Assembly: GCA_000442015.1 (NCBI GenBank)
Contig: KE561154.1
Location: 1 to 64,000 of the forward strand
DNA from: Rozella allomycis CSF55
Taxonomy: Eukaryota
Reading direction: 5' to 3'
DNA: 64,000 bases
A program made the position numbers and the translations under genes. Shown here piece by piece: positions 1 to 64,000 of the stretch (position 1 is the stretch's first letter; the number at the start of each line of letters is the position of its first letter). The notes below the pieces were generated by a model. The model was given only the letters and a program-made list of their open reading frames with translations, ran no database searches and was not told the DNA's origin.

Positions 1-321
1 AAGAATCGCTTGTTACACTTACTTTTGAGTCCCATAGTGTCAAGTGTAGCAAATCTTAAAAAGTATACAACGGATTAAAAAATTATATTAATTAAACGAT
101 AAAATTTATAGACAATAGACATTTATTACAATATGATATAATTGAGATTCGGGATTCGCAGGAGGAAACTGGGTGAACGTCACGAGCGATAGAAGAAGGC
201 TAACGACAAATTCACCCCGGGTGTGACACACCCCTTGTACAACTACCCATAGAAGAAAGCGGTAAAATGAATTCCTGAATGTTTTTGAAAATAGAGATTG
301 ATTATATTTTAGATGAAATCA

Positions 322-575
322 CACTAATGTCAAAAAATGATAAAGATAGAAAAACTTGTTTTGTGTGAATAAATTTATTTTAAATAAGAAATGTGTGAAG
401 AAATTTATTGTTAATTTTTATAGATTCGGGATTGTGAGACGGTAAATCAAAGTCAGAACGATAGATTTAATTTTAGACGACTGACGCAATCACCATTTCC
501 ATGGATCTTCAAACTAATGTCAAAAAATGATCGCGATAGAAAACAGTTGTTTTGTGTGAAGAAATTTATTATTAA
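322..575 (+). repeat. Imperfect direct repeat of about 60 bp (copies near 322-378 and 513-570), probably retroelement-derived
   Basis: Both copies read actaatgtcaaaaaatgat..gatagaaaa...tgttttgtgtgaa.aaatttatt. Confidence 0.6.
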
Positions 576-807
576 TTAGAAACTCCCCGCCCGGACTCCG
601 ATTTAACGAGTATTGCGAGACTTGTTCTGATAAAATCGGAGAGTTCAGTTACTTTGGATAAAATCATAAATCACCATAAGGCCTCTTTCAGAATTTTCAG
701 TTGTATATGTATTTTGGGTTTTTTTACAAAAATGTGTTGGAATCACAACCAGAAAAGACTATTCATTATAACTTGAAAATATGAATGAAAAGCCGTTGTG
801 TCTGAGT

Positions 808-1240
808 TTATTTCTTTGCTTTAATTTCATCTTCTAGTAAAATTAATTTGCCAATTTGAGGATTGAAATCTTTTCTTTTTACATCTATTCGAGCTTTCAT
901 TAATCGACACTTATAAGCATTCGTTTCTTTAACGTTATTTAATAAATTCTTTATTTTATTAATTAAATTTAGTTTATATTCCTCAACATTTAACTCCTTC
1001 CCCTCCCAATTTTGTTTCCAAACATCCAGCGGAGTGCGAGGTTCTCGACCATGACAAATATGGAAAGTCAAAGGAGTATCACCAATAGTGGGAGCAACAC
1101 TTACACGATATGAATATCGATATATTTATCCCAATTTCCCTTTTCTTCGTTAACCAAGATTGTTAGAGCGTCTCCAAGGAAACGATGGAACTTTTCTATT
1201 TTACCGTTTCCTTGAGGGTGATAGGCTGTTGTACCTAGGG
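808..1240 (-). mobile_element. Degenerate Ty3/Gypsy-type LTR retrotransposon integrase fragment
   Basis: The minus strand reads GTTAYHPQGNGKIEKFHRFL (the integrase 'TxYHPQxNGxxERxxRxL' motif), then NWDKY, YRVSVAPTIGDTP and FHICHGREPRTPLD, across frameshifts. No intact RT or RNase H is seen. Confidence 0.8.
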
Positions 1241-1867
1241 TTTACCACAAATCTATTTTTGGTTTATGAAATTTGGGAATTCGGGATTGTTAGGTTAGTT
1301 AGGATATCGATTATTTTAAAATCCATGTTTAAAATATGCAAATTTTATTCTCTATCTACAATATTCAATTCCATAGAGTTCGATACTTTGGTTCTGAACC
1401 TTTCAACTTTGGACTGTTCTTTTTTCTTTATTGCCTCTTGAAGTTCTTTTTTGTTTCTGCTTAGGCCTATGAATATATCCCCATTTTGGGCACTCATAGT
1501 TAGGAAATAATCCTGTAATGTTTTTTAATAATGCATTTTAGAATGCGTAGACGCCGTAGAGCATACTGATTACTGGCAAGATAATCACCAAACGTAACCT
1601 CCCGTTGGGAATGTAATTGATTCCTATTTCCATTTCCATGATTTTACCAATAAGAGAACCAAAGGCTGGTAACAATTTTTGGCAAAGCATCCATATCTTT
1701 TCGTATAAAGAAGAAAGAAGTTTGTTTATTTATGAATGTTTTTGCCCACATGGAGAACTTCGGATATAATGATGCAAAACAAATCAAACGCTTTCTGGCT
1801 TTTGACAATATAACGAAAATCAATTTTAGTTATACACAGATCAAATTTAGTTTTATTTACAAAAATA

Positions 1868-3478
1868 TTACGGATTTTCATACTCTTGCAATATTTCAAA
1901 CATGTTTGCGGTAAGATCATAATTATTCTCTCTCTTTTTCGTTTTCCTTTTGTCTTTAGATTTACGACATATATTAAGAATGCTAATTTGATTTTCGTCT
2001 GAGAATCTTTCAAAAGACTCATTAAGTTCAATATCTGGATTCATCAAGTAATACATATATCTTTTCCCATCTAATTTACAAAGGGTATCGCAAACTAATT
2101 CAATGTCCATTGGACAATATAATAAAAGCAATAGACATGAGCAATATACGTATGCGTGAAACTCGGAAAAATGATGAAATTGTTTAATTGCCATTTTCAT
2201 AGCTACACATTCAGATTTGGGTCTGTTTATCATTGCAAATAATGCATACCGGCTCGCTACAGGAACATCACTGGCCTGTAAGAATCTTTTAAAGCAAAAA
2301 TGAATAAATTCATTGGCAGTTATCTTTTTGTCTTGTTCTTTATGGATCTTTTCATAAAAAGTATTCAAATGTTCATCAGGTTCTTGGAAATCAATGTCCA
2401 TATGTCTTTTTGTAATATCAAGGCCTTCTCGAATGTATTCGTGAATGTGAACGAGACTCTTATTTATATGAGATAGCCTAAAGTATATTTGTCGCCGGAC
2501 ATTTGTTGATGTTAGCCATACAGATGGTTGCTTGATGTCTTCAAGCATTGTGTTGGCATAGAATACTTTATCAATCAAGCAAGACAAAATTTTAGGTTCT
2601 AGTGGAATTAAATTCAATGCAAATCCATCAAATTGTACTTCAGTATCCTCCTTGTTTTGCTCATATCTTTCAATCGCTTTATAAAAATTCAGATGAGAGG
2701 AAGTTGGTAAAATTTGGGATAAATTCAATGATCTTATATCATGAATTTCGATGTTACGAATAAACTTAATCGCGTCGCCACTTTGAATTGGTTTCTTTGT
2801 GTACCTATCTCTAAACGCGTCAAAATAGTCGCATCCAACTAGACAAGCATATATAGGCAAAGCTGTAACACTTATTTTCATAACTGAAGCCAATTCAATG
2901 CTATCCCAATAAAACCATGAATTTGGTTGCTCTAGACTTACCAGTTGCAATGGAACTAGTCCTTTTGACAAATTGTGATAAATTAGAAAGTCGGTATCAT
3001 TACTAAGAATTACGGCTTTATATTCTCGACTCGCATAAGATATTGTCAGGTCGACATCCGCACCTGAGCGTACCTGAACCCTCACAAAACGTAAATTTTC
3101 GCATACATTAAGAAGCATTAAATATGCACCCACGGGCAAAATATTTTTTGTTTTTGAATAGTTGCTGTCAATTAATAATTTTATACTTTGGATTCTATCT
3201 TTCTCGCGTTGCAAATGAACACTTCTTTTCAAGGATTCGGATGGAGTTTCTACGAAAAGATATATATGGTGAAAATTTTCGTGCATTTTATTAAATGCTC
3301 TTGAAATTTTCCTGGAAAAACATTCATAGTCGATCATAAAAAGTTCATCGAGTTGATCTCCAAATATTTTATAAAGGAATGCGTATCCGTCAATAATAAT
3401 GGAATCAAATTCCTGTTTTGCGATTTTTTTACAGTCTAACAAACTTTTACAAATGGTGAAAAGCCTCTTCACCCCCAT
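1868..3478 (-). CDS. Asteroid/XPG-like PIN-domain nuclease family protein
   Basis: 536-aa ORF with MGVxxL start, IIIDG, LSNDTDF and ACLVGCDY (H3TH-like) motifs. Confidence 0.8.
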   Translation of the reverse strand: MGVKRLFTICKSLLDCKKIAKQEFDSIIIDGYAFLYKIFGDQLDELFMIDYECFSRKISRAFNKMHENFHHIYLFVETPSESLKRSVHLQREKDRIQSIKLLIDSNYSKTKNILPVGAYLMLLNVCENLRFVRVQVRSGADVDLTISYASREYKAVILSNDTDFLIYHNLSKGLVPLQLVSLEQPNSWFYWDSIELASVMKISVTALPIYACLVGCDYFDAFRDRYTKKPIQSGDAIKFIRNIEIHDIRSLNLSQILPTSSHLNFYKAIERYEQNKEDTEVQFDGFALNLIPLEPKILSCLIDKVFYANTMLEDIKQPSVWLTSTNVRRQIYFRLSHINKSLVHIHEYIREGLDITKRHMDIDFQEPDEHLNTFYEKIHKEQDKKITANEFIHFCFKRFLQASDVPVASRYALFAMINRPKSECVAMKMAIKQFHHFSEFHAYVYCSCLLLLLYCPMDIELVCDTLCKLDGKRYMYYLMNPDIELNESFERFSDENQISILNICRKSKDKRKTKKRENNYDLTANMFEILQEYENP

Positions 3479-3501
3479 GAGTATCTTAATTCAATACAAG
3501 G

Positions 3502-3511
3502 GTCACGTGAC
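3502..3511. promoter_or_regulatory. Palindromic E-box GTCACGTGAC in a 37-bp divergent intergenic region
   Basis: Lies between the ATGs at 3478 (-) and 3516 (+). CACGTG recurs at 4301 and 5222. Confidence 0.5.
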
Positions 3512-3515
3512 AAGC

Positions 3516-4181
3516 ATGTTTTATTTCTATTATTTAATTTTAAGTTTTAATATAGTCTATGCTAGCCCAATTTTATCTCCGGATTCCTCACCTAAAATGG
3601 CTGCCTCTGTGCCATCTGAATCTATTAGTTTAGAGGCACGTCGTTTGCATCTCATTGACAATTTAGAATTTCTAAATCATCAAAGTAGCATTATAGGATT
3701 TGAAAAATCAGAATCCACTGAATTCACGACGGCTTGTGCTTCATCGTCTGCAGGAAGCCCATCGACAATTGAATTTACATTACCAACAGGTCACAGCAAT
3801 AGTGGTATAGAAAAGCGCTCAGATAAAGCAAGACATTCCTTGCCAACGCCAAATCCTTCACCAGAAAAGCCTAAGCGACAACAGCGAGTCATTCAAACAG
3901 AGCAACGATCGATACCTCAACAAAGTAGCATTGATCAAGCGTCTATTTTGTGCAAAGAATATCAAAAGTTTGGTACTCCTGGTCAAAATATTGCCGGCAT
4001 TCAAGCAATTAGAAATGGGCACGATGAATGGATTCCAATTGACATTCAAAAAGTTACTGAAAACCAAAAATTTAAGATTGATGGGGTCGATTACTATGTT
4101 GTCTTTTGCTATCATGATGCTCTGATTGCTTTACCTGTTCAGCCTGATTCTAAAGATCCAATATATTACATCAATGTATAA
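3516..4181 (+). CDS. Secreted orphan protein (Ser/Pro-rich)
   Basis: In-frame ATG at 3516 gives the signal-peptide-like MFYFYYLILSFNIVYA|SP. Intronless; no family recognised. Confidence 0.65.
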   Translation: MFYFYYLILSFNIVYASPILSPDSSPKMAASVPSESISLEARRLHLIDNLEFLNHQSSIIGFEKSESTEFTTACASSSAGSPSTIEFTLPTGHSNSGIEKRSDKARHSLPTPNPSPEKPKRQQRVIQTEQRSIPQQSSIDQASILCKEYQKFGTPGQNIAGIQAIRNGHDEWIPIDIQKVTENQKFKIDGVDYYVVFCYHDALIALPVQPDSKDPIYYINV

Positions 4182-4350
4182 ATGCATAATAAAGATATTT
4201 CTCTGTGTAATTTCACTCGAATAGTTTAGGCGAGTATGTTTTTATCCGTTTCAATTGTCTTTTGATACAATGTAATTGGTATTTTCATGAACAGCTTGAT
4301 CACGTGCTCTCTATATAAAAAGTCAAGGGCTAAGACAGGAGGACATCGAA

Positions 4351-4962
4351 ATGAAGAATTTAATGTTTATGAAGATACTTATGTTAACTACTTTTTCATC
4401 AAATAGCCCAATCCCAAGTAGAGTCCCTCATCAATTGGTTAGGGACTTATTCCCAGAACTTGATAGTTCTGAAAGTAGTTTTATCGATTTATTCAATCCA
4501 GACCATTTGTATCCAGATTCTACTAATATGACTTCATCCTTTGATGCTCTAAATGAAAAGCTGCCAATAGGCCATTGTAGTGAGTGTTCTGTGGAACATG
4601 AAAAGCAAGTGAAATCAGAAAAAACAAACGACAAGATCATTGGCAGAACAGGTGTGCCCATTCCTGATGAAGCGCATACTAATTCAAAGGCACCAGAGCC
4701 AAGCCAGACATTTACAGTTAATGAAAATATGGCTAAGAGTGCTGAAAACAACGCATATATGCCTTTACATAATCTTGGTGGTAGTATTCATAAAGTACCA
4801 GTACCGGTACCTGGACATCCTTCATACTATTGTTGTTTCCAGACCGATAAAGGTCCATTGATGGTACCTTTAGAAAAAGTTGTGCTTCATCAAACCTCTG
4901 CTTGGAGGCTTACTGAAAAGGGCTGGGCATTGACGCCATGTGTCTTCCTAACACCGTGGTAG
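4351..4962 (+). CDS. Probable secreted orphan protein
   Basis: 203-aa ORF with a hydrophobic N-terminus followed by SPIP. CACGTG and TATAAAA lie upstream. Confidence 0.6.
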   Translation: MKNLMFMKILMLTTFSSNSPIPSRVPHQLVRDLFPELDSSESSFIDLFNPDHLYPDSTNMTSSFDALNEKLPIGHCSECSVEHEKQVKSEKTNDKIIGRTGVPIPDEAHTNSKAPEPSQTFTVNENMAKSAENNAYMPLHNLGGSIHKVPVPVPGHPSYYCCFQTDKGPLMVPLEKVVLHQTSAWRLTEKGWALTPCVFLTPW

Positions 4963-5263
4963 TCACTGGTAGTGTTAATGAAATTTAATAATTACTATGC
5001 ATAAACAGTAACTTAATTCTTATCGTATCAATTTCTGTATATGAGTATAAATATTTATCTATATTTTCAAATGATGACTAGATTGTCCTTGTTACAAAAG
5101 TATGTGTTAAACGTGTTTGGATTCTAAAACTTCATACGGACAAAACGGGATCTATTATTATACAAAGGGAAAAGGTCTTTAAATATGATTTTGCCGGTTT
5201 TCCATGTTAATAGAAAAAGCGCACGTGCTTTTTTTTCAGTGGCTGTTTAGACTTGCGAAGAAA

Positions 5264-6397
5264 ATGACGCTTTTGACTGCTATATTTTCGCTATCGTTTT
5301 TACCTGTCATAATCTTTTCCGGGAAGAAGTTAAACCCAGGAAGTATTGCAAAATCTTATCTAGACGAAATATCCCAATCTGTGGACTCCCTTAAAAGAAG
5401 TTCCAGACTATCTAATATAGTTCTATTTAACCAAGGTCAACTGGACGTTATGAAAGAGAATTTCGACTCTATAAAAAACGATTGGAAAACAAGAATGCAA
5501 AAAGAACATAAAAAACAATCGTTGCCCTTGATCAAGAGTTTCTACCCACCCTTTTTTGTTGTGAAAAACAATGCAAATAGATATTTTCGATCATTTGTTG
5601 AAGAGGTCAGACTAAATCATCGACATAGTGCACTTTTGTATTCATATGAAAATCTTTGTGCTGCGGTAGAGGTTTCGGATTTTCAGCAATTGCATGAAAA
5701 CGCGTCCCTCGTGTTAAACGTTGTTTTAGATGTTTTTAAAAATGAATTCTTGAAGCAATTTGATCATGTATTAGGATTTTTCACTGAGCTTTTGGGTGCC
5801 TTTAATGATCGGAACCTATCCTTGAGTCTTGGCCGCAGACGCAGACTGAATGCTGAAGAGATAAAGGAAAGGAGCGACAATATACAAGAAATAGTCAAAT
5901 TGAAAAAGATCATTACTCAACTCTTAGACTTTAAACAAAACATAATGAACATGAAAAATGACATTGTCAAGGCCAAGTTTTCGCAAGTTTTTACATTCTT
6001 AGACAATCAATCCAAAACTTTAGAAGATTATGCCAAGGAGTATCATAATCCCTATTTTGATTCTATTCAGCAATATCACAAAGATTTGTCGAACATTATT
6101 CGGGGTGTTTTGAAACTCATGACAGTAGTAAACTTTAAAAGAATGAGATTGCCTGAACTTGAAGAACGAGATTCATCAATTGTTTTTAAAAGCTTAAATG
6201 ATGATTCTTTGATCAAAAAGTACCGAAAAATAGAAAAAGGAGAGTTGTCCTCAAATGACCTTGTTTATGACTTTTTTGGATGGCTAATAATTCAAGGTAG
6301 AAGTGATTACATGTCGTTGAATGAAATAAAGAAGACTGCTTTTAGACATCTTGAGTATCCAGTTGTAGAAAAAATGTTTGACGACATGGAACAATAA
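5264..6397 (+). CDS. Secreted or membrane-anchored helical orphan protein
   Basis: In-frame ATG at 5264 gives the hydrophobic leader MTLLTAIFSLSFLPVIIFS, followed by a long intronless ORF. Confidence 0.65.
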   Translation: MTLLTAIFSLSFLPVIIFSGKKLNPGSIAKSYLDEISQSVDSLKRSSRLSNIVLFNQGQLDVMKENFDSIKNDWKTRMQKEHKKQSLPLIKSFYPPFFVVKNNANRYFRSFVEEVRLNHRHSALLYSYENLCAAVEVSDFQQLHENASLVLNVVLDVFKNEFLKQFDHVLGFFTELLGAFNDRNLSLSLGRRRRLNAEEIKERSDNIQEIVKLKKIITQLLDFKQNIMNMKNDIVKAKFSQVFTFLDNQSKTLEDYAKEYHNPYFDSIQQYHKDLSNIIRGVLKLMTVVNFKRMRLPELEERDSSIVFKSLNDDSLIKKYRKIEKGELSSNDLVYDFFGWLIIQGRSDYMSLNEIKKTAFRHLEYPVVEKMFDDMEQ

Positions 6398-6421
6398 TAA
6401 ATTTGAATAAACTTATTAAAT

Positions 6422-8759
6422 TTATTGCCTTCTTAGAAAGTAAATATAAGTGTTTTCAAAGGGTGGATTTACATCGTGCACAACCCTGTTGTCGTTGAAT
6501 AGAATCCATTTGTCATCTACGAGTAAATGGCATACATAATGTCCACAGTGAACAGAAGAACCTTTGTGTGAAATAAATCCAACTATTTTATAATTTCCTT
6601 CTCCATCTTGACTTTTCTCGTTTCCGCCAGTTGGTGATTGTGATTCTCCACAGTCAGGATGACTAAACAACCAGTCGATAGCTCTTTCTACATTCATATT
6701 CTATTAGAACAAAAGTATTAGTATTTTACAGTTTCTTTTAATGCTTTGGTAGCTTGTGTGTCTGTGAAGCCCATGGAAACAATTAGGGCTACAGACTCTT
6801 GATCAACATCAACAGATGCAAGTTTGTTATTAATAGGAGATTCAATGTCTATAATGGATATTGTTTTCTGTCTTACCAGGATCTTCCATGTGTTCAAAGA
6901 GCCAATTCATTGCCGAGTCAGCATCTCTGTTTCCAGTTGCTAGTAACGCCTTTTCACACCTAAGCCTAGAAAATCCCATTGCCATTAATTGATCAAGAGC
7001 TGCTTCATTCAAAGAAGGTTTTGAATCTTGGTTGGGCAATTCTACTTCATTTTCCAAAGGACCATTTAGTCTGAATTGTTCCAAAGAGAACTTGTTTAAT
7101 GGAACTGTGACTTTTTTATCTAACTTTTCAGGGGTCCAATTATTCAAAACAAATCTTTGCATTTGAATAACCAAAATTTCTGGAAATGAGCCAAACCCTG
7201 TAGATTTGTAAAACTGATTAGACGAACAACTTGGGCAATTCATTTGAACATTTTCTGGACTCACAGTAGCCTCAAAACAATTAATTATGGAAGCGTTTTC
7301 TATTTGGGGAATCATTAAAGAAATTGAATTGCTGGTGACATTTGAATATTTGACTTTGTGGCAATTCGCACATTCCAATCTTTGTGTAAGATTAAACTGA
7401 AATGGCAAATGCGGAGAAGTTCCTTTAATCTTTGATTTTTGTTCAACCAAATTTATCATGAATTGATAAAATTCAAATGCGTCTTGTTGCCTCATTGATG
7501 CGAATTCTCGATTATTTTGAGAAATAACACTCTTGAATAGAGTTGGGGAAATTCCTAATTGATCTTTAAGATTCAAAGGAGGTTTTGAATAATTTCCACT
7601 CAACAATCCCATGGCTATTTTTCCCATTTGACATTCAAAACAATTTTGAGGTTTTTCACGACAATTAAAATGATGTTCTATAGCGGTTTCATAATATTCT
7701 TGTTGAAATGGTCTTAAATAGAATAAACTTTGAACAACAGATGCTAAATAACAACTGTTTCCAATGTTCTTAATCCCTGTTAAACCAGGCCCAAAAACAT
7801 TCTCATAATCTTCACCATCAACAGTTTTCATGTTAAATGTAATATTTTGATCTAATTGCATTTCAGCCATGTTTTTCTCCGTTTTTTGTTGTGTCTTTAC
7901 ATTAATTCCAAATAGCTTTAAATGGCTCTCCAATTCAGGGTCTAACCTCATATCATTACATTTGTAACAATAAATATCTATAAAAGTTACAAATCATCTA
8001 CTACCTGCCTCCCCTTCAGCCGTTATGGTTCCTAGCTTTAACGACACTGGATGTCCAGTCTTTTCAAAATGTTCCATTCCATGATTATTTCCACCACTTC
8101 CATCAAACTGTCTTCTTCCACATCCTACATTTCCACATGTCATACATAACCACAAATTCTCTTTCATATCACACTCATTACATTTCTTTGGAACTTTTAA
8201 TCTTGAAATAATTTGTTTACCACTAGAACATGTGGGATTTTGTTCTAAACATACAGTATGCTCACAAGCTTCCACTACTTCTTCCCAAGATTTAATTTCT
8301 TGTTTTTGGGTAGCAGAAGTTGCATTCATAATCCCATTGACAGCTTTCTCAATTTGTTCACAGTTTCCCAATTCGCATTTACAGTCAACACACCAAGTCT
8401 TAACCTTAGTTTCATATTTCTCCTGCAAGGATTCATCCACAACCAACTTTGTTATCTTTTTGGGAGGCTCCACCTATATACTATTAAACCTAGAATAGTT
8501 TACCAACTTAATTTTCTTTATATTCAAGTATAATTTATGGCCGGTTTTTTCATGATGTAAAGAAGTATGGTTCATTGTCTCGGGACCAGAACAGCCAGAT
8601 TGCAGGCAGGTCAAGCAAACGTCGATACCATTCAAAGATTCCTCAAGAGATAAACAAGATTATGATTACTGGAGTTTCGAAACATAGTAAACATTCTTCC
8701 TTGTAAACATTAGAGTAAGTCGTCGGCGCGACAAAGCTAGGAATGTGCAAACAAGTCAT
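6422..8759 (-). CDS. UBP14: Ubiquitin C-terminal hydrolase 14 / USP5 (isopeptidase T), multi-exon
   Basis: VYKEEC N-terminus, zf-UBP (LWLCMTCGNVGCGRRQFDGSGGNNHG), Cys box GIKNIGNSCYLASV, two UBA domains, and His box FISHKGSSVHCGHYV. Confidence 0.95.
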
Positions 8760-9048
8760 CACAACCAGGGTAATTGCCAAAAGATTAGAGAAGAGAATGC
8801 CTGTCATTATAAAATAAAAAAGATTTTTTATGTAACTGCAAAAAAATATATACAAGAATGCGGAATGTAAATATACTGTACAGGTTAAACAGTATATTTG
8901 ACATACTTTTGTGAGGCCATTTTTGATGATTATCTAGAGAGGTTTATAATTTATGAATTATGGTCACCTGATTCAATTCTAGGTCTAGTTGTCGTGCTTT
9001 TATCTATGCAAACTTCAATATACAATTGTTTAGGTAAATAAAATCTAA

Positions 9049-9121
9049 GCCTCTTTAGCTCAGTTGGCAGAGCGGTTGCCTCGTAAGCAAAAGGTCGGGT
9101 GTTCGATTCTCCCAAGAGGCA
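9049..9121 (+). tRNA. tRNA-Thr(CGT)
   Basis: GCCTCTT/AAGAGGC acceptor stem, TAGCTCAGTTGGCAGAGC D arm, TTGC-CTCGTAA-GCAA anticodon arm, TTCGA T loop, T run downstream. Confidence 0.93.
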
Positions 9122-9250
9122 ACTTTTGCTTAAATTTTTTTGAATTAACTGCCATTGTTTGTAACAGTATTCCTTTAAATTGCTAATTGCTAAAGTTTCG
9201 ACTCAAATAAGAATAAAAGTATAATTTGTTAATGATTGTCATTTTATACG

Positions 9251-10362
9251 ATGGAGATTAACATGTACCCTGGTTCATCTTCAGAAATGTCTAAACGGAG
9301 GCGCCAGGAAACAGACCAAGTTGAAAATTTAGATGAAGAGGGCCCATCTAATTCCTCTGTTTCCGAGAGAATAAGGGGAAAACGACGCGCACCTACCGAA
9401 ACCACGTTGGATCCACCTGAACCTCGTCGCTCAACTAGAAATCTTCCAGCGTCTTTTCAAAGTAGGGGAAATAAATCGACAACTTCTACATCTAACAATC
9501 AGACAAGGAGAGCGAAACCAAGAGAATCCGAGCCATTCGCAATTGATGACTCAGAAGTCTTGGAACCACCACGAAGACGTAGAAAAATTGAAGAAAGTGT
9601 AGAGCCAACTATGGTGACTAGAAGTCGATCTACACAAAATACCGATATGGCTGGTCCATCAACTTCAAATGGAAACACTAGTAGGAGTAGAACCCAACGA
9701 AGAGCCTCTAAAAGACCACAACTCAGACCTGCAGAGCATAATGAACCAAGTCAAGGACGTACAAATACACGAAGAAGAGGAAATAATCGACTGACTTCTT
9801 CGCGTGCTACCAGAGATGTTATTAATCTTTCAGACCATGATTCCAATCAAAGTGGGGATGAACTTCAGGACATTGGATATAGAAATCGTGCAGTTGAATT
9901 TGGAAACGCGTATCGTGTTCGCGATCCTTTGGAAACTATTGCTGCAATAGTAAATTTCATTGTTTTCATGAATAGGTCCAGCGGGATAGTTTTATAAGAT
10001 TGTTTCATATTTTAATGAATGGTCCGTCATATGCCAATGTGGATGAAATGGGCTATGATGAACTTTGGGAGCTTCAAGAAACTCTTGGGAATGTTAAGCA
10101 AAAGGGGGCAACATTAGAAGCTATCAATAGCATTCCCGTGTATAAATATTTTGAATTAGACGACTCTTTAAAAGGCGACGAAGTATGCAAGTAATAGTTT
10201 CAGTAACAGTCAAATAGTTGCACTATATGCCTCACAGACTACGATAGTTTTGATGAGGTTAAAGCATTGTACTGTTCGCACGTATTTCATAAAGAATGTG
10301 TAGATCGTTGGCTTTCAGAAAACGCTTCGTGTCCTGTATGTAGAGAAAAGTTAGAGGATTGA
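9251..10362 (+). CDS. RING-H2 E3 ubiquitin ligase with a disordered N-terminus
   Basis: MGYDELWELQETLGNV motif; the last exon encodes CTICLTDY...C.H.FHKECVDRWL....CPVCR. Two short introns. Confidence 0.85.
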
Positions 10363-10396
10363 AGAGATAATAAAATTGGCATCGGTAAATAAGATT

Positions 10397-11846
10397 TCAA
10401 TATTTATTGCTTTTGTGAAACATTAAATCGGTATAATTCTCGGCAATTATATTTAATGTTCTTCTTGTCCCGCAAAGTTCTACAAGGAGATATGAGATGC
10501 ATCTAATAAGTTTGCAGTCCTCGTATACAACTTTCAAAAGTTCAGCTTTAGTTCTAACATCATCAACTATGCCTTGAGATATCCCAGAAACTTTGGTAAT
10601 ATCAAATGGCTGCTTTAATTTCCTATTAATCTGAACTAAATCAGATTCTCCGATTTGCTCAACAAAGAAATATATCAATTCTTCAATTTCAGTAAACTCA
10701 TTTACTGGTGTATTAATACCCGAATCAAATGTTTTAATTTTTATTGAGGTCTACAAAAACATGATTAGATAAAAACAAAAGCCTTACTAGTAACATTTCA
10801 CGGGCCCTTGTTTTTTCTTCGTGTATTATATTTTCATTCAAAATCAGATCAGAGTCGCTGGACCTAGATCTTCTCAAGCCTTCATTTGGATTTGGCATGG
10901 AACTAGAAAGTTCTGTTTCGAGAGACACACAAGGTCGCAAGCCTGTACCATTGATATCCCTATATGAAAATGACAATTATTTATACATAAAGTCCGTTTC
11001 ACTGAACAGATTAGGTGACGAGTAATCGTGTTGCTCATATAGCAACCTCGTAGTTTCATCCAAATCTTGTTGCAGGGTTTTGTTAGAACGATTCAAGTCA
11101 TCGATAATCCCCAATAACTGATTAATACGCATTTCTTTAGAGTGCAATTCCCTTTTCAATAGATTTTTGTCCTTTAAAACTTTTCATCAATCAATTACCT
11201 CTTCCAATTCATTTCTTAACACAGCAAAATTCTGAATTGTATCAACTTGAATACTCTTTTCTGCTTTGATTAATGGCTCTGTAGAAACTGATTTGTCGAG
11301 ACTTATAGCATTTCCCACTTTTTCTGTCTTTATAGTATTCATTTCAATATCTCGCAATTGAATCCTGGCACTGCTGCCAACCTCATCCAATTTCTTCATC
11401 AATCTTTCCTTGTCATTCGTCACCACTTGGTTTTCCGATTCCAACACTGCAATTTCATTCAGCAAAGAGATAATTTTCTTTTCTCAAATAAAATCTAATC
11501 GTACTTGATCATAATTTTTCGCCAATACTTTCCTTTCATGGATTTCGAGTTCATGCTTGTCATTTATAAAGTGGAGCGCCTTGTTCAGCTGGTCGTTTTC
11601 TTCTTCAAGATCGCATTTTCGAATATAGCATTCTTTTAGTTTGCATAGTAGGCCATTGGACATATCGGTGCTTTGTTTCAAAGTATCCCTTAGGGAACAA
11701 ACAGTTTGATATAATTGAACCTCTAATTCCGTAGATAAATTGGAAGAATCAAATTGGCTTAATGTTTCACTACTATCTTCTTGACTAAAGTTTAGGGATG
11801 CGCTTACTGTAGCCATTAATGACCGTTTGCAATTCGTAAAAGACAT
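10397..11846 (-). CDS. Multi-exon coiled-coil protein of unknown function
   Basis: Consecutive minus-strand coiled-coil ORFs separated by gaps of about 25-35 nt. Exact start uncertain. Confidence 0.55.
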
Positions 11847-11973
11847 CCATGAAAATTCATAAATGTATATTAAAGATATAATTGTAAATTATCAAGAATA
11901 TAAAATCGTGATATAATCTAGATTTTCATTAAAAAAGATATGGAATAGATTATTTATCACATTACGATCACAA

Positions 11974-12046
11974 GGGCTTATAGCTCAGTTGGTAGAGCGC
12001 ACGCTTTGCATGTGTGAGGCCCCGAGTTCAAACCTCGGTAAGTCCA
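11974..12046 (+). tRNA. tRNA-Ala(TGC)
   Basis: GGGCTTA/TAAGTCC acceptor stem with the G3:U70 Ala identity pair, CACGC-TTTGCAT-GTGTG anticodon arm, TTCAA T loop, poly-T terminator. Confidence 0.95.
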
Positions 12047-12136
12047 TTTTTATTCGAGTAGATCAAATTCTTTTTTGAAAGTAGAAGTTAAGGTTATAAT
12101 ATAATACAAAAATAATTTATTGATCAATTGCTTATT

Positions 12137-14552
12137 TTAAGATATATTTACAAGTTTCTCCAAAGATATAGGTTCATTTGTAGTAGCTAGGAAAACAATT
12201 TCATCGTCAATGTATATTAGTGATTTTCCAAACTTGAATAGAGGTTTTCCTAAAGTTTCATGATAGTTTGATGTAGATTGAAACAAAATTTGATTCTTTT
12301 CTGCTAATTTTTCTAGCATATCTTTGAATGATAAAGAAAACTTTATATCATTTTGATTTGAAGGCTGTGGTATATTTCTAGGATCCCTTTATTATACAAT
12401 GTGTAAATGTTTTACCATTTTCTGTAAACATTTAGTGAAGCGATATCAATGGATGGATTGTCAATCATTTTATCCATGATATCGAGCGCTTTGTAGAATT
12501 GAAATTTTATTGAATTGTTGTTGATTAATAAAGGAGGGAATTGCTTTTTCCATTGAAGATACCACAACGAAATTTCGTCATAGTTTGGTTCATTCGATAG
12601 CCAAGTGTGAAGAATTTCAAGCCAGTTTGGAAAGAAGATGTTTTCAAAGAGAGACATCATTGTAGAGAGGGGAAGATATTTAATCCATTCCAAAACTTGT
12701 TTAAATGGTTCTAATTAGATGAAATATTTAAAGGTTACCTAATTCTTGGTTGGCGGGATTAATTTCAAAATTTCTCAAAGTGGAAGCCAACTTTGGGACA
12801 ATGGATTGATGTAAGAATTGTTGCATTTGATCTTCTTCAAAAACCTAATTAATCATTTTTAAGGATATTACTGTAATAATCGGTTCAATTAAAGACGCAC
12901 ATTTAGGTAATGAGTTTTGAATGAATTCTCTCTTTAATTCCAATTGTACTTGATTAAACACTTCAGTGGAGTAATTCTTCAACAATGGAAGATAAACGAA
13001 TAGCCAATTCCATTTTACACCCTGGCTGATTTGAGAGAGAATTCTTGGAAGTAAAACATCTTTAATAACTAGTTTATCAAACATTGCATTAGAAAAACAC
13101 TCTTTATAAATTTCTAGATATTCTAACACTTTAAGATCTCTGACATCATTTGAACTTGTGATTGTAACAATTAGAGTTTACTTTATGAATTGCCTGACTT
13201 TTGGCAGTAGAGTGTAAAAGATGAGATTATCAAATCCATTCCCAGTGAAATATTTTTTTAGTTTTATTAAAATGTTTCTGTTAAACTGAATTTCTTCTTC
13301 ATTGTTTAAAAGTCTTAAAACAAGAGGCTTTAAAATTGAACTAAAAAGTTTATCTGATTTGGGAATTTCAATTTTAAATATTTTATCAAAAAGATCAAAA
13401 TAAGATTCAATTGGAATTGTTGGCATTTTCATTCTCCTTTTTATTTCATGAAAAATCGGTAATAAATCTTCACTCATTTTCAAATCTATATTCTCAAATC
13501 ATTAATAATTTTACTTTTTTCAATTTGATTTACATTTTCTTTTTTATCTTTAATTTGATTCTCAATTTCCAATCTCTTTTCTTCTTCTTGATTCAATTGT
13601 TGATTTAATTCAATAATCTTTCCTTCACAAAGATTTACAAGCAATTTAACATTGTGTCTCAACTCTGGCAGTTTATTAACTTGAGTTTCATCAACTTCAA
13701 AAGATTTTCTATTTTTAATATTCTCAATTTCAATCGCTTCTTTTCCTGTCATGTCAATTATTTTATAACTAACAGTTTCCCCAAAACTATCAAGTAAATT
13801 CTTTATTGTTTTTGTTTGCTCATCCTTTACTCCCTTTCTCCATCGTTTCCTATTACAAATATGAATTATCTTTACTTTTTCTTTAGTTCAATTTCTTTAA
13901 ACGGCTTCTCTTCTTCTTCTTCACTTACATTTTTTTCAATTTCAACATCATGAATACTCGCTCCGAGCCCAGACTTCTTTTCTCGCGCTTTCCCTGCATC
14001 AATCGGTTGAAACATTCCCTCTCCTTTAGCTCCAAGTCCATCACCCTTTTCAAATTAAAGTATTATTCGTACTGGTTTATATCCCATTTTCAACAACAAC
14101 TTCAATCCAATTCCTTTAGTATGCTGCTCAAATTTACCAAAATCCTTGTCCAACGCTTGCAACTTTCTCCTAGCTTCATTCACTTCTCTCTCCGTAACAT
14201 TTCTCATTTTTGTATCCTCCTTTTGCTCAAAATATTCCTTCTTTTCATCTAATTTCACCTCCTTTTTAGCAAAGGGCTCCGGTTCCGGTTCATTCTCCTC
14301 AATCTCATCCTCACTACTACTAGTTTCCCTTTCCTTTTCCTCTTCATGTTTTTGGTATCCTTCACTTTTAAACACAACTTCTTTATTTCTTCTATTACGC
14401 CCCTTCTTTTTAAAATATCTTTCGTTCTTTTCATCTTCTTCGCTGCTCATGAATACTCCATATATTTCTTCTTCTTTATTTCTGCGCTTCTGATATCCAT
14501 ATTCCTCCTCTGAAGAAACGTCCGTTGTGCTCACTTCATCCAAAAATTCCAT
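12137..14552 (-). CDS. TFIP11: Spliceosome disassembly G-patch factor TFIP11/Spp382(Ntr1), multi-exon
   Basis: EEEIYGVF N-terminus, G-patch FEQHTKGIGLKLLLKMGYKP, LPELRHNVKLLV, FEINPANQ and WLxxLHTWL..PNYDEISxWYxxWK. Confidence 0.9.
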
Positions 14553-15003
14553 TTACGAAATTTAGAACTTTCGAGTTTTTGAGTTTTTATGCAAGTTATC
14601 ACAAAAAAATTTGAATTTCAGGATTTTGGTACTATAGGCAACAAGAATTGCATAATATCGATTTTTACGAAAACGATCTGATCGTCTAGGTTGGCGGGAA
14701 ATGTCAAATGCCATTATTACGACGGTAATTTGGCTACACGAATGTAATAAATCCATAGAGTACCGAAATGTTGACTGTATTGTTTTTATATACTTAATGC
14801 GCTGTCAACAATTAAGTGTTGTATGTGTATCCTTGGGTAACACGTGCGATTCCTGCAAGATCAAGCCAAAACAAAAGGTTTGGAAAAATTACACGTTACT
14901 AACCGAAATAAACCAAAGTATAAGCTTCACGGCTATCAACATAATCTTGACGACAAACCTGGTTGCCTAGATAAAAGTTGTACATCACGTTACCATCAAG
15001 TAT

Positions 15004-16524
15004 ATGAATACAAACAGGGAAGGATCCACCGCCATCAGTAAATATAATCGATTCACGTGATTAGAAAACAACACATCTTCAACAATCGACAACAGTAGCC
15101 CAAATCACTCGAAATCCAAAAAACTGTCATCACCCAAGATTGTTCTTCCTCTGTCATTTTATCTGAATCTCTTGATTGTTTCCATTACTCTTATATCAGG
15201 TTTCGTTAGTTGGAGTCAGACAAAGAATGCGGGAGAGACTGCGTCCTTGGCATTCGCAAGCAAGTTCCAAAATGAACTTTTAGAGCATGCGTCAACGCAA
15301 ATATTAGAACATTTTATCACTGCGGAGCACTTGGCTGATACCCAAAAATCATACTGGAGAAAGGGATTATACAATATGCAGAACAAGACTAATATAATGA
15401 ATTTCTTACTACCAGTGCTCTTGAATAGTCAAGATATGGTAAGTTCCCAAACATTTACCACTAAATATGGGGAATTGTGGGGATTCTATACCTACTTTGG
15501 CTCAAATTTGGAAACCAAGTATGGGATGTGGGAACATTATGGTTTAAACTCTACAGAATATGAGGTAGATAAACTTGGGAATATAATTGATGTGAATTTT
15601 AATACTTATCCAGCAAATTATACTGAAAATAATTGGGTCATTGTTGTAAATAAATCGGACCCTGAAAGCAGTGCATGGGTGGCATCCTATGTGTGGTCAG
15701 ATTCAGTATGGATCAGTCACTCGGTAGCCCTTTTCGATTCTCAAAATGAATACGTAGGAGTTTATACAATTGACATGATTTTGAATTTTATTAACTCTAT
15801 CCTTTCGACAAGATCTAGCCAAGTCAGCAATACGGTGATTTTATATGCAGTGGAAACAGATTCAGAGGCTGTTATTGGAACATCTAAAAAGGGCATTCAG
15901 CTTTTTTCTATAGATGAACAGACAAACCAAGCAACCCGACCTTTAACTATTACTGAACTAGGAACTTTCAACGCCGCCAGGGAAATTGGATTGTTTTCTG
16001 TTGCAATTCAAAAAGCTAAATATTCTCTAAAAACTCTCCCGGATTATTATGAACTTTCAGTGGTAGATGCTCAGAACGGAATCACGTACTTGGTCGCCGT
16101 GAAGAAAATAACTTGGAGAAGTGTGAATTGGTCTTTAATTCAATTCCTCGATGAATCTGATGTCTATCTTCCTATTAAAAGAACAAACTTGACGACAATC
16201 ATTGGTGTGTGCGCTACTGTGGGATGTTCAATGTTGGTTGGAATGCTTTTAGCTTATTGGATTACCAGAGATCTTTCCAGAATAACTTTGGATCTAAATA
16301 AATTGAAGGACTTCCATTTTGCATCTGTTTACAAAGGTAGGAATAACAGTATCAAAACTAGCAATATCAGAGAAATATTTCAAATCCAATCGTCTTTTCA
16401 TGCAATGGTAGATGCGTTTGCAAAATCATTGGCGATAAACAACAGCATTACAAAAGGAAATGGCAGCATCGTATCATCTCTTCCATATACCAATCAACAG
16501 ATAGAAACATCACGACAACTTTAA
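15004..16524 (+). CDS. TM-dCache-like-TM-HAMP membrane sensor, paralog A (no output domain)
   Basis: ATG at 15004 plus a 27-nt intron (15038-15064) restores the frame. TM1; Cache-type W..SY.W...ISHSVALFD....VGVYTIDM.L; TM2; HAMP-like ITRDLSRIT.DL..L..FHF....SNIREIFQIQSSFHAM. Confidence 0.75.
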
Positions 16525-16759
16525 TAAAGGATTATGACGAAGATATTATTGTTTATATTTACATTGAGGAACAAACAAACTACAACTCGCGATATCGTTT
16601 CGAGAAGTTGGATATTTTGAGAGCAACAATAGGATTCCTATTGAATAAACGAAGATTTGCATTTTCTATAACATTACCATCCCAATTTTCATCCCCTGAA
16701 ATCGTCGTCAATACAACCGCCAGTTTGTTTGTTTGTTTTCTAATCATACAAAATTAGCA

Positions 16760-18605
16760 ATGGTACAATCGCGAACTTATTCAAACATTCCCGTTTACGA
16801 AATGATTTGCAACGGAGTAGTGGTGATGCGACGACAAGATTCATCTTTCATCAACGCCACACAAATTCTTAAAGTTGCAGGAATTGAAAAAGCAAAAAGA
16901 ACCAAAATTCTAGAATCATTTATTGAATCGGGGTTGCATGATAAGATTCAAGGAGGTAACGGCAAGTTTCAAGGGACATGGTAAAAATTGACAACATCAA
17001 ACACAATAGGGTACCGTTGGAGCGAGCCATTACATTAGCGAAACAATATAATGTTTACGAAAGTCTAGTCGAATTGCTTAAAGATGACGTGCATGAAGGA
17101 GAAAGAAGTAGGTCGGTTCTTTGCACTCGGGAGTGTTTGACAACAAGTACGAGTCAAGAGTCTTGCACAACTGAAACTGAATCGAATTTATCGTGTATAG
17201 AAACTGAATTTCGCAACGATGACTTGTGCTTTGATTCAGATGGAACATTGAGTCCACCACGCAAGTGCCTTTCAATTAAGAGAAAGAACGATATTAATCT
17301 TCCTAAACGAATACAAAATACAGCAGAGGATGCAAGTCTTCCAGATTTTACAAAACCATTGAATTCACAACACAAACATATCCTTTTGGAATTGTTCAGA
17401 AAAAAAACAAAGAAAGGATGTTATGAGGTTGGAGACCCTTTAGATGAAAATCATGGAACAATTATGCATTGGTTGTCACTTTTAGGAAACGCTGATACCC
17501 TCGAAGACATTTTGAAGGCATGTAACAACGCCAACGGAGAGTTGCTCCAGAGGAAAACTAAGCACGGGGAAACTCCTCTAATGGTAACCATATAATTTTT
17601 CTTTGTTTAAAGATGGCAGTTCAATTTCCATTCTCTTACTGTTACCGATCATTTAAAAAGCTTTGTATAATTCTAAAGTCGAACATATTTTTAAGCGATC
17701 TACACGAAAGAACAGTTCTTCATCATATATTCATACGTCAAAATGAAGAATTAACGAGTCAAACAATGAGAGCCTATTACTTGTCAAAATTAATCGAATT
17801 CGTCTTTGATGAACATGGTGCGGAGTTTAAGGATTATGATAACTGGAAAAGATTTGTAAACTTTAAGGATTATAAAGGGAATACTGCTCTTCATTTAGCC
17901 GTTTCTAGAAAAGATTGGGAATCTGCCAGTTTGCTACTTCTTGTCAATGCATCAAATCAAGTGAAAAACAATAAGAACGAAACCGTCGAAGATCTGATTG
18001 AAGACGAAGACAAACTGAGATGGAAGAATATTAAAAGGAGATGCGGACTAAAGTGTGAACTTGATTTTACATTTGACAAATCAAAGTTATGTTGGACACC
18101 ACCTAGATCAATTGAAACAAAGAAACGAAAAACTATTGAAAGTGAAACTTTTCACATAAGCAAATCTTTAGGTAACATTTTACATGTTTTTTAAAAAAGA
18201 ATCGTGGAATTCGTTGAAAATGATTTTAGAGTGCGACAATTACGTTAATGAAGAGGTAATGGAAGGTAAAGAATACAAAAGTAAGATATAGCAATTCAGA
18301 ACGTTATCATGCACATGGACAAACAATTCAGCGATCAATTCAACTCCCAAGAAGTCCAAATTAAACAGTTACAAACACGCTTAAAGCAAATGCAAATAAC
18401 GATTCAACAAAATGATCTTATAAATAATCGGCTTCAAACCGAAAATCAACTCAACGTTGCTAGGATCAGAGACTTGGAAAGAAAAATCGAATACGAAAGA
18501 ACCAGACATGATATAAACTGCATGTTTCCACCGCGCGCCCTAAAGGCAATATCATGGATTAAACCACGAGACAACAGATTGGAAACTAGACTGTGTAATA
18601 AATAA
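16760..18605 (+). CDS. APSES (KilA-N) + ankyrin transcription factor, Mbp1/Swi4/Res-like
   Basis: YSNIPVYE...VMRR..S.INATQILKVAG...KIQGG.GKFQGTW|VP (intron 16981-17009), ankyrins GETPL and GNTALHLA, C-terminal coiled coil. Confidence 0.9.
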
Positions 18606-18648
18606 TTTGAATTTGATTTTTCTTTTTTGCGCACCTTGACAACCTCCA

Positions 18649-19548
18649 ATGAGCGCCTTGCTAGGAATTGACATTTATCCATTTAATGTTTTTCATATTT
18701 CGCATTTATCATGTTCGGCTATTGAAACGCTCTCAATGTTCGTTTATCTAAACAATAGTAGAAAGGCAAATTGGAGGCCTGTTTTCTTGTTTTCCTTGTT
18801 TCTCTCATTGGTTGCTTTATTTGTTAGTGGAAGCATTGGATTTGTTTTCAATCCGCAATATGTGTTTTGGACTTGTCTAGGGCGAGGTACATGGACTGTT
18901 ATTGAACAATTGACAATGATGGTAAGCAAATGGAAGCAAAAGGATTGGAGATATCGTATTAGTGTATTTTTCATGTTCCTTGTTAGCGGCTTTTATTGCT
19001 ATCTTATCTATCCGAGTATTTTGAATGTTCCAATCCCATTCAATGACAGTATAACATTTTACAAAAACATGACATTCTATACCACTCCTTTCCCATTCTA
19101 TTTTACTTATATCATGTTTGGAAGCTTTGCATTATCGTTTCTGGTTACTTTTATCACATATCTTATAGGATGCAGGAGAACAAGAGTTTGCACATTTCCA
19201 TTTTCGATTTTTCTGACGTGCATTATCTCTCTGGGATGGGCAGTATATCTTTTCTTGATATTGTATGGTCGAACAGAAATATCAACATTTTATGATTTCT
19301 TTTTATGCGTAAATTCTCTTAGAATAGTAAGCGTAATGACAGTTCCATTCTTCTCCAACACAAGCTGTAGTTTAAAAGAGCGCCAATCAAAACACAATCA
19401 AGTTGTTCCAGCAGTGGACGAAGAGCAGGCATTTAGAAAGACTACCAATGCCAGTACAAAATCGGAAAAGTCTGAAGCAAAACCTTCTACAAGCGCAAAC
19501 AAACCTTGTGTTTCTCAATCAAAGCCAATGCGCGACTTTGACTATTAA
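18649..19548 (+). CDS. Orphan multi-pass (about 7 TM) membrane protein
   Basis: About seven hydrophobic segments followed by a Ser/Thr/Lys-rich soluble tail. Confidence 0.6.
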   Translation: MSALLGIDIYPFNVFHISHLSCSAIETLSMFVYLNNSRKANWRPVFLFSLFLSLVALFVSGSIGFVFNPQYVFWTCLGRGTWTVIEQLTMMVSKWKQKDWRYRISVFFMFLVSGFYCYLIYPSILNVPIPFNDSITFYKNMTFYTTPFPFYFTYIMFGSFALSFLVTFITYLIGCRRTRVCTFPFSIFLTCIISLGWAVYLFLILYGRTEISTFYDFFLCVNSLRIVSVMTVPFFSNTSCSLKERQSKHNQVVPAVDEEQAFRKTTNASTKSEKSEAKPSTSANKPCVSQSKPMRDFDY

Positions 19549-19616
19549 AAGCAATAAAAAATTGGCCAGTGACATTAAGCTTTTTATTTTGATTTATCAG
19601 TTTAGACCCTGGTCAA

Positions 19617-22131
19617 ATGATGTTGAGCCGACAGATTGCGCGAGTATGAGAATGAATGTAATCACACGTAGTGTACTAGAGGGATACCATTTTACGCTTG
19701 CTATTCATCAACTCCGATGAGCAACTTTGAAAAGATGCGCTACTTGGACTATGCCAAGATTGAACGCAATATCGACATTGTACGTGATCGACTTGGCCAT
19801 CCACTGACGCTTGCCGAGAAGATTGTGTATGGGCACTTGGACAATCCAAAGGAGCAAGATATTAAGAGAGGGAAAAGCTATTTGAAATTGAGGCCCGATA
19901 GAGTTGCATGCCAGGATGCGACCGCCCAGGTAAATGCATATTGTATTTTCTGAGATAGATGGCTCTGTTGCAGTTCATGTCTGCTGGAATACCAACTGTA
20001 GCTGTACCAACAACAGTTCATTGTGATCATCTGATTGAGGCACAGTTGGGTGGACCTAAAGATTTGAAGAGGGCGCAGGTAGAACGATTTGTTGGTGTTT
20101 ATAGGATATTAACAAGGAGGTTTATGATTTTCTGGCTACAGCCTCCGCTAAGTATGGTATCGGGTTCTGGAAAGCTGGAAGTGGAATTATCCATCAAATC
20201 ATCTTGGAAAACTATGCATTCCCTGGTGGACTGATGATTGGAACTGATTCGCATACACCAAATGCTGGAGGTTTAGGGATGGTTGCTATTGGTGTTGGAG
20301 GTGCAGATGTAAGTCATGATTAAGTGGTCAGAGTAGGCTGTTGATGTGATGGCAAATATTCCATGGGAATTGAAATGTCCAAAGGTTATTGGAGTGAAAT
20401 TGACAGGAAAGATGTCAGGATGGACTGCACCAAAAGGTACTAATTAAGTAGTCGTTATATGTAGATATCATTTTGAAAGTTGCGGGAATATTGACTGTTA
20501 AAGGAGGAACAGGAGCTATTATTGAATACTTTGGACCAGGAGTTGAAACATTCTCTTGTACTGGGATGGCGACTATTTGTAACATGGGCGCTGAGATTGG
20601 AGCCACAACTTCAGTATTTCCATTTAATCAAAGAATGGCAAAATATTTGGAAGCAACAAAAAGACCATGTAACTTAATAAGAGTTGGATTGATTAATAGA
20701 TATAGCGAAAGCTGCGTATGAATATGAACATATATTGAAGGCTGATGAAGGATCTAAATATGATCAAGTGATTGAAATTAATATGAGTGAGCTTGAACCC
20801 CATGTGAATGGGCCGTTTACTCCTGATCTTGCAACACCAATATCTAAATTGAAGGAAGTCGCAGAGAAGAATCAATGGCCAAAAGATATTAAAGTAGCTC
20901 TGATAGGAAGTTGCACAAACTCATCATATGAAGATATGAGCAGATCAGCTTCATTGGCTAAACAAGCAATGAATGCTGGTTTGAAGGCTAAAAGTCAATT
21001 CACCATAACGCCAGGGTCTGAACAAATTAGATCAACGATTGAAAGAGATGGAATTATGAAAACATTGAATGATTGTGGCGGATTAGTTTTAGCGAATGCT
21101 TGTGGTCCATGTATTGGCCAATGGGATAGAAAGGATGTTAAGAAGGGCGAAAAGAATACAATCATTACCTCGTACAATAGAAACTTCACTGGTAGAAATG
21201 ATGCGAATCCAGCTACCCATTGCTTTGTAGCTTCACCTGAAATTGTAACAGCCATGGCATTTGGTGGAAGCTTAACATTCAATCCATTAAAAGATACTTT
21301 GAAAACATCAGCAGGAAAAGAATTTAAATTTGCAGAACCTAAAGGTGATGAACTTCCACCAAGAGGATTTGACCCTGGCCAAGATACATATCAAGCCCCA
21401 CCAAAGAATAGAAACAATGTTAAAGTTAGCGTTGATCCAAAGAGTAACAGACTTCAATTATTGGAACCATTCAAATCATGGGATGGAAAAGATTTAACTG
21501 ACTTGCCAATCTTAATTAAAGTCTTAGGCAAATGCACAACTGATCACATTTCAATGGCTGGTCCTTGGCTTAAATACAGGGGTCATTTGGATAACATTTC
21601 TAATAATATGTTGATTGGCGCAATTAATTCTGAAAATAAACAAGCCAACAATATTAAGAACATCTTTACTAACTCTTATGGTTCAGTCCCCTCTGTTGCA
21701 AGAGATTACAAAGCAAGAGGTATTCAATGGGTCGTTGTTGGTGATGAAAATTATGGTGAAGGTAGCTCAAGAGAACACGCCGCCCTTGAATGTCGTCATT
21801 TAGGTGGCATCGCTGTGATTACAAAGAGTTTCGCCCGTATTCATGAAACAAACTTGAAGAAACAAGGAATGATGCCATTAACATTTTCAAACCCCGCAGA
21901 TTATGATAAAATTAGTCCTTCAGACAAGTTGTCCTTTAAGAATCTAGAAAAGAACTTCGTCCCTGGAAAGGTATTTCTATTTATATCTTGATAATTTAGC
22001 CACTTGTTGCTACTGTTAAGCGTTTAGATGGTTCCACCTTTGATATTACGTTGAACCACACTTTTAATGAAAATCAAATTCAATGGTTCAAGGCAGGAAG
22101 TGCTCTTAATGTAATGGCTGCTGCTAAATAA
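19617..22131 (+). CDS. ACO1: Mitochondrial aconitase, multi-exon
   Basis: [57 protein letters not shown] and [10 protein letters not shown] motifs; Arg-rich presequence; introns include 19644-19671 and 19930-19958. Confidence 0.97.
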
Positions 22132-22198
22132 AAATGAGTTCAATGTATTAAAATTATTCGAAATTTGTCAAGTTATTAAAATTCAAATCTTTATTAAA

Positions 22199-23068
22199 TT
22201 ATTCTCTTCGCTCATTCAAGTTTAACTATAACAGCAATTCCAATTTATTACTGAATCTTTAACCTTTTCTTTCAAATTCCAAATTTTATCAGCCCATCTC
22301 TCCTTGTACTGCTCAACCTTGAATTTCTTTTCTCCCTACCAATCAAACCAAACACAATTAAATACCTTTTGAATCCTAGCAATTGTTACAAACAAGACGC
22401 CATCCTTGTAAGAAGCAGTCAAATTATCCAAATCAGCATCCATTGGCAATCCATACGACACATCAATCTCCCTATCCAAACAAAACCTATTCTCCCTATG
22501 CTCCGGCGTATGCGCACAAGTCCTAAACTCGCCGCTCACAATCAATGCATTCCCATCCGTTCTCACTTCAATATCCTGCATAGGAATGCCCCTACTTCTA
22601 TACCCTCATTAATCTTACGGTGCATCCACTATCAAAATGTACTCGTCCGGATACTTTCTGAACACCGGCTGGTTAAATACATCACGCTCGTCAAACGTGT
22701 TTTCAAACATTTTGGGGTAGAACAGGTTGTACGGGTGCATCATTCTGTGGGCCGCTGATTGAGCCTTGCGTTTGATGTTGTGTGCTTTGGACTGTACTTG
22801 CTCTTTGACGTCTTGGGCTGTTGATTGCACTTGTTCTTTAATGTTTTGCGATGTTTGTCTGTTTGGGATTAAATTAATTGGTTACTGGACTGATTGTTTC
22901 ATGCGGGTCGGCCATTTCCGCTGCCTTTTCTGATAATGGTTGGGATGAAAATGATGGCTCTTTTACATCTTCGGAGCGAAAGGAGGGCTCAGAAACCTCT
23001 TGGACGTTCCAGGTATGTGATGTTTGGAAAGAAGCAACTGAAAGTAGGATTAAAGCGGAAAGATGCAT
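22199..23068 (-). CDS. Small heat-shock protein (Hsp20/alpha-crystallin) with signal peptide and LEA-like repeats
   Basis: The spliced product has YILIVDAP|GIPMQDIEV...LIVSGE...LP..AD...LTASYKDGVLFVTI and an N-terminal MHLSALILLSVASF. The last exon is uncertain. Confidence 0.8.
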
Positions 23069-23179
23069 TTTCGATCAATGGGGTAAAGCTTGCTTGGGCT
23101 TTATTGGGATTGAATTAAACTTTAATCAGATATTTTTTTGGATAAATATCAAAATGAAATTATGTAAATGCAGTTTATT

Positions 23180-25048
23180 TTATTCATCGTCTTCATCATC
23201 AGATGCTTCAAATTCAGAATCGAATGATGCAAATTCATCCATATTCTCAGCGTAAACTTCGTCATCGTCTTCTTCCTCTTGATCTACTTGATTGTTTTCA
23301 GAATCATTGTCAGATTCAGAATCAGTCTATATAAATGAAGGGAGGAGTGTATACTTGATTATCTAATTCAGGGTCAACTTGCATTGCTCTAAAAACAGTT
23401 TCTTCATCGTCACTTTCATCTATATAAAAAGTCAAACAAAGTATTACCATCTTCATTGTATGTAACTTGAGCGTTATCAACATTATTTTCATTGGCATTG
23501 CTTTTCTTTGTTATTTGATGAACAACAAGGTCTAAACGACCAGCTAATTGTAGAACATCTTGAAATATGGAGAGTCTAGTGTCTATAGCCTTGTAGAGAG
23601 ACTTTATTTTATTTTTTAATCCTTTGACAGAAACGAGATAAGATAAATGGATTGTAATGAGACATTTGATCCAACTTAAGAGAACTAGACCACGAGTGTG
23701 TTTGTCTTCGAATCTCTTTACCACTTGCTCTAAGAAGGGAATAACGAAATGAGTTGGAAGTTTCTTGATTGTGTTTTCAATTAGAACAGAATCACCAACT
23801 TGCAAAACTTGTTCTAATAATTGATGATCTGTAGTATGAAGAGCTTGAACCAACATTCTCGTCATAGAATCAGCTTTTGGAACTTTAGAAGTTGATTCAG
23901 TTTTAGGTAGATTAATCAAATCGCCAACTTGTTCATTTTCTACTTTTGAACCTTCCATTGCAAAATCAGCTGGACCACTGACGGCGGCCTTCTTGTTCAC
24001 ATTTTTCACTTCTTTTCCTTTGGCATTTAATAAAACCCCTTGCGCTACAAATCTAGATAGATTAATAGATCCTTTCATCCCAGAAATATTTAATCTTTCA
24101 AAGACTGGTTTTAAATGATTTCCTCTAACAATTTCAATAAAGACATCATCTTCACCAAACAAAAGTGTGACAGCGTGAATCTTTATTTTTTCTTTATCAT
24201 TTTCTGAAATTATACTAACAGTTGCCTTTTCTTTCATCTTTTCATAAACATGGACGCTGCCACTTGAACTCAATCCAACAAAAAATGAATTTATCATTTG
24301 TGATGCTTTGATTTCTTCATTTATTGAAAAATCTAATCAAATTTATTTCATCTTTTTTACTTTTCTCTTCTTTATTGGTTAAATTCCAGCAATACATAAA
24401 TCTTGACTCTTCGGAACTCGCCAACACTAAATTCTTAAACAAACTCAAATTGGTAATCTTTTTATCTTGTCCCTTCAATTCATGTTGGATCTTCAAGCTC
24501 TTCTTATCCAACACATACGCAATGTGCGTTGCAACAGCAACACTCTCATTTGACACACAAATAGCACTCAAATAATTTCCTTCTAAATTTGAAATTGTTC
24601 TAACAATCTTCTTCTCCTTCAAACTCCACTCTATTATCGTCCCATTACTATCAGTAGAATACATCTCATTTCTACCCCAGCTACACAGCGCTGTAACACT
24701 TCCAGTATGTCCAACCAACTCAAACAATTGCTTTCCATGCTCAACAATACTACATCCCAAAATACGCCCATCTTCCAATCCAACTACCAAATACACATCC
24801 TTCTTATCTTTCCTCTCATCAATCTTAAAAGTAAATTTATCCTGAACATATCCAAAACTAGTCACATTGCATTTTATTTTATGCTCATTTATCACTCGTC
24901 CTGTTGTAACCGAATACACTCGTAGACTTGAACCATCAACAGATGGTGAGTGCACAGCACAATACAATCCACACGCTGAAAATTTAAATTTTTGATTCTC
25001 AGTCGTCGAAACTGCTGAACTGGGATGATTAGATGAGAGCTTTGTCAT
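23180..25048 (-). CDS. UTP5: SSU processome WD40 protein Utp5/WDR43
   Basis: WD40 repeats (LVGHTGSVTAL), Utp12-type domain S...MLVQALH..D..LLE..L....LIENTI..LP, acidic tail. Confidence 0.88.
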
Positions 25049-25229
25049 TACAAAAAATTGTGGCTGGGATCACAGGGGTTCATGGAACTGTTACCGTCCA
25101 CTATTGTTCTTTAGCCATTAATATATTCGATATATGAATAAGTAAATATAGTAGCTGCATATGTTAGTCTTCTTATTTTATGTGGTTTCAAGTGGTTAAC
25201 CTTTACATACTGCGCCACGTCTTTTTTAA

Positions 25230-25654
25230 ATGGAGGACGCTCTTTTGAACATAGAAAATACAATAGCCGCTTTAGAATCAGATTTAGAGTCTCTATTTTC
25301 TAAAAGATTGTCACAAAGTTTTCAAGATAATAATGTAGCCCCAGATAGTATAGATGCGAGTAAATTCCATGTTTCATTGACATATGCACTACATTCACTC
25401 TTCTATGGTAATTTATTTTCATTTATAAAACAGTCTATCTTCGGTTGGAAGGCCGTGAAGTGAAAGATCACTCTTTAATGCAAGAATTGGTAAACTTTAA
25501 TGTTAAACTTGTCAAGGAAAGAATAAAACAATATATCGCTAAAATAAAAGAGATTCAAAATCCATCTAAAAATACTGTAGAGCTAAACAAGGATGCTAGC
25601 AAAAGAGTTTTGAGAAACGCAATGTTTGATGTTAATGAATCTAGTAAATTATGA
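25230..25654 (+). CDS. LRP1: Exosome cofactor C1D/Rrp47 (Sas10/Utp3/C1D family)
   Basis: Spliced product reads SLTYALHSLFY|VYLRLEG....HSLMQEL|ERIKQYIAKIK...LNKDASKR. Confidence 0.82.
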
Positions 25655-25702
25655 ATGTTTATTTAAACAGAAAAATCTTATAGCAAAAAAGAATAAAACT
25701 TA

Positions 25703-26389
25703 TTATAGCATAAGATTCCATAAAGGATCATTCAGATAGCAAAATGTATCGATCCCTATACCCGAATTTACTTTTTTGCTATTTAATTTAAACATCGTTC
25801 CTTACATGTCGTCAGTCGAGAGTTTTAAAATACCGATTGCTAGTGGATGCTCTTTTCCTTCAGCATGGACAGCCTTTTGAAATTGGATTTGTTCAAATTA
25901 CCACAACTGTTCCTTCTGGCAGGTTTTCTTCCGGCAATGATCCGCCTTTAGAAGTTAATCCTGGGCACATAATGTTGGCTCCTGAGAGTACAAATTTGAT
26001 TGCACCACGATCGACAGTTACTTTTGGAAGCATCCCGGGATCTTTATTAAGCATTAAAATTTCCTTTACATTTATGCAAAACTTTTAAAGTAGGAATAAA
26101 TGGACTGTCCTCCGCTTGAGCAAACAAAATGCTGCTTCCATCAGCAGTCAAAAGGTTTATTTGACCACGACTTCTTTAATTCATAAATGAATATTTACCA
26201 TTTCACTTGCGTTAAATTTTGCTTTTTAGGTAAAATTTGGTCCAAAATTTCTTCTAAAATGTTAAAGTCTTCTTGAAGTCTGGAGCGGATTCCTCGTTGG
26301 ACACTGGCTTTAAGCTGGTTCTGACCACTCACTTGTTCTTTTCCCTTGAAACTGTTTGAAAAGTGTAGGGTCGTTTACTTTTTGAACAT
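25703..26389 (-). CDS. TMA20: Translation factor MCT-1/Tma20 (PUA domain), multi-exon
   Basis: MFKK|F....[43 protein letters not shown] and GIGID...YLNDPLW motifs. Confidence 0.92.
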
Positions 26390-26447
26390 TCTGAAATTTA
26401 CAAAATAGCTGTTGTTGCAGAATCACATTTACCTGCATCGAAAAATA

Positions 26448-26978
26448 ATGATGGCATTTAGAAATGATTCAGATCTTAATTCTTTATTATACGAAAGTCA
26501 ATACCTCTTGCGAGATACCACTCAAGACAGACTAATTGCCTTTGCTAATAGACTTTTGTACTCTAGACTTTACAAAAGAATCTATATTTCAATGGCGATT
26601 TTATCGTTTATATCAATTTTAACGAGTCTTTTTTCTGGTTGTGGATCGTCTTTATATCATATTCTAGAATACATTATAAACATTGCTATGATTCTTGAGG
26701 TCATGATTCGTCTTATTGCATTGCGCTCTCATTACTGGAAGTCTTGGAGTAACATATTTGATGTATTCTTGGCCTGTATTTGTTTTATCACTCTTTTCTA
26801 TTTGAGCGAAAATTGTGCGCAAAATTTATTTGAAGAAACAGCTGATACTATACTAATTTTGTTAAGAAATTTTCTTCAGTTTTCAAGGCTGGCTTCATTT
26901 ATGCGCAAGGAGGATCCGTTACGCAGAACACGAAATAATTTCATCGATCTCGAAGAAGCAACTCAATTAGCTTTTTAG
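26448..26978 (+). CDS. Stand-alone ion-channel voltage-sensor-like (S1-S4) membrane protein
   Basis: Four hydrophobic segments with LEVMIRLIA (S2), YWKSWSNIFD (S3 entry) and LLRNFLQFSRLASFMRK (S4-like). No pore segments before the stop. Confidence 0.7.
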   Translation: MMAFRNDSDLNSLLYESQYLLRDTTQDRLIAFANRLLYSRLYKRIYISMAILSFISILTSLFSGCGSSLYHILEYIINIAMILEVMIRLIALRSHYWKSWSNIFDVFLACICFITLFYLSENCAQNLFEETADTILILLRNFLQFSRLASFMRKEDPLRRTRNNFIDLEEATQLAF

Positions 26979-27054
26979 ATTTGAGTTAAAATAAAGCTAT
27001 TAAGACATCCATCGTTGTAAAATTGAATTAGTAATTTTGTACTTTTATTGTTTG

Positions 27055-28604
27055 CTATTCATTCAACTCTGTAGCTCCCAAACTTGTTGGACTCGAAATG
27101 ACACTTCCCTTAAGTAGAGATTGATTAGTTGCAAGAGTTTTAGCGAAAGCGGTCACCATAGAATGAAATGCAGATTGGATTTCAAATATTTCCTTTACAT
27201 TACTAGTGTTAACACTGTTATTTCGTCCCTTATAAACTGAAGAAAAGTGAAACTCTGTGAGCTGCTTTAAATCTGATGTGATTCGTTTGATGTCTCTGGA
27301 TATCCAATGCGAAAATACAAATCCCACCAAAATTGACAGACAGACTGTGATTGCGACACTTATCAAACTATCTACAGTTGCTTTATTAATTGTTATATAA
27401 ACACTCGACCTTTCTAAAAACTGAACTACAGTCCATTCAAAGTTTCGCCACTTTATCTTTTTCGTGGTAACGTAAAAGTAAGTGTTGCTCTTTACATCAA
27501 AGCATGTATCCGAGTAATCATCAGGTAAAGTAGTGAAATTGAAGCCTTTCGACTTAATTAGAGTATCGAATGATCCTATTTCAATATTTGATTTTTCTCT
27601 TGCAGTGAATGGCCTTGTTGATATATTGAGAATGGGATCTCTATAAAACATATCGGTATTATCGTGAGAAGTTCCAATTACAAATTCTGCCGATGATTCT
27701 ATTACATAAAGAACTGTTGGTTGCTTGACAGATCTAATACGGGCAGACAATATAGAGTTGATGAAATGAAGATCCATGTCAGTTGAACAAACACCTATAC
27801 ACTCAGAAGAATTATCATAGATTGGAACAGAATTTGTGAGCCAAGCTATCTCTTGCCAGACATATACTGTGGACCATGCTATATCTGCTTCGTTTGACTT
27901 GTTAACCATAAGTACCCAGGTACCATCGGTATAGTTTAATTGATTAGACTGATAATTAATATTTAAGATATTCAATTCTTTGTCTACGTCATATTCAGTG
28001 TAGTTTAATCCATAATGCTCCCACATTGAATACTTTCTACTTTTATAATCATTCCGCCTTTCTAAATAAGTATAAAATCCCCAAAGTTCACCGGCATTTG
28101 TTGTAAATGTTTGCGTTATTACATTTTCTACATTGAAAGAGAGTTGTGGAAATAGTTTCGTTAGCACTGATCGCTTATCGTTCATCCGAAAAATGCCGTG
28201 CCTCCAGTTGTATTGTTGAATTTTTGACAATTTTTCGGCGGTCACAATGTGATTTTCTATTGTTGTTATAGCGTGATCTAATAATTCACTTTGTAGTCCT
28301 TGTGCAAATGTAAATGCTGCAGTCTGTCCGCCCTGAAGAGTTAGATGCCAGGTTATAAAGCCAAGTGTCAAAAGAATCAAAAGCAAGAATAAATTGAAGA
28401 ATACGACTAAAGGGAGAACGACCTTCGGTCTGTTCAATTTTTTACTGCTCTCAGAAGGCTTCTTCTTTAATAAGGGATTAGGAGATTCTGTTCTATATTA
28501 ATTCCATTTTTACTTGGTGCATCTTTAGACGTTGACGGGATGCGGGTAAGTTTGGTGCCATTAGGGTACGGATTTAAGACATTTAAAGTATTTTGAGTTT
28601 CCAT
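27055..28604 (-). CDS. TM-dCache-like-TM-HAMP membrane sensor, paralog B (no output domain)
   Basis: Co-linear with paralog A (QTFTT..GELWGFYTY, MWEHYGLN.TEY.VDK, SVYKGRNNS). ATG at 28604 plus a 26-nt phase-1 intron restores the frame. Confidence 0.75.
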
Positions 28605-28900
28605 TAATTCTCCGATCTAATTTACCGAGTCAACTGTGAACTGTGCCAAAAATTGTAATGCCGCAAAATTCTCCAATGACTTAAAGGCACAACACATACT
28701 CTAAACTAAAAATGAATTAAAACTCCTAAAAGAGTATGAATTCGTCGTATTCTGCTGATATTGTTTGGTAACTTTTCAGAATTTTCGTATCTAATTGCAT
28801 TTGAAATGATAATAAAGCCCCATTCCCCAGAATTTGTCAATTCCAAAAAAATTGCCCAACAATCGTACGATCAAGTAAAATCAAATTCTTTCGTTTAGAC

Positions 28901-30417
28901 ATGGCGAAAAAGAAGAAGCAACAAAGAAAACGACAAATTTTGGTATTGATACTGCATTTTCTAAAAGAAAATGGGTAAGAAATAAAGAAAAAGTAAAATT
29001 AAGCTTCTATAAATCCGCAGAAATTGTTGAACAGGAATGTGAACTCAATGACACTGTTATTCCTGCTGACAACATTGACCTAATGTCTATTATCCAAGTA
29101 AATATATTTCTTCTACAAAACTATAGGAATTTGAAGATTATTATGTAATGCGATTTGACAAACCACCTAAGCTTGTGAGACATGGCGCCTTTTTGCCCAC
29201 CTTGCCTCCTATAAAGACATCAAAATTTCAAGAGCCTGTGAAGAGGGGTCAAAATGTACTTCCTGATAAAGAAAATGGAAAAAACTTAAAATTACGTTCA
29301 CTACCAAAAGAAAAACCGGTCGAAATAATTGGCACATCTATGGAAAACAACAAGTTGCCGGACATTGATGATCAAGATGGCAATAAACCAAATGAAAGCA
29401 CGATGTTGAAGCCTTTGCCATTCAATTTGGATATTCCCCAGATTCGAGATCTTGCTTTGTTTTTGCAAAGGTTGATAATTTTATTTGTTTGGATAGGGAT
29501 ATTATATTCCCTGATAAATTAATGAACGGAGATGAAATAATTGGATTGAAAAGACAAAAGGAAAGATTGATGGAATGTGTCAACATTGGAAACACAAAGA
29601 AAGATATTTTTACTGGAATCCTTAGCCTGCCAAAGTCAGTCTTGTTGTATGGACCTCCTGGAAATGGGAAGACACTATTATCTCATTATGTTTCGAAAGT
29701 TAAAGAAGTTCCTGTAATATGTACCAGTTCATCAACTTTAATAAGTAAATGGCGAGGGGAAAGTGAAAAAATGGTCAAAGTTCTTTTCAGTTTGGCTATG
29801 CATTACTCTCCTTGTGTAATATTTCTTGATGAAATTGATGTATTTAATTCTCCAATAGTCAATATAGTCACTATTAACCTCGAGATCATCAGAGAATCAA
29901 ATGAGTTCTGAAGTTGACAGTAACAGACGGGTGAAAACGGAAATGTTAATAGAAATGGACAAATTATTGAAGCAAGAAAATCTTGATGTATTTCTTATTG
30001 CAGCAACCAATCTTCCATGGGATTTGGATTCCGCAGCCTTAAGGAGATTTGAGCAAAGAATTTTTGTGAATAACCCAAGTGAATTAGAAAAATTGGAAAT
30101 AGTGGAGGCCTTTTTTGCAAGTTTAGACAAAAAGGTCGTTTGTGTGGATCCTGAAGTTATCGAGTTTTTAGTACACAACACACACGACTACTCTATTCAT
30201 GACATTAAACTACTAATAAAGGAAACAGGTAAATTATTCGAACCATAAACGAAAAGTTATGACCTCCTTAAGAATGCAGGAAGAAATCTCGATATCTAGT
30301 CGCAAGCCGGTAACAGTATCCGTTGACAATGCATCAACGGCATTAAGCATTGTAAGAAGATCATGTTCAGGAAAGCTTTTAAAAAGATATGAGCAATGGC
30401 AAGCTAATAAAATATAG
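28901..30417 (+). CDS. KATNAL2: Katanin p60 subunit A-like 2 (LisH + AAA ATPase)
   Basis: RKRQILVLILHFLKENG, ADNIDLMSIIQ|EFEDYY.MRF.K.PKL, GPPGNGKT, SKWRGESEK, LDEID and ATNLPWDLD motifs. Start uncertain. Confidence 0.88.
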
Positions 30418-30461
30418 ATTCAAATTTAGGAATACTTTATGCGTATATATTTAACATAACT

Positions 30462-31457
30462 TCATTTTGTTAGTGCTTGTATAATTCTTTCATAAAGTAC
30501 GAATGTGATACATGTGGCCGGTAAAACTCGCAAAATACCGGGTGCTAGACCTTTAAAGAAGCCTAGAAGACCCTCCTTTCTAATTTTATATTAATCGAAA
30601 ATGTACGAGTAAATATTATATGCAACAGTCATAATTCTAGCTTCATTATCTATTCTATTCTGTTAATTCATATATTACATTTGTACCTGTATTCTAGAAC
30701 GAATCACCTGATATGGGTACGTTGTACTGCTGGCAGTGATTTTTGAAATTAAAGACATAACCATGACTTCTATAGTATCCTATAAATTATTAACCAAAAT
30801 GACATACAGGAGTTTCAGTTTGTCTCAGCTTTTTTCTCATTTTTTTAAGATTCTCGTAGACCATAAAATGAACTGCTCCATGTGAGACACCCAAAAGCCC
30901 AGCAAGAAAACCCCGATAAAAACCTCGCACTCCTTCTTCAACAAAAATTCTTCTAAATGCATCTAATATTTGTATTAAGAATCTTGTACCTAAAGTCGAC
31001 TTGTAACTATTTGGATTATTGTAATCTTGTCCACATACTCTTGTTTTGACCATCCAAAAGGGGTTCGTAATTGATGCCGTACATGTCCCTTTAAATATTG
31101 TAGAAATTTTCTTGTACCAGCGACTGCTGAACAAAATAAATAGTCAATTGATGATAATTGCCCTCTGTAATTTGAGACTTGTTTTTTCAGGTATTCATAT
31201 CCCAAAAAATAAAGTCCCCATGAAAATGTTGATCCCATAATGTTTGCGGGAAGCCCTCGGTAAAGACCATTAATAATTCCATTCTGCATATAGATATTTT
31301 TGATGTTATTTCTTATTCCAGTATTTCTAGTCTTTTCGTTAACTATGGAACGCGGAAAGTATTATTTACGTTGATATCTTGTTTTCAACAAATCTAATGG
31401 ATGCAAAATTAAAGTTGCAGTCCCACCAGAAATGACTCCAGCTAAAAATTGCTCCAT
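30462..31457 (-). CDS. FLX1: Mitochondrial folate/FAD carrier (SLC25A32/Flx1-like)
   Basis: [50 protein letters not shown] and [11 protein letters not shown] motifs. Confidence 0.88.
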
Positions 31458-31606
31458 TTGGAAATTTCAGGACAATCGCTTCGCATTTTAAGTTATTGCC
31501 TGGAAAGTATCATAATCTATTTTTAGAGCTATTCTGGAAAATTCGAAGATTTTCTAGATCAAAACCTTGTCGATGTATATAATCAATCAAAATTGGCACC
31601 CTTGAT

Positions 31607-32185
31607 ATGAGCTCTGAAACAAATCTTGCTGGTACTGCGTTTCCCTATCACTATCCAATTTACTATTCCGTGTTTACAATCCCTCTCGTCTCAATTCCGC
31701 ATTCAGAATCATCCCAGCAAAACGCACAACCAGAAAATGTGCCTTTAACTCAAACACACAATGAAAGAGACTCTGGAAATGAACACACATTAGAATCTAA
31801 TCAAACAAACTCTGGAAGCCACCAACCACCAATGAATGTTTTTATTCAGTTTTTAACTCCTATACTCTACCCTAGTCCAGAGTTTCTACAAGGTGATTAT
31901 GAAACTCTTTTGCAGTTGCAAGAAATTCTGGGTGGAAATGTTAAAAAGGCTGCCTCTAAAAAAGGGATAGATGCTGAAACGACATTGGAAATATTCGACT
32001 CAGAAAAGCATTGTTCTCATGATTGTTCTATATGTCTTAATGAATACTCCGAGAATGACAATTTGAGAAGTATGAATGCATGCGGGCATGCATTTCATAA
32101 AGATTGCTTAGACAACTGGCTCACACAGTATAATAACTCATGTCCCCTTTGCAGAACTGAAATCACGTCCAGTGTTTTTCAATAA
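31607..32185 (+). CDS. RING-H2 E3 ubiquitin ligase
   Basis: YETLLQLQEILG motif and CSICLNEY...CGHAFHKDCLDNWL....CPLCR. Confidence 0.9.
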   Translation: MSSETNLAGTAFPYHYPIYYSVFTIPLVSIPHSESSQQNAQPENVPLTQTHNERDSGNEHTLESNQTNSGSHQPPMNVFIQFLTPILYPSPEFLQGDYETLLQLQEILGGNVKKAASKKGIDAETTLEIFDSEKHCSHDCSICLNEYSENDNLRSMNACGHAFHKDCLDNWLTQYNNSCPLCRTEITSSVFQ

Positions 32186-32469
32186 TTTGCGTTATTTTAT
32201 TCCCCGTATTTGCATTGTAAATATTAACCCAAATAAACTATTTAACATTATGAAGATAGGCATTAGCTTTTACCGCCGTTTAAAAGCTATAAAATATTTG
32301 ATTGCAAGTTGCAATTGGTTTCAGTTGAATTAAGCAATTCATGGATTCCTTTTGTTCGTCTTATTTTCAAAGATGATAATCGTTCACTTGTGAATGAATT
32401 CAAAAGAGATTATTGAAAATGAACACCTTAAGAACGAACTCTTGAATATATTTCTTTATGTAACTAGGC

Positions 32470-33477
32470 ATGACATTTGTTGCATGGATATACCGCCTTA
32501 TTGGCGTGGTTAGCACTATACTAGATATTATTTGCGTTCATAGATGTTATACGAAGATTAAAGTCAGCAATCAATGGATAATTCGCATAAATGCGATATT
32601 TTTCACATTGTGCGCCATTTACTTTGCGATAGAGGTTTCATTAAGCTCTTTGTTAGAATACATAATAGTTTCGGATGACCCTAGTTCAAATTATTCATCT
32701 ATTCACATAGCTTTATTTTTGGATTCATGTGATACTTTGGTTGGCGTCAATTTGGCCGCAACTGTCACGGCGTATGTTTGCATGGTCTGGTCCAAAATTG
32801 CATTCGTTACTACTCCTTTCTTAAAAAAAATATTCCAAAGACTGGAAAATATGAAATTTGTAGGTGTTTTAGCTATGATCATGACTATCGTTAACATTGT
32901 AAATCTAATGTTTATGGCGATTCGGCCAGATTATATTGCAATTTTGGCTTATTCACAGCTATCAATAATGATTACAAGTTTTTTGATTTTATTGTTCATT
33001 CTGAATTTCGCTGTCTACTATGTCATCAAGTCGAAATTGTTAAATCAAGATTCCAAGGCGTCAACTTTTGGTCTGTTGAAATTAATATTACTGACGATTA
33101 TATCTCTTATCGTAATTTTTCTAACTGTTTGGGAACAATTGAGCGACTTCAAAAAGGACAAAATCATTGACGACCAATTTGCATATTTGGTGCAACTAAA
33201 TAGTGTAACAAATGAAAATTTTGGCTACTTGCACGCGATCGCTCTTTGTGGTGCAGTTTACGCTGTTGTATACTTAAGTGACATGCTAAGTATTAAGAAA
33301 ACGTCACCTCCAGATAACAAATATGTGGAAACAGAAAAGGAAACTCAAAAGTCTCGTACACTTGAAAGCTTGACGAGCAGAAATAAGTCTGTCCATATTT
33401 TAGATTCCAAGACATCGAAACAGATTCTGGAGAGTAGAAAAATGTCAAGAGTTTCGAACATTAATGTGTCTAGTTGA
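32470..33477 (+). CDS. Orphan 7TM (GPCR-like) membrane protein
   Basis: Seven hydrophobic segments and a Ser/Thr/Lys-rich C-terminal tail; intronless. Confidence 0.65.
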   Translation: MTFVAWIYRLIGVVSTILDIICVHRCYTKIKVSNQWIIRINAIFFTLCAIYFAIEVSLSSLLEYIIVSDDPSSNYSSIHIALFLDSCDTLVGVNLAATVTAYVCMVWSKIAFVTTPFLKKIFQRLENMKFVGVLAMIMTIVNIVNLMFMAIRPDYIAILAYSQLSIMITSFLILLFILNFAVYYVIKSKLLNQDSKASTFGLLKLILLTIISLIVIFLTVWEQLSDFKKDKIIDDQFAYLVQLNSVTNENFGYLHAIALCGAVYAVVYLSDMLSIKKTSPPDNKYVETEKETQKSRTLESLTSRNKSVHILDSKTSKQILESRKMSRVSNINVSS

Positions 33478-33613
33478 TTGATACAATAAAACGAAAAGTA
33501 GAAGTAGAATGCCATGTATATTTTAATTAATAAAGATAAAGATTTTTAGTTTCATGTTTTGGTCAAGTCACACGCGCTTAATCTTTTTCATGACAGTTTG
33601 ATAAATTTCACAA

Positions 33614-36501
33614 ATGGACATTGAAAAACTTTTAAATGCAGGACGAAAGCTCCCACTTTCTGTTTATGAAAAAAAATTATATCCACGTTTTGAATCGTGT
33701 AAAACAGATGCCGACTATAAGGATTTTTTTAGCACACTGCAAAAGGTCATGGTGACACAAAGACCTTTTGTTTTGGAGTCATGGTGTGAATTTTTGTCAA
33801 AAGTTATTTGTGATCATGATAAATATTCTGAAGATCTAATAAAGTATCATCTTAGAAGAATAGTTCCAGATTTTCCTGACCGGAAGGTAATAATTTGTTG
33901 GATTTGAGAGGAGATATTTGAAAGCTTTATTGATCATATTTTGGCAGCGTTGGCTAAAAAGAAGAATGTTTTGTGCGAGAAAAGTGTTAGGAGTTTGATA
34001 ACAACATGTCTATTTCCAAAAGAACACATGTCTGATTTTGAATCAATTTTACCAAAAGTTGAAGATCTGCAAGGAATATCTAGTTTGAATTTTTCTGCGA
34101 ATAAGACATATCAAACTCGCTTAATTGAGAAACTTGACTCCTTAGATATATCAAGTCTTGTCGTAGAAATATTCGACTCATTTTGTTCACAAACCGAATC
34201 TATTGAGTTGTGTATAAAGTTCTTTGCAATAGTTTACGTTAAACTGTTGAATAATAAATCTAAAACCACTTTTCAATATTTGCATGGACTGTTGATGATT
34301 TTGGAACGAAAACAAGTTCATAGAAAGCATATTGAAATATTTGAACAAATTTGGAATGATGTTAAACCCTTGATGCATGAATTTAAAGCGATAAGTTCCA
34401 ATGTATTGCCTTTGATTATTAAAATACATCCAGCGATAGCAAACGATTGCTTGGAAGAACTAATTGAATATTCTATTACAAATTCACAAGATTTGTTTAA
34501 AAGTCTAGTTGAGGCTTATTCTTCTTCTAGAAAATTTGATGAGTTTCTTCTAGTTTTGATGCCAATTGCCAATTCATGGGATTGTGAATTTCCTAGTTTT
34601 GTATTTTCATTGTAAGAATATTTTGACTACTGTTATATAGGATTGGACACGTCATTAGTGAAATGAATCTTCAAATGTTCAATTTAGTTTACAAGGCGTT
34701 GAAAACGTTTCTTCCAGAGCCAAGTGCAAAAAGATTAGATTTTGAGATCCACATAAATCTAATGAAAGTGTTTTATATTCTTATTTGTAGAAATCGTTTT
34801 TCTAATGAAATTGAATCGTTAGACGAACAAATTGTGTTTCTATTGAATTATAAAATGAATGAAAGATCTTTGTATTATTTAAAGCTTGTTGCTATAATTA
34901 TTGTTAAAAGAATGAGAAGGTGGAATTTGTTGAAAAAGTTTTGTAAGATTCCAGGTGATGATATTGCGACTCTTGAATTGAAGTTTTTACGATCTGTTAA
35001 AAAAGATAAAATAAATAAGTGGGTAAAAAAGTGTGGCAATAAAAGAGATTTGATTTTGATGTTTCTGAAATATCCAAAATATTTCCAGGGTATTGAAGTT
35101 CCTTTAGATGATCAAAATCTATTAAACAATTTAAATCACAGCCAAGTTTATGAAGTTAAATTATTTAATCCTCAAACATTAAATTTTGTTATCTCAACAA
35201 ATCCAGAATTCATTTTCTATTTTCCAAAGGAAATTATTTTAGAACATGTTGAACAAATAGAAAATTCATTGGAATCAATTTCTGAAGATAAAAAATGGAA
35301 AATATTATCAAATCTTTTATTAATTTGCCCTGAAATTTGTAAAAGTCTTCGCTTATCTAAAATTCTCAATTCAAGAGAATTTTCTGATTTTTGGTTTGAT
35401 GTTTTAAAATCATTTATAAGCTTTAGAGCTCATTCAGTTCCAAAATCTGATAGGAAACAATTAAATTTGACAATTAGAGATTGGATTGAAAATGAATCCA
35501 TTCAACATCTAGTCTCAATCATCAAATTAGATTTACAACATGGAATTGGTCTAGAATATCCTTCTAATGTAAATGAATTGATGAAAAATAGAGAAATTTA
35601 TTTTCTTTTAAAATTGCTACGAGGCGCAGGTAATCTTTTTTCATTTTCACAATCTTTAGATTTATCTATCTTAATTGACGAATTCAAATGTGAAGAATTT
35701 TTCATACCTTGTGTTTGTATTCATTTATGTCAAAGATTATCGCTTGAACAAAATTTTCAATTCATGAACATTTTAGCATTAGAAAAGAATTCTCCAATTG
35801 AATTGTTTAAACATTTTGTTATTCGATCAATTTATCCAAATGAAATCTTTAAATTTGTTTTTGAAAAAGCTATCATTCAAAATGCAAAGGAATTTCTTCC
35901 TTTTGTTGATTGTTTTGATAAAGTTAATCTCAATCTAGACCCTGGTGACTTTGATTTGAATCATCTTTTAAACTCCAATCTCAACGTTAAACAACTTTTA
36001 TTGTTTCTTCAGCATTTCATCCATTTCTCAGAAAAGATTGAAAGTTGTTTAAAAGTCTTATTCCACGCTACTCTTGCCAATGAATTGTGCAACAAGGACA
36101 AGGAAAATATCATCATGTTAACCTTTAGACTTACAAAAGCTACGACAAACTTTAAGTCTACTGCATCCCTCTTTATCGAACTTTTTGTCTCGCTTTTACC
36201 GCTTTGCTTTGGCTCCGATGATGCTGCTAGCTTATTCAGAAGGTTAATGGATTTTGTTTCACAATTGAAAATATTTCCTCACAAGCTTTTATTACCAATT
36301 CTTGATTCTTATTTATCTCAGGTACTTCATTTTAAAATTAATTCTCCATTTCTGGAAGAGGCAATGTACCACGTTTTAAAGGTTATACCTTCGGATGACG
36401 CAAATTCTCTACTGATGACAGTTTCTGCTCCCAAAAAGGCTTTAATGAAACAGTTAAACACAAACTATGAAGAAAAGTTTAAATTTAAAGGCAAATATTA
36501 A
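33614..36501 (+). CDS. URB2: Nucleolar pre-60S factor Urb2/Npa2-like
   Basis: Long Leu-rich helical protein in three exons, ending KALMKQLNTNYEEKFKFKGKY, which resembles the Urb2 C-terminal signature. Confidence 0.7.
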
Positions 36502-36551
36502 TAAAGAAGGTTTTTTATATATTGTTTTTTTAAGTGGCTCAGCAGGTAATA

Positions 36552-37723
36552 ATGCACCACTACCACGCCCAAAAGAGGAAAAACAGGATTTTGCACATTT
36601 TGTCCGCTCTTTTGGTCTGATATGTGTTTTATGCATTGTTCTTTATTTTACTCGAAGCACTACGTACACAGAGTCCCTGTACAAGGCGCTACCAGTAGAA
36701 CCGCTCAAATTCGATCCTGACATTCCCGCCCTTGCTTTTCTTCTCATGGCACACAACAAAGTCACGCTAGATGGTCTCCTAATCTCTCTAAGTAATATCT
36801 ATTCCACCAAACACTTGTACGTTTTTCATTTAGACGCGAAAATCCCAGAAGAAGACGTTGAAGAATTTATGGGAAGCTTAAATATTGTAACCAAAGCATA
36901 CAATGACAATATCATTTTCGCTCCTAGAATAAATGTCACGTGGGCTACATTCTCAATCATCGAGGCAGAACTAAACATGCTACATGCAGCGTATTCATGG
37001 AGCACAGATAAATCACAAAAAGAAAAATGGCAGCATGCAATTTTACTTTGTGGAAGCACAATTCCCGTCCACTCTCTCAGATACATTGAACAAAAGTTCA
37101 AATTTTTTGGTCCAGATCCTAACATTGTTTTTGACTCTCATGGCTTTGAAAAATCGTGTAAATATGATGAGAAACCAAATCACATTTGTAAAAGAACCTT
37201 TGCTCGTTGCGCAAATCCGGAATGCACTTCAATGATTCATTCGTACAATGGCGGTGTTATTTACAAAGGCCCCCAATGGGTGGTTCTAAGTAGAAATTTT
37301 GTAGAATTTATGTATACGGAAGGAAATGAATATTTTCGTGGCTGGGAAACCTATTTTAAAGAAAAAACTCCAATTCACAATTTTGCGGACGAATCCTTTT
37401 TCCAAACCCTTGTAATGAACTCCAGATTTAAAGACACGGCAAGGATTGGGGACATGCCACATAACGCAACTGATAAAGTTAAATTCATTGATTATTATCT
37501 CTATAAGAAATGGGATGTCAAGAATTGCAAAACAAACCCGAAAATTTACACGGGTGATGATGTTAGATATTTTGGTTCTCCTTGTGAAATTGGGCTTGAT
37601 GATTGGTCAGATTCATGGCTGAATTTCATGTTCCTCCGTAAAGTGGTCACAGGCAAGGATGCAGGCTTGGTTAGTATGATCGCGCATAATATATGGAATG
37701 TAGAAATGGGTCTTCGGTATTAA
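36552..37723 (+). CDS. Glycosyltransferase family 14 (core-2/I-branching, Branch domain)
   Basis: LAFLLMAH, YVFHLDAK, VTWATFSIIEAEL, LLCGSTIP, YKGPQWVVLSR.F and DESFFQT motifs. The 5' end needs a 1-nt indel (see findings). Confidence 0.85.
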
Positions 37724-37830
37724 TTGAAATGTAAATATTAAATAAATATTTATTTATGAAATTTTTTCAAAGTCTCTACTTCTAGACAAGTCAAATGTTT
37801 CTATTTTGATATCAATTTTGGCGCCAAATT

Positions 37831-39747
37831 ATGAACTCCGCTTCCCCTTCAATTCTGACCTCTAAAAAGGTATCCGAAAAAGATCTTCGCGAATATTTAA
37901 AGTTATGCAAAAAGGAAGCAAAGAATTATCGTGAACAGATATATCAAATCAGATCCGAAAAGGAAAAGAATGAATACATTAGGTTAAGCTCAGAAGGAAC
38001 ACCAAATGTGCGCAAAATAAAATCATTACCTACAGTCGCATCAAAATATTTAGCGGCTTCACCATCTCCACGAAGTCACTCCAGTCCTGTTCTCAAAGTC
38101 ACACCTACGAAAACAAGCATCAGTAGAGAAAAAATTGGAAAGAATATCCAAGAAAGAATCAAAAGTACAGAGAAAATATATAAAGCGAAAAGCCCGACTT
38201 CATGTCAATCATCTTTTGCGAAAATTGCAGAGATGAATAATAAAGAGGAGAAAGATGAATTCAATATGTTGCAAGAAAGAAGAAAATCATTTCAAAATGT
38301 AAATGAGGACAAATCAGTTCAATCAAATGGAGGAAACGCATTCCATTGTTCCATTTCTCCTATTCAAAATCAAGATCATAAAATGGAAACTTTCCAGGCA
38401 TCATTTTTTGAAAGCGTCTGTGGAAATGAAGATATTAAAGAACAAACAATCACATTTTTTGAATCGGAAAGCACTTCACCTGAACCACAAAATGACCCAC
38501 CAAATCCTGAAACTTGTAGCAACAAGAAAGAGTCTATTTTGAAACCAGACCGGCCAATGGAGGAGACAGATTTAATTGAAAGAGTTAATTTTCTTGAAGA
38601 GTCAATGAAAAAAAGCCATATTGTATTACAGAAACTACAGCAAGAAAACGAAAATCTAAAAAGATCAAAAGACGGGAATAACTTTCAAAGTTCAAATACC
38701 AATATTAAAGAAAAAGAAGAATACAAAGAAACTATAAAAAAGATTCAAAATGAAAATAGCCTTTTGCATTTCAAGGAAAAACAATTGCACGGAACTATGG
38801 AACAACTAGAGATCGAGAATGAAATTTTGCGGCAAAAGCTAGATGCTATAAATAGTATTCAAGAATTCCAACAAAGCATAGATAGGAATGATAATCGCAT
38901 TGAAGTGTCTTTCTATGAATCGCCCAACACGTTACCCATGGAAACAAATTTACAAACATCAACCCCTTTGAAGACGCAAGAACATCAATCAGTTAATGAA
39001 AATGACTTGATGAATTTGTTAAACGTTTTAAATAAGAATACAGAGCCTGAAATCTCTCAAGCTGAGACCGGGTTTGCAATTGCGGCGACAAGAAAATCAA
39101 AGCCCAGAAAACATAAGGTCAAAGAAAACTTGGAAGAATCTCTGATATCGGTTATGAAAATTGAAATAGAAAAATTCATTAAGCACAAATCCGATCTAGA
39201 AAATCAAATTAGTAGGCATTTAGAGGCTCGAGAATCACAGGAAAGGTACTTTGAAGAAGTATTAAAGTCGATAAAGGAGGAAAACATCTCCATGAAAAGG
39301 AAAAATGCAGATTTAAAAGATACTTTACAGAATTATGATATTCAATTTGGCGCAATCAAAAGATGTCCTGTCGCACCGACTGACGCTCCTCGTGACTTCC
39401 TATCAGAATATTCAAATTTAAAATTTAAATATGATGAATTAGAAAAGAAACAACTTGAAACTACTTTTGAGCTTAACAATCTTAAAATCTCACACTCTAC
39501 GCTTCAAAAAGAAAAAAATGATCTTGATGCAAGAATCGATGAAGTAGAAAATGATCAGAGAACAACCCAAAAAGAATTAAATGAATCGCTGGCACTTAAC
39601 GATAAATTAAAATTGGAATTAGCTGAATCAAGGGCATCGCAACAACAGCTACGGCGAAAATTGGACACATCCATTCAAACCAACAGTGCGCTAGAAAAAT
39701 GCATAAAACGAATAGAAAAATGTTACACAACAGTTTTTACTCAATAA
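37831..39747 (+). CDS. Coiled-coil protein of unknown function
   Basis: 638-aa intronless ORF with an S/T-P-rich N-terminal half and a heptad-rich C-terminal half. Confidence 0.7.
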   Translation: MNSASPSILTSKKVSEKDLREYLKLCKKEAKNYREQIYQIRSEKEKNEYIRLSSEGTPNVRKIKSLPTVASKYLAASPSPRSHSSPVLKVTPTKTSISREKIGKNIQERIKSTEKIYKAKSPTSCQSSFAKIAEMNNKEEKDEFNMLQERRKSFQNVNEDKSVQSNGGNAFHCSISPIQNQDHKMETFQASFFESVCGNEDIKEQTITFFESESTSPEPQNDPPNPETCSNKKESILKPDRPMEETDLIERVNFLEESMKKSHIVLQKLQQENENLKRSKDGNNFQSSNTNIKEKEEYKETIKKIQNENSLLHFKEKQLHGTMEQLEIENEILRQKLDAINSIQEFQQSIDRNDNRIEVSFYESPNTLPMETNLQTSTPLKTQEHQSVNENDLMNLLNVLNKNTEPEISQAETGFAIAATRKSKPRKHKVKENLEESLISVMKIEIEKFIKHKSDLENQISRHLEARESQERYFEEVLKSIKEENISMKRKNADLKDTLQNYDIQFGAIKRCPVAPTDAPRDFLSEYSNLKFKYDELEKKQLETTFELNNLKISHSTLQKEKNDLDARIDEVENDQRTTQKELNESLALNDKLKLELAESRASQQQLRRKLDTSIQTNSALEKCIKRIEKCYTTVFTQ

Positions 39748-39763
39748 ATCATCTACTTTGTTT

Positions 39764-40172
39764 TTATGAATCGTCAGCTTTCTTTGTAAATACTACCAAA
39801 ATAACAGAGTCTCCACGTAAAAACATTTTGCTAATATATCTGTCGCGATTAACAGGTTTTGCTCTTTTCTTTCCTGCACCTGTCTTTGGGTTTTCAGTCC
39901 ACATCTAAGATTCTAGCCGAGATTTAAATTTACCTCCTTGACATGCTCAAGTACCATGTTGCAATGGCGATCAAAAGCTTTTACGCGAGCTAAAAGTTTC
40001 CTGTTGTTTCTGCAGCTTATAAGAACCTGGTTGTGAGTTTTTACGGCGTGGGTAAGCGCTGCTAAAGGTCCAGTTTGGAATTCCTCTTCCTCAAGAGCCT
40101 TCAACTCTTCTGGAGTCATTTCTGATTTATACTTGGGGCTATATTAAGACAAAATAAATAAGTGTACGGCAT
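39764..40172 (-). CDS. SMD2: snRNP core protein Sm D2
   Basis: [10 protein letters not shown]...[32 protein letters not shown]...[17 protein letters not shown]. Confidence 0.97.
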
Positions 40173-40225
40173 GTTGAAAATTAGACGCTTGTAAATTTCC
40201 AACCGAAAATTTTGACCAAACCATT

Positions 40226-41195
40226 ATGGAAGTTTTACTAACTTGGTGGAATGATGCGTATGGATTTCTGCTGGTATTCATCTCAAGTAATAAATGTTTT
40301 TAAAAATAAAATGTGATCCTGAGCATATGTTTAGATCTCAAGTTGTCGTCAAAACTTTTGGTCTCTTCTATAAGATGTGTTACACAGCTAACTATAATGG
40401 CGATAATCCTTAGGCCCATATTTCTAGAAAAGAATCCTGTTTATGTTTTTCTTGTATCTGGTATCTCGCATGTTAATGTAATAAAGGGGTCATGACTCTG
40501 TCGGGATCTATTGAAGTTGCACTATTGAAAAGCAAGTTTACCTATCCAGGAATCTTTTGGGTTTGTTTAACGTCACTTATAATCACAAATTTTTGTCTTG
40601 CTATTCTTGGTACAGGCTGCATAATGGGAGTACAGCCGTTTTATGATGCTCAACACTTCATTCCAACTTTTGGCATGTTAGTTGGAAATTCAACATCCGC
40701 TGTTGCTATATCGCTGAGTTTATTAATGAAGCAATTAATAAGTGAAAAAGAAAAGATAGAAATGTCGCTCGCATTTGGTGCTACACGTTGGGAAGCAGGT
40801 ACAAACACCTTTTTGATTTTTAAAAAGCATATCCATATATTGTTGAAGCCATAAAGATAGGGATGCTACCAACATTAAATGCAATGAGTGTTCAAGGATT
40901 AGTGACAATTCCAGGTACTGACGTTGGCTCACTTAAATAGGAATGGTAATCAATTGATATTTATTTTGAGAAGATGACTGGTCAAATTCTTGGTGGGGTG
41001 GATCCTCTCGACGCTGTAAAGTACCAGCATGTAATTATGTTCCTCATCGGTTCATCCACGACCTTGTGCTCTGTGTTTTGCTGCTTTGCAACTTATTACA
41101 TTCTTTTTGACAAACAAACACATCGATTAAATTATCACAAGCTGCAAAAACAAACGAGTTTCTCATTAAGCACCATTACAAAGAAGTCTAATTAA
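40226..41195 (+). CDS. UPF0014 family membrane protein (YbbM/FetB/STAR2-type permease), multi-exon
   Basis: SSIRCVTQL, FIPTFGMLVGNS, IEMSLAFGATRWEA, GLVTIPGMMTGQILGG and AVKYQ..IMFLI motifs. Confidence 0.9.
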
Positions 41196-41220
41196 ACATT
41201 TATTGTATTTAATATTTTAA

Positions 41221-42615
41221 TTATAATATTATTATATTGCTTGTAGCATCATCATTATCGTAATTGGTCATTGTAGCGATCCGTAAAGCAGACATTTTGC
41301 AGCGTGCAGCGGAAAACCACCGGAATAATTCCAACAGTGGCACTTTGGCGCTTTTCTTTGCTATTGTACTGATCATAGAGTAAAATTCAATAATAGATTC
41401 AAATTTCTCTTTACAAATCCCATCTATCAGAAAAGTATCGGAATCTAAATGAAGGGCGAAAACCGCTGGCTTTCTCAGCCCGCAAACACTACATTTGTCT
41501 TTATTATCTGTCTTTTCCACTGAAATCGAGCACAGATGCCTTGATAAGCAATTCAGTAACTTCTTTTTAGATAATGCTTTGAAGGAATAAGCTAAAAGTG
41601 GCTCTATTTCATCGTTTATTATCTTCTTTAGCAACGTAGATTGCTGCACAGTATTCGATACCGGAGTCATAGAATTAATGGTCTCACTTGAAGGCGTCGA
41701 TTTCAGTTGAGATTTAGATGAATTGTAATTTGCTTCCTTTAAAAAACTTTTGAATTCACTCAGAGCTGTACTATCTACATAAGTAACGATTCTTTCTTCA
41801 TTAGAAGGCTCAATAGATTCCCTTTTAACAAAATCAACTTTTTCATTGGAGTCGGGCTTTAATGAAGTCCATTTCAAACTACTGTGTCTCTTCAGCTTCA
41901 TTTCCAATGCGCCCAGTTTCTTTCTCATTTTGTACAGTTCACTTTCACGTTCGCCAAACAATATCATAGATTCTTCTAGTTTTCCAGAAAGCAATAAATT
42001 AGTTTTCGTAACATTATCTCTCAATTTCGCTTCCTCCGCCACCATCCGGTTTGCCTGATCGAACAGAGTTGCTGTTAATTCTTCCATTTCCTTTTCCAAA
42101 ATCTCCTTGTCTATAGTAACTTTCTCCAGCTGTTTAGCTTCACTATGATATCTCGTGGAAAGCTCATTGTATTTATCTTTCATCTTGTGGAATGCATCAG
42201 TTCGTTCTTTTATAACGTTAACATAAACTTGGCATCTTTCGCATTCAGTCGGCAAGGTGGTATTAGAAAGCGAAGTTATCAAAATTTCACCAGACGTGGA
42301 TGTCGACAGCACGGGCATGGATTTGCATGTCTGTAGCGGAACATGCGGCTGACCAGCTTCCAAATCATTTTCACCCAAATGTAGAAAATTGGGCTCTTCT
42401 TGCTGTTTGGTATCTGTTGTCAATGAGGATTCCAAATACTGAATCGCAAATTTTATGTATTCCAAATTGCGCACCTGATCCTCGCCATCCAAATTGGATT
42501 CAAGCCTTTTCAAAAAATGTATACCAGTTTTTATACTGAATTCTAGTCTCGTTGCTTTCACCCGAAGATCATGTACTAGCTTATCCGATTCCGATTCCAC
42601 ACCAAGGTCCGGCAT
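41221..42615 (-). CDS. SEC2: Sec2/Rabin8-like Rab GEF
   Basis: LEKEMEELTATLFDQANRMVA Sec2 motif, C-terminal I.P.L and CxxC region. Start uncertain. Confidence 0.8.
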   Translation of the reverse strand: MPDLGVESESDKLVHDLRVKATRLEFSIKTGIHFLKRLESNLDGEDQVRNLEYIKFAIQYLESSLTTDTKQQEEPNFLHLGENDLEAGQPHVPLQTCKSMPVLSTSTSGEILITSLSNTTLPTECERCQVYVNVIKERTDAFHKMKDKYNELSTRYHSEAKQLEKVTIDKEILEKEMEELTATLFDQANRMVAEEAKLRDNVTKTNLLLSGKLEESMILFGERESELYKMRKKLGALEMKLKRHSSLKWTSLKPDSNEKVDFVKRESIEPSNEERIVTYVDSTALSEFKSFLKEANYNSSKSQLKSTPSSETINSMTPVSNTVQQSTLLKKIINDEIEPLLAYSFKALSKKKLLNCLSRHLCSISVEKTDNKDKCSVCGLRKPAVFALHLDSDTFLIDGICKEKFESIIEFYSMISTIAKKSAKVPLLELFRWFSAARCKMSALRIATMTNYDNDDATSNIIIL

Positions 42616-42781
42616 GGCAACCAAACCAAATTCCAAAGATACCTTGCCCCCAATGCATAAAATTGGACATATAAATGAATCCAAAATAAAGTTATAACCC
42701 ACTAACTGCCAGTCATTCTTGTATTATATTTTGTTATTCGTATTTTTCAAAAATCTACAGCCTCCCACAAATACTTTTAAA

Positions 42782-43517
42782 ATGCGCGAAACGAATACAA
42801 AATCATCAACTCCTCTCCAAACGATATCCAAAGCCGACTCTGTCTTACCTGGCAACCAGCCTGTGATGGACCGGTATCTTGACAAGATGTCTATGAGCTC
42901 TATAAATTTCAAAGAGGGGCTAGAAAACATACCTGGACTTTCCAGCAACATGGTAGGTTAATTTTATTTCACTCTTTTTGTCGTGCGCCGCGGACGCATT
43001 CTATTGGTTGAAAATTTTAATGACGGTAGGTGTTGATGCAGAGTGCTGGGAGCGGCCATGTGCTTGATATGGTAAGATGGTGTTTGGTTGGAGATAGAAT
43101 TCGATTGTAGCGTTTAGGGATATAATGATGCAGCGGGTTGCGTTGCCAGCGACTGTGGTGGAGGAGGAGCCGATGTATGTGAATGCGAAACAGTATCAGA
43201 GGATTTTGAAGAGGCGGATAGCGAGAGCGAAATATGAGGCGGCGAGGAAGAAGAGTATGGAGAAAAAGGTAAGGGGATGAGGTTGGTGGGATGATAGCCG
43301 TATTTGCATGAGAGTAGACATAAGCATGCTATGCGAAGATTGCGAGGTATTTTGGGTGATTATGGTAAGAGTAGGACCAGGAGGAAGATTTTTGACTGCA
43401 GCTGAAATAGCCGAAATGAAAAAGAAGGAAAAGGAGCAGAGTGAAGCAGGTGGGAACCAAAATAGAGAGGCACAAGGACAAGAGAATAGTTCTGAAAGAG
43501 GGAGAAAGCAACAATGA
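42782..43517 (+). CDS. HAP2: CCAAT-binding factor subunit NF-YA/Hap2, multi-exon
   Basis: QRVALP..EEEPMYVNAKQYQRILKRR.ARAK|PYLHESRHKHAMRR.R|GPGGRFL. The first exon is inferred. Confidence 0.92.
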
Positions 43518-43648
43518 CGTAATTAGAGGGTTCAAAGGAATGGTCAACTAACGAGAAGCGATATATTAAAATAAAACAATTTTATCAAATATATATTTTA
43601 AAATATTTTCAACTAGATTATTCAACTAGATTATTCAAAAAGATTTTT

Positions 43649-46600
43649 TTATTCATTTGATGACAAAATATTTGAAGAATTCTTTCTTAGAGAATTGACC
43701 ACTTCGATAGTTTCTTTTCTGTTATTGATAGATTCTAATTGAGACAAGGCTTTAGTGATTAACGCTTCCCTTTTATTTAATATTTTACGATGTCTTTGAA
43801 ATTCATGAGATAAAGATTGATACTAGAATAATAACAATAAAGAATAAATTTACTTCTTTTTCTAATTTTTTGTATTTCAGTTCAAAATCTTCAACTTGTT
43901 TTTGTTTTAAAGCTAATTGATCTCTTAATTGGGAATTTAACTTTGAAAGAGAATCAGCTTTAGCTTTTAATGTTTCAATTGTGGGATCGTTTGAAGCTGA
44001 TTGATGAATTTTGTTTATTTCTTCTAAATGTTTAATTTTCCTATTTGAATTTTCTAATTGTTTAGTCAAGGATCTAAAAATAGAATTGAAAATAGATTAC
44101 TCTAATTTTGAAGAATAATCTTGTTCTTTTTCATAAAATAATTCATTTGAATTTTCAAAGGCTAAAGAAAGTTTTTTATTATTTTCTTCTAATTTTTCAA
44201 ATTGAATTAAAAGATTTTCATATTCTTTTTTGAATAGATGATCTGAATGGCCATTTAATGAAAATTTATTTTGTAGATTGAAATATTCATCAGTCAAATC
44301 TTTAATTTCTTTTCCTAATTTATCATTCAATTCTTTATATTTATTTTTTTCAGTTTCCATTAATAGATTCTTTTCTTTCAATAGATCTATTTCCATTTTA
44401 GATTCATGTAGATCTTTTTTCAATCTTGAAATTTCATTATTTTGTTTTAAATTTTGTTTTGAATTATTTTCTAAATCTTTTCTTGTTACATTCAAATCTT
44501 TAGTTAGCTTTTCTATTTCGTTAGAAAGTGATCCAATTTGTTGTGAATATTCTTCAACCTTTTTGGTCAACTTGTTATTCTGACTGGTCAATTTTCTATT
44601 TTCATTTGTCAAATTATTGTTCTGATTGTTCATCTCATTAGAATAACCTTCAATTTGCTTTTCTAATTTCAACTTTTCTTGCTCCAATTGTTTCTCCAAT
44701 TTCAACTTTTCTTGCTCCAATTTCAACTTTTCTTGTACCACTTTCTCTAATTCCTTCTCCTTTTCAAATAACTTTTCTTTCTCTTTCTCCAAATTTCTCT
44801 TTTCTTCTCTTTCCACTCTTAAATCTTTCTTTAAACTTTCATTCTCCAATTCACCTTCTTCCATTCTCATTTTATAATTCTTGAATAGATTTTCTAGATT
44901 ATTCAAATAAGATTTAATAATAGATTCAACAGAAGAAATTGAATTAAATTGAACTTCAACTGGATCTAAGCCACCTAGATTAAATTTCTTTAAAATTTCA
45001 AATAAATTCTTTTGAATTGAACTTAGAATCAATTGACTGGAATTTAATAACGATTTACTAGATTCCATTTCTTTTCTCATTTCTTCTATTTCTGCTTTGG
45101 ATGATTGACTGTACAGTTTTTCTTGTTGTTTTTTCTATAACTTTAATGAATTAATTTTACTTGTTTAGAAAATGCTTCAGATGTTTCTTTCAACATTTCA
45201 TCCTTTTCTTTAATCAAACTCTTTAATATTTCAATCTCTTGTATCTTATTCTCCACAGTAGCTTCCAACCTCTTCATGTGCAAGTTGACTTTATTATCTT
45301 CATTTTCTTTATTCTCTTGAATCATCTCCACTTGTTGTCGTTGATTTTGAATTTCAATCTTGTATTCATAAATTTGTTTTTCATATTTGTTAATTTCATT
45401 TTCCTAAATTTCATAAATAGATTAGTAAATTTACAAAATCAATTTTAGATTTTTCATAAATAGATTTCAAATTATGAAATTCATTTTCTTTCAACTCTAA
45501 ATTATTCTTGTACAATTCAATTTCGTTTGAAAGTTCTTTAATCACAATTTTATTTGAATTCAATTTTTCAGAGTTTAGATTTATTTCATTTATTAAATTC
45601 TCTTTATCTTTTTCCAATTCATTTATTATCTAATTACATTGAACTGCATGGATTACTTTGTGATACTTTTTAGCAGAAGAAGCAAATTCATCTTCTTTCT
45701 GGGCCAAGTAAGATTTCAATTGTTCTTCTTTAGATAATTCTGATTTCAAAACTTTTAATTCTTTATGAAAATTTTCTTCCTTTTCAACTGAAATTGAATT
45801 GACAATTTTTAATGAATTTTGAACTTGATTTAATTTATTTTCTAATTGAATAATTTCATTCTTTTGCATTTCAATTTCATTTCTTGCTTCTTCCAATTCT
45901 ACAAGATTTGAATCTAATTCAGTTTGGTTCAAATTCAATTCAAAATTTTTCTGTTCTAAATTTACTTGCAATTCATCCAACTGTGATTTATACATCTTTA
46001 TCTCTTTTTCATATTCCACATTCTTCTTTCCTTGTTGCTTCAATTCCTTTTCAAGTTTCTTCATTTCAAAATTTATTTCTTCAATTTCACTCTTCTTTTC
46101 ATTCAAACTTTTCAATAAAGATTTATTTTCATTTTCTAATCTACTAAATTTACTCTTTAAAATATTCCATTCTGAACCCTTGTCAATTTCTACCTCTTCA
46201 GTTTTCAAAATTTCAAATATTCTTGTTTTCTCATTCAATGATTTTTCATATAATTTGTTTCTCTCTTCAATTAATTCATTTTTCAATTTTTCTTTTTCAA
46301 TCTTTAAATTTTCTCTTTCAAGTTTTACATTTTCACAATCTATTTTGGAATTTTCAGTTTCTATTTTTAGTTTTTCAATTTCAGCCTCCAATGAAACTAT
46401 TCTCTTATTTTCATTTGTTAATTTATTTTGTGATATTTTATATTCTTTTATTATTTGTTCATATTTCTGTATCTTATTATTCAACAAATTCAACTCTTTC
46501 TTATTCATTTGAAAATCTTGTATTGAAGAATTCAAATCATGTAAACTTGTTTCCTTTTCTTTCATCTTGTAAACTAAATCTTCAATTTCTTTTTCTTTTT

Positions 46601-48389
46601 TATTCAAAGTTTTTTTAATTAAATCCATTTCTTGTTTAATATTCTTCATTTCTTCATTCAATTTATCATTCTTTGCCTTTAAATCATCTTGAATTTGTTT
46701 CATCTTTTTCATTTCTTTAATTTTATTGTTTATTAAATCTTCTTTGGATAATAAACTAAATTTCAAAATATCATTTTGTCTATTCATTTCTTTAATCTCA
46801 TTTTCATATCTTTTATTAATTTCTGAAATTTCATTTTTCAATTCCGAAATTTCCAATTCTCTTTCCTTTAAACTTTCAACGCTTCCATCGATATCTTTTT
46901 CAACTTTAATAATTTCGTTTTCTTTATATTTCAATTTCTCTTTCATTTCAATCATATTTGTTTCCATTTTTATCAATTGTTTTTCTTTCTCTGCTAAATC
47001 CTTCATTAAATCTTTTTCTTTTTGTTTAAATTCATTCAATTGAACAGAAAACATTAATTCTTTCTCTTGGATAATTTCTTTTACTTCTTCTTGAAAACTT
47101 TTCTCTCTTTCTTTCAGCCCTTGCTTCATTCTTTCTATCAATTTTTGATTTTCTTGCTTAATTCTCTCTTTCTCATTCTTTTCTATTTCAATCTCTCGTT
47201 CCTTTTCTTTCTCAACTTGTTCAATCTTGTGTTGAAGAGAACTTATTTCTCTCCTGTAACCTTCAATCCTCTCTAGCATTTTTTCTTGTAAATCTTTAAA
47301 CACTTTTTCATCTTCGTTTTGTTTATTTTGGAACTCCAGAATTATTTCATTCTTTTCTTTGACATTTTCAGATTCTCTTTTTATCAATTCTTTGAATTTT
47401 TTAATCTCTTCTTCCTTTTGTTCAATCAACTTTGTTAATTCTTCTTTAGCTTCTCTTTCTTTATTCTTCACTAATTCTTGCTTATCATTTAATTCTTTCT
47501 CCTTTTCTCTCAACTCTTTATCTTTTTGTTTCAATTCATTATCTCTTTCTTTCAATTCCCTATCTTTTCCATGCAATTTATTGTCCTTTTCCCTCACTTT
47601 TTCTTCTCTATTCTTCAATTCTTCATTCAATCTTCTTATATCATCATCCTTTGTAACAATCATTTTTCTTAGCCTCTCTTGCTCTTCAATCAACTGCTCA
47701 CCCTCCATTCTCATACTCTCCCTCAACTTGTTCATCTCTTCTTTCATTCTTTCCTCAATTTCTCCAATCTTTTCCTTTAACAATTCACTCTTATTTCATA
47801 ATAGATCCCTTACTTTTCATTATACAATTTGTTATTAGATTCTTCTGCCAGCTGTCTTTGAAACCTCTCTTCCCTTATGACCCACATAAACCAATCTTAC
47901 TCCAACTCTCCAATAATCTCCTCATTATTCACTTTCCTATTCACATCAACCAAACTTATTTACTCTTTCCTACATAAACACCCCAACCAAATCTTACTGT
48001 TCAATCTCCTTTGCACTCAAATGCTCAATCAAAGCCTCCAACTCTCCAATCCGCCTATCCCCCAACCCCAAATCTCTTACCCAACAGCCTCATCATACCG
48101 CTTCTCACTCTTCTGCACCCGGATCTGCAGCTCCAAATTCTCATCCGCCAAACTGTCCATATTCGCAGGCAGCTTCTTGCTCATCTTCTCCTGCAGCGCA
48201 AACAACTTCAACTTTAAATCAAAATTCTCCTTTTTCATCTGGTTCAGCGCCTTTGCTAAAATTTATCGTCTCTTACATTCTCATTTTCTTTCAAAGATGA
48301 ATCGCCATTTTGGGCCTTTAAATCGATCGGCTTTGCGGGGGAATACGGAAGCTGCCTTTCATACGGGCCTCCATTCTGCATCGTCATAA
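43649..48389 (-). CDS. Large coiled-coil gamma-tubulin receptor with an N-terminal CM1 (Cnn_1N) motif, multi-exon
   Basis: Spliced N-terminus SLKENEN|ALNQMKKENFDLKLKLFALQEKM, followed by more than 1000 aa of heptads. Start codon uncertain. Confidence 0.8.
44664..44734 (-). repeat. Coding repeats encoding QEKLKLE
   Basis: Repeated tttcaacttttcttg units inside the CM1 gene. Confidence 0.6.
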
Positions 48390-48737
48390 AAATTGCCAGG
48401 GTTGGTGAAGGCAGTTTTAAGTGAGATTAGATTGTATGGTTTAGTGGATTTAGTGGATAGAAAATTATAGTACTATAGAATTATAATAGATTTAAAGTGT
48501 GATATTGTTGGGCGCTGAGTCCTGGCGAGCAGGTGAAGACTAAACACATTGTATTCTATAAAAGATTAAAGAGAGATTTGATAAATTGAGTGACAGGATT
48601 AAGTGGATAGAAATTAATTGCTTCACTGAAACAAGTTTGTGTGAAATGTTTGTGCAATGTTAAGTGGTGTGATTAGTCAATAAATACTTATAGGATCAAG
48701 CACGGATTGGCATAACTTGGATAATTTTTACAGTTTA

Positions 48738-49790
48738 TTAAAAGGCTCTTCTTCCTGAAGTGGAAGGCAACTCTGTGAAAAAAACAAACGGCGACGCCCT
48801 ATTTTCAGATTTTTCCCATCCTATGTTTAGCGTAATAGGACTCAATGTCAAAAAATTACTGTCACTGCGTCTTCGTATCACCAATGCATTATGCGGTTGG
48901 GTGCCGTCAGGTTTGTAGTACAATACGTCATACTTTTCAAGAAAACTAGAGCCACGGTGCTTATTCATTTTTATATCGTTAACACACGAAACCGTTTTTC
49001 CACTATCCAGATCAAGGCAAATCAAAGTATCGGGATCTTTGGGGTCGACTCTGCTCAATGTTCTTACTTGCATCAACAATATATTGTGTTGCTTGGCTAT
49101 TGCTGAATCCATGCAATCTATTTTTTGAATGCCATGGTCCCACACGGTCCATTTATTACTTTTACCACACTCATCCTTCAAATCGTATCCGATCGGTTCA
49201 CATCTTTTGAGGTCTGGAATAAACATCCTGTTCTGTTTGCAGAAATCGAAACAAGCACGAACATCAGCATTGTTTGTGTCAACCAATTCAAGTACGAGAT
49301 TGTTTTTGCATTCCGAACAAGTTACCTTGCCATTTTCTTCCTTTATTTTGTCGTTATCACAGTCTTTCGGCTTTGGATAACACTTCATCTTATTTTGGGA
49401 TCTAAAGTTGTCGCCGCAATCCGAACAGCTACCATCTTTTGCGTAGCTTTTGCAACCATCAATTTTAGGAACGCAGATATCGCCTTCAGCTTTCGCCATT
49501 GGATCTCCGCATTCGTCACATTGAAATAGTCCTTTAGGTTTTTTACATCCTTCCTGTTTTCGAAAACACTTGTAGTCAATGAGTGTCGCGTCTATTTCGC
49601 AAGCTTGGCAAGTTCCTATATTTTGGTCGTTGTGAATGGCACAAGAAGGTACGTATTTGTCTTTTTTGATGCATCCCATAGCTTTCGGATAAGTTACAAC
49701 ACGCTCGTCACTTGGGCAGTTTGGGATGTCAGGAAGCGAGGATACTAGCGCTATAGCTATAGCTGTCAAAGACAATAATCTTAGAACCAT
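48738..49790 (-). CDS. Secreted cysteine-rich (CxxC-repeat) protein
   Basis: Signal peptide MVLRLLSLTAIAIALVSS; repeated CxxC units (CQAC, CDEC, CSDC, CSEC, CFDFC); no TM anchor; intronless. Confidence 0.8.
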   Translation of the reverse strand: MVLRLLSLTAIAIALVSSLPDIPNCPSDERVVTYPKAMGCIKKDKYVPSCAIHNDQNIGTCQACEIDATLIDYKCFRKQEGCKKPKGLFQCDECGDPMAKAEGDICVPKIDGCKSYAKDGSCSDCGDNFRSQNKMKCYPKPKDCDNDKIKEENGKVTCSECKNNLVLELVDTNNADVRACFDFCKQNRMFIPDLKRCEPIGYDLKDECGKSNKWTVWDHGIQKIDCMDSAIAKQHNILLMQVRTLSRVDPKDPDTLICLDLDSGKTVSCVNDIKMNKHRGSSFLEKYDVLYYKPDGTQPHNALVIRRRSDSNFLTLSPITLNIGWEKSENRASPFVFFTELPSTSGRRAF

Positions 49791-49925
49791 GCTACAGGAG
49801 GTGGCATGGGCCGTTTTTATATCCGAGAAAGTTAAAAATAGAATCTACTTCTAATTTTGGAACAGATGGTTTTAATTAGTTCTACAACAAAGACAACATA
49901 TATTTAAATAAAGAAATTTATTTGA

Positions 49926-52900
49926 TTACAAAGGCTTGATCTTCCTTTTTGATGGATGGAAAAAGTATGTTGCAGCCAATACTAGAATGAAAGCGAGGGT
50001 AGTAGATAGAACAATCAAAAATTGTGTCGAGACCAAAAGAGGTACTCCAGTTATACTAACAGAAAACTGAGTCTTTAATGTACAATAACTAGTAAGATTA
50101 TAGAGCATGAATTACCTGAAATCAGGATCTATGACTAGAAGGGTAAAGAAATAATGGCCATCTTCTGAACCTCGCCACGATAACCCATTCACATTTGAAG
50201 AATTCATGATGGGAAAGGGCAACGATGATTCCGAAGAAGAAAGAGAATATGCCCCAGAATAGCAATCTTTTGAATAAACATTGGTCCAGTATGTTAATGG
50301 ATTTAATATTTTTGCCAAGGAATCCCAATTATTGTCAGGTTTTCTATTACACCCTGCTGTTTTCAGATTTAAACCATAAGAATAATCTATGCGCCTTAGA
50401 TCTTCCCATACAACGAAATTTGAATCAATATATTTAATAAAAGTGTCTCCATCATACAATGCTACTTTTGGTGTAAAAGTTTCAGCGTAATAAGCTTCTA
50501 TTGGATTTCCATAAGTGTCACAATCATAAGAAATTGTCTAGTCATGAATTGAATTGACTAGTTACTTTAGAACTGGAAGAGACACTCCCATCGCTGTTTA
50601 AAAATGAGCCAGAAGGAATGGTTATTGTTGTTGAAGGACAATCAACAGTTGAATTTGAAACAACTTTTATCCTTCGTTGACTGGGGCATCCAACTCTAAT
50701 TACAGTTGACTGTTTAGCTAAAGATTTGAGTTTACTGAAGAATATTCATCACACGCCAAGTTTGCTGGATAAACTGAAAATCTAATATTTGTCACACCTT
50801 GATTCTTTATTGAAAATGGACGTAAAGTTATGTTTGTAAAATAGTTTGAAATAATTCCAGATCTTGATTTTGTTGTTACTATATCTTCTTTAATGAGATT
50901 GGCATTTGAACTTGATATTGAGATTTCAGTTTCAGAGTTTGAATTGTATGAAACGGTCAATGGAGCGGAATCATCTAAATATTAATCTGAAGACATGTTT
51001 ATACAAGCATCCAATGTATAGTCAGGTTGACCCTGAAATGTAAGATCAGAAAAGGGGCATGTTAAAGAATCATTTTCACTGTCTTCAATAGAATAACGTT
51101 ATTACTTTATAGAAACTTGACTCTGAGCGTCAATAATTCTAACAGAAATTGAACCATCTGATTTCAATGTGCTAACAAGGATATTTCCCAAATGATCAAA
51201 CTGAAAATTCACAATTTCAGTTGGAAGGCAGCCAGTGAAAGAAACTTCAACTACTTGATCGTAATCAAAAATTCCATAGAATAATCAAATTAATCTAAAA
51301 AATAGAAAATACCTGTTGTCAGTAGTTGAAATAGCAAAGTGACTATTTTGACTAGAAAACACGCGGTTGTAAACCCTTGGCGCTGAAAATAGATCGCTAT
51401 CAGTAATTTTAAATTTTGTTTCCATAAATAATTCGCCTCCATTGAGACTTTTTGTATGAAATTGAATTTAATACCTTGTTAAAACAATATCACTTAGCAA
51501 GAACATTTGAGGAGTTCCATCAACAGTGGAATGCAATTGAAAATGTTTTGCCTGTTTTATTTAAGCGATTTCATTTACGTTTGAATTGAAGAGACTTTTA
51601 AAAGGAAAAAAGTTTAATTCAAAAGAATATTTAGTAGTGAAAATGCCATTCAAATAAGATAAAATCAAATCTTTGCCAAATGAGTTTCTACAGAAAATAA
51701 ATATGTTTCCATTTGAAGATTCAACAGCAACATCATAAATTTGCCTTGTTGAATTGCCATTCCCCAATGGAAGAACTATTCCAGAAAAACTATAGCCGCC
51801 ATCATTGGAGAAATATATTTTGCCTTGACTAGAATAGATTGTTGAATTATATGGCTTATTATCAAATGCGAATAGATATTTAGAAAGTGGCAATGATTCT
51901 AATCGGAGAAGATCACACGCATCCATATCTCTTAACACATTCAATGAATTAACATCTGGAATTCCTCTACTCTTCACTATATTTCTAATCAACTTATCAA
52001 CAACATACACCCCAGTGTCAGTCAAAAACGCTATCGTTGAATCAGCAAATGCAGCAGAATACAAAAATGTATAATTTATATTCAATTTATAAAATTTCGT
52101 TGTTGATTTGAAATTATCTTGCGAGAATGAAAACACTCCATTAGGATAAATATCTGATAATCCAATAGAAACACTATTCGCACATCTGTCAGTTACAATA
52201 TTCAAATACGATGAATTCGTAGCTGCCGATACATTCAAACTCCCAATATTAATAAATGCTGAATTTATAGAATATTTTCCAATGTTAATCACAAATTCAT
52301 TTGCATATGATCTGCAACTCATCACAGACACACTGTTTCCTCCAATAGTCAATGCTATAGGTATTCCCTGTTCGGAAGGAGTCACATAAGCACTCCAATA
52401 CCTTTAATAATTCAAAAATTAGTTCATATACCCATCCTTAAAACTAGGCTCTGAAACCGAGGCCATTGAATACGATCTCGTTAATAACACCGGTGCATCT
52501 CCATTCGCATATATAGCTTTTGATAATTGTCCACTGGCAACTGAAGGTAGTACAGCCGTTCCATTATTCTCAAAGTCGCTCGATAAGTATGTACTATACA
52601 ACCAAACCCGCACTTCGCTCTTTCCATTCTCAATGTAATTAGTTTGCGATACAGAATTCATTCCCGGCTTCGCTGCAAGGTACCATTCATAACATCGTTC
52701 AACTTGAAAGTGTACGAAAAATTCATGCCTCGTATTTATATCACCATCAACAATCACGTAAAAGTCATAGTTTCCGGAAACACTGCAAGTCAGTGATATC
52801 GAATAAATAAACGTTGACCCTGCACTCGCATTATCATTGATCGTATTTGTCATATTAGATAGAAAATAACAATTGTTGGCAAGCTCCACAGTCACATTAG

Positions 52901-53078
52901 CTGCTGCAGATTTCACGTACACATTGACCTAGATATTTCTAACTGTAAATAATGCTACTGGATAGTTTGTCTGGAAATAGGGCTTTGAATCTATTAATAA
53001 TTGGGGCTCATAATATATAATTAAATGTGAATATGTAAAGGAACATAAAAGAGCAACCAATGTCAAAAAGAACCGCAT
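49926..53078 (-). CDS. CATSPERE: CatSper channel auxiliary subunit epsilon/delta-like type-I membrane protein, multi-exon
   Basis: Signal peptide, CYEWY, Asp-box YFSNDGGYSF, VGCPSQRRI, YDC..YGNP, FTPKVALYDGDTF....SNFVVWE..R.DYSY, AGC, and VIDPDFS|YCTLKTQFSVSITGVP followed by one TM helix. Confidence 0.75.
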
Positions 53079-53223
53079 GCGATTGACACTCGTCTATACC
53101 AGGGTGAATGTGAATTTCAAAATTGAGATTAAGCCTATTAAGAATTAGTTAGTAGCTATGGTTTGATTTAGTATTGATAGAATTAATAAAAAAGTGTAAT
53201 ATATTTGTACATAATTTATAGTG

Positions 53224-54533
53224 CTACAATTTTCTATTACTTTGCAAATCTACCAACCAAGCAGTATCTTTGCTCATTTCTTCAAGTCGTGAGATCAACC
53301 TGTTAATTGCAAAGTACTCATCGTGAGATGAATTTCGTGGGATTGCTTCACTAGATCCGAACAAGTTTTTCGGTTTCTCAGCTGCTTGCATCAAAAGTTT
53401 AATGTTATTGTCATATGCAGCATCAATAAAGGTAATAAATCTTCGTAACTCGTTTCGATCAATACTGTCGAGCATGGGAATTCCAAGAATGAATATCACG
53501 CTGTATTTTTGAATCAGAGAAATGTAATCCGCTGCACCTAGTGGCTGTTGCACTATTATAACAACAATTACTTGTCCGCACAGTTCATTGAAATGAAAAA
53601 GTGAATAATGCCCGGCGGCGACAGGGATTCTCACATTTCTGCCGAATGTTACGAGAAAATCTTCACCGACTAGTTTTACACGAAAAAAAATAAAACCTTT
53701 AGTGTCTCCAATTATTTTATGAAAGAGCTGAAGCACTTCATTTGAAGTAGTTTCAGTTACAGGACTGAAATATGTTTTAGCTGTCACATGATTATGAGCA
53801 TTATGTTTGTTAAGCCGATAATCTACACCACCATCTAAATTGATCACCCGACATTCCCTCTTAATTAGTTCAATGCAAGGAATAAAACTATCGCGCTGAA
53901 TTCCATTCTTATACAAATCTAATGATTTTCAGGTTATAAATCATCTTTACCATCAGGATGTCTATTCGATGTTGTCACAATATAAATTCCTTGCTGGAAC
54001 ATGTTTTCCAGTAATTGGCGAAGAAGCATTGCATCCGCAATGTCAGTAACCTATTTTTAAAAGCATTATTTGCGACTTGGAACTCATCCAAACAAATAAC
54101 ATTGTTCATTTGCCTTAATTCTTGGGAAACATGTCTAATAGGTTCCGCAATTTTTTCCAACTTTAATTCATGGAGGCCTAAAGATATACTTGTTGGTTTT
54201 TCTACTTTTGTGCAACGAAATCATGAAGTGATGAAAATGTGCCCGTGTTTTCCTTATCTCAGGATGTAGCGTTTCATAGAACATATTCATCAAAGTGGTT
54301 TTCCCTGATCCAACTCCGCCAAATAAATATATTCCTTTAATAGCATCAGTATTAGTTTTTTGAAATAGATATCTCTTTTTCCTGGATAATGCAATTTGAT
54401 CTGAAAAGTCACAAAGTTGATCAATAACATTTGCTTGGAACTTGTCCTCCTTGATGATCTTTTCGTTTATTTTATGGTTATATAGATCTTTTAAAGGATG
54501 CGAATTTTTTAAAAGAGCTTTGAAAAGCTTCAT
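53224..54533 (-). CDS. AFG1: Mitochondrial AFG1/LACE1 (ZapE-like) ATPase
   Basis: [50 protein letters not shown] and [12 protein letters not shown] motifs. Confidence 0.93.
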
Positions 54534-54721
54534 TCTATACTCCGACTTTACTGAAATTTGGAATTTCCAAAAATCATGTTAATAACTTTAATGAACAACT
54601 TAGTTCAGACTAATAATTTAACTCTGAAAAAAGACAACAAAGAGAGTCTATCATCCCCGTGATAATAAATGTAACTCAATAGAACATTCATAATCTTGTT
54701 GACATATACAAAAAAGTTTAT

Positions 54722-55672
54722 TTAGTTTAAACAATGTAAAACCAGTTCCAGACATTGCTGCGTAACATCAAATGTAGCGTTCCCTAATTCTGTATCAATT
54801 TCATTTGGCAAATCAATCTCTGCAAAATATTTATTTCGGGCAAGAAATAGAACTCTATTTTTCTCAATATCAACTGTACATTCCTTGGCACTTTCAACCA
54901 GAGACAAATAGAACTTTATAACAAGTTTGTTTACAATCCCATTTTTTTTCACCTTTTGCAGTTTCAAAACAGGCCTCGGCAGAGCGCGAGCAAATTCGTC
55001 CAACTCAAATTTATCCACGCCAGACTTGCCAGTAGCATCACCAAATTTTTCTTCCTTCTTCTCAGTTTGCTCAACTTCCGATATAACAACATCCTTTGTC
55101 CTATAAACCAAATGATTAACAAGCTCCCCCTTGTGCTTCATTTTTGGAATCGACCATTCCCTGCCAAGCTCAACATCATTCTTTTGCTCAACCCACGCAA
55201 GCGCAAGCTCAATTATAAACTCTTGGAATCGTTTGTCTTTCAGTGATTTCTCATACACCCCGCTATTAACACACGCATCGACGACAAGACACGCGTTTCC
55301 CGCCTTATCCGTATCATTCCTAACAGGCGACAGACTCATAGGAACCTTGTAGTTGCCAGGTTCAGCACTGCCCGCCAAAATCGCTTCCAGCTCGTCGTTC
55401 TCGATTATAGGCGGACTGGGGCAGTACGGCGAATGCACTATATTAATAAACATCTTTTGGCCAGCCTGAATTATGGCCTTTTTGTTGGAGCTGATGAGCC
55501 TTGTTTTCACAACGTAGCCGCTGACAGTGTTAATCTCTCGCTGGGAGTTCTGGGGCGGCACCAGCTGGTCGGCGGACGATGATAGCATCGACAGGATGGC
55601 GGAGGGATCGTTTACGGAAAACAAATTTGGGTCGTCTGTTTCTCGTACTTTGAGGTCTTGGGGAATGTTCAT
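54722..55672 (-). CDS. PIH1: PIH1-domain co-chaperone (Pih1/PIH1D1 family) with a C-terminal CS domain
   Basis: GYVVKT, KMFINIVHS, YKVPMSLS....DKAG..C.VVD..VN motifs and a CS-like C-terminus. Confidence 0.85.
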   Translation of the reverse strand: MNIPQDLKVRETDDPNLFSVNDPSAILSMLSSSADQLVPPQNSQREINTVSGYVVKTRLISSNKKAIIQAGQKMFINIVHSPYCPSPPIIENDELEAILAGSAEPGNYKVPMSLSPVRNDTDKAGNACLVVDACVNSGVYEKSLKDKRFQEFIIELALAWVEQKNDVELGREWSIPKMKHKGELVNHLVYRTKDVVISEVEQTEKKEEKFGDATGKSGVDKFELDEFARALPRPVLKLQKVKKNGIVNKLVIKFYLSLVESAKECTVDIEKNRVLFLARNKYFAEIDLPNEIDTELGNATFDVTQQCLELVLHCLN

Positions 55673-55929
55673 TATTGTGAAATGTGAAATTTACAAGTTG
55701 GAAATGGAGGTAAAAATATTTGGAAGAGTGTATAGGCTGTGATTTTGCAGATATTTGGTAATCTTAAATGTAAGTAATAAGGATGAATGAGATAGTCAAC
55801 AAGTATTCCACTATTTTGCTCAAAGTCTATATCGAGTCGTAATGAGTGAGTTTGTTGTGTACGAGATGCCATTGATCGATCAGTTGAAACTGCTGTCCGT
55901 AGAAATTCGCCAATAGTTACAGAAAAGCA
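55570..55929 (+). repeat. Copy 1 of a diverged direct repeat (PIH1 5' CDS plus upstream region)
   Basis: Aligns by eye with 58800-59194 throughout. Confidence 0.9.
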
Positions 55930-56936
55930 GATGCCTCTCAAGGGAGAATATAAGGAATTTTTAATGCGAGCGAAGCGAGTACAACCACTAGTTTATCTGT
56001 AATACTAAACGCGGACCATGTTAATTTACGGTTGTCAAGAATGGAATCGAACCTTCCTTGATGCTAACTAATAATGAGTGGCATATTTTTTTGAATGCTT
56101 AAACGTTGTCGTCTGAGCCAAAGTTGCCAAACCTGTCGCTCCACGCGCTTATAGAATCTTAATCCTCGCATATTGGATAGTTTTTTCAATTATAGAAAGT
56201 AAGTTAAAAACATATGTCGAATGGGAATGGACTATCTCCAATTATTTATTGAATATCTCCTCGGAATTTATAGGGTCGGTTCTTTCTATAAATGCACCCT
56301 GCGCCAGGGAAATCTAAAAGCAAAGGACACTCAGAGGCAAGCCAATCAATTTCAAACCAGCCATCCAACAAGGTTACAACAGTTATGGACTTTCGAAAAT
56401 CATAGTATCAAGATGCATCAATTTATTTACAAAGTCATTCCGTCGATCGAAACTCAAGTTTCTCCACTGCAAAGCGGGATTAACACGTTTCAAGGCCTCA
56501 TCTCACGTTCACAATGTGTTGAAGTTAAATGTAAATAACCAAGTCAAGAACTTCCTTATCGGGACATACAAATTTACAATGGACAAATAAACCCTTGTCA
56601 CTTCAGTAGTCTTTCTTACTGGGTGACGACCCGATTTTCTCCTAACTTGACACGATTCAAGTGATGTCCATCAGGACTTCCAACTAAAAGTAGAATTCTA
56701 TTTCTCACATTTTCCCTTTACTTCAAATTTTATAGCCAAAATACGAATATGACTGCTTGGTGTTGAGGAATATGATCAAGTCAACTTTCAAGCAAAGCGT
56801 GTGTATGGTCGATTAAGGGAATTATTGTTCGAATGATCAAGTAAAGTGTTCTGATTGTTGTTCGTTTGTTTTATATTGCATTTAGTTCTAATAGTGATTT
56901 CTGTCTCTGAAAATTACATAATTATATAAAATTTAT

Positions 56937-58517
56937 TCAGGAATACATCATTGATTGATAGGTTGAAGTATGTTTGAGCATCTTCTGAGCAAATTCTATT
57001 CTTTTCTGGTGAAGGAAGTCGTCATCAAGAGTATCAGCCATTAACTCATATCTTTCCATTTCTTCAGTGTCAATTAATCTTGGCATGTGTTCATCAAGCT
57101 TTTTTCTCTTTACAATTTGGTCTGGAATAAATGACGAGTGAAAGCCAGCTCTCCAGTCACCTTGGATGATTTGTTGCATAAAAGACATTGCATTAACGAT
57201 ATTTTCAAAGTGAATATTCCAAACCAAGCCATCATCTCCAATCCACACAAATATCCAATCGTTGTTCAAGTCAGTGAGTAGACCAACAACAGATCTTGCC
57301 ACGTTTGTTGTGACAGTATCAGCAGCAATCAGCTCAGCCTTGATTTGATAAGTATGCTTCTCCTCAACCTTTTTTGTCAATTCAACAATTAAGCGAAGCC
57401 CAGCAAATATCGTGCGATATTTTTTAGCCANGCATCTTCTGAGCAAATTCTATTCTTTTCTGGTGAAGGAAGTCGTCATCAAGAGTATCAGCCATTAACT
57501 CATATCTTTCCATTTCTTCAGTGTCAATTAATCTTGGCATGTGTTCATCAAGCTTTTTTCTCTTTACAATTTGGTCTGGAATAAATGACGAGTGAAAGCC
57601 AGCTCTCCAGTCACCTTGGATGATTTGTTGCATAAAAGACATTGCATTAACGATATTTTCAAAGTGAATATTCCAAACCAAGCCATCATCTCCAATCCAC
57701 ACAAATATCCAATCGTTGTTCAAGTCAGTGAGTAGACCAACAACAGATCTTGCCACGTTTGTTGTGACAGTATCAGCAGCAATCAGCTCAGCCTTGATTT
57801 GATAAGTATGCTTCTCCTCAACCTTTTTTGTCAATTCAACAATTAAGCGAAGCCCAGCAAATATCGTGCGATATTTTTTAGCCAATCTGTCAACAATAGC
57901 TAGATCAGCACCACCTTTGATATCAAATGGCAATCTGGAATCATCCTTGATAGTTAGAAGCTGCTTCTTTTGGGAAATATCCACTACTTCAATGTCATCA
58001 GGTAAATATGGCTTCAAGTAATCTTTAATATAAGCCATGTACGCCGCCACTTGACTTGGACAGTCCTCAGCTAATTCTGTCCATTGATAGCCTGGAATCC
58101 TAACTTCTACTTCAGGTTCTTCAACGTCAACATATATCTCCTTCAGGTTCAAAGCGGTTGCGATTTTCCTCCAATCTGACATCCCAATTTCAGATATAGA
58201 CTTTGTCTTTCGCTGTCTCGATTCCTGCAAAATTTCTTGAATCTTGGCGATATCTGTCTTATGCTGTTTGAGTAGAGAAAGAACTTCTTTGTTATCCTCC
58301 TTCGCTTCATTATCTATTAATATCAACCAGTCAATTTATTCTTACTTTCGGGATGTAGCTTGTTGTAAACAGCGACACCATCATGTTGAAAATCCTTTTC
58401 CCACTTGTCCTCTGTAAAACTCATCAACATATCCCAAGAATGTTTATTGACTGCAACCTCCATGGCTTCATTGCTAGAATTTGATTTTATCCAATGCAAG
58501 AGCTCTTGTTTGCTCAT
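56937..58517 (-). CDS. Crinkler (CRN)-type effector: small helical header plus PD-(D/E)xK REase-fold domain
   Basis: Header ending GVAVYNKLHP; 32-nt intron; then LPFDIKGGADLAIVD...LIVELTKK...YQ..AELIAAD...LLTDLNNDWIFVW, KRKKL and C-terminal MYS. Contains an artefactual 453-bp duplication. Confidence 0.75.
56978..57884. repeat. Apparently identical 453-bp tandem duplication joined by a single N (assembly artefact)
   Basis: 56978-57430 matches 57432-57884, with N at 57431. Confidence 0.9.
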
Positions 58518-58799
58518 TATTTTGACAGGGGTATCAAAAAACATGGGTTCATTTGTTTGCTTTGATTGGGTCTCAACAAATGATTTCAAAAATATCAATG
58601 CCATGTTTGTGGTAACAGTATCAGCAGCAATCAATCCACTGAAGCCAAATGAAATTGCGCCAGCCTAGAACTTTTCATATAAATTTAGTATTTACAATTG
58701 ATAAATAAACCTTTGGCCCATTTATCTAAACTTAAAGGTAGCGTTATAAGAATCAGAAGCGATTTATGGCGGGTTTAAATCTTCTTCGAATGGACACTC

Positions 58800-59194
58800 G
58801 GCGGACGCTGAGAGTGAGAGCATCGACAGGATGGCGGAGGGATCGTTTACGGAGAATAATTTTTCATTATTGTGAAATTTACGGGTCGTCTGTTTCTCAT
58901 ACTTTGAGGTCTTTGGGAATGTTCATTATTGTGAAATGTGAAATTTACAAGTTGGAAATGGAGGTAAGAATATTTGGAAGAGTGTATAGGTTGTGATTTC
59001 GCAGATATTTGGTAATCTGAAATGTAAGGAATCATTTTTAATGAGATAGTGAACAAGGATTCCACTAGTTTGCTTAAAGTGTATATCGAGTCGTTTGTGA
59101 AAGGTAATGATAGCATTTGTTGTTTATGAGATGCCATTGATCGATCAGTTGAAACTGCGGAACGTAGAAATTCGCCAATAGTTACAGAAAAGCA
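58800..59194 (-). pseudogene. Copy 2 of the repeat: truncated, disrupted PIH1 5' fragment plus upstream region
   Basis: Matches 55570-55929 with substitutions and indels. The coding part is interrupted and ends after about 35 codons. Confidence 0.8.
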
Positions 59195-59297
59195 TTTGGA
59201 AGAGAATATAGCCGATATCCTCCTGAACTATGCATAGAAGAAATATAATTTACAAAAGTTGAAATCAACTTTAGAAACTAATTAAATTAAGGATTTA

Positions 59298-62200
59298 TTA
59301 ATGTTGAATCTGACGTTTTCTAGCCTTTTTAGTCGCTTTCCATTTTTCCACAAATAACCTATAAATCATCCAAGCATTGAAATACCTTATCCTGCAAACA
59401 GCCAAAACAGCTACCGCGCACTTTCTAAACTTATTTAGTTTATCAACTCCATTTCCATTCCCATCACACAACTGATTCAAAGAAACATTCCTAATTAATC
59501 TTCACCTGCAAACTTACGTTCCATGCACACCACCCAACAGCAACACGAGCAGCTTCTTTTGGTAAATCAAATCGGCTCTGAAACCGGCTTCTCTGTGAAA
59601 CTTTGATTTGGCGTATTGCAATTCTCTGATAAGCAGGACCATTTGTTCCTGATATTTCTTCAAATCTGATTTCAATTTGTCTGCTGATGCTGGATCGTGC
59701 CATTTTATTTTTGATTTCTTGAATTGACTTAATTCGAGATTGAGATTGTTGATTTCGCTTTCGTAGGTTTTGATTAGAAGCTTTTCGTTCCTTTGGATCT
59801 TGTCTACTTGCTGTTGAAGGGATTTTATTAGTTCATCCTTGTTGGAGTCTTTAATCAAGTCAGCTACTCTTGTTTCCCATACTAATGTTGATTCTTTTAG
59901 TTCCTTTTGAATATTGAATAGTTGGTTTACCTTTTCTTTTAATTCTTTAGATTTCAAATTTTCAGCCAATTCGTGAGCTAAAGTGTCTCTTTCATTTTTA
60001 ATTTCAACCAATTCAAATTTTATTAAATCTCTTTCATTCTTGATTCTTATCATTTCATCATTCACCTCTACTTGATTTTCTTTAGATATACTCAATTCAG
60101 CTTCAAGGTCTTTATTTCTAGATACCATTTCTATATAATCAATTTGAATTTTTTTATATGTAGATTCCATTTCATTGTGTTCAGTTTGAAATCTATCCAG
60201 CTCAATTTGAAGTGCCTCTTTTTCATCTCTATTTTTAATAACTTGAACCATCAATTCTTGTTTTTCCAATTTAAGATCATTCAATTCATTATCAATTTTC
60301 GCTTTAATATTCTCCACTTTAACATTCAACTCTTTACCCTTTTCCACCAACACTTGCAATCTATTCATCACGTTGCCTACAAACAAATTAATATTATTAG
60401 AAATATTATCAAACCTCTTACTGCTCATATCAACATTTTGATGCAGTAATTGTTGCTGTAATCGTTGTATCTCCATTGCAAGTATATTGATATCACTCTT
60501 AAACTCACTTTCAGACTTCAAATGCATTTCTTTTGCTTCTAATAGGGCTTGTTGTAGTTTTTCATTTAAAATAGATTCTCTTTCCAATAAAATTCTAAAA
60601 TTCTTAATTTCTTCAAAATTTATTTCTGAAATTTCGGATTTCTGACCCTTGTCAGAGAAGAATTGTTCTAAAAGGGAATTGTATTTAGAAAGAGAGTCAA
60701 TTACATGATTGAAGTTATTGTTATTTGATTCTAGCTGGGATATTTGAAGACGAAGTTTATCATTTTCAAGAGTTTCTTTCTTGATAGTGTCTAGTAGTAA
60801 ACGATTCTTGTCAGTTTCTAAAGGTATTTGTTTAAGAGCAGATAAAAGAGCATCAAATTTTTCTGAAGTTTTGTCAATTTCTAATTCTAATTGATCAAAT
60901 TCAACACTAGTTTAAATCAATTAAATAAAATACCTTTTGTTTTCAGTGTCATGAGTAGAAAATTCATCATCATTATTTTGATTTTCTAATTCAATTATTT
61001 TATTATTTTTAGAATCAATTTCAGAAACATAATAAGAAATTGTTGCTTCTTGAGAAGTTACAACATCTTGCATTTCCTTTAAACTTTTTTCTAAATTATT
61101 TTTCTGTTGTTCAAGTATAAAATTAAAATTCAATAATTTGTCAATTTCTAATTTCTTATTTTGATCATTAAATTTAATTGTTGAAATATTCTCCTTTAAT
61201 TCATCAATCAATGAAACTATTAAATTCTTTATTGCTTTACAGTCACTTTTAATTAAATGGATTGATTTTAAAGTTTGATTCTTTACAGTGCTTAATTTCC
61301 ATTTTAATTTCTCAGTTTCATTTAAATTCTCATTTGAATTCTTTTCTACAATTTCATTCAATTTAACTTTTTCATTTGTTAAAGAAACAATTTGATCATT
61401 CAATGATTTTACATTTTCTTTTAATTCTGAATTTTCTTTACTCAGTTCATTAAATTTATTAGTTTGATATTCATTGAGATTATTAATTAACTCTTCATTC
61501 TTAACTTTTATTTCATCAACATAATTATTCAACTCTTCATTCTTAGTTTCCAATACTTTCACAATATCAGCTAACTTTGTATTTTTGGATTCCAAATCTT
61601 CAATTGTGATGGATGAATCTTTGATTTGGTTCTTTAATGTTTCATTTTCTAATTCTAATTCATTCAATGCATTTCCACGAGATGCTTTCAAATCATTATT
61701 CATTGAATTTAATAAAATAATCTCATTTGTCAATTCACTGCATTTATTTTCAAATTCTTTACATTTCACATCCAAATCTTCCCTTGCAGTCTTTAATTCA
61801 TCACATTTAAACTTGAACTGTTCATTACTAGTCTTCAGTTCTTCATTTTTACCTCCAAGAGATTCATATTCAACTTTGAGAGATTCATATTCAACTTTGA
61901 CTGATTCAAATTGGCTACGCAGAGATTCATATTCATTACGCATTATGTTACACTCATTACGTAACCCTGTAACTTCAACTTTAACAGATTCACATTCAAC
62001 TTTGAGGGATTCATATTCACTACGAATCGCATCACATTCAATAAGAATTGTTTCATTCTCGTTGCGTAGAGATTGGTTTTCATCTTTAAGAGATGTAACT
62101 TCAACATTGAGATATTCATTTGAATTGTGTAGCGCTTCATTCTCATCTTTAAGAGAGTCATTTTCACGTTTAAGATATTCATTCTCACTTTTAAGGGATT

Positions 62201-64000
62201 CATTTTTAACTTTGAGATTTTCATTCTCATCTCTAAGAGAATCATAATCATCTTTAAGGGATTCATAGTCACTGTCAAGTTGATCATATTTAGATTTATA
62301 TTCTTCAATTGTATTTTCATAAACATTTTTTTCTTTATCAAATTTCTCTTTAATATTTTCATTATTTTCTAATTCAGATTGTAGATGATTATTTTCAGTC
62401 TTCAAAAGATTAATTAAACCTTCAAATTCATCAATTTTAATTTTTAAATCTTCAACGTAGAAAGAATTTAAAGAAGCTTCTTGAATTTTCTCATTAATTT
62501 TTTCAATTTGGAAATTTAGAGAATCTAAATCACAATCTGGGTTTATTTCTTTTAATAGATTTGAAAGTGAATCTAGAATTAATTCATCTTTAATAAATTT
62601 ATTTATTTTATTTTTTATTTCTTCTTGATTCTCTTCCTTTTCTTTTAATTCATTCTTCAAATTCAATTCATTTTCTTTTAGTAAATCTATTTCATCTTTT
62701 AATGAATTTATTTCAACTTTAAAGAATTCTATTTCATCTTGCAATCCTTTTAATTCATTCAATTCAATCATTGTTTTATCAAACCTATCAGCCAATTCAA
62801 TCAATTCTGCTTTGTTAGTGTTTAATTCTGAATCTTTAGCATTCAACTCTACATCTTTATCTTTCAACTCACTTTCTTTAGCGTTTAACTCACTTTCTTT
62901 AACATGTAGTTTCGATTCTAATTCATTAATAATTTCTTCTTTAATCTTTAATGATTCATTTAAAGCTTCATTAGCTCTTTCATGTTTAACTAACTCTTTA
63001 CTTAAATTATCAATACTCGTTTCTTTAATTTGAATTTTAGCTTTAATTTCAACCAATTCTTCATTCAAAATAAAAATTTGTTTTTCATTCTCATTAATTT
63101 CTTCTCGCAAACTTTTTCTCAAATTCTTTATTTCTTCTTTCAATTCCAAATTTTCTGCATTCATCTCATCAATAACTTGATCCTTGTATTTTATTGTTTC
63201 AAGATTAGAGATATCTTCTTTCAACTTGTCATTCATTTCTTCAATTGTTGAAACTTCATTTAGAAGAGAAGAAACTTTTTCTTTCAAAGTTGAAACTTCA
63301 ATTCTTAATTTATTGTTAGATTCTTCTTTATCTCTTAACTTACTCGCAAGGTCTTCATTGGTCAACTTAGTTGATTCTATTTCTTTTATTAATTCTTCAC
63401 TTTTAACTTTTTCATTATTTAATTCATTCTTCAATTCTGAAATCATTTCATTCTTTCTATTCAATTCTTCTTCATTCATTTTATCAGATTTAATCAACTC
63501 TGTAACCCTTTCTCTCTCCTTTTCAATTAATTCATTCAACTCTTTATTCTTTGCTATTTCAACGTTAATTGCTTCATTCAATTCAGCAATAGTAGCTTCA
63601 TGTAACTTCATAGCTTCTTCATTCTCCTCTCTCTCTACTCTAATCATTTCGTTCAATCTATTATTTTCTAAATTGATTTGGTTCAACTGTTGGAGAAATT
63701 CTTCAGCTCTTAATTTCTCTTTTTCAAGACATTCATCAAGCTCCACAATCTTCATTTGTTGTTCTTTATAACTCCCTTCCATGTTTGATTGATCAGATTT
63801 GATTAATTCACTCAATTCTTTATTCTTTCTCTGTTCTTCTTTAATCCTTTCATTCAATTGTTCATTCTTCAATCTCCCTTCTTCCACAAGCTGTTCAATG
63901 TTTATCTTTTCAGTTCTAACCTTTTCAATCAATTCTTCATTCTTTAATTTCATTTCTTCTAATAAATTTTCATTCTTTAATCTCTCCTCTTCCACTATCT
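59298..64000 (-). CDS. Pericentrin/Pcp1-like giant coiled-coil protein with a C-terminal PACT domain (5' end outside the window)
   Basis: SKFHREAGFRADLIYQKKLLVLLLGG and KFRKCAVAVLAVCRIRY...KW match the PACT pattern; more than 1400 aa of heptads precede them. Confidence 0.85.
61850..62280 (-). repeat. 21-nt coding tandem repeats (heptads E[YN]ESL[KR]x)
   Basis: Repeated gattcatattcaactttga-like units inside the PACT gene. Confidence 0.75.

What the first reader, a model, noticed from the sequence alone, without database searches (positions are those of the whole stretch)
49926..53078. CatSper epsilon/delta-like auxiliary subunit hidden by tiny introns in a fungal-like genome
Seen: the ORF fragments splice into one roughly 950-aa type-I membrane protein. 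It has a signal peptide (ATG 53078), CYEWY, Asp-box motifs, VGCPSQRRI, ISYDC.TYGNP, FTPKVALYDGDTF....SNFVVWE..R.DYSY and AGC..W..W..C. Removing the 27-nt intron 50089-50115 gives VIDPDFSYCTLKTQFSVSITGVP before a single TM helix. Established: this ordered motif series is what I recall for CATSPERE/CATSPERD, ectodomain subunits of the sperm-flagellum Ca2+ channel, and CatSper pore homologs are known from some zoosporic fungi. Inference: this compact, probably parasitic genome keeps a CatSper complex that controls the zoospore flagellum. Fragmentary gene calls would miss it.
Basis: partly seen in the sequence, partly recalled or inferred. Interest (0 to 1): 0.85.

Follow-up and report, generated by a model that had tools for sequence, protein, structure and literature searches.

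The report
Rozella CatSper-epsilon gene, mis-annotated
This is a real gene for a relative of the sperm calcium-channel helper protein CatSper epsilon in the fungal parasite Rozella allomycis, split by ten tiny introns and wrongly fused to a neighbouring gene in the public annotation.

Summary
On the minus strand, 53078-49926 splices through ten 26-30-nt introns into a 957-aa type-I membrane protein.

- **Family:** it belongs to the CATSPER epsilon/delta family, epsilon type. Pfam CATSPERD-E_C scores E 9.7e-21 and CATSPERE_NTD2 scores 2.6e-7. phmmer gives 7.3e-21 to mouse CATSPER epsilon, 7EEB_H. An AlphaFold model of the N-terminal 699 residues hits 7EEB_H first (E 1.4e-22).
- **Gene model:** a 42-homolog HMM aligns end to end with it, 554.7 bits.
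- **Organism:** Rozella allomycis CSF55.
- **Public annotation:** GenBank EPZ32421.1 fuses the gene to the upstream AFG1 ATPase and drops the signal peptide and the TM helix. It scores 410 bits.
- **Descent:** the tree places Rozella at the base of a fungal clade, which fits vertical descent.
- **Open points:** intron 5 ends TG instead of AG and holds an in-frame TGA. No RNA data or genome were available, so expression and the presence of pore subunits are untested.
- **Novelty:** CatSper epsilon homologs in unicellular eukaryotes are already in print. This is a new member of a known kind plus an annotation correction.

The parts
49926..53078 (-). Whole coding region of the CatSper-epsilon-like gene: 11 exons and 10 introns, 2874-nt CDS, 957 aa plus stop TAA at 49928-49926.
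   Evidence: Spliced model built. Homolog HMM 554.7 bits, HMM positions 5-951 of 967.
52959..53078 (-). Exon 1 (120 nt): start ATG at 53078, with a signal-peptide-like hydrophobic N-terminus (aa 1-17, window 53078-53028).
   Evidence: Adds 10 bits and extends the HMM alignment from position 44 to position 5. Alone it is not significant.
52929..52958 (-). Intron 1, 30 nt, GTA...AG, holds an in-frame TAG.
   Evidence: Retention costs 6.2 bits.
52432..52928 (-). Exon 2 (497 nt): N-terminal domains. Pfam CATSPERE_NTD2 maps to window 52428-52694.
   Evidence: E 2.6e-7, 31 bits against a cut-off of 27.
52402..52431 (-). Intron 2, 30 nt, GTA...AG, holds two in-frame TAA.
   Evidence: The same splice is used in EPZ32421.1.
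51579..52401 (-). Exon 3 (823 nt): first part of the beta-propeller, with the Asp-box-like SNDGGYSF.
   Evidence: Pfam Beta-prop_CATSPERD E 1.2e-4, 21.9 bits, below the cut-off of 27. Foldseek hit to 7EEB_H. Motif located.
51552..51578 (-). Intron 3, 27 nt, GTA...AG, holds an in-frame TAA.
51475..51551 (-). Exon 4 (77 nt).
51448..51474 (-). Intron 4, 27 nt, GTA...AG, holds an in-frame TAA.
   Evidence: Retention costs 14.5 bits.
51313..51447 (-). Exon 5 (135 nt): second Asp-box-like motif SLNGGELF and the conserved strand ending ...TTDNR.
51286..51312 (-). Intron 5, 27 nt, GTA...TG (non-canonical 3' end), holds the in-frame TGA at 51287-51285.
   Evidence: Its removal restores the family motif NR[VIL]F.G. 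The alternatives score 9.0 to 38.2 bits lower.
51106..51285 (-). Exon 6 (180 nt): last propeller strands.
51079..51105 (-). Intron 6, 27 nt, GTA...AG, holds two in-frame TAA.
   Evidence: The GenBank 39-nt alternative scores 6.3 bits lower.
51005..51078 (-). Exon 7 (74 nt).
50975..51004 (-). Intron 7, 30 nt, GTA...AG, holds an in-frame TAA.
   Evidence: The GenBank 57-nt alternative scores 20.6 bits lower.
50736..50974 (-). Exon 8 (239 nt): middle region between the propeller and the stem. No Pfam match.
50710..50735 (-). Intron 8, 26 nt, GTA...AG, shifts the frame.
   Evidence: The same splice is used in EPZ32421.1.
50566..50709 (-). Exon 9 (144 nt): holds VGCPSQRRI.
50538..50565 (-). Intron 9, 28 nt, GTA...AG, shifts the frame.
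50116..50537 (-). Exon 10 (422 nt): CATSPERD/E C-terminal (stem) domain. With exon 11, the Pfam match spans window 49962-50534.
   Evidence: PF22850 E 9.7e-21, 74.7 bits against a cut-off of 27.4; 7EEB_H E 7.3e-21.
50089..50115 (-). Intron 10, 27 nt, GTA...AG, holds an in-frame TAA.
   Evidence: The same splice is used in RKP17495.1. The GenBank EPZ32421.1 43-nt alternative scores 66.9 bits lower and loses the TM helix.
49926..50088 (-). Exon 11 (163 nt): SYCTLKTQF motif, a single TM helix (about aa 921-947, window 50039-49959), a 10-aa basic tail HPSKRKIKPL and stop TAA.

Best explanation
**What it is.** Window 53078-49926 (minus strand) is one gene of Rozella allomycis CSF55, separate from the AFG1 ATPase gene upstream. 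It has 11 exons and ten 26-30-nt introns.

**Product.** The 957-aa protein is a vertically inherited ortholog of CATSPER epsilon with these parts, in order:
- a signal peptide;
- N-terminal domains, including the epsilon-specific NTD2;
- an Asp-box beta-propeller;
- a middle domain;
- the CATSPER delta/epsilon stem domain;
- one TM helix;
- a 10-residue cytosolic tail.

**Shown here.** Homology over the whole length, the fold, the topology, the exon structure and the fungal phylogenetic position.

**Inferred, not shown.** As in mouse sperm, CATSPER epsilon ectodomains are needed to build the extracellular canopy and hence the whole channel (bioRxiv 10.1101/2024.11.18.624146, abstract). By analogy, the Rozella protein would sit in the membrane of the zoospore's single posterior flagellum as an auxiliary subunit of a CatSper-type Ca2+ channel. 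It would help assemble and tune the channel that converts external cues into Ca2+-driven changes of flagellar beat during host finding.
For: **Sequence**
- Pfam CATSPERE_NTD2: E 2.6e-7, 31 bits, above the cut-off.
- Pfam CATSPERD-E_C: E 9.7e-21, 74.7 bits.
- phmmer of the C-terminal 203 aa against PDB: mouse CATSPER epsilon 7EEB_H 7.3e-21, delta 7EEB_G 1e-7.
- Exhaustive search: 212 proteins at E<=1e-3. The best full-length hits are 35-38% identical over the matched C-terminal domain.
- Of the 20 hits looked up, 17 clusters carried a source name and 3 had none. The named organisms are chytrids, the blastoclads Blastocladiella and Sorochytrium, Hondaea, Rhodelphis and animals. The animal entries are labelled CATSPER epsilon or C1orf101-like.

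**Profile**
- A family profile matches 7EEB_H from residue 35 to 973 (E 7.6e-238). It matches delta only from profile position 268 on. This profile includes animal epsilon sequences.
- A 42-homolog HMM without Rozella scores my model at 554.7 bits as one domain, HMM 5-951 of 967.

**Structure**
- AlphaFold2 of residues 1-699, read through the introns: pLDDT 77, pTM 0.80.
- Foldseek top hits: 7EEB_H (E 1.4e-22, TMq 0.61), then gamma and delta.

**Topology**
- Only two hydrophobic segments, the N-terminus and residues 912-948. There are 13 N-glycosylation sequons.

**Gene model**
- All 13 alternative splice choices tested score lower, by 0.2 to 66.9 bits.
- AFG1 is complete before the fusion point (Pfam profile 6-354 of 361). 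The fusion needs a gap of about 325 nt, against gaps of 26-57 and 102 nt elsewhere in that model.

**Tree**
- Rozella is sister to blastoclads plus chytrids inside a fungal clade, SH-aLRT 96.
Against: - Intron 5 ends TG, not AG. Without its removal an in-frame TGA truncates the protein at about residue 553. The gene may therefore be broken in this strain.
- There is no expression evidence. No RNA holder was listed and 0 contigs were laid.
- Whether the pore subunits CATSPER1-4 and the beta and gamma subunits exist in Rozella could not be examined, because no genome was held.
- A published atlas says CatSper components are not universally retained in flagellated fungi (PMC13358043, section 6 read).
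- The N-terminal 699 aa alone find nothing in PDB by phmmer at E<=1.
- Pfam Beta-prop_CATSPERD is below its cut-off, 21.9 against 27 bits. It is not reported at all for the 699-aa read-through.
- Three exons have no Pfam match.
- Rozella sits on a long branch (2.05) with unusual amino-acid composition, so its exact place in the tree is unsure.
Confidence: 0.8

Rival explanations
1. The gene is a recently disabled pseudogene, or a hypomorph, in strain CSF55. Under this reading the AG acceptor of intron 5 has mutated to TG. The 27-nt segment with its TGA then stays in the mRNA, or the nearby AG at 18 nt is used, which still leaves the stop. Only a truncated ectodomain of about 553 aa without a TM helix would be made.
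For: - No canonical GT-AG intron removes TGA 51287-51285 while keeping the conserved strand.
- The 18-nt GT-AG option leaves the stop in frame.
- Both GenBank models resort to a 99-nt intron that deletes conserved residues. This suggests, but does not show, that both assemblies carry the same sequence here.
- A strain kept on its host in the laboratory could tolerate loss of a host-finding function. This last point is inference.
Against: - Everything else is intact. Nine canonical introns, no frameshift and no other stop occur in 2874 nt.
- The model aligns end to end at 554.7 bits, including the part downstream of the lesion.
- The segment is exactly the modal 27 nt and starts GTA like the other nine.
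- Four of the other nine introns also skip an internal AG at 16-23 nt. Acceptor choice in this genome is therefore not simply 'first AG'.
- TG acceptors are known as rare alternative 3' splice sites in other eukaryotes. This is recalled and comes from no call.
Confidence: 0.15
2. The protein is a true CATSPER epsilon homolog, but Rozella has lost the pore subunits. The ectodomain protein would then work on its own, for example in adhesion to or recognition of the Allomyces host surface.
For: [quoted passage not shown]
- Rozella has a reduced genome (recalled).
- The ectodomain is a large glycosylated Asp-box propeller, a fold shared with sialidases and GH74 glycosidases.
- The presence of pore genes could not be checked.
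Against: - In mouse, epsilon is lost together with the whole channel and has no known independent role (bioRxiv 10.1101/2024.11.18.624146, abstract).
- The most conserved part in Rozella is the stem plus TM region. In the mouse complex this region contacts the channel. The contact is recalled from the 7EEB paper, which was not read here.
- According to Chung et al. 2017, epsilon follows the lineage-specific pattern of gene loss seen for beta and gamma (PMC5362262, passage read).
Confidence: 0.12
3. The GenBank model EPZ32421.1 is right. Under this reading the locus encodes one 1205-aa fusion of an AFG1-like ATPase with a CatSper-like ectodomain, and has no signal peptide or TM helix.
For: - It is the deposited annotation, and a second partial model (RKP18372.1) repeats the fusion.
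- All its exons map exactly onto the window.
Against: - The fusion needs a gap of about 325 nt that skips the AFG1 stop codon. The other gaps in that model are 26-57 nt and one of 102 nt.
- The AFG1 domain is complete before the junction (profile 6-354 of 361).
- The model scores 410 bits in two pieces, against 554.7 bits in one piece for my model.
- Its choices at introns 5, 6, 7 and 10 cost 38.2, 6.3, 20.6 and 66.9 bits.
- An ectodomain with 13 glycosylation sequons and conserved cysteines, fused to an ATPase of the AFG1 family and lacking a signal peptide, makes no topological sense (inference).
Confidence: 0.02

Closest known systems
Mouse CATSPER epsilon (PDB 7EEB chain H; also 9UBW_H)
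   Same: - Same domain order from NTD to TM.
- The C-terminal 203 aa match at E 7.3e-21.
- The family profile is collinear with chain residues 35-973.
- It is the best structural match for the N-terminal 699 aa: E 1.4e-22, TMq 0.61, 677 columns.
- Type-I topology with a short tail.
   Different: - Only 14% identity in the structural alignment.
- The N-terminal two thirds are undetectable by single-sequence search.
- The host is a unicellular fungal parasite with a zoospore, not an animal sperm.
- Partners, localisation and function are untested here.
CATSPER-epsilon-like proteins of zoosporic fungi, e.g. Chytriomyces hyalinus KAJ3399848.1, Blyttiomyces KAJ3332498.1 and Blastocladiella emersonii KAI9183050.1. 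Some GenBank entries are named 'cation channel sperm-associated protein subunit delta-domain-containing protein'.
   Same: - Nearest relatives: 35-38% identity in the C-terminal domain and 22-28% over the full length.
- Gap-free alignment at 9 of 10 exon junctions.
- Same fungal clade.
   Different: - Rozella is the deepest and longest branch.
- The gene is far more AT-rich.
- It is split by ten 26-30-nt introns.
- It lacks the acidic C-terminal tail ending LWKxKxE that 5 of the 9 aligned homologs carry.
CATSPER delta (7EEB chain G)
   Same: Shares the propeller-to-TM part and the Pfam CATSPERD-E_C domain.
   Different: - Delta lacks the N-terminal domains. The profile matches it only from position 268 on.
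- It scores far lower, 1e-7 against 7e-21.
- Chung et al. 2017 state that delta appears later in evolution than epsilon (PMC5362262, passage read).
- The Rozella protein has NTD2, so it is of the epsilon type.
GenBank models of the same locus: EPZ32421.1 ('ATPase, AFG1-like domain-containing protein', 1205 aa), RKP18372.1 (partial, 1038 aa) and RKP17495.1 (partial, 194 aa)
   Same: The DNA is identical. 16 exon blocks of EPZ32421.1 map exactly onto the window. Introns 2, 3, 4, 8 and 9 are shared, and RKP17495.1 shares intron 10.
   Different: - They fuse AFG1 to the ectodomain and omit exon 1.
- They use a 99-nt intron across the TGA.
- They use longer introns at positions 6 and 7.
- EPZ32421.1 mis-splices intron 10, so the TM helix is lost.
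- None is named CatSper.

Membership tests
CATSPER epsilon (CATSPERE/CATSPERD superfamily) | C-terminal stem domain plus TM (Pfam PF22850, CATSPERD-E_C) | tested here: met
   E 9.7e-21, 74.7 bits against a cut-off of 27.4, profile 26-206 of 215. phmmer to 7EEB_H gives 7.3e-21.
CATSPER epsilon (CATSPERE/CATSPERD superfamily) | Epsilon-specific second N-terminal domain (Pfam PF22843, CATSPERE_NTD2) | tested here: met
   E 2.6e-7, 31 bits against a cut-off of 27, profile 1-80 of 86. 33.7 bits on the GenBank protein.
CATSPER epsilon (CATSPERE/CATSPERD superfamily) | Beta-propeller ectodomain (Pfam PF15020, Beta-prop_CATSPERD) | tested here: inconclusive
   Pfam gives 21.9 bits, below the cut-off of 27, and no hit on the 699-aa read-through. 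The fold is supported otherwise: Foldseek to 7EEB_H at E 1.4e-22 over 677 columns, two Asp-box-like motifs and collinearity with the family HMM.
CATSPER epsilon (CATSPERE/CATSPERD superfamily) | Type-I topology: signal peptide, large ectodomain, one C-terminal TM helix, short tail | tested here: met
   Hydropathy shows only two hydrophobic segments, residues 3-22 and 912-948. The tail is HPSKRKIKPL. No dedicated signal-peptide predictor was run.
CATSPER epsilon (CATSPERE/CATSPERD superfamily) | End-to-end collinearity with family members | tested here: met
   HMM of 42 homologs: one domain, HMM 5-951 of 967, protein 3-952, 554.7 bits. Alignment.
CATSPER epsilon (CATSPERE/CATSPERD superfamily) | Pore subunits CATSPER1-4 and the canopy partners beta and gamma encoded in the same genome | not testable with these tools
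   No genome is held for the window. No pore-subunit sequence was given by any tool. The per-species table of the fungal flagellar atlas is in a supplement that is closed (PMC13358043).
CATSPER epsilon (CATSPERE/CATSPERD superfamily) | Physical membership of a flagellar CatSper complex, with expression in the flagellated stage | not testable with these tools
   No RNA holder was listed. 0 contigs were laid. This needs bench work.
CATSPER delta | Architecture without the epsilon N-terminal domains, with a late (animal) origin | tested here: not met
   NTD2 is present. Delta matches the family profile only from position 268 on and scores far lower. Foldseek ranks delta third. Delta's later origin is stated in PMC5362262 (passage read).

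The most novel reading that the evidence does not exclude
Rozella allomycis is the reduced endoparasite at the base of the fungus-microsporidia lineage. Under this reading it keeps a working CatSper-type flagellar Ca2+ channel and uses it to steer its zoospores to the Allomyces host, perhaps by sensing host-derived cues. The host's own pheromone sirenin is reported to activate human CatSper (Syeda et al. 2016, as cited in bioRxiv 10.1101/230292, passage read). The gene would also be expressed through a non-canonical 27-nt GT...TG intron. That would mean 3' splice-site choice in this tiny-intron genome is set by length more than by the AG dinucleotide.
Probability: 0.08. Interest if true: 0.75.

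Novelty: new member of a known kind. Interest (0 to 1): 0.4.

Why it matters
- **Annotation:** this corrects a public record. A Rozella allomycis protein filed as an 'AFG1-like ATPase' is really two genes, one of them a complete CatSper-epsilon-type subunit.
- **Evolution:** Rozella is the flagellated sister of the non-flagellated microsporidia. An epsilon subunit here, placed at the base of the fungal clade, fits an origin of the CatSper canopy before the animal-fungus split (Cai et al. 2014, as cited in PMC5362262). It also gives a parasite in which Ca2+ control of zoospore swimming and host finding could be studied.
- **Splicing:** the TG-ended 27-nt intron is a small, testable oddity for splicing in tiny-intron genomes.
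- **Limits:** none of this overturns current views. Chytrid and blastoclad homologs are already deposited, some with CatSper names.

Tried and rejected
- **Whole genome:** not held. No search for CATSPER1-4, beta, gamma or EFCAB9 was possible.
- **RNA:** no RNA holder was listed. The one listed metatranscriptome run laid 0 contigs on 49800-53300.
- **Word-index search:** the C-terminal piece with 'longer' lengths scored 0 of 878 candidates. The exhaustive search was needed.
- **Single-sequence PDB search:** phmmer of the N-terminal 699 aa gave 0 hits at E<=1.
- **Pfam gaps:** nothing was found for the ORF fragment 51102-51284, for 50718-50981 and 50542-50745, or for their trimmed forms 50736-50981 and 50566-50709.
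- **Papers:**
  - Cai et al. 2014 (PMC4169769) is not held. Its content is cited only through PMC5362262.
  - 'Rozella' plus 'CatSper' gave 1 paper, which does not link the two in its main text.
  - 'Rozella allomycis' plus 'calcium channel' plus 'zoospore' gave 0 papers.
- **Rejected readings:**
  - Stop-codon reassignment or a ciliate origin. The in-frame stops lie inside GTA...AG segments of 26-30 nt, two of which shift the frame, and the long exons have no in-frame stops.
  - Transfer from the Allomyces host lineage. Rozella does not group with the blastoclads.
- **Window-wide surveys of tiny introns:**
  - The modal length is 27 nt.
  - 17 of 29 same-frame junctions with a canonical solution include a 27-nt one, out of 81 junctions examined.
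  - The surveys mix coding and non-coding frames, so they say nothing about how common non-AG acceptors are.
Full report
**Observation**

On the minus strand between 53093 and 49926, stop-to-stop ORF fragments lie head to tail. Most are in one frame and are separated by single stops or short stop clusters. The DNA shows that each break lies inside a short segment starting GTA. Nine of these segments end AG; the tenth is discussed below.

Removing ten such segments of 30, 30, 27, 27, 27, 27, 30, 26, 28 and 27 nt joins eleven exons. The result is a 2874-nt CDS from ATG 53078 to TAA 49928-49926, giving 957 aa. Two of the segments (26 and 28 nt) shift the frame. This excludes a reassigned stop codon as the explanation.

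The protein has exactly two hydrophobic segments, residues 3-22 and 912-948. It also has 13 N-glycosylation sequons and a 10-residue basic tail.

**Identity of the protein**

- *Pfam on single exons:* CATSPERE_NTD2 (E 2.6e-7, 31 bits, cut-off 27), Beta-prop_CATSPERD (E 1.2e-4, 21.9 bits, below the cut-off of 27) and CATSPERD-E_C.
- *Last two exons read through the intron:* CATSPERD-E_C reaches E 9.7e-21, 74.7 bits.
- *phmmer of that 203-aa piece against all PDB chains:* mouse CATSPER epsilon 7EEB_H at 7.3e-21 and CATSPER delta 7EEB_G at 1e-7.
- *phmmer of the N-terminal 699 aa alone:* nothing at E<=1. Similarity there is visible only to profiles and to structure.
- *Profile of 43 sequences (the Rozella read-through plus 42 full-length homologs, some of them animal epsilons):* it matches 7EEB_H over residues 35-973 (E 7.6e-238). 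It matches delta only from profile position 268 on, and beta and gamma only in the propeller.
- *AlphaFold2 model of the 699-aa read-through:* pLDDT 77, pTM 0.80. Several low-confidence stretches coincide with translated intron segments.
- *Foldseek best PDB matches:* 7EEB_H (E 1.4e-22, TMq 0.61, 677 columns), then gamma 7EEB_F and delta 7EEB_G.

The protein is therefore a member of the CATSPER epsilon/delta family with the epsilon architecture.

**Organism and existing annotation**

The exhaustive search returned a 194-aa protein 100% identical to the spliced C-terminus.

A search with the N-terminal part found RKP18372.1. In the same cluster it found EPZ32421.1, 'ATPase, AFG1-like domain-containing protein', 1205 aa. 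All 16 exon blocks of EPZ32421.1 map exactly onto the window, so the window is R. allomycis.

EPZ32421.1 joins the upstream AFG1 ATPase gene to the CatSper-like ectodomain through a gap of about 325 nt. That gap skips the AFG1 stop codon and exon 1. Its other gaps are 26-57 nt, plus one of 102 nt. The AFG1 domain is complete before the junction (Pfam profile 6-354 of 361).

**Which gene model fits**

An HMM of the 42 homologs, without Rozella, gives these scores:

| Model | Score | Alignment |
|---|---|---|
| My 957-aa model | 554.7 bits | one domain, HMM 5-951 of 967 |
| CatSper part of EPZ32421.1 | 410.4 bits | two pieces |

Each GenBank splice choice that differs from mine costs bits:

| Intron | GenBank choice | Cost |
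|---|---|---|
| 5 | 99 nt | 38.2 bits |
| 6 | 39 nt | 6.3 bits |
| 7 | 57 nt | 20.6 bits |
| 10 | 43 nt, which also removes the TM helix | 66.9 bits |

Retaining any in-frame intron costs 0.2-17.2 bits. Exon 1 adds 10 bits in context but is not significant alone. Its assignment also rests on three further points:
- it begins at the first ATG of the frame;
- it has a signal-like sequence;
- it is followed by a canonical 30-nt intron.

Tiny introns are the local norm. The AFG1 gene has gaps of 28, 50, 32, 27 and 27 nt. In a rough window-wide survey, 17 of the 29 same-frame junctions with a canonical solution (81 examined) include a 27-nt one. Introns of about 30 nt with premature stops have been noted in R. 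allomycis (PMC6349667, passage read). An intron density of 2.5 per kb has been reported (PMC8476143, passages read). The density here is 3.5 per kb.

**The unsolved detail**

Intron 5 (51312-51286) starts GTA and has the modal 27 nt, but it ends TG. It contains the in-frame TGA at 51287-51285.

The only AG within reach gives an 18-nt intron that leaves the stop in frame. The next canonical option is the 99-nt GenBank intron, which deletes two conserved propeller strands. Removing exactly the 27 nt recreates the family motif NR[VIL]F.G without a gap.

Three readings remain open:
- a TG 3' splice site;
- a base error shared by the assemblies;
- a recent disabling mutation in this strain.

I could not decide between them, because no RNA run holds the locus.

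**Descent**

In a tree of 20 full-length proteins, Rozella is sister to blastoclads plus chytrids inside a fungal clade (SH-aLRT 96). It is separate from the animal epsilon sequences, the Hondaea group and Rhodelphis. Its branch is long (2.05) and its amino-acid composition is unusual, so the exact place is unsure. It does not group with Blastocladiomycota, the lineage of its host Allomyces, which argues against host-to-parasite transfer.

**Mechanism**

*Shown:* homology, fold, topology and gene structure.

*Inferred:* the function. [quoted passage not shown] Without epsilon the whole channel is absent and hyperactivation fails (bioRxiv 10.1101/2024.11.18.624146, abstract).

By analogy, the Rozella protein would be an assembly and tuning subunit of a CatSper-type Ca2+ channel in the zoospore flagellum. 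It would link external cues to Ca2+-dependent changes of beat.

This step needs the pore subunits, which I could not look for. A 2026 atlas states that CatSper components are not universally retained in flagellated fungi (PMC13358043, section 6 read). Its per-species table is in a closed supplement.

**Novelty**

- Chung et al. 2017 state that CatSper epsilon has the same ancient origin as CatSper1-4, beta and gamma, citing Cai et al. 2014. They screened Allomyces, Thecamonas, Aurantiochytrium and Salpingoeca (PMC5362262, passages read).
- CatSper genes of Allomyces are reported in bioRxiv 10.1101/230292 (passages read).
- Several chytrid proteins in GenBank already carry CatSper names.
- No paper in the library links Rozella with CatSper in its main text. 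The search 'Rozella' plus 'CatSper' gave 1 paper without such a link. The search 'Rozella allomycis' plus 'calcium channel' plus 'zoospore' gave 0.

The finding is therefore a new member of a known kind plus a correction of a chimeric public gene model. It is of moderate interest.

Noticed in passing
window 53224-54578 (-): A complete AFG1-like ATPase gene with about five tiny introns (gaps of 28, 50, 32, 27 and 27 nt) ends at its own stop 145 nt upstream of the CatSper-epsilon ATG. GenBank EPZ32421.1 fuses the two genes.
   Followed up: yes
window 54722-55690 (-): An ORF with PIH1 N-terminal and PIH1 CS-like domains (E 1.7e-26 and 2.7e-12). PIH1-family proteins include dynein-arm preassembly factors (recalled), so a second flagellum-related gene may lie 1.6 kb from the CatSper-epsilon gene.
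   Followed up: no
window 48738-49844 (-): A 368-aa uninterrupted ORF directly downstream. It encodes a cysteine-rich protein with a hydrophobic N-terminus and has no Pfam family. It may be a secreted parasite protein.
   Followed up: no
window 59514-63998 (-) and 44097-47795 (-): Very AT-rich stretches (GC 0.24-0.26) with strong negative GC and AT skew. They coincide with long ORFs giving only coiled-coil-type Pfam matches, one with the start of a PACT centrosomal-targeting domain. Same-frame junctions here have canonical 27-nt intron solutions.
   Followed up: partly
window 9049-9121 (+) and 11974-12046 (+): tRNA-Thr(CGT) and tRNA-Ala(TGC) genes.
   Followed up: no
window 20693-21991 (+): The C-terminal two thirds of an aconitase lie in one 432-aa ORF (Pfam E 2.7e-54 and 1.1e-43). 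The same-frame junction upstream, at 20675, has no canonical 3n GT-AG solution in my crude survey, so another unusual or longer intron may lie there.
   Followed up: no
introns of the gene, window 50089-52958 (-): Five of the ten introns (1, 5, 6, 7, 8) contain an internal AG 16-23 nt from the donor. This AG is skipped in favour of an end at 26-30 nt. That hints at a minimum-length rule for acceptor choice in this genome.
   Followed up: partly
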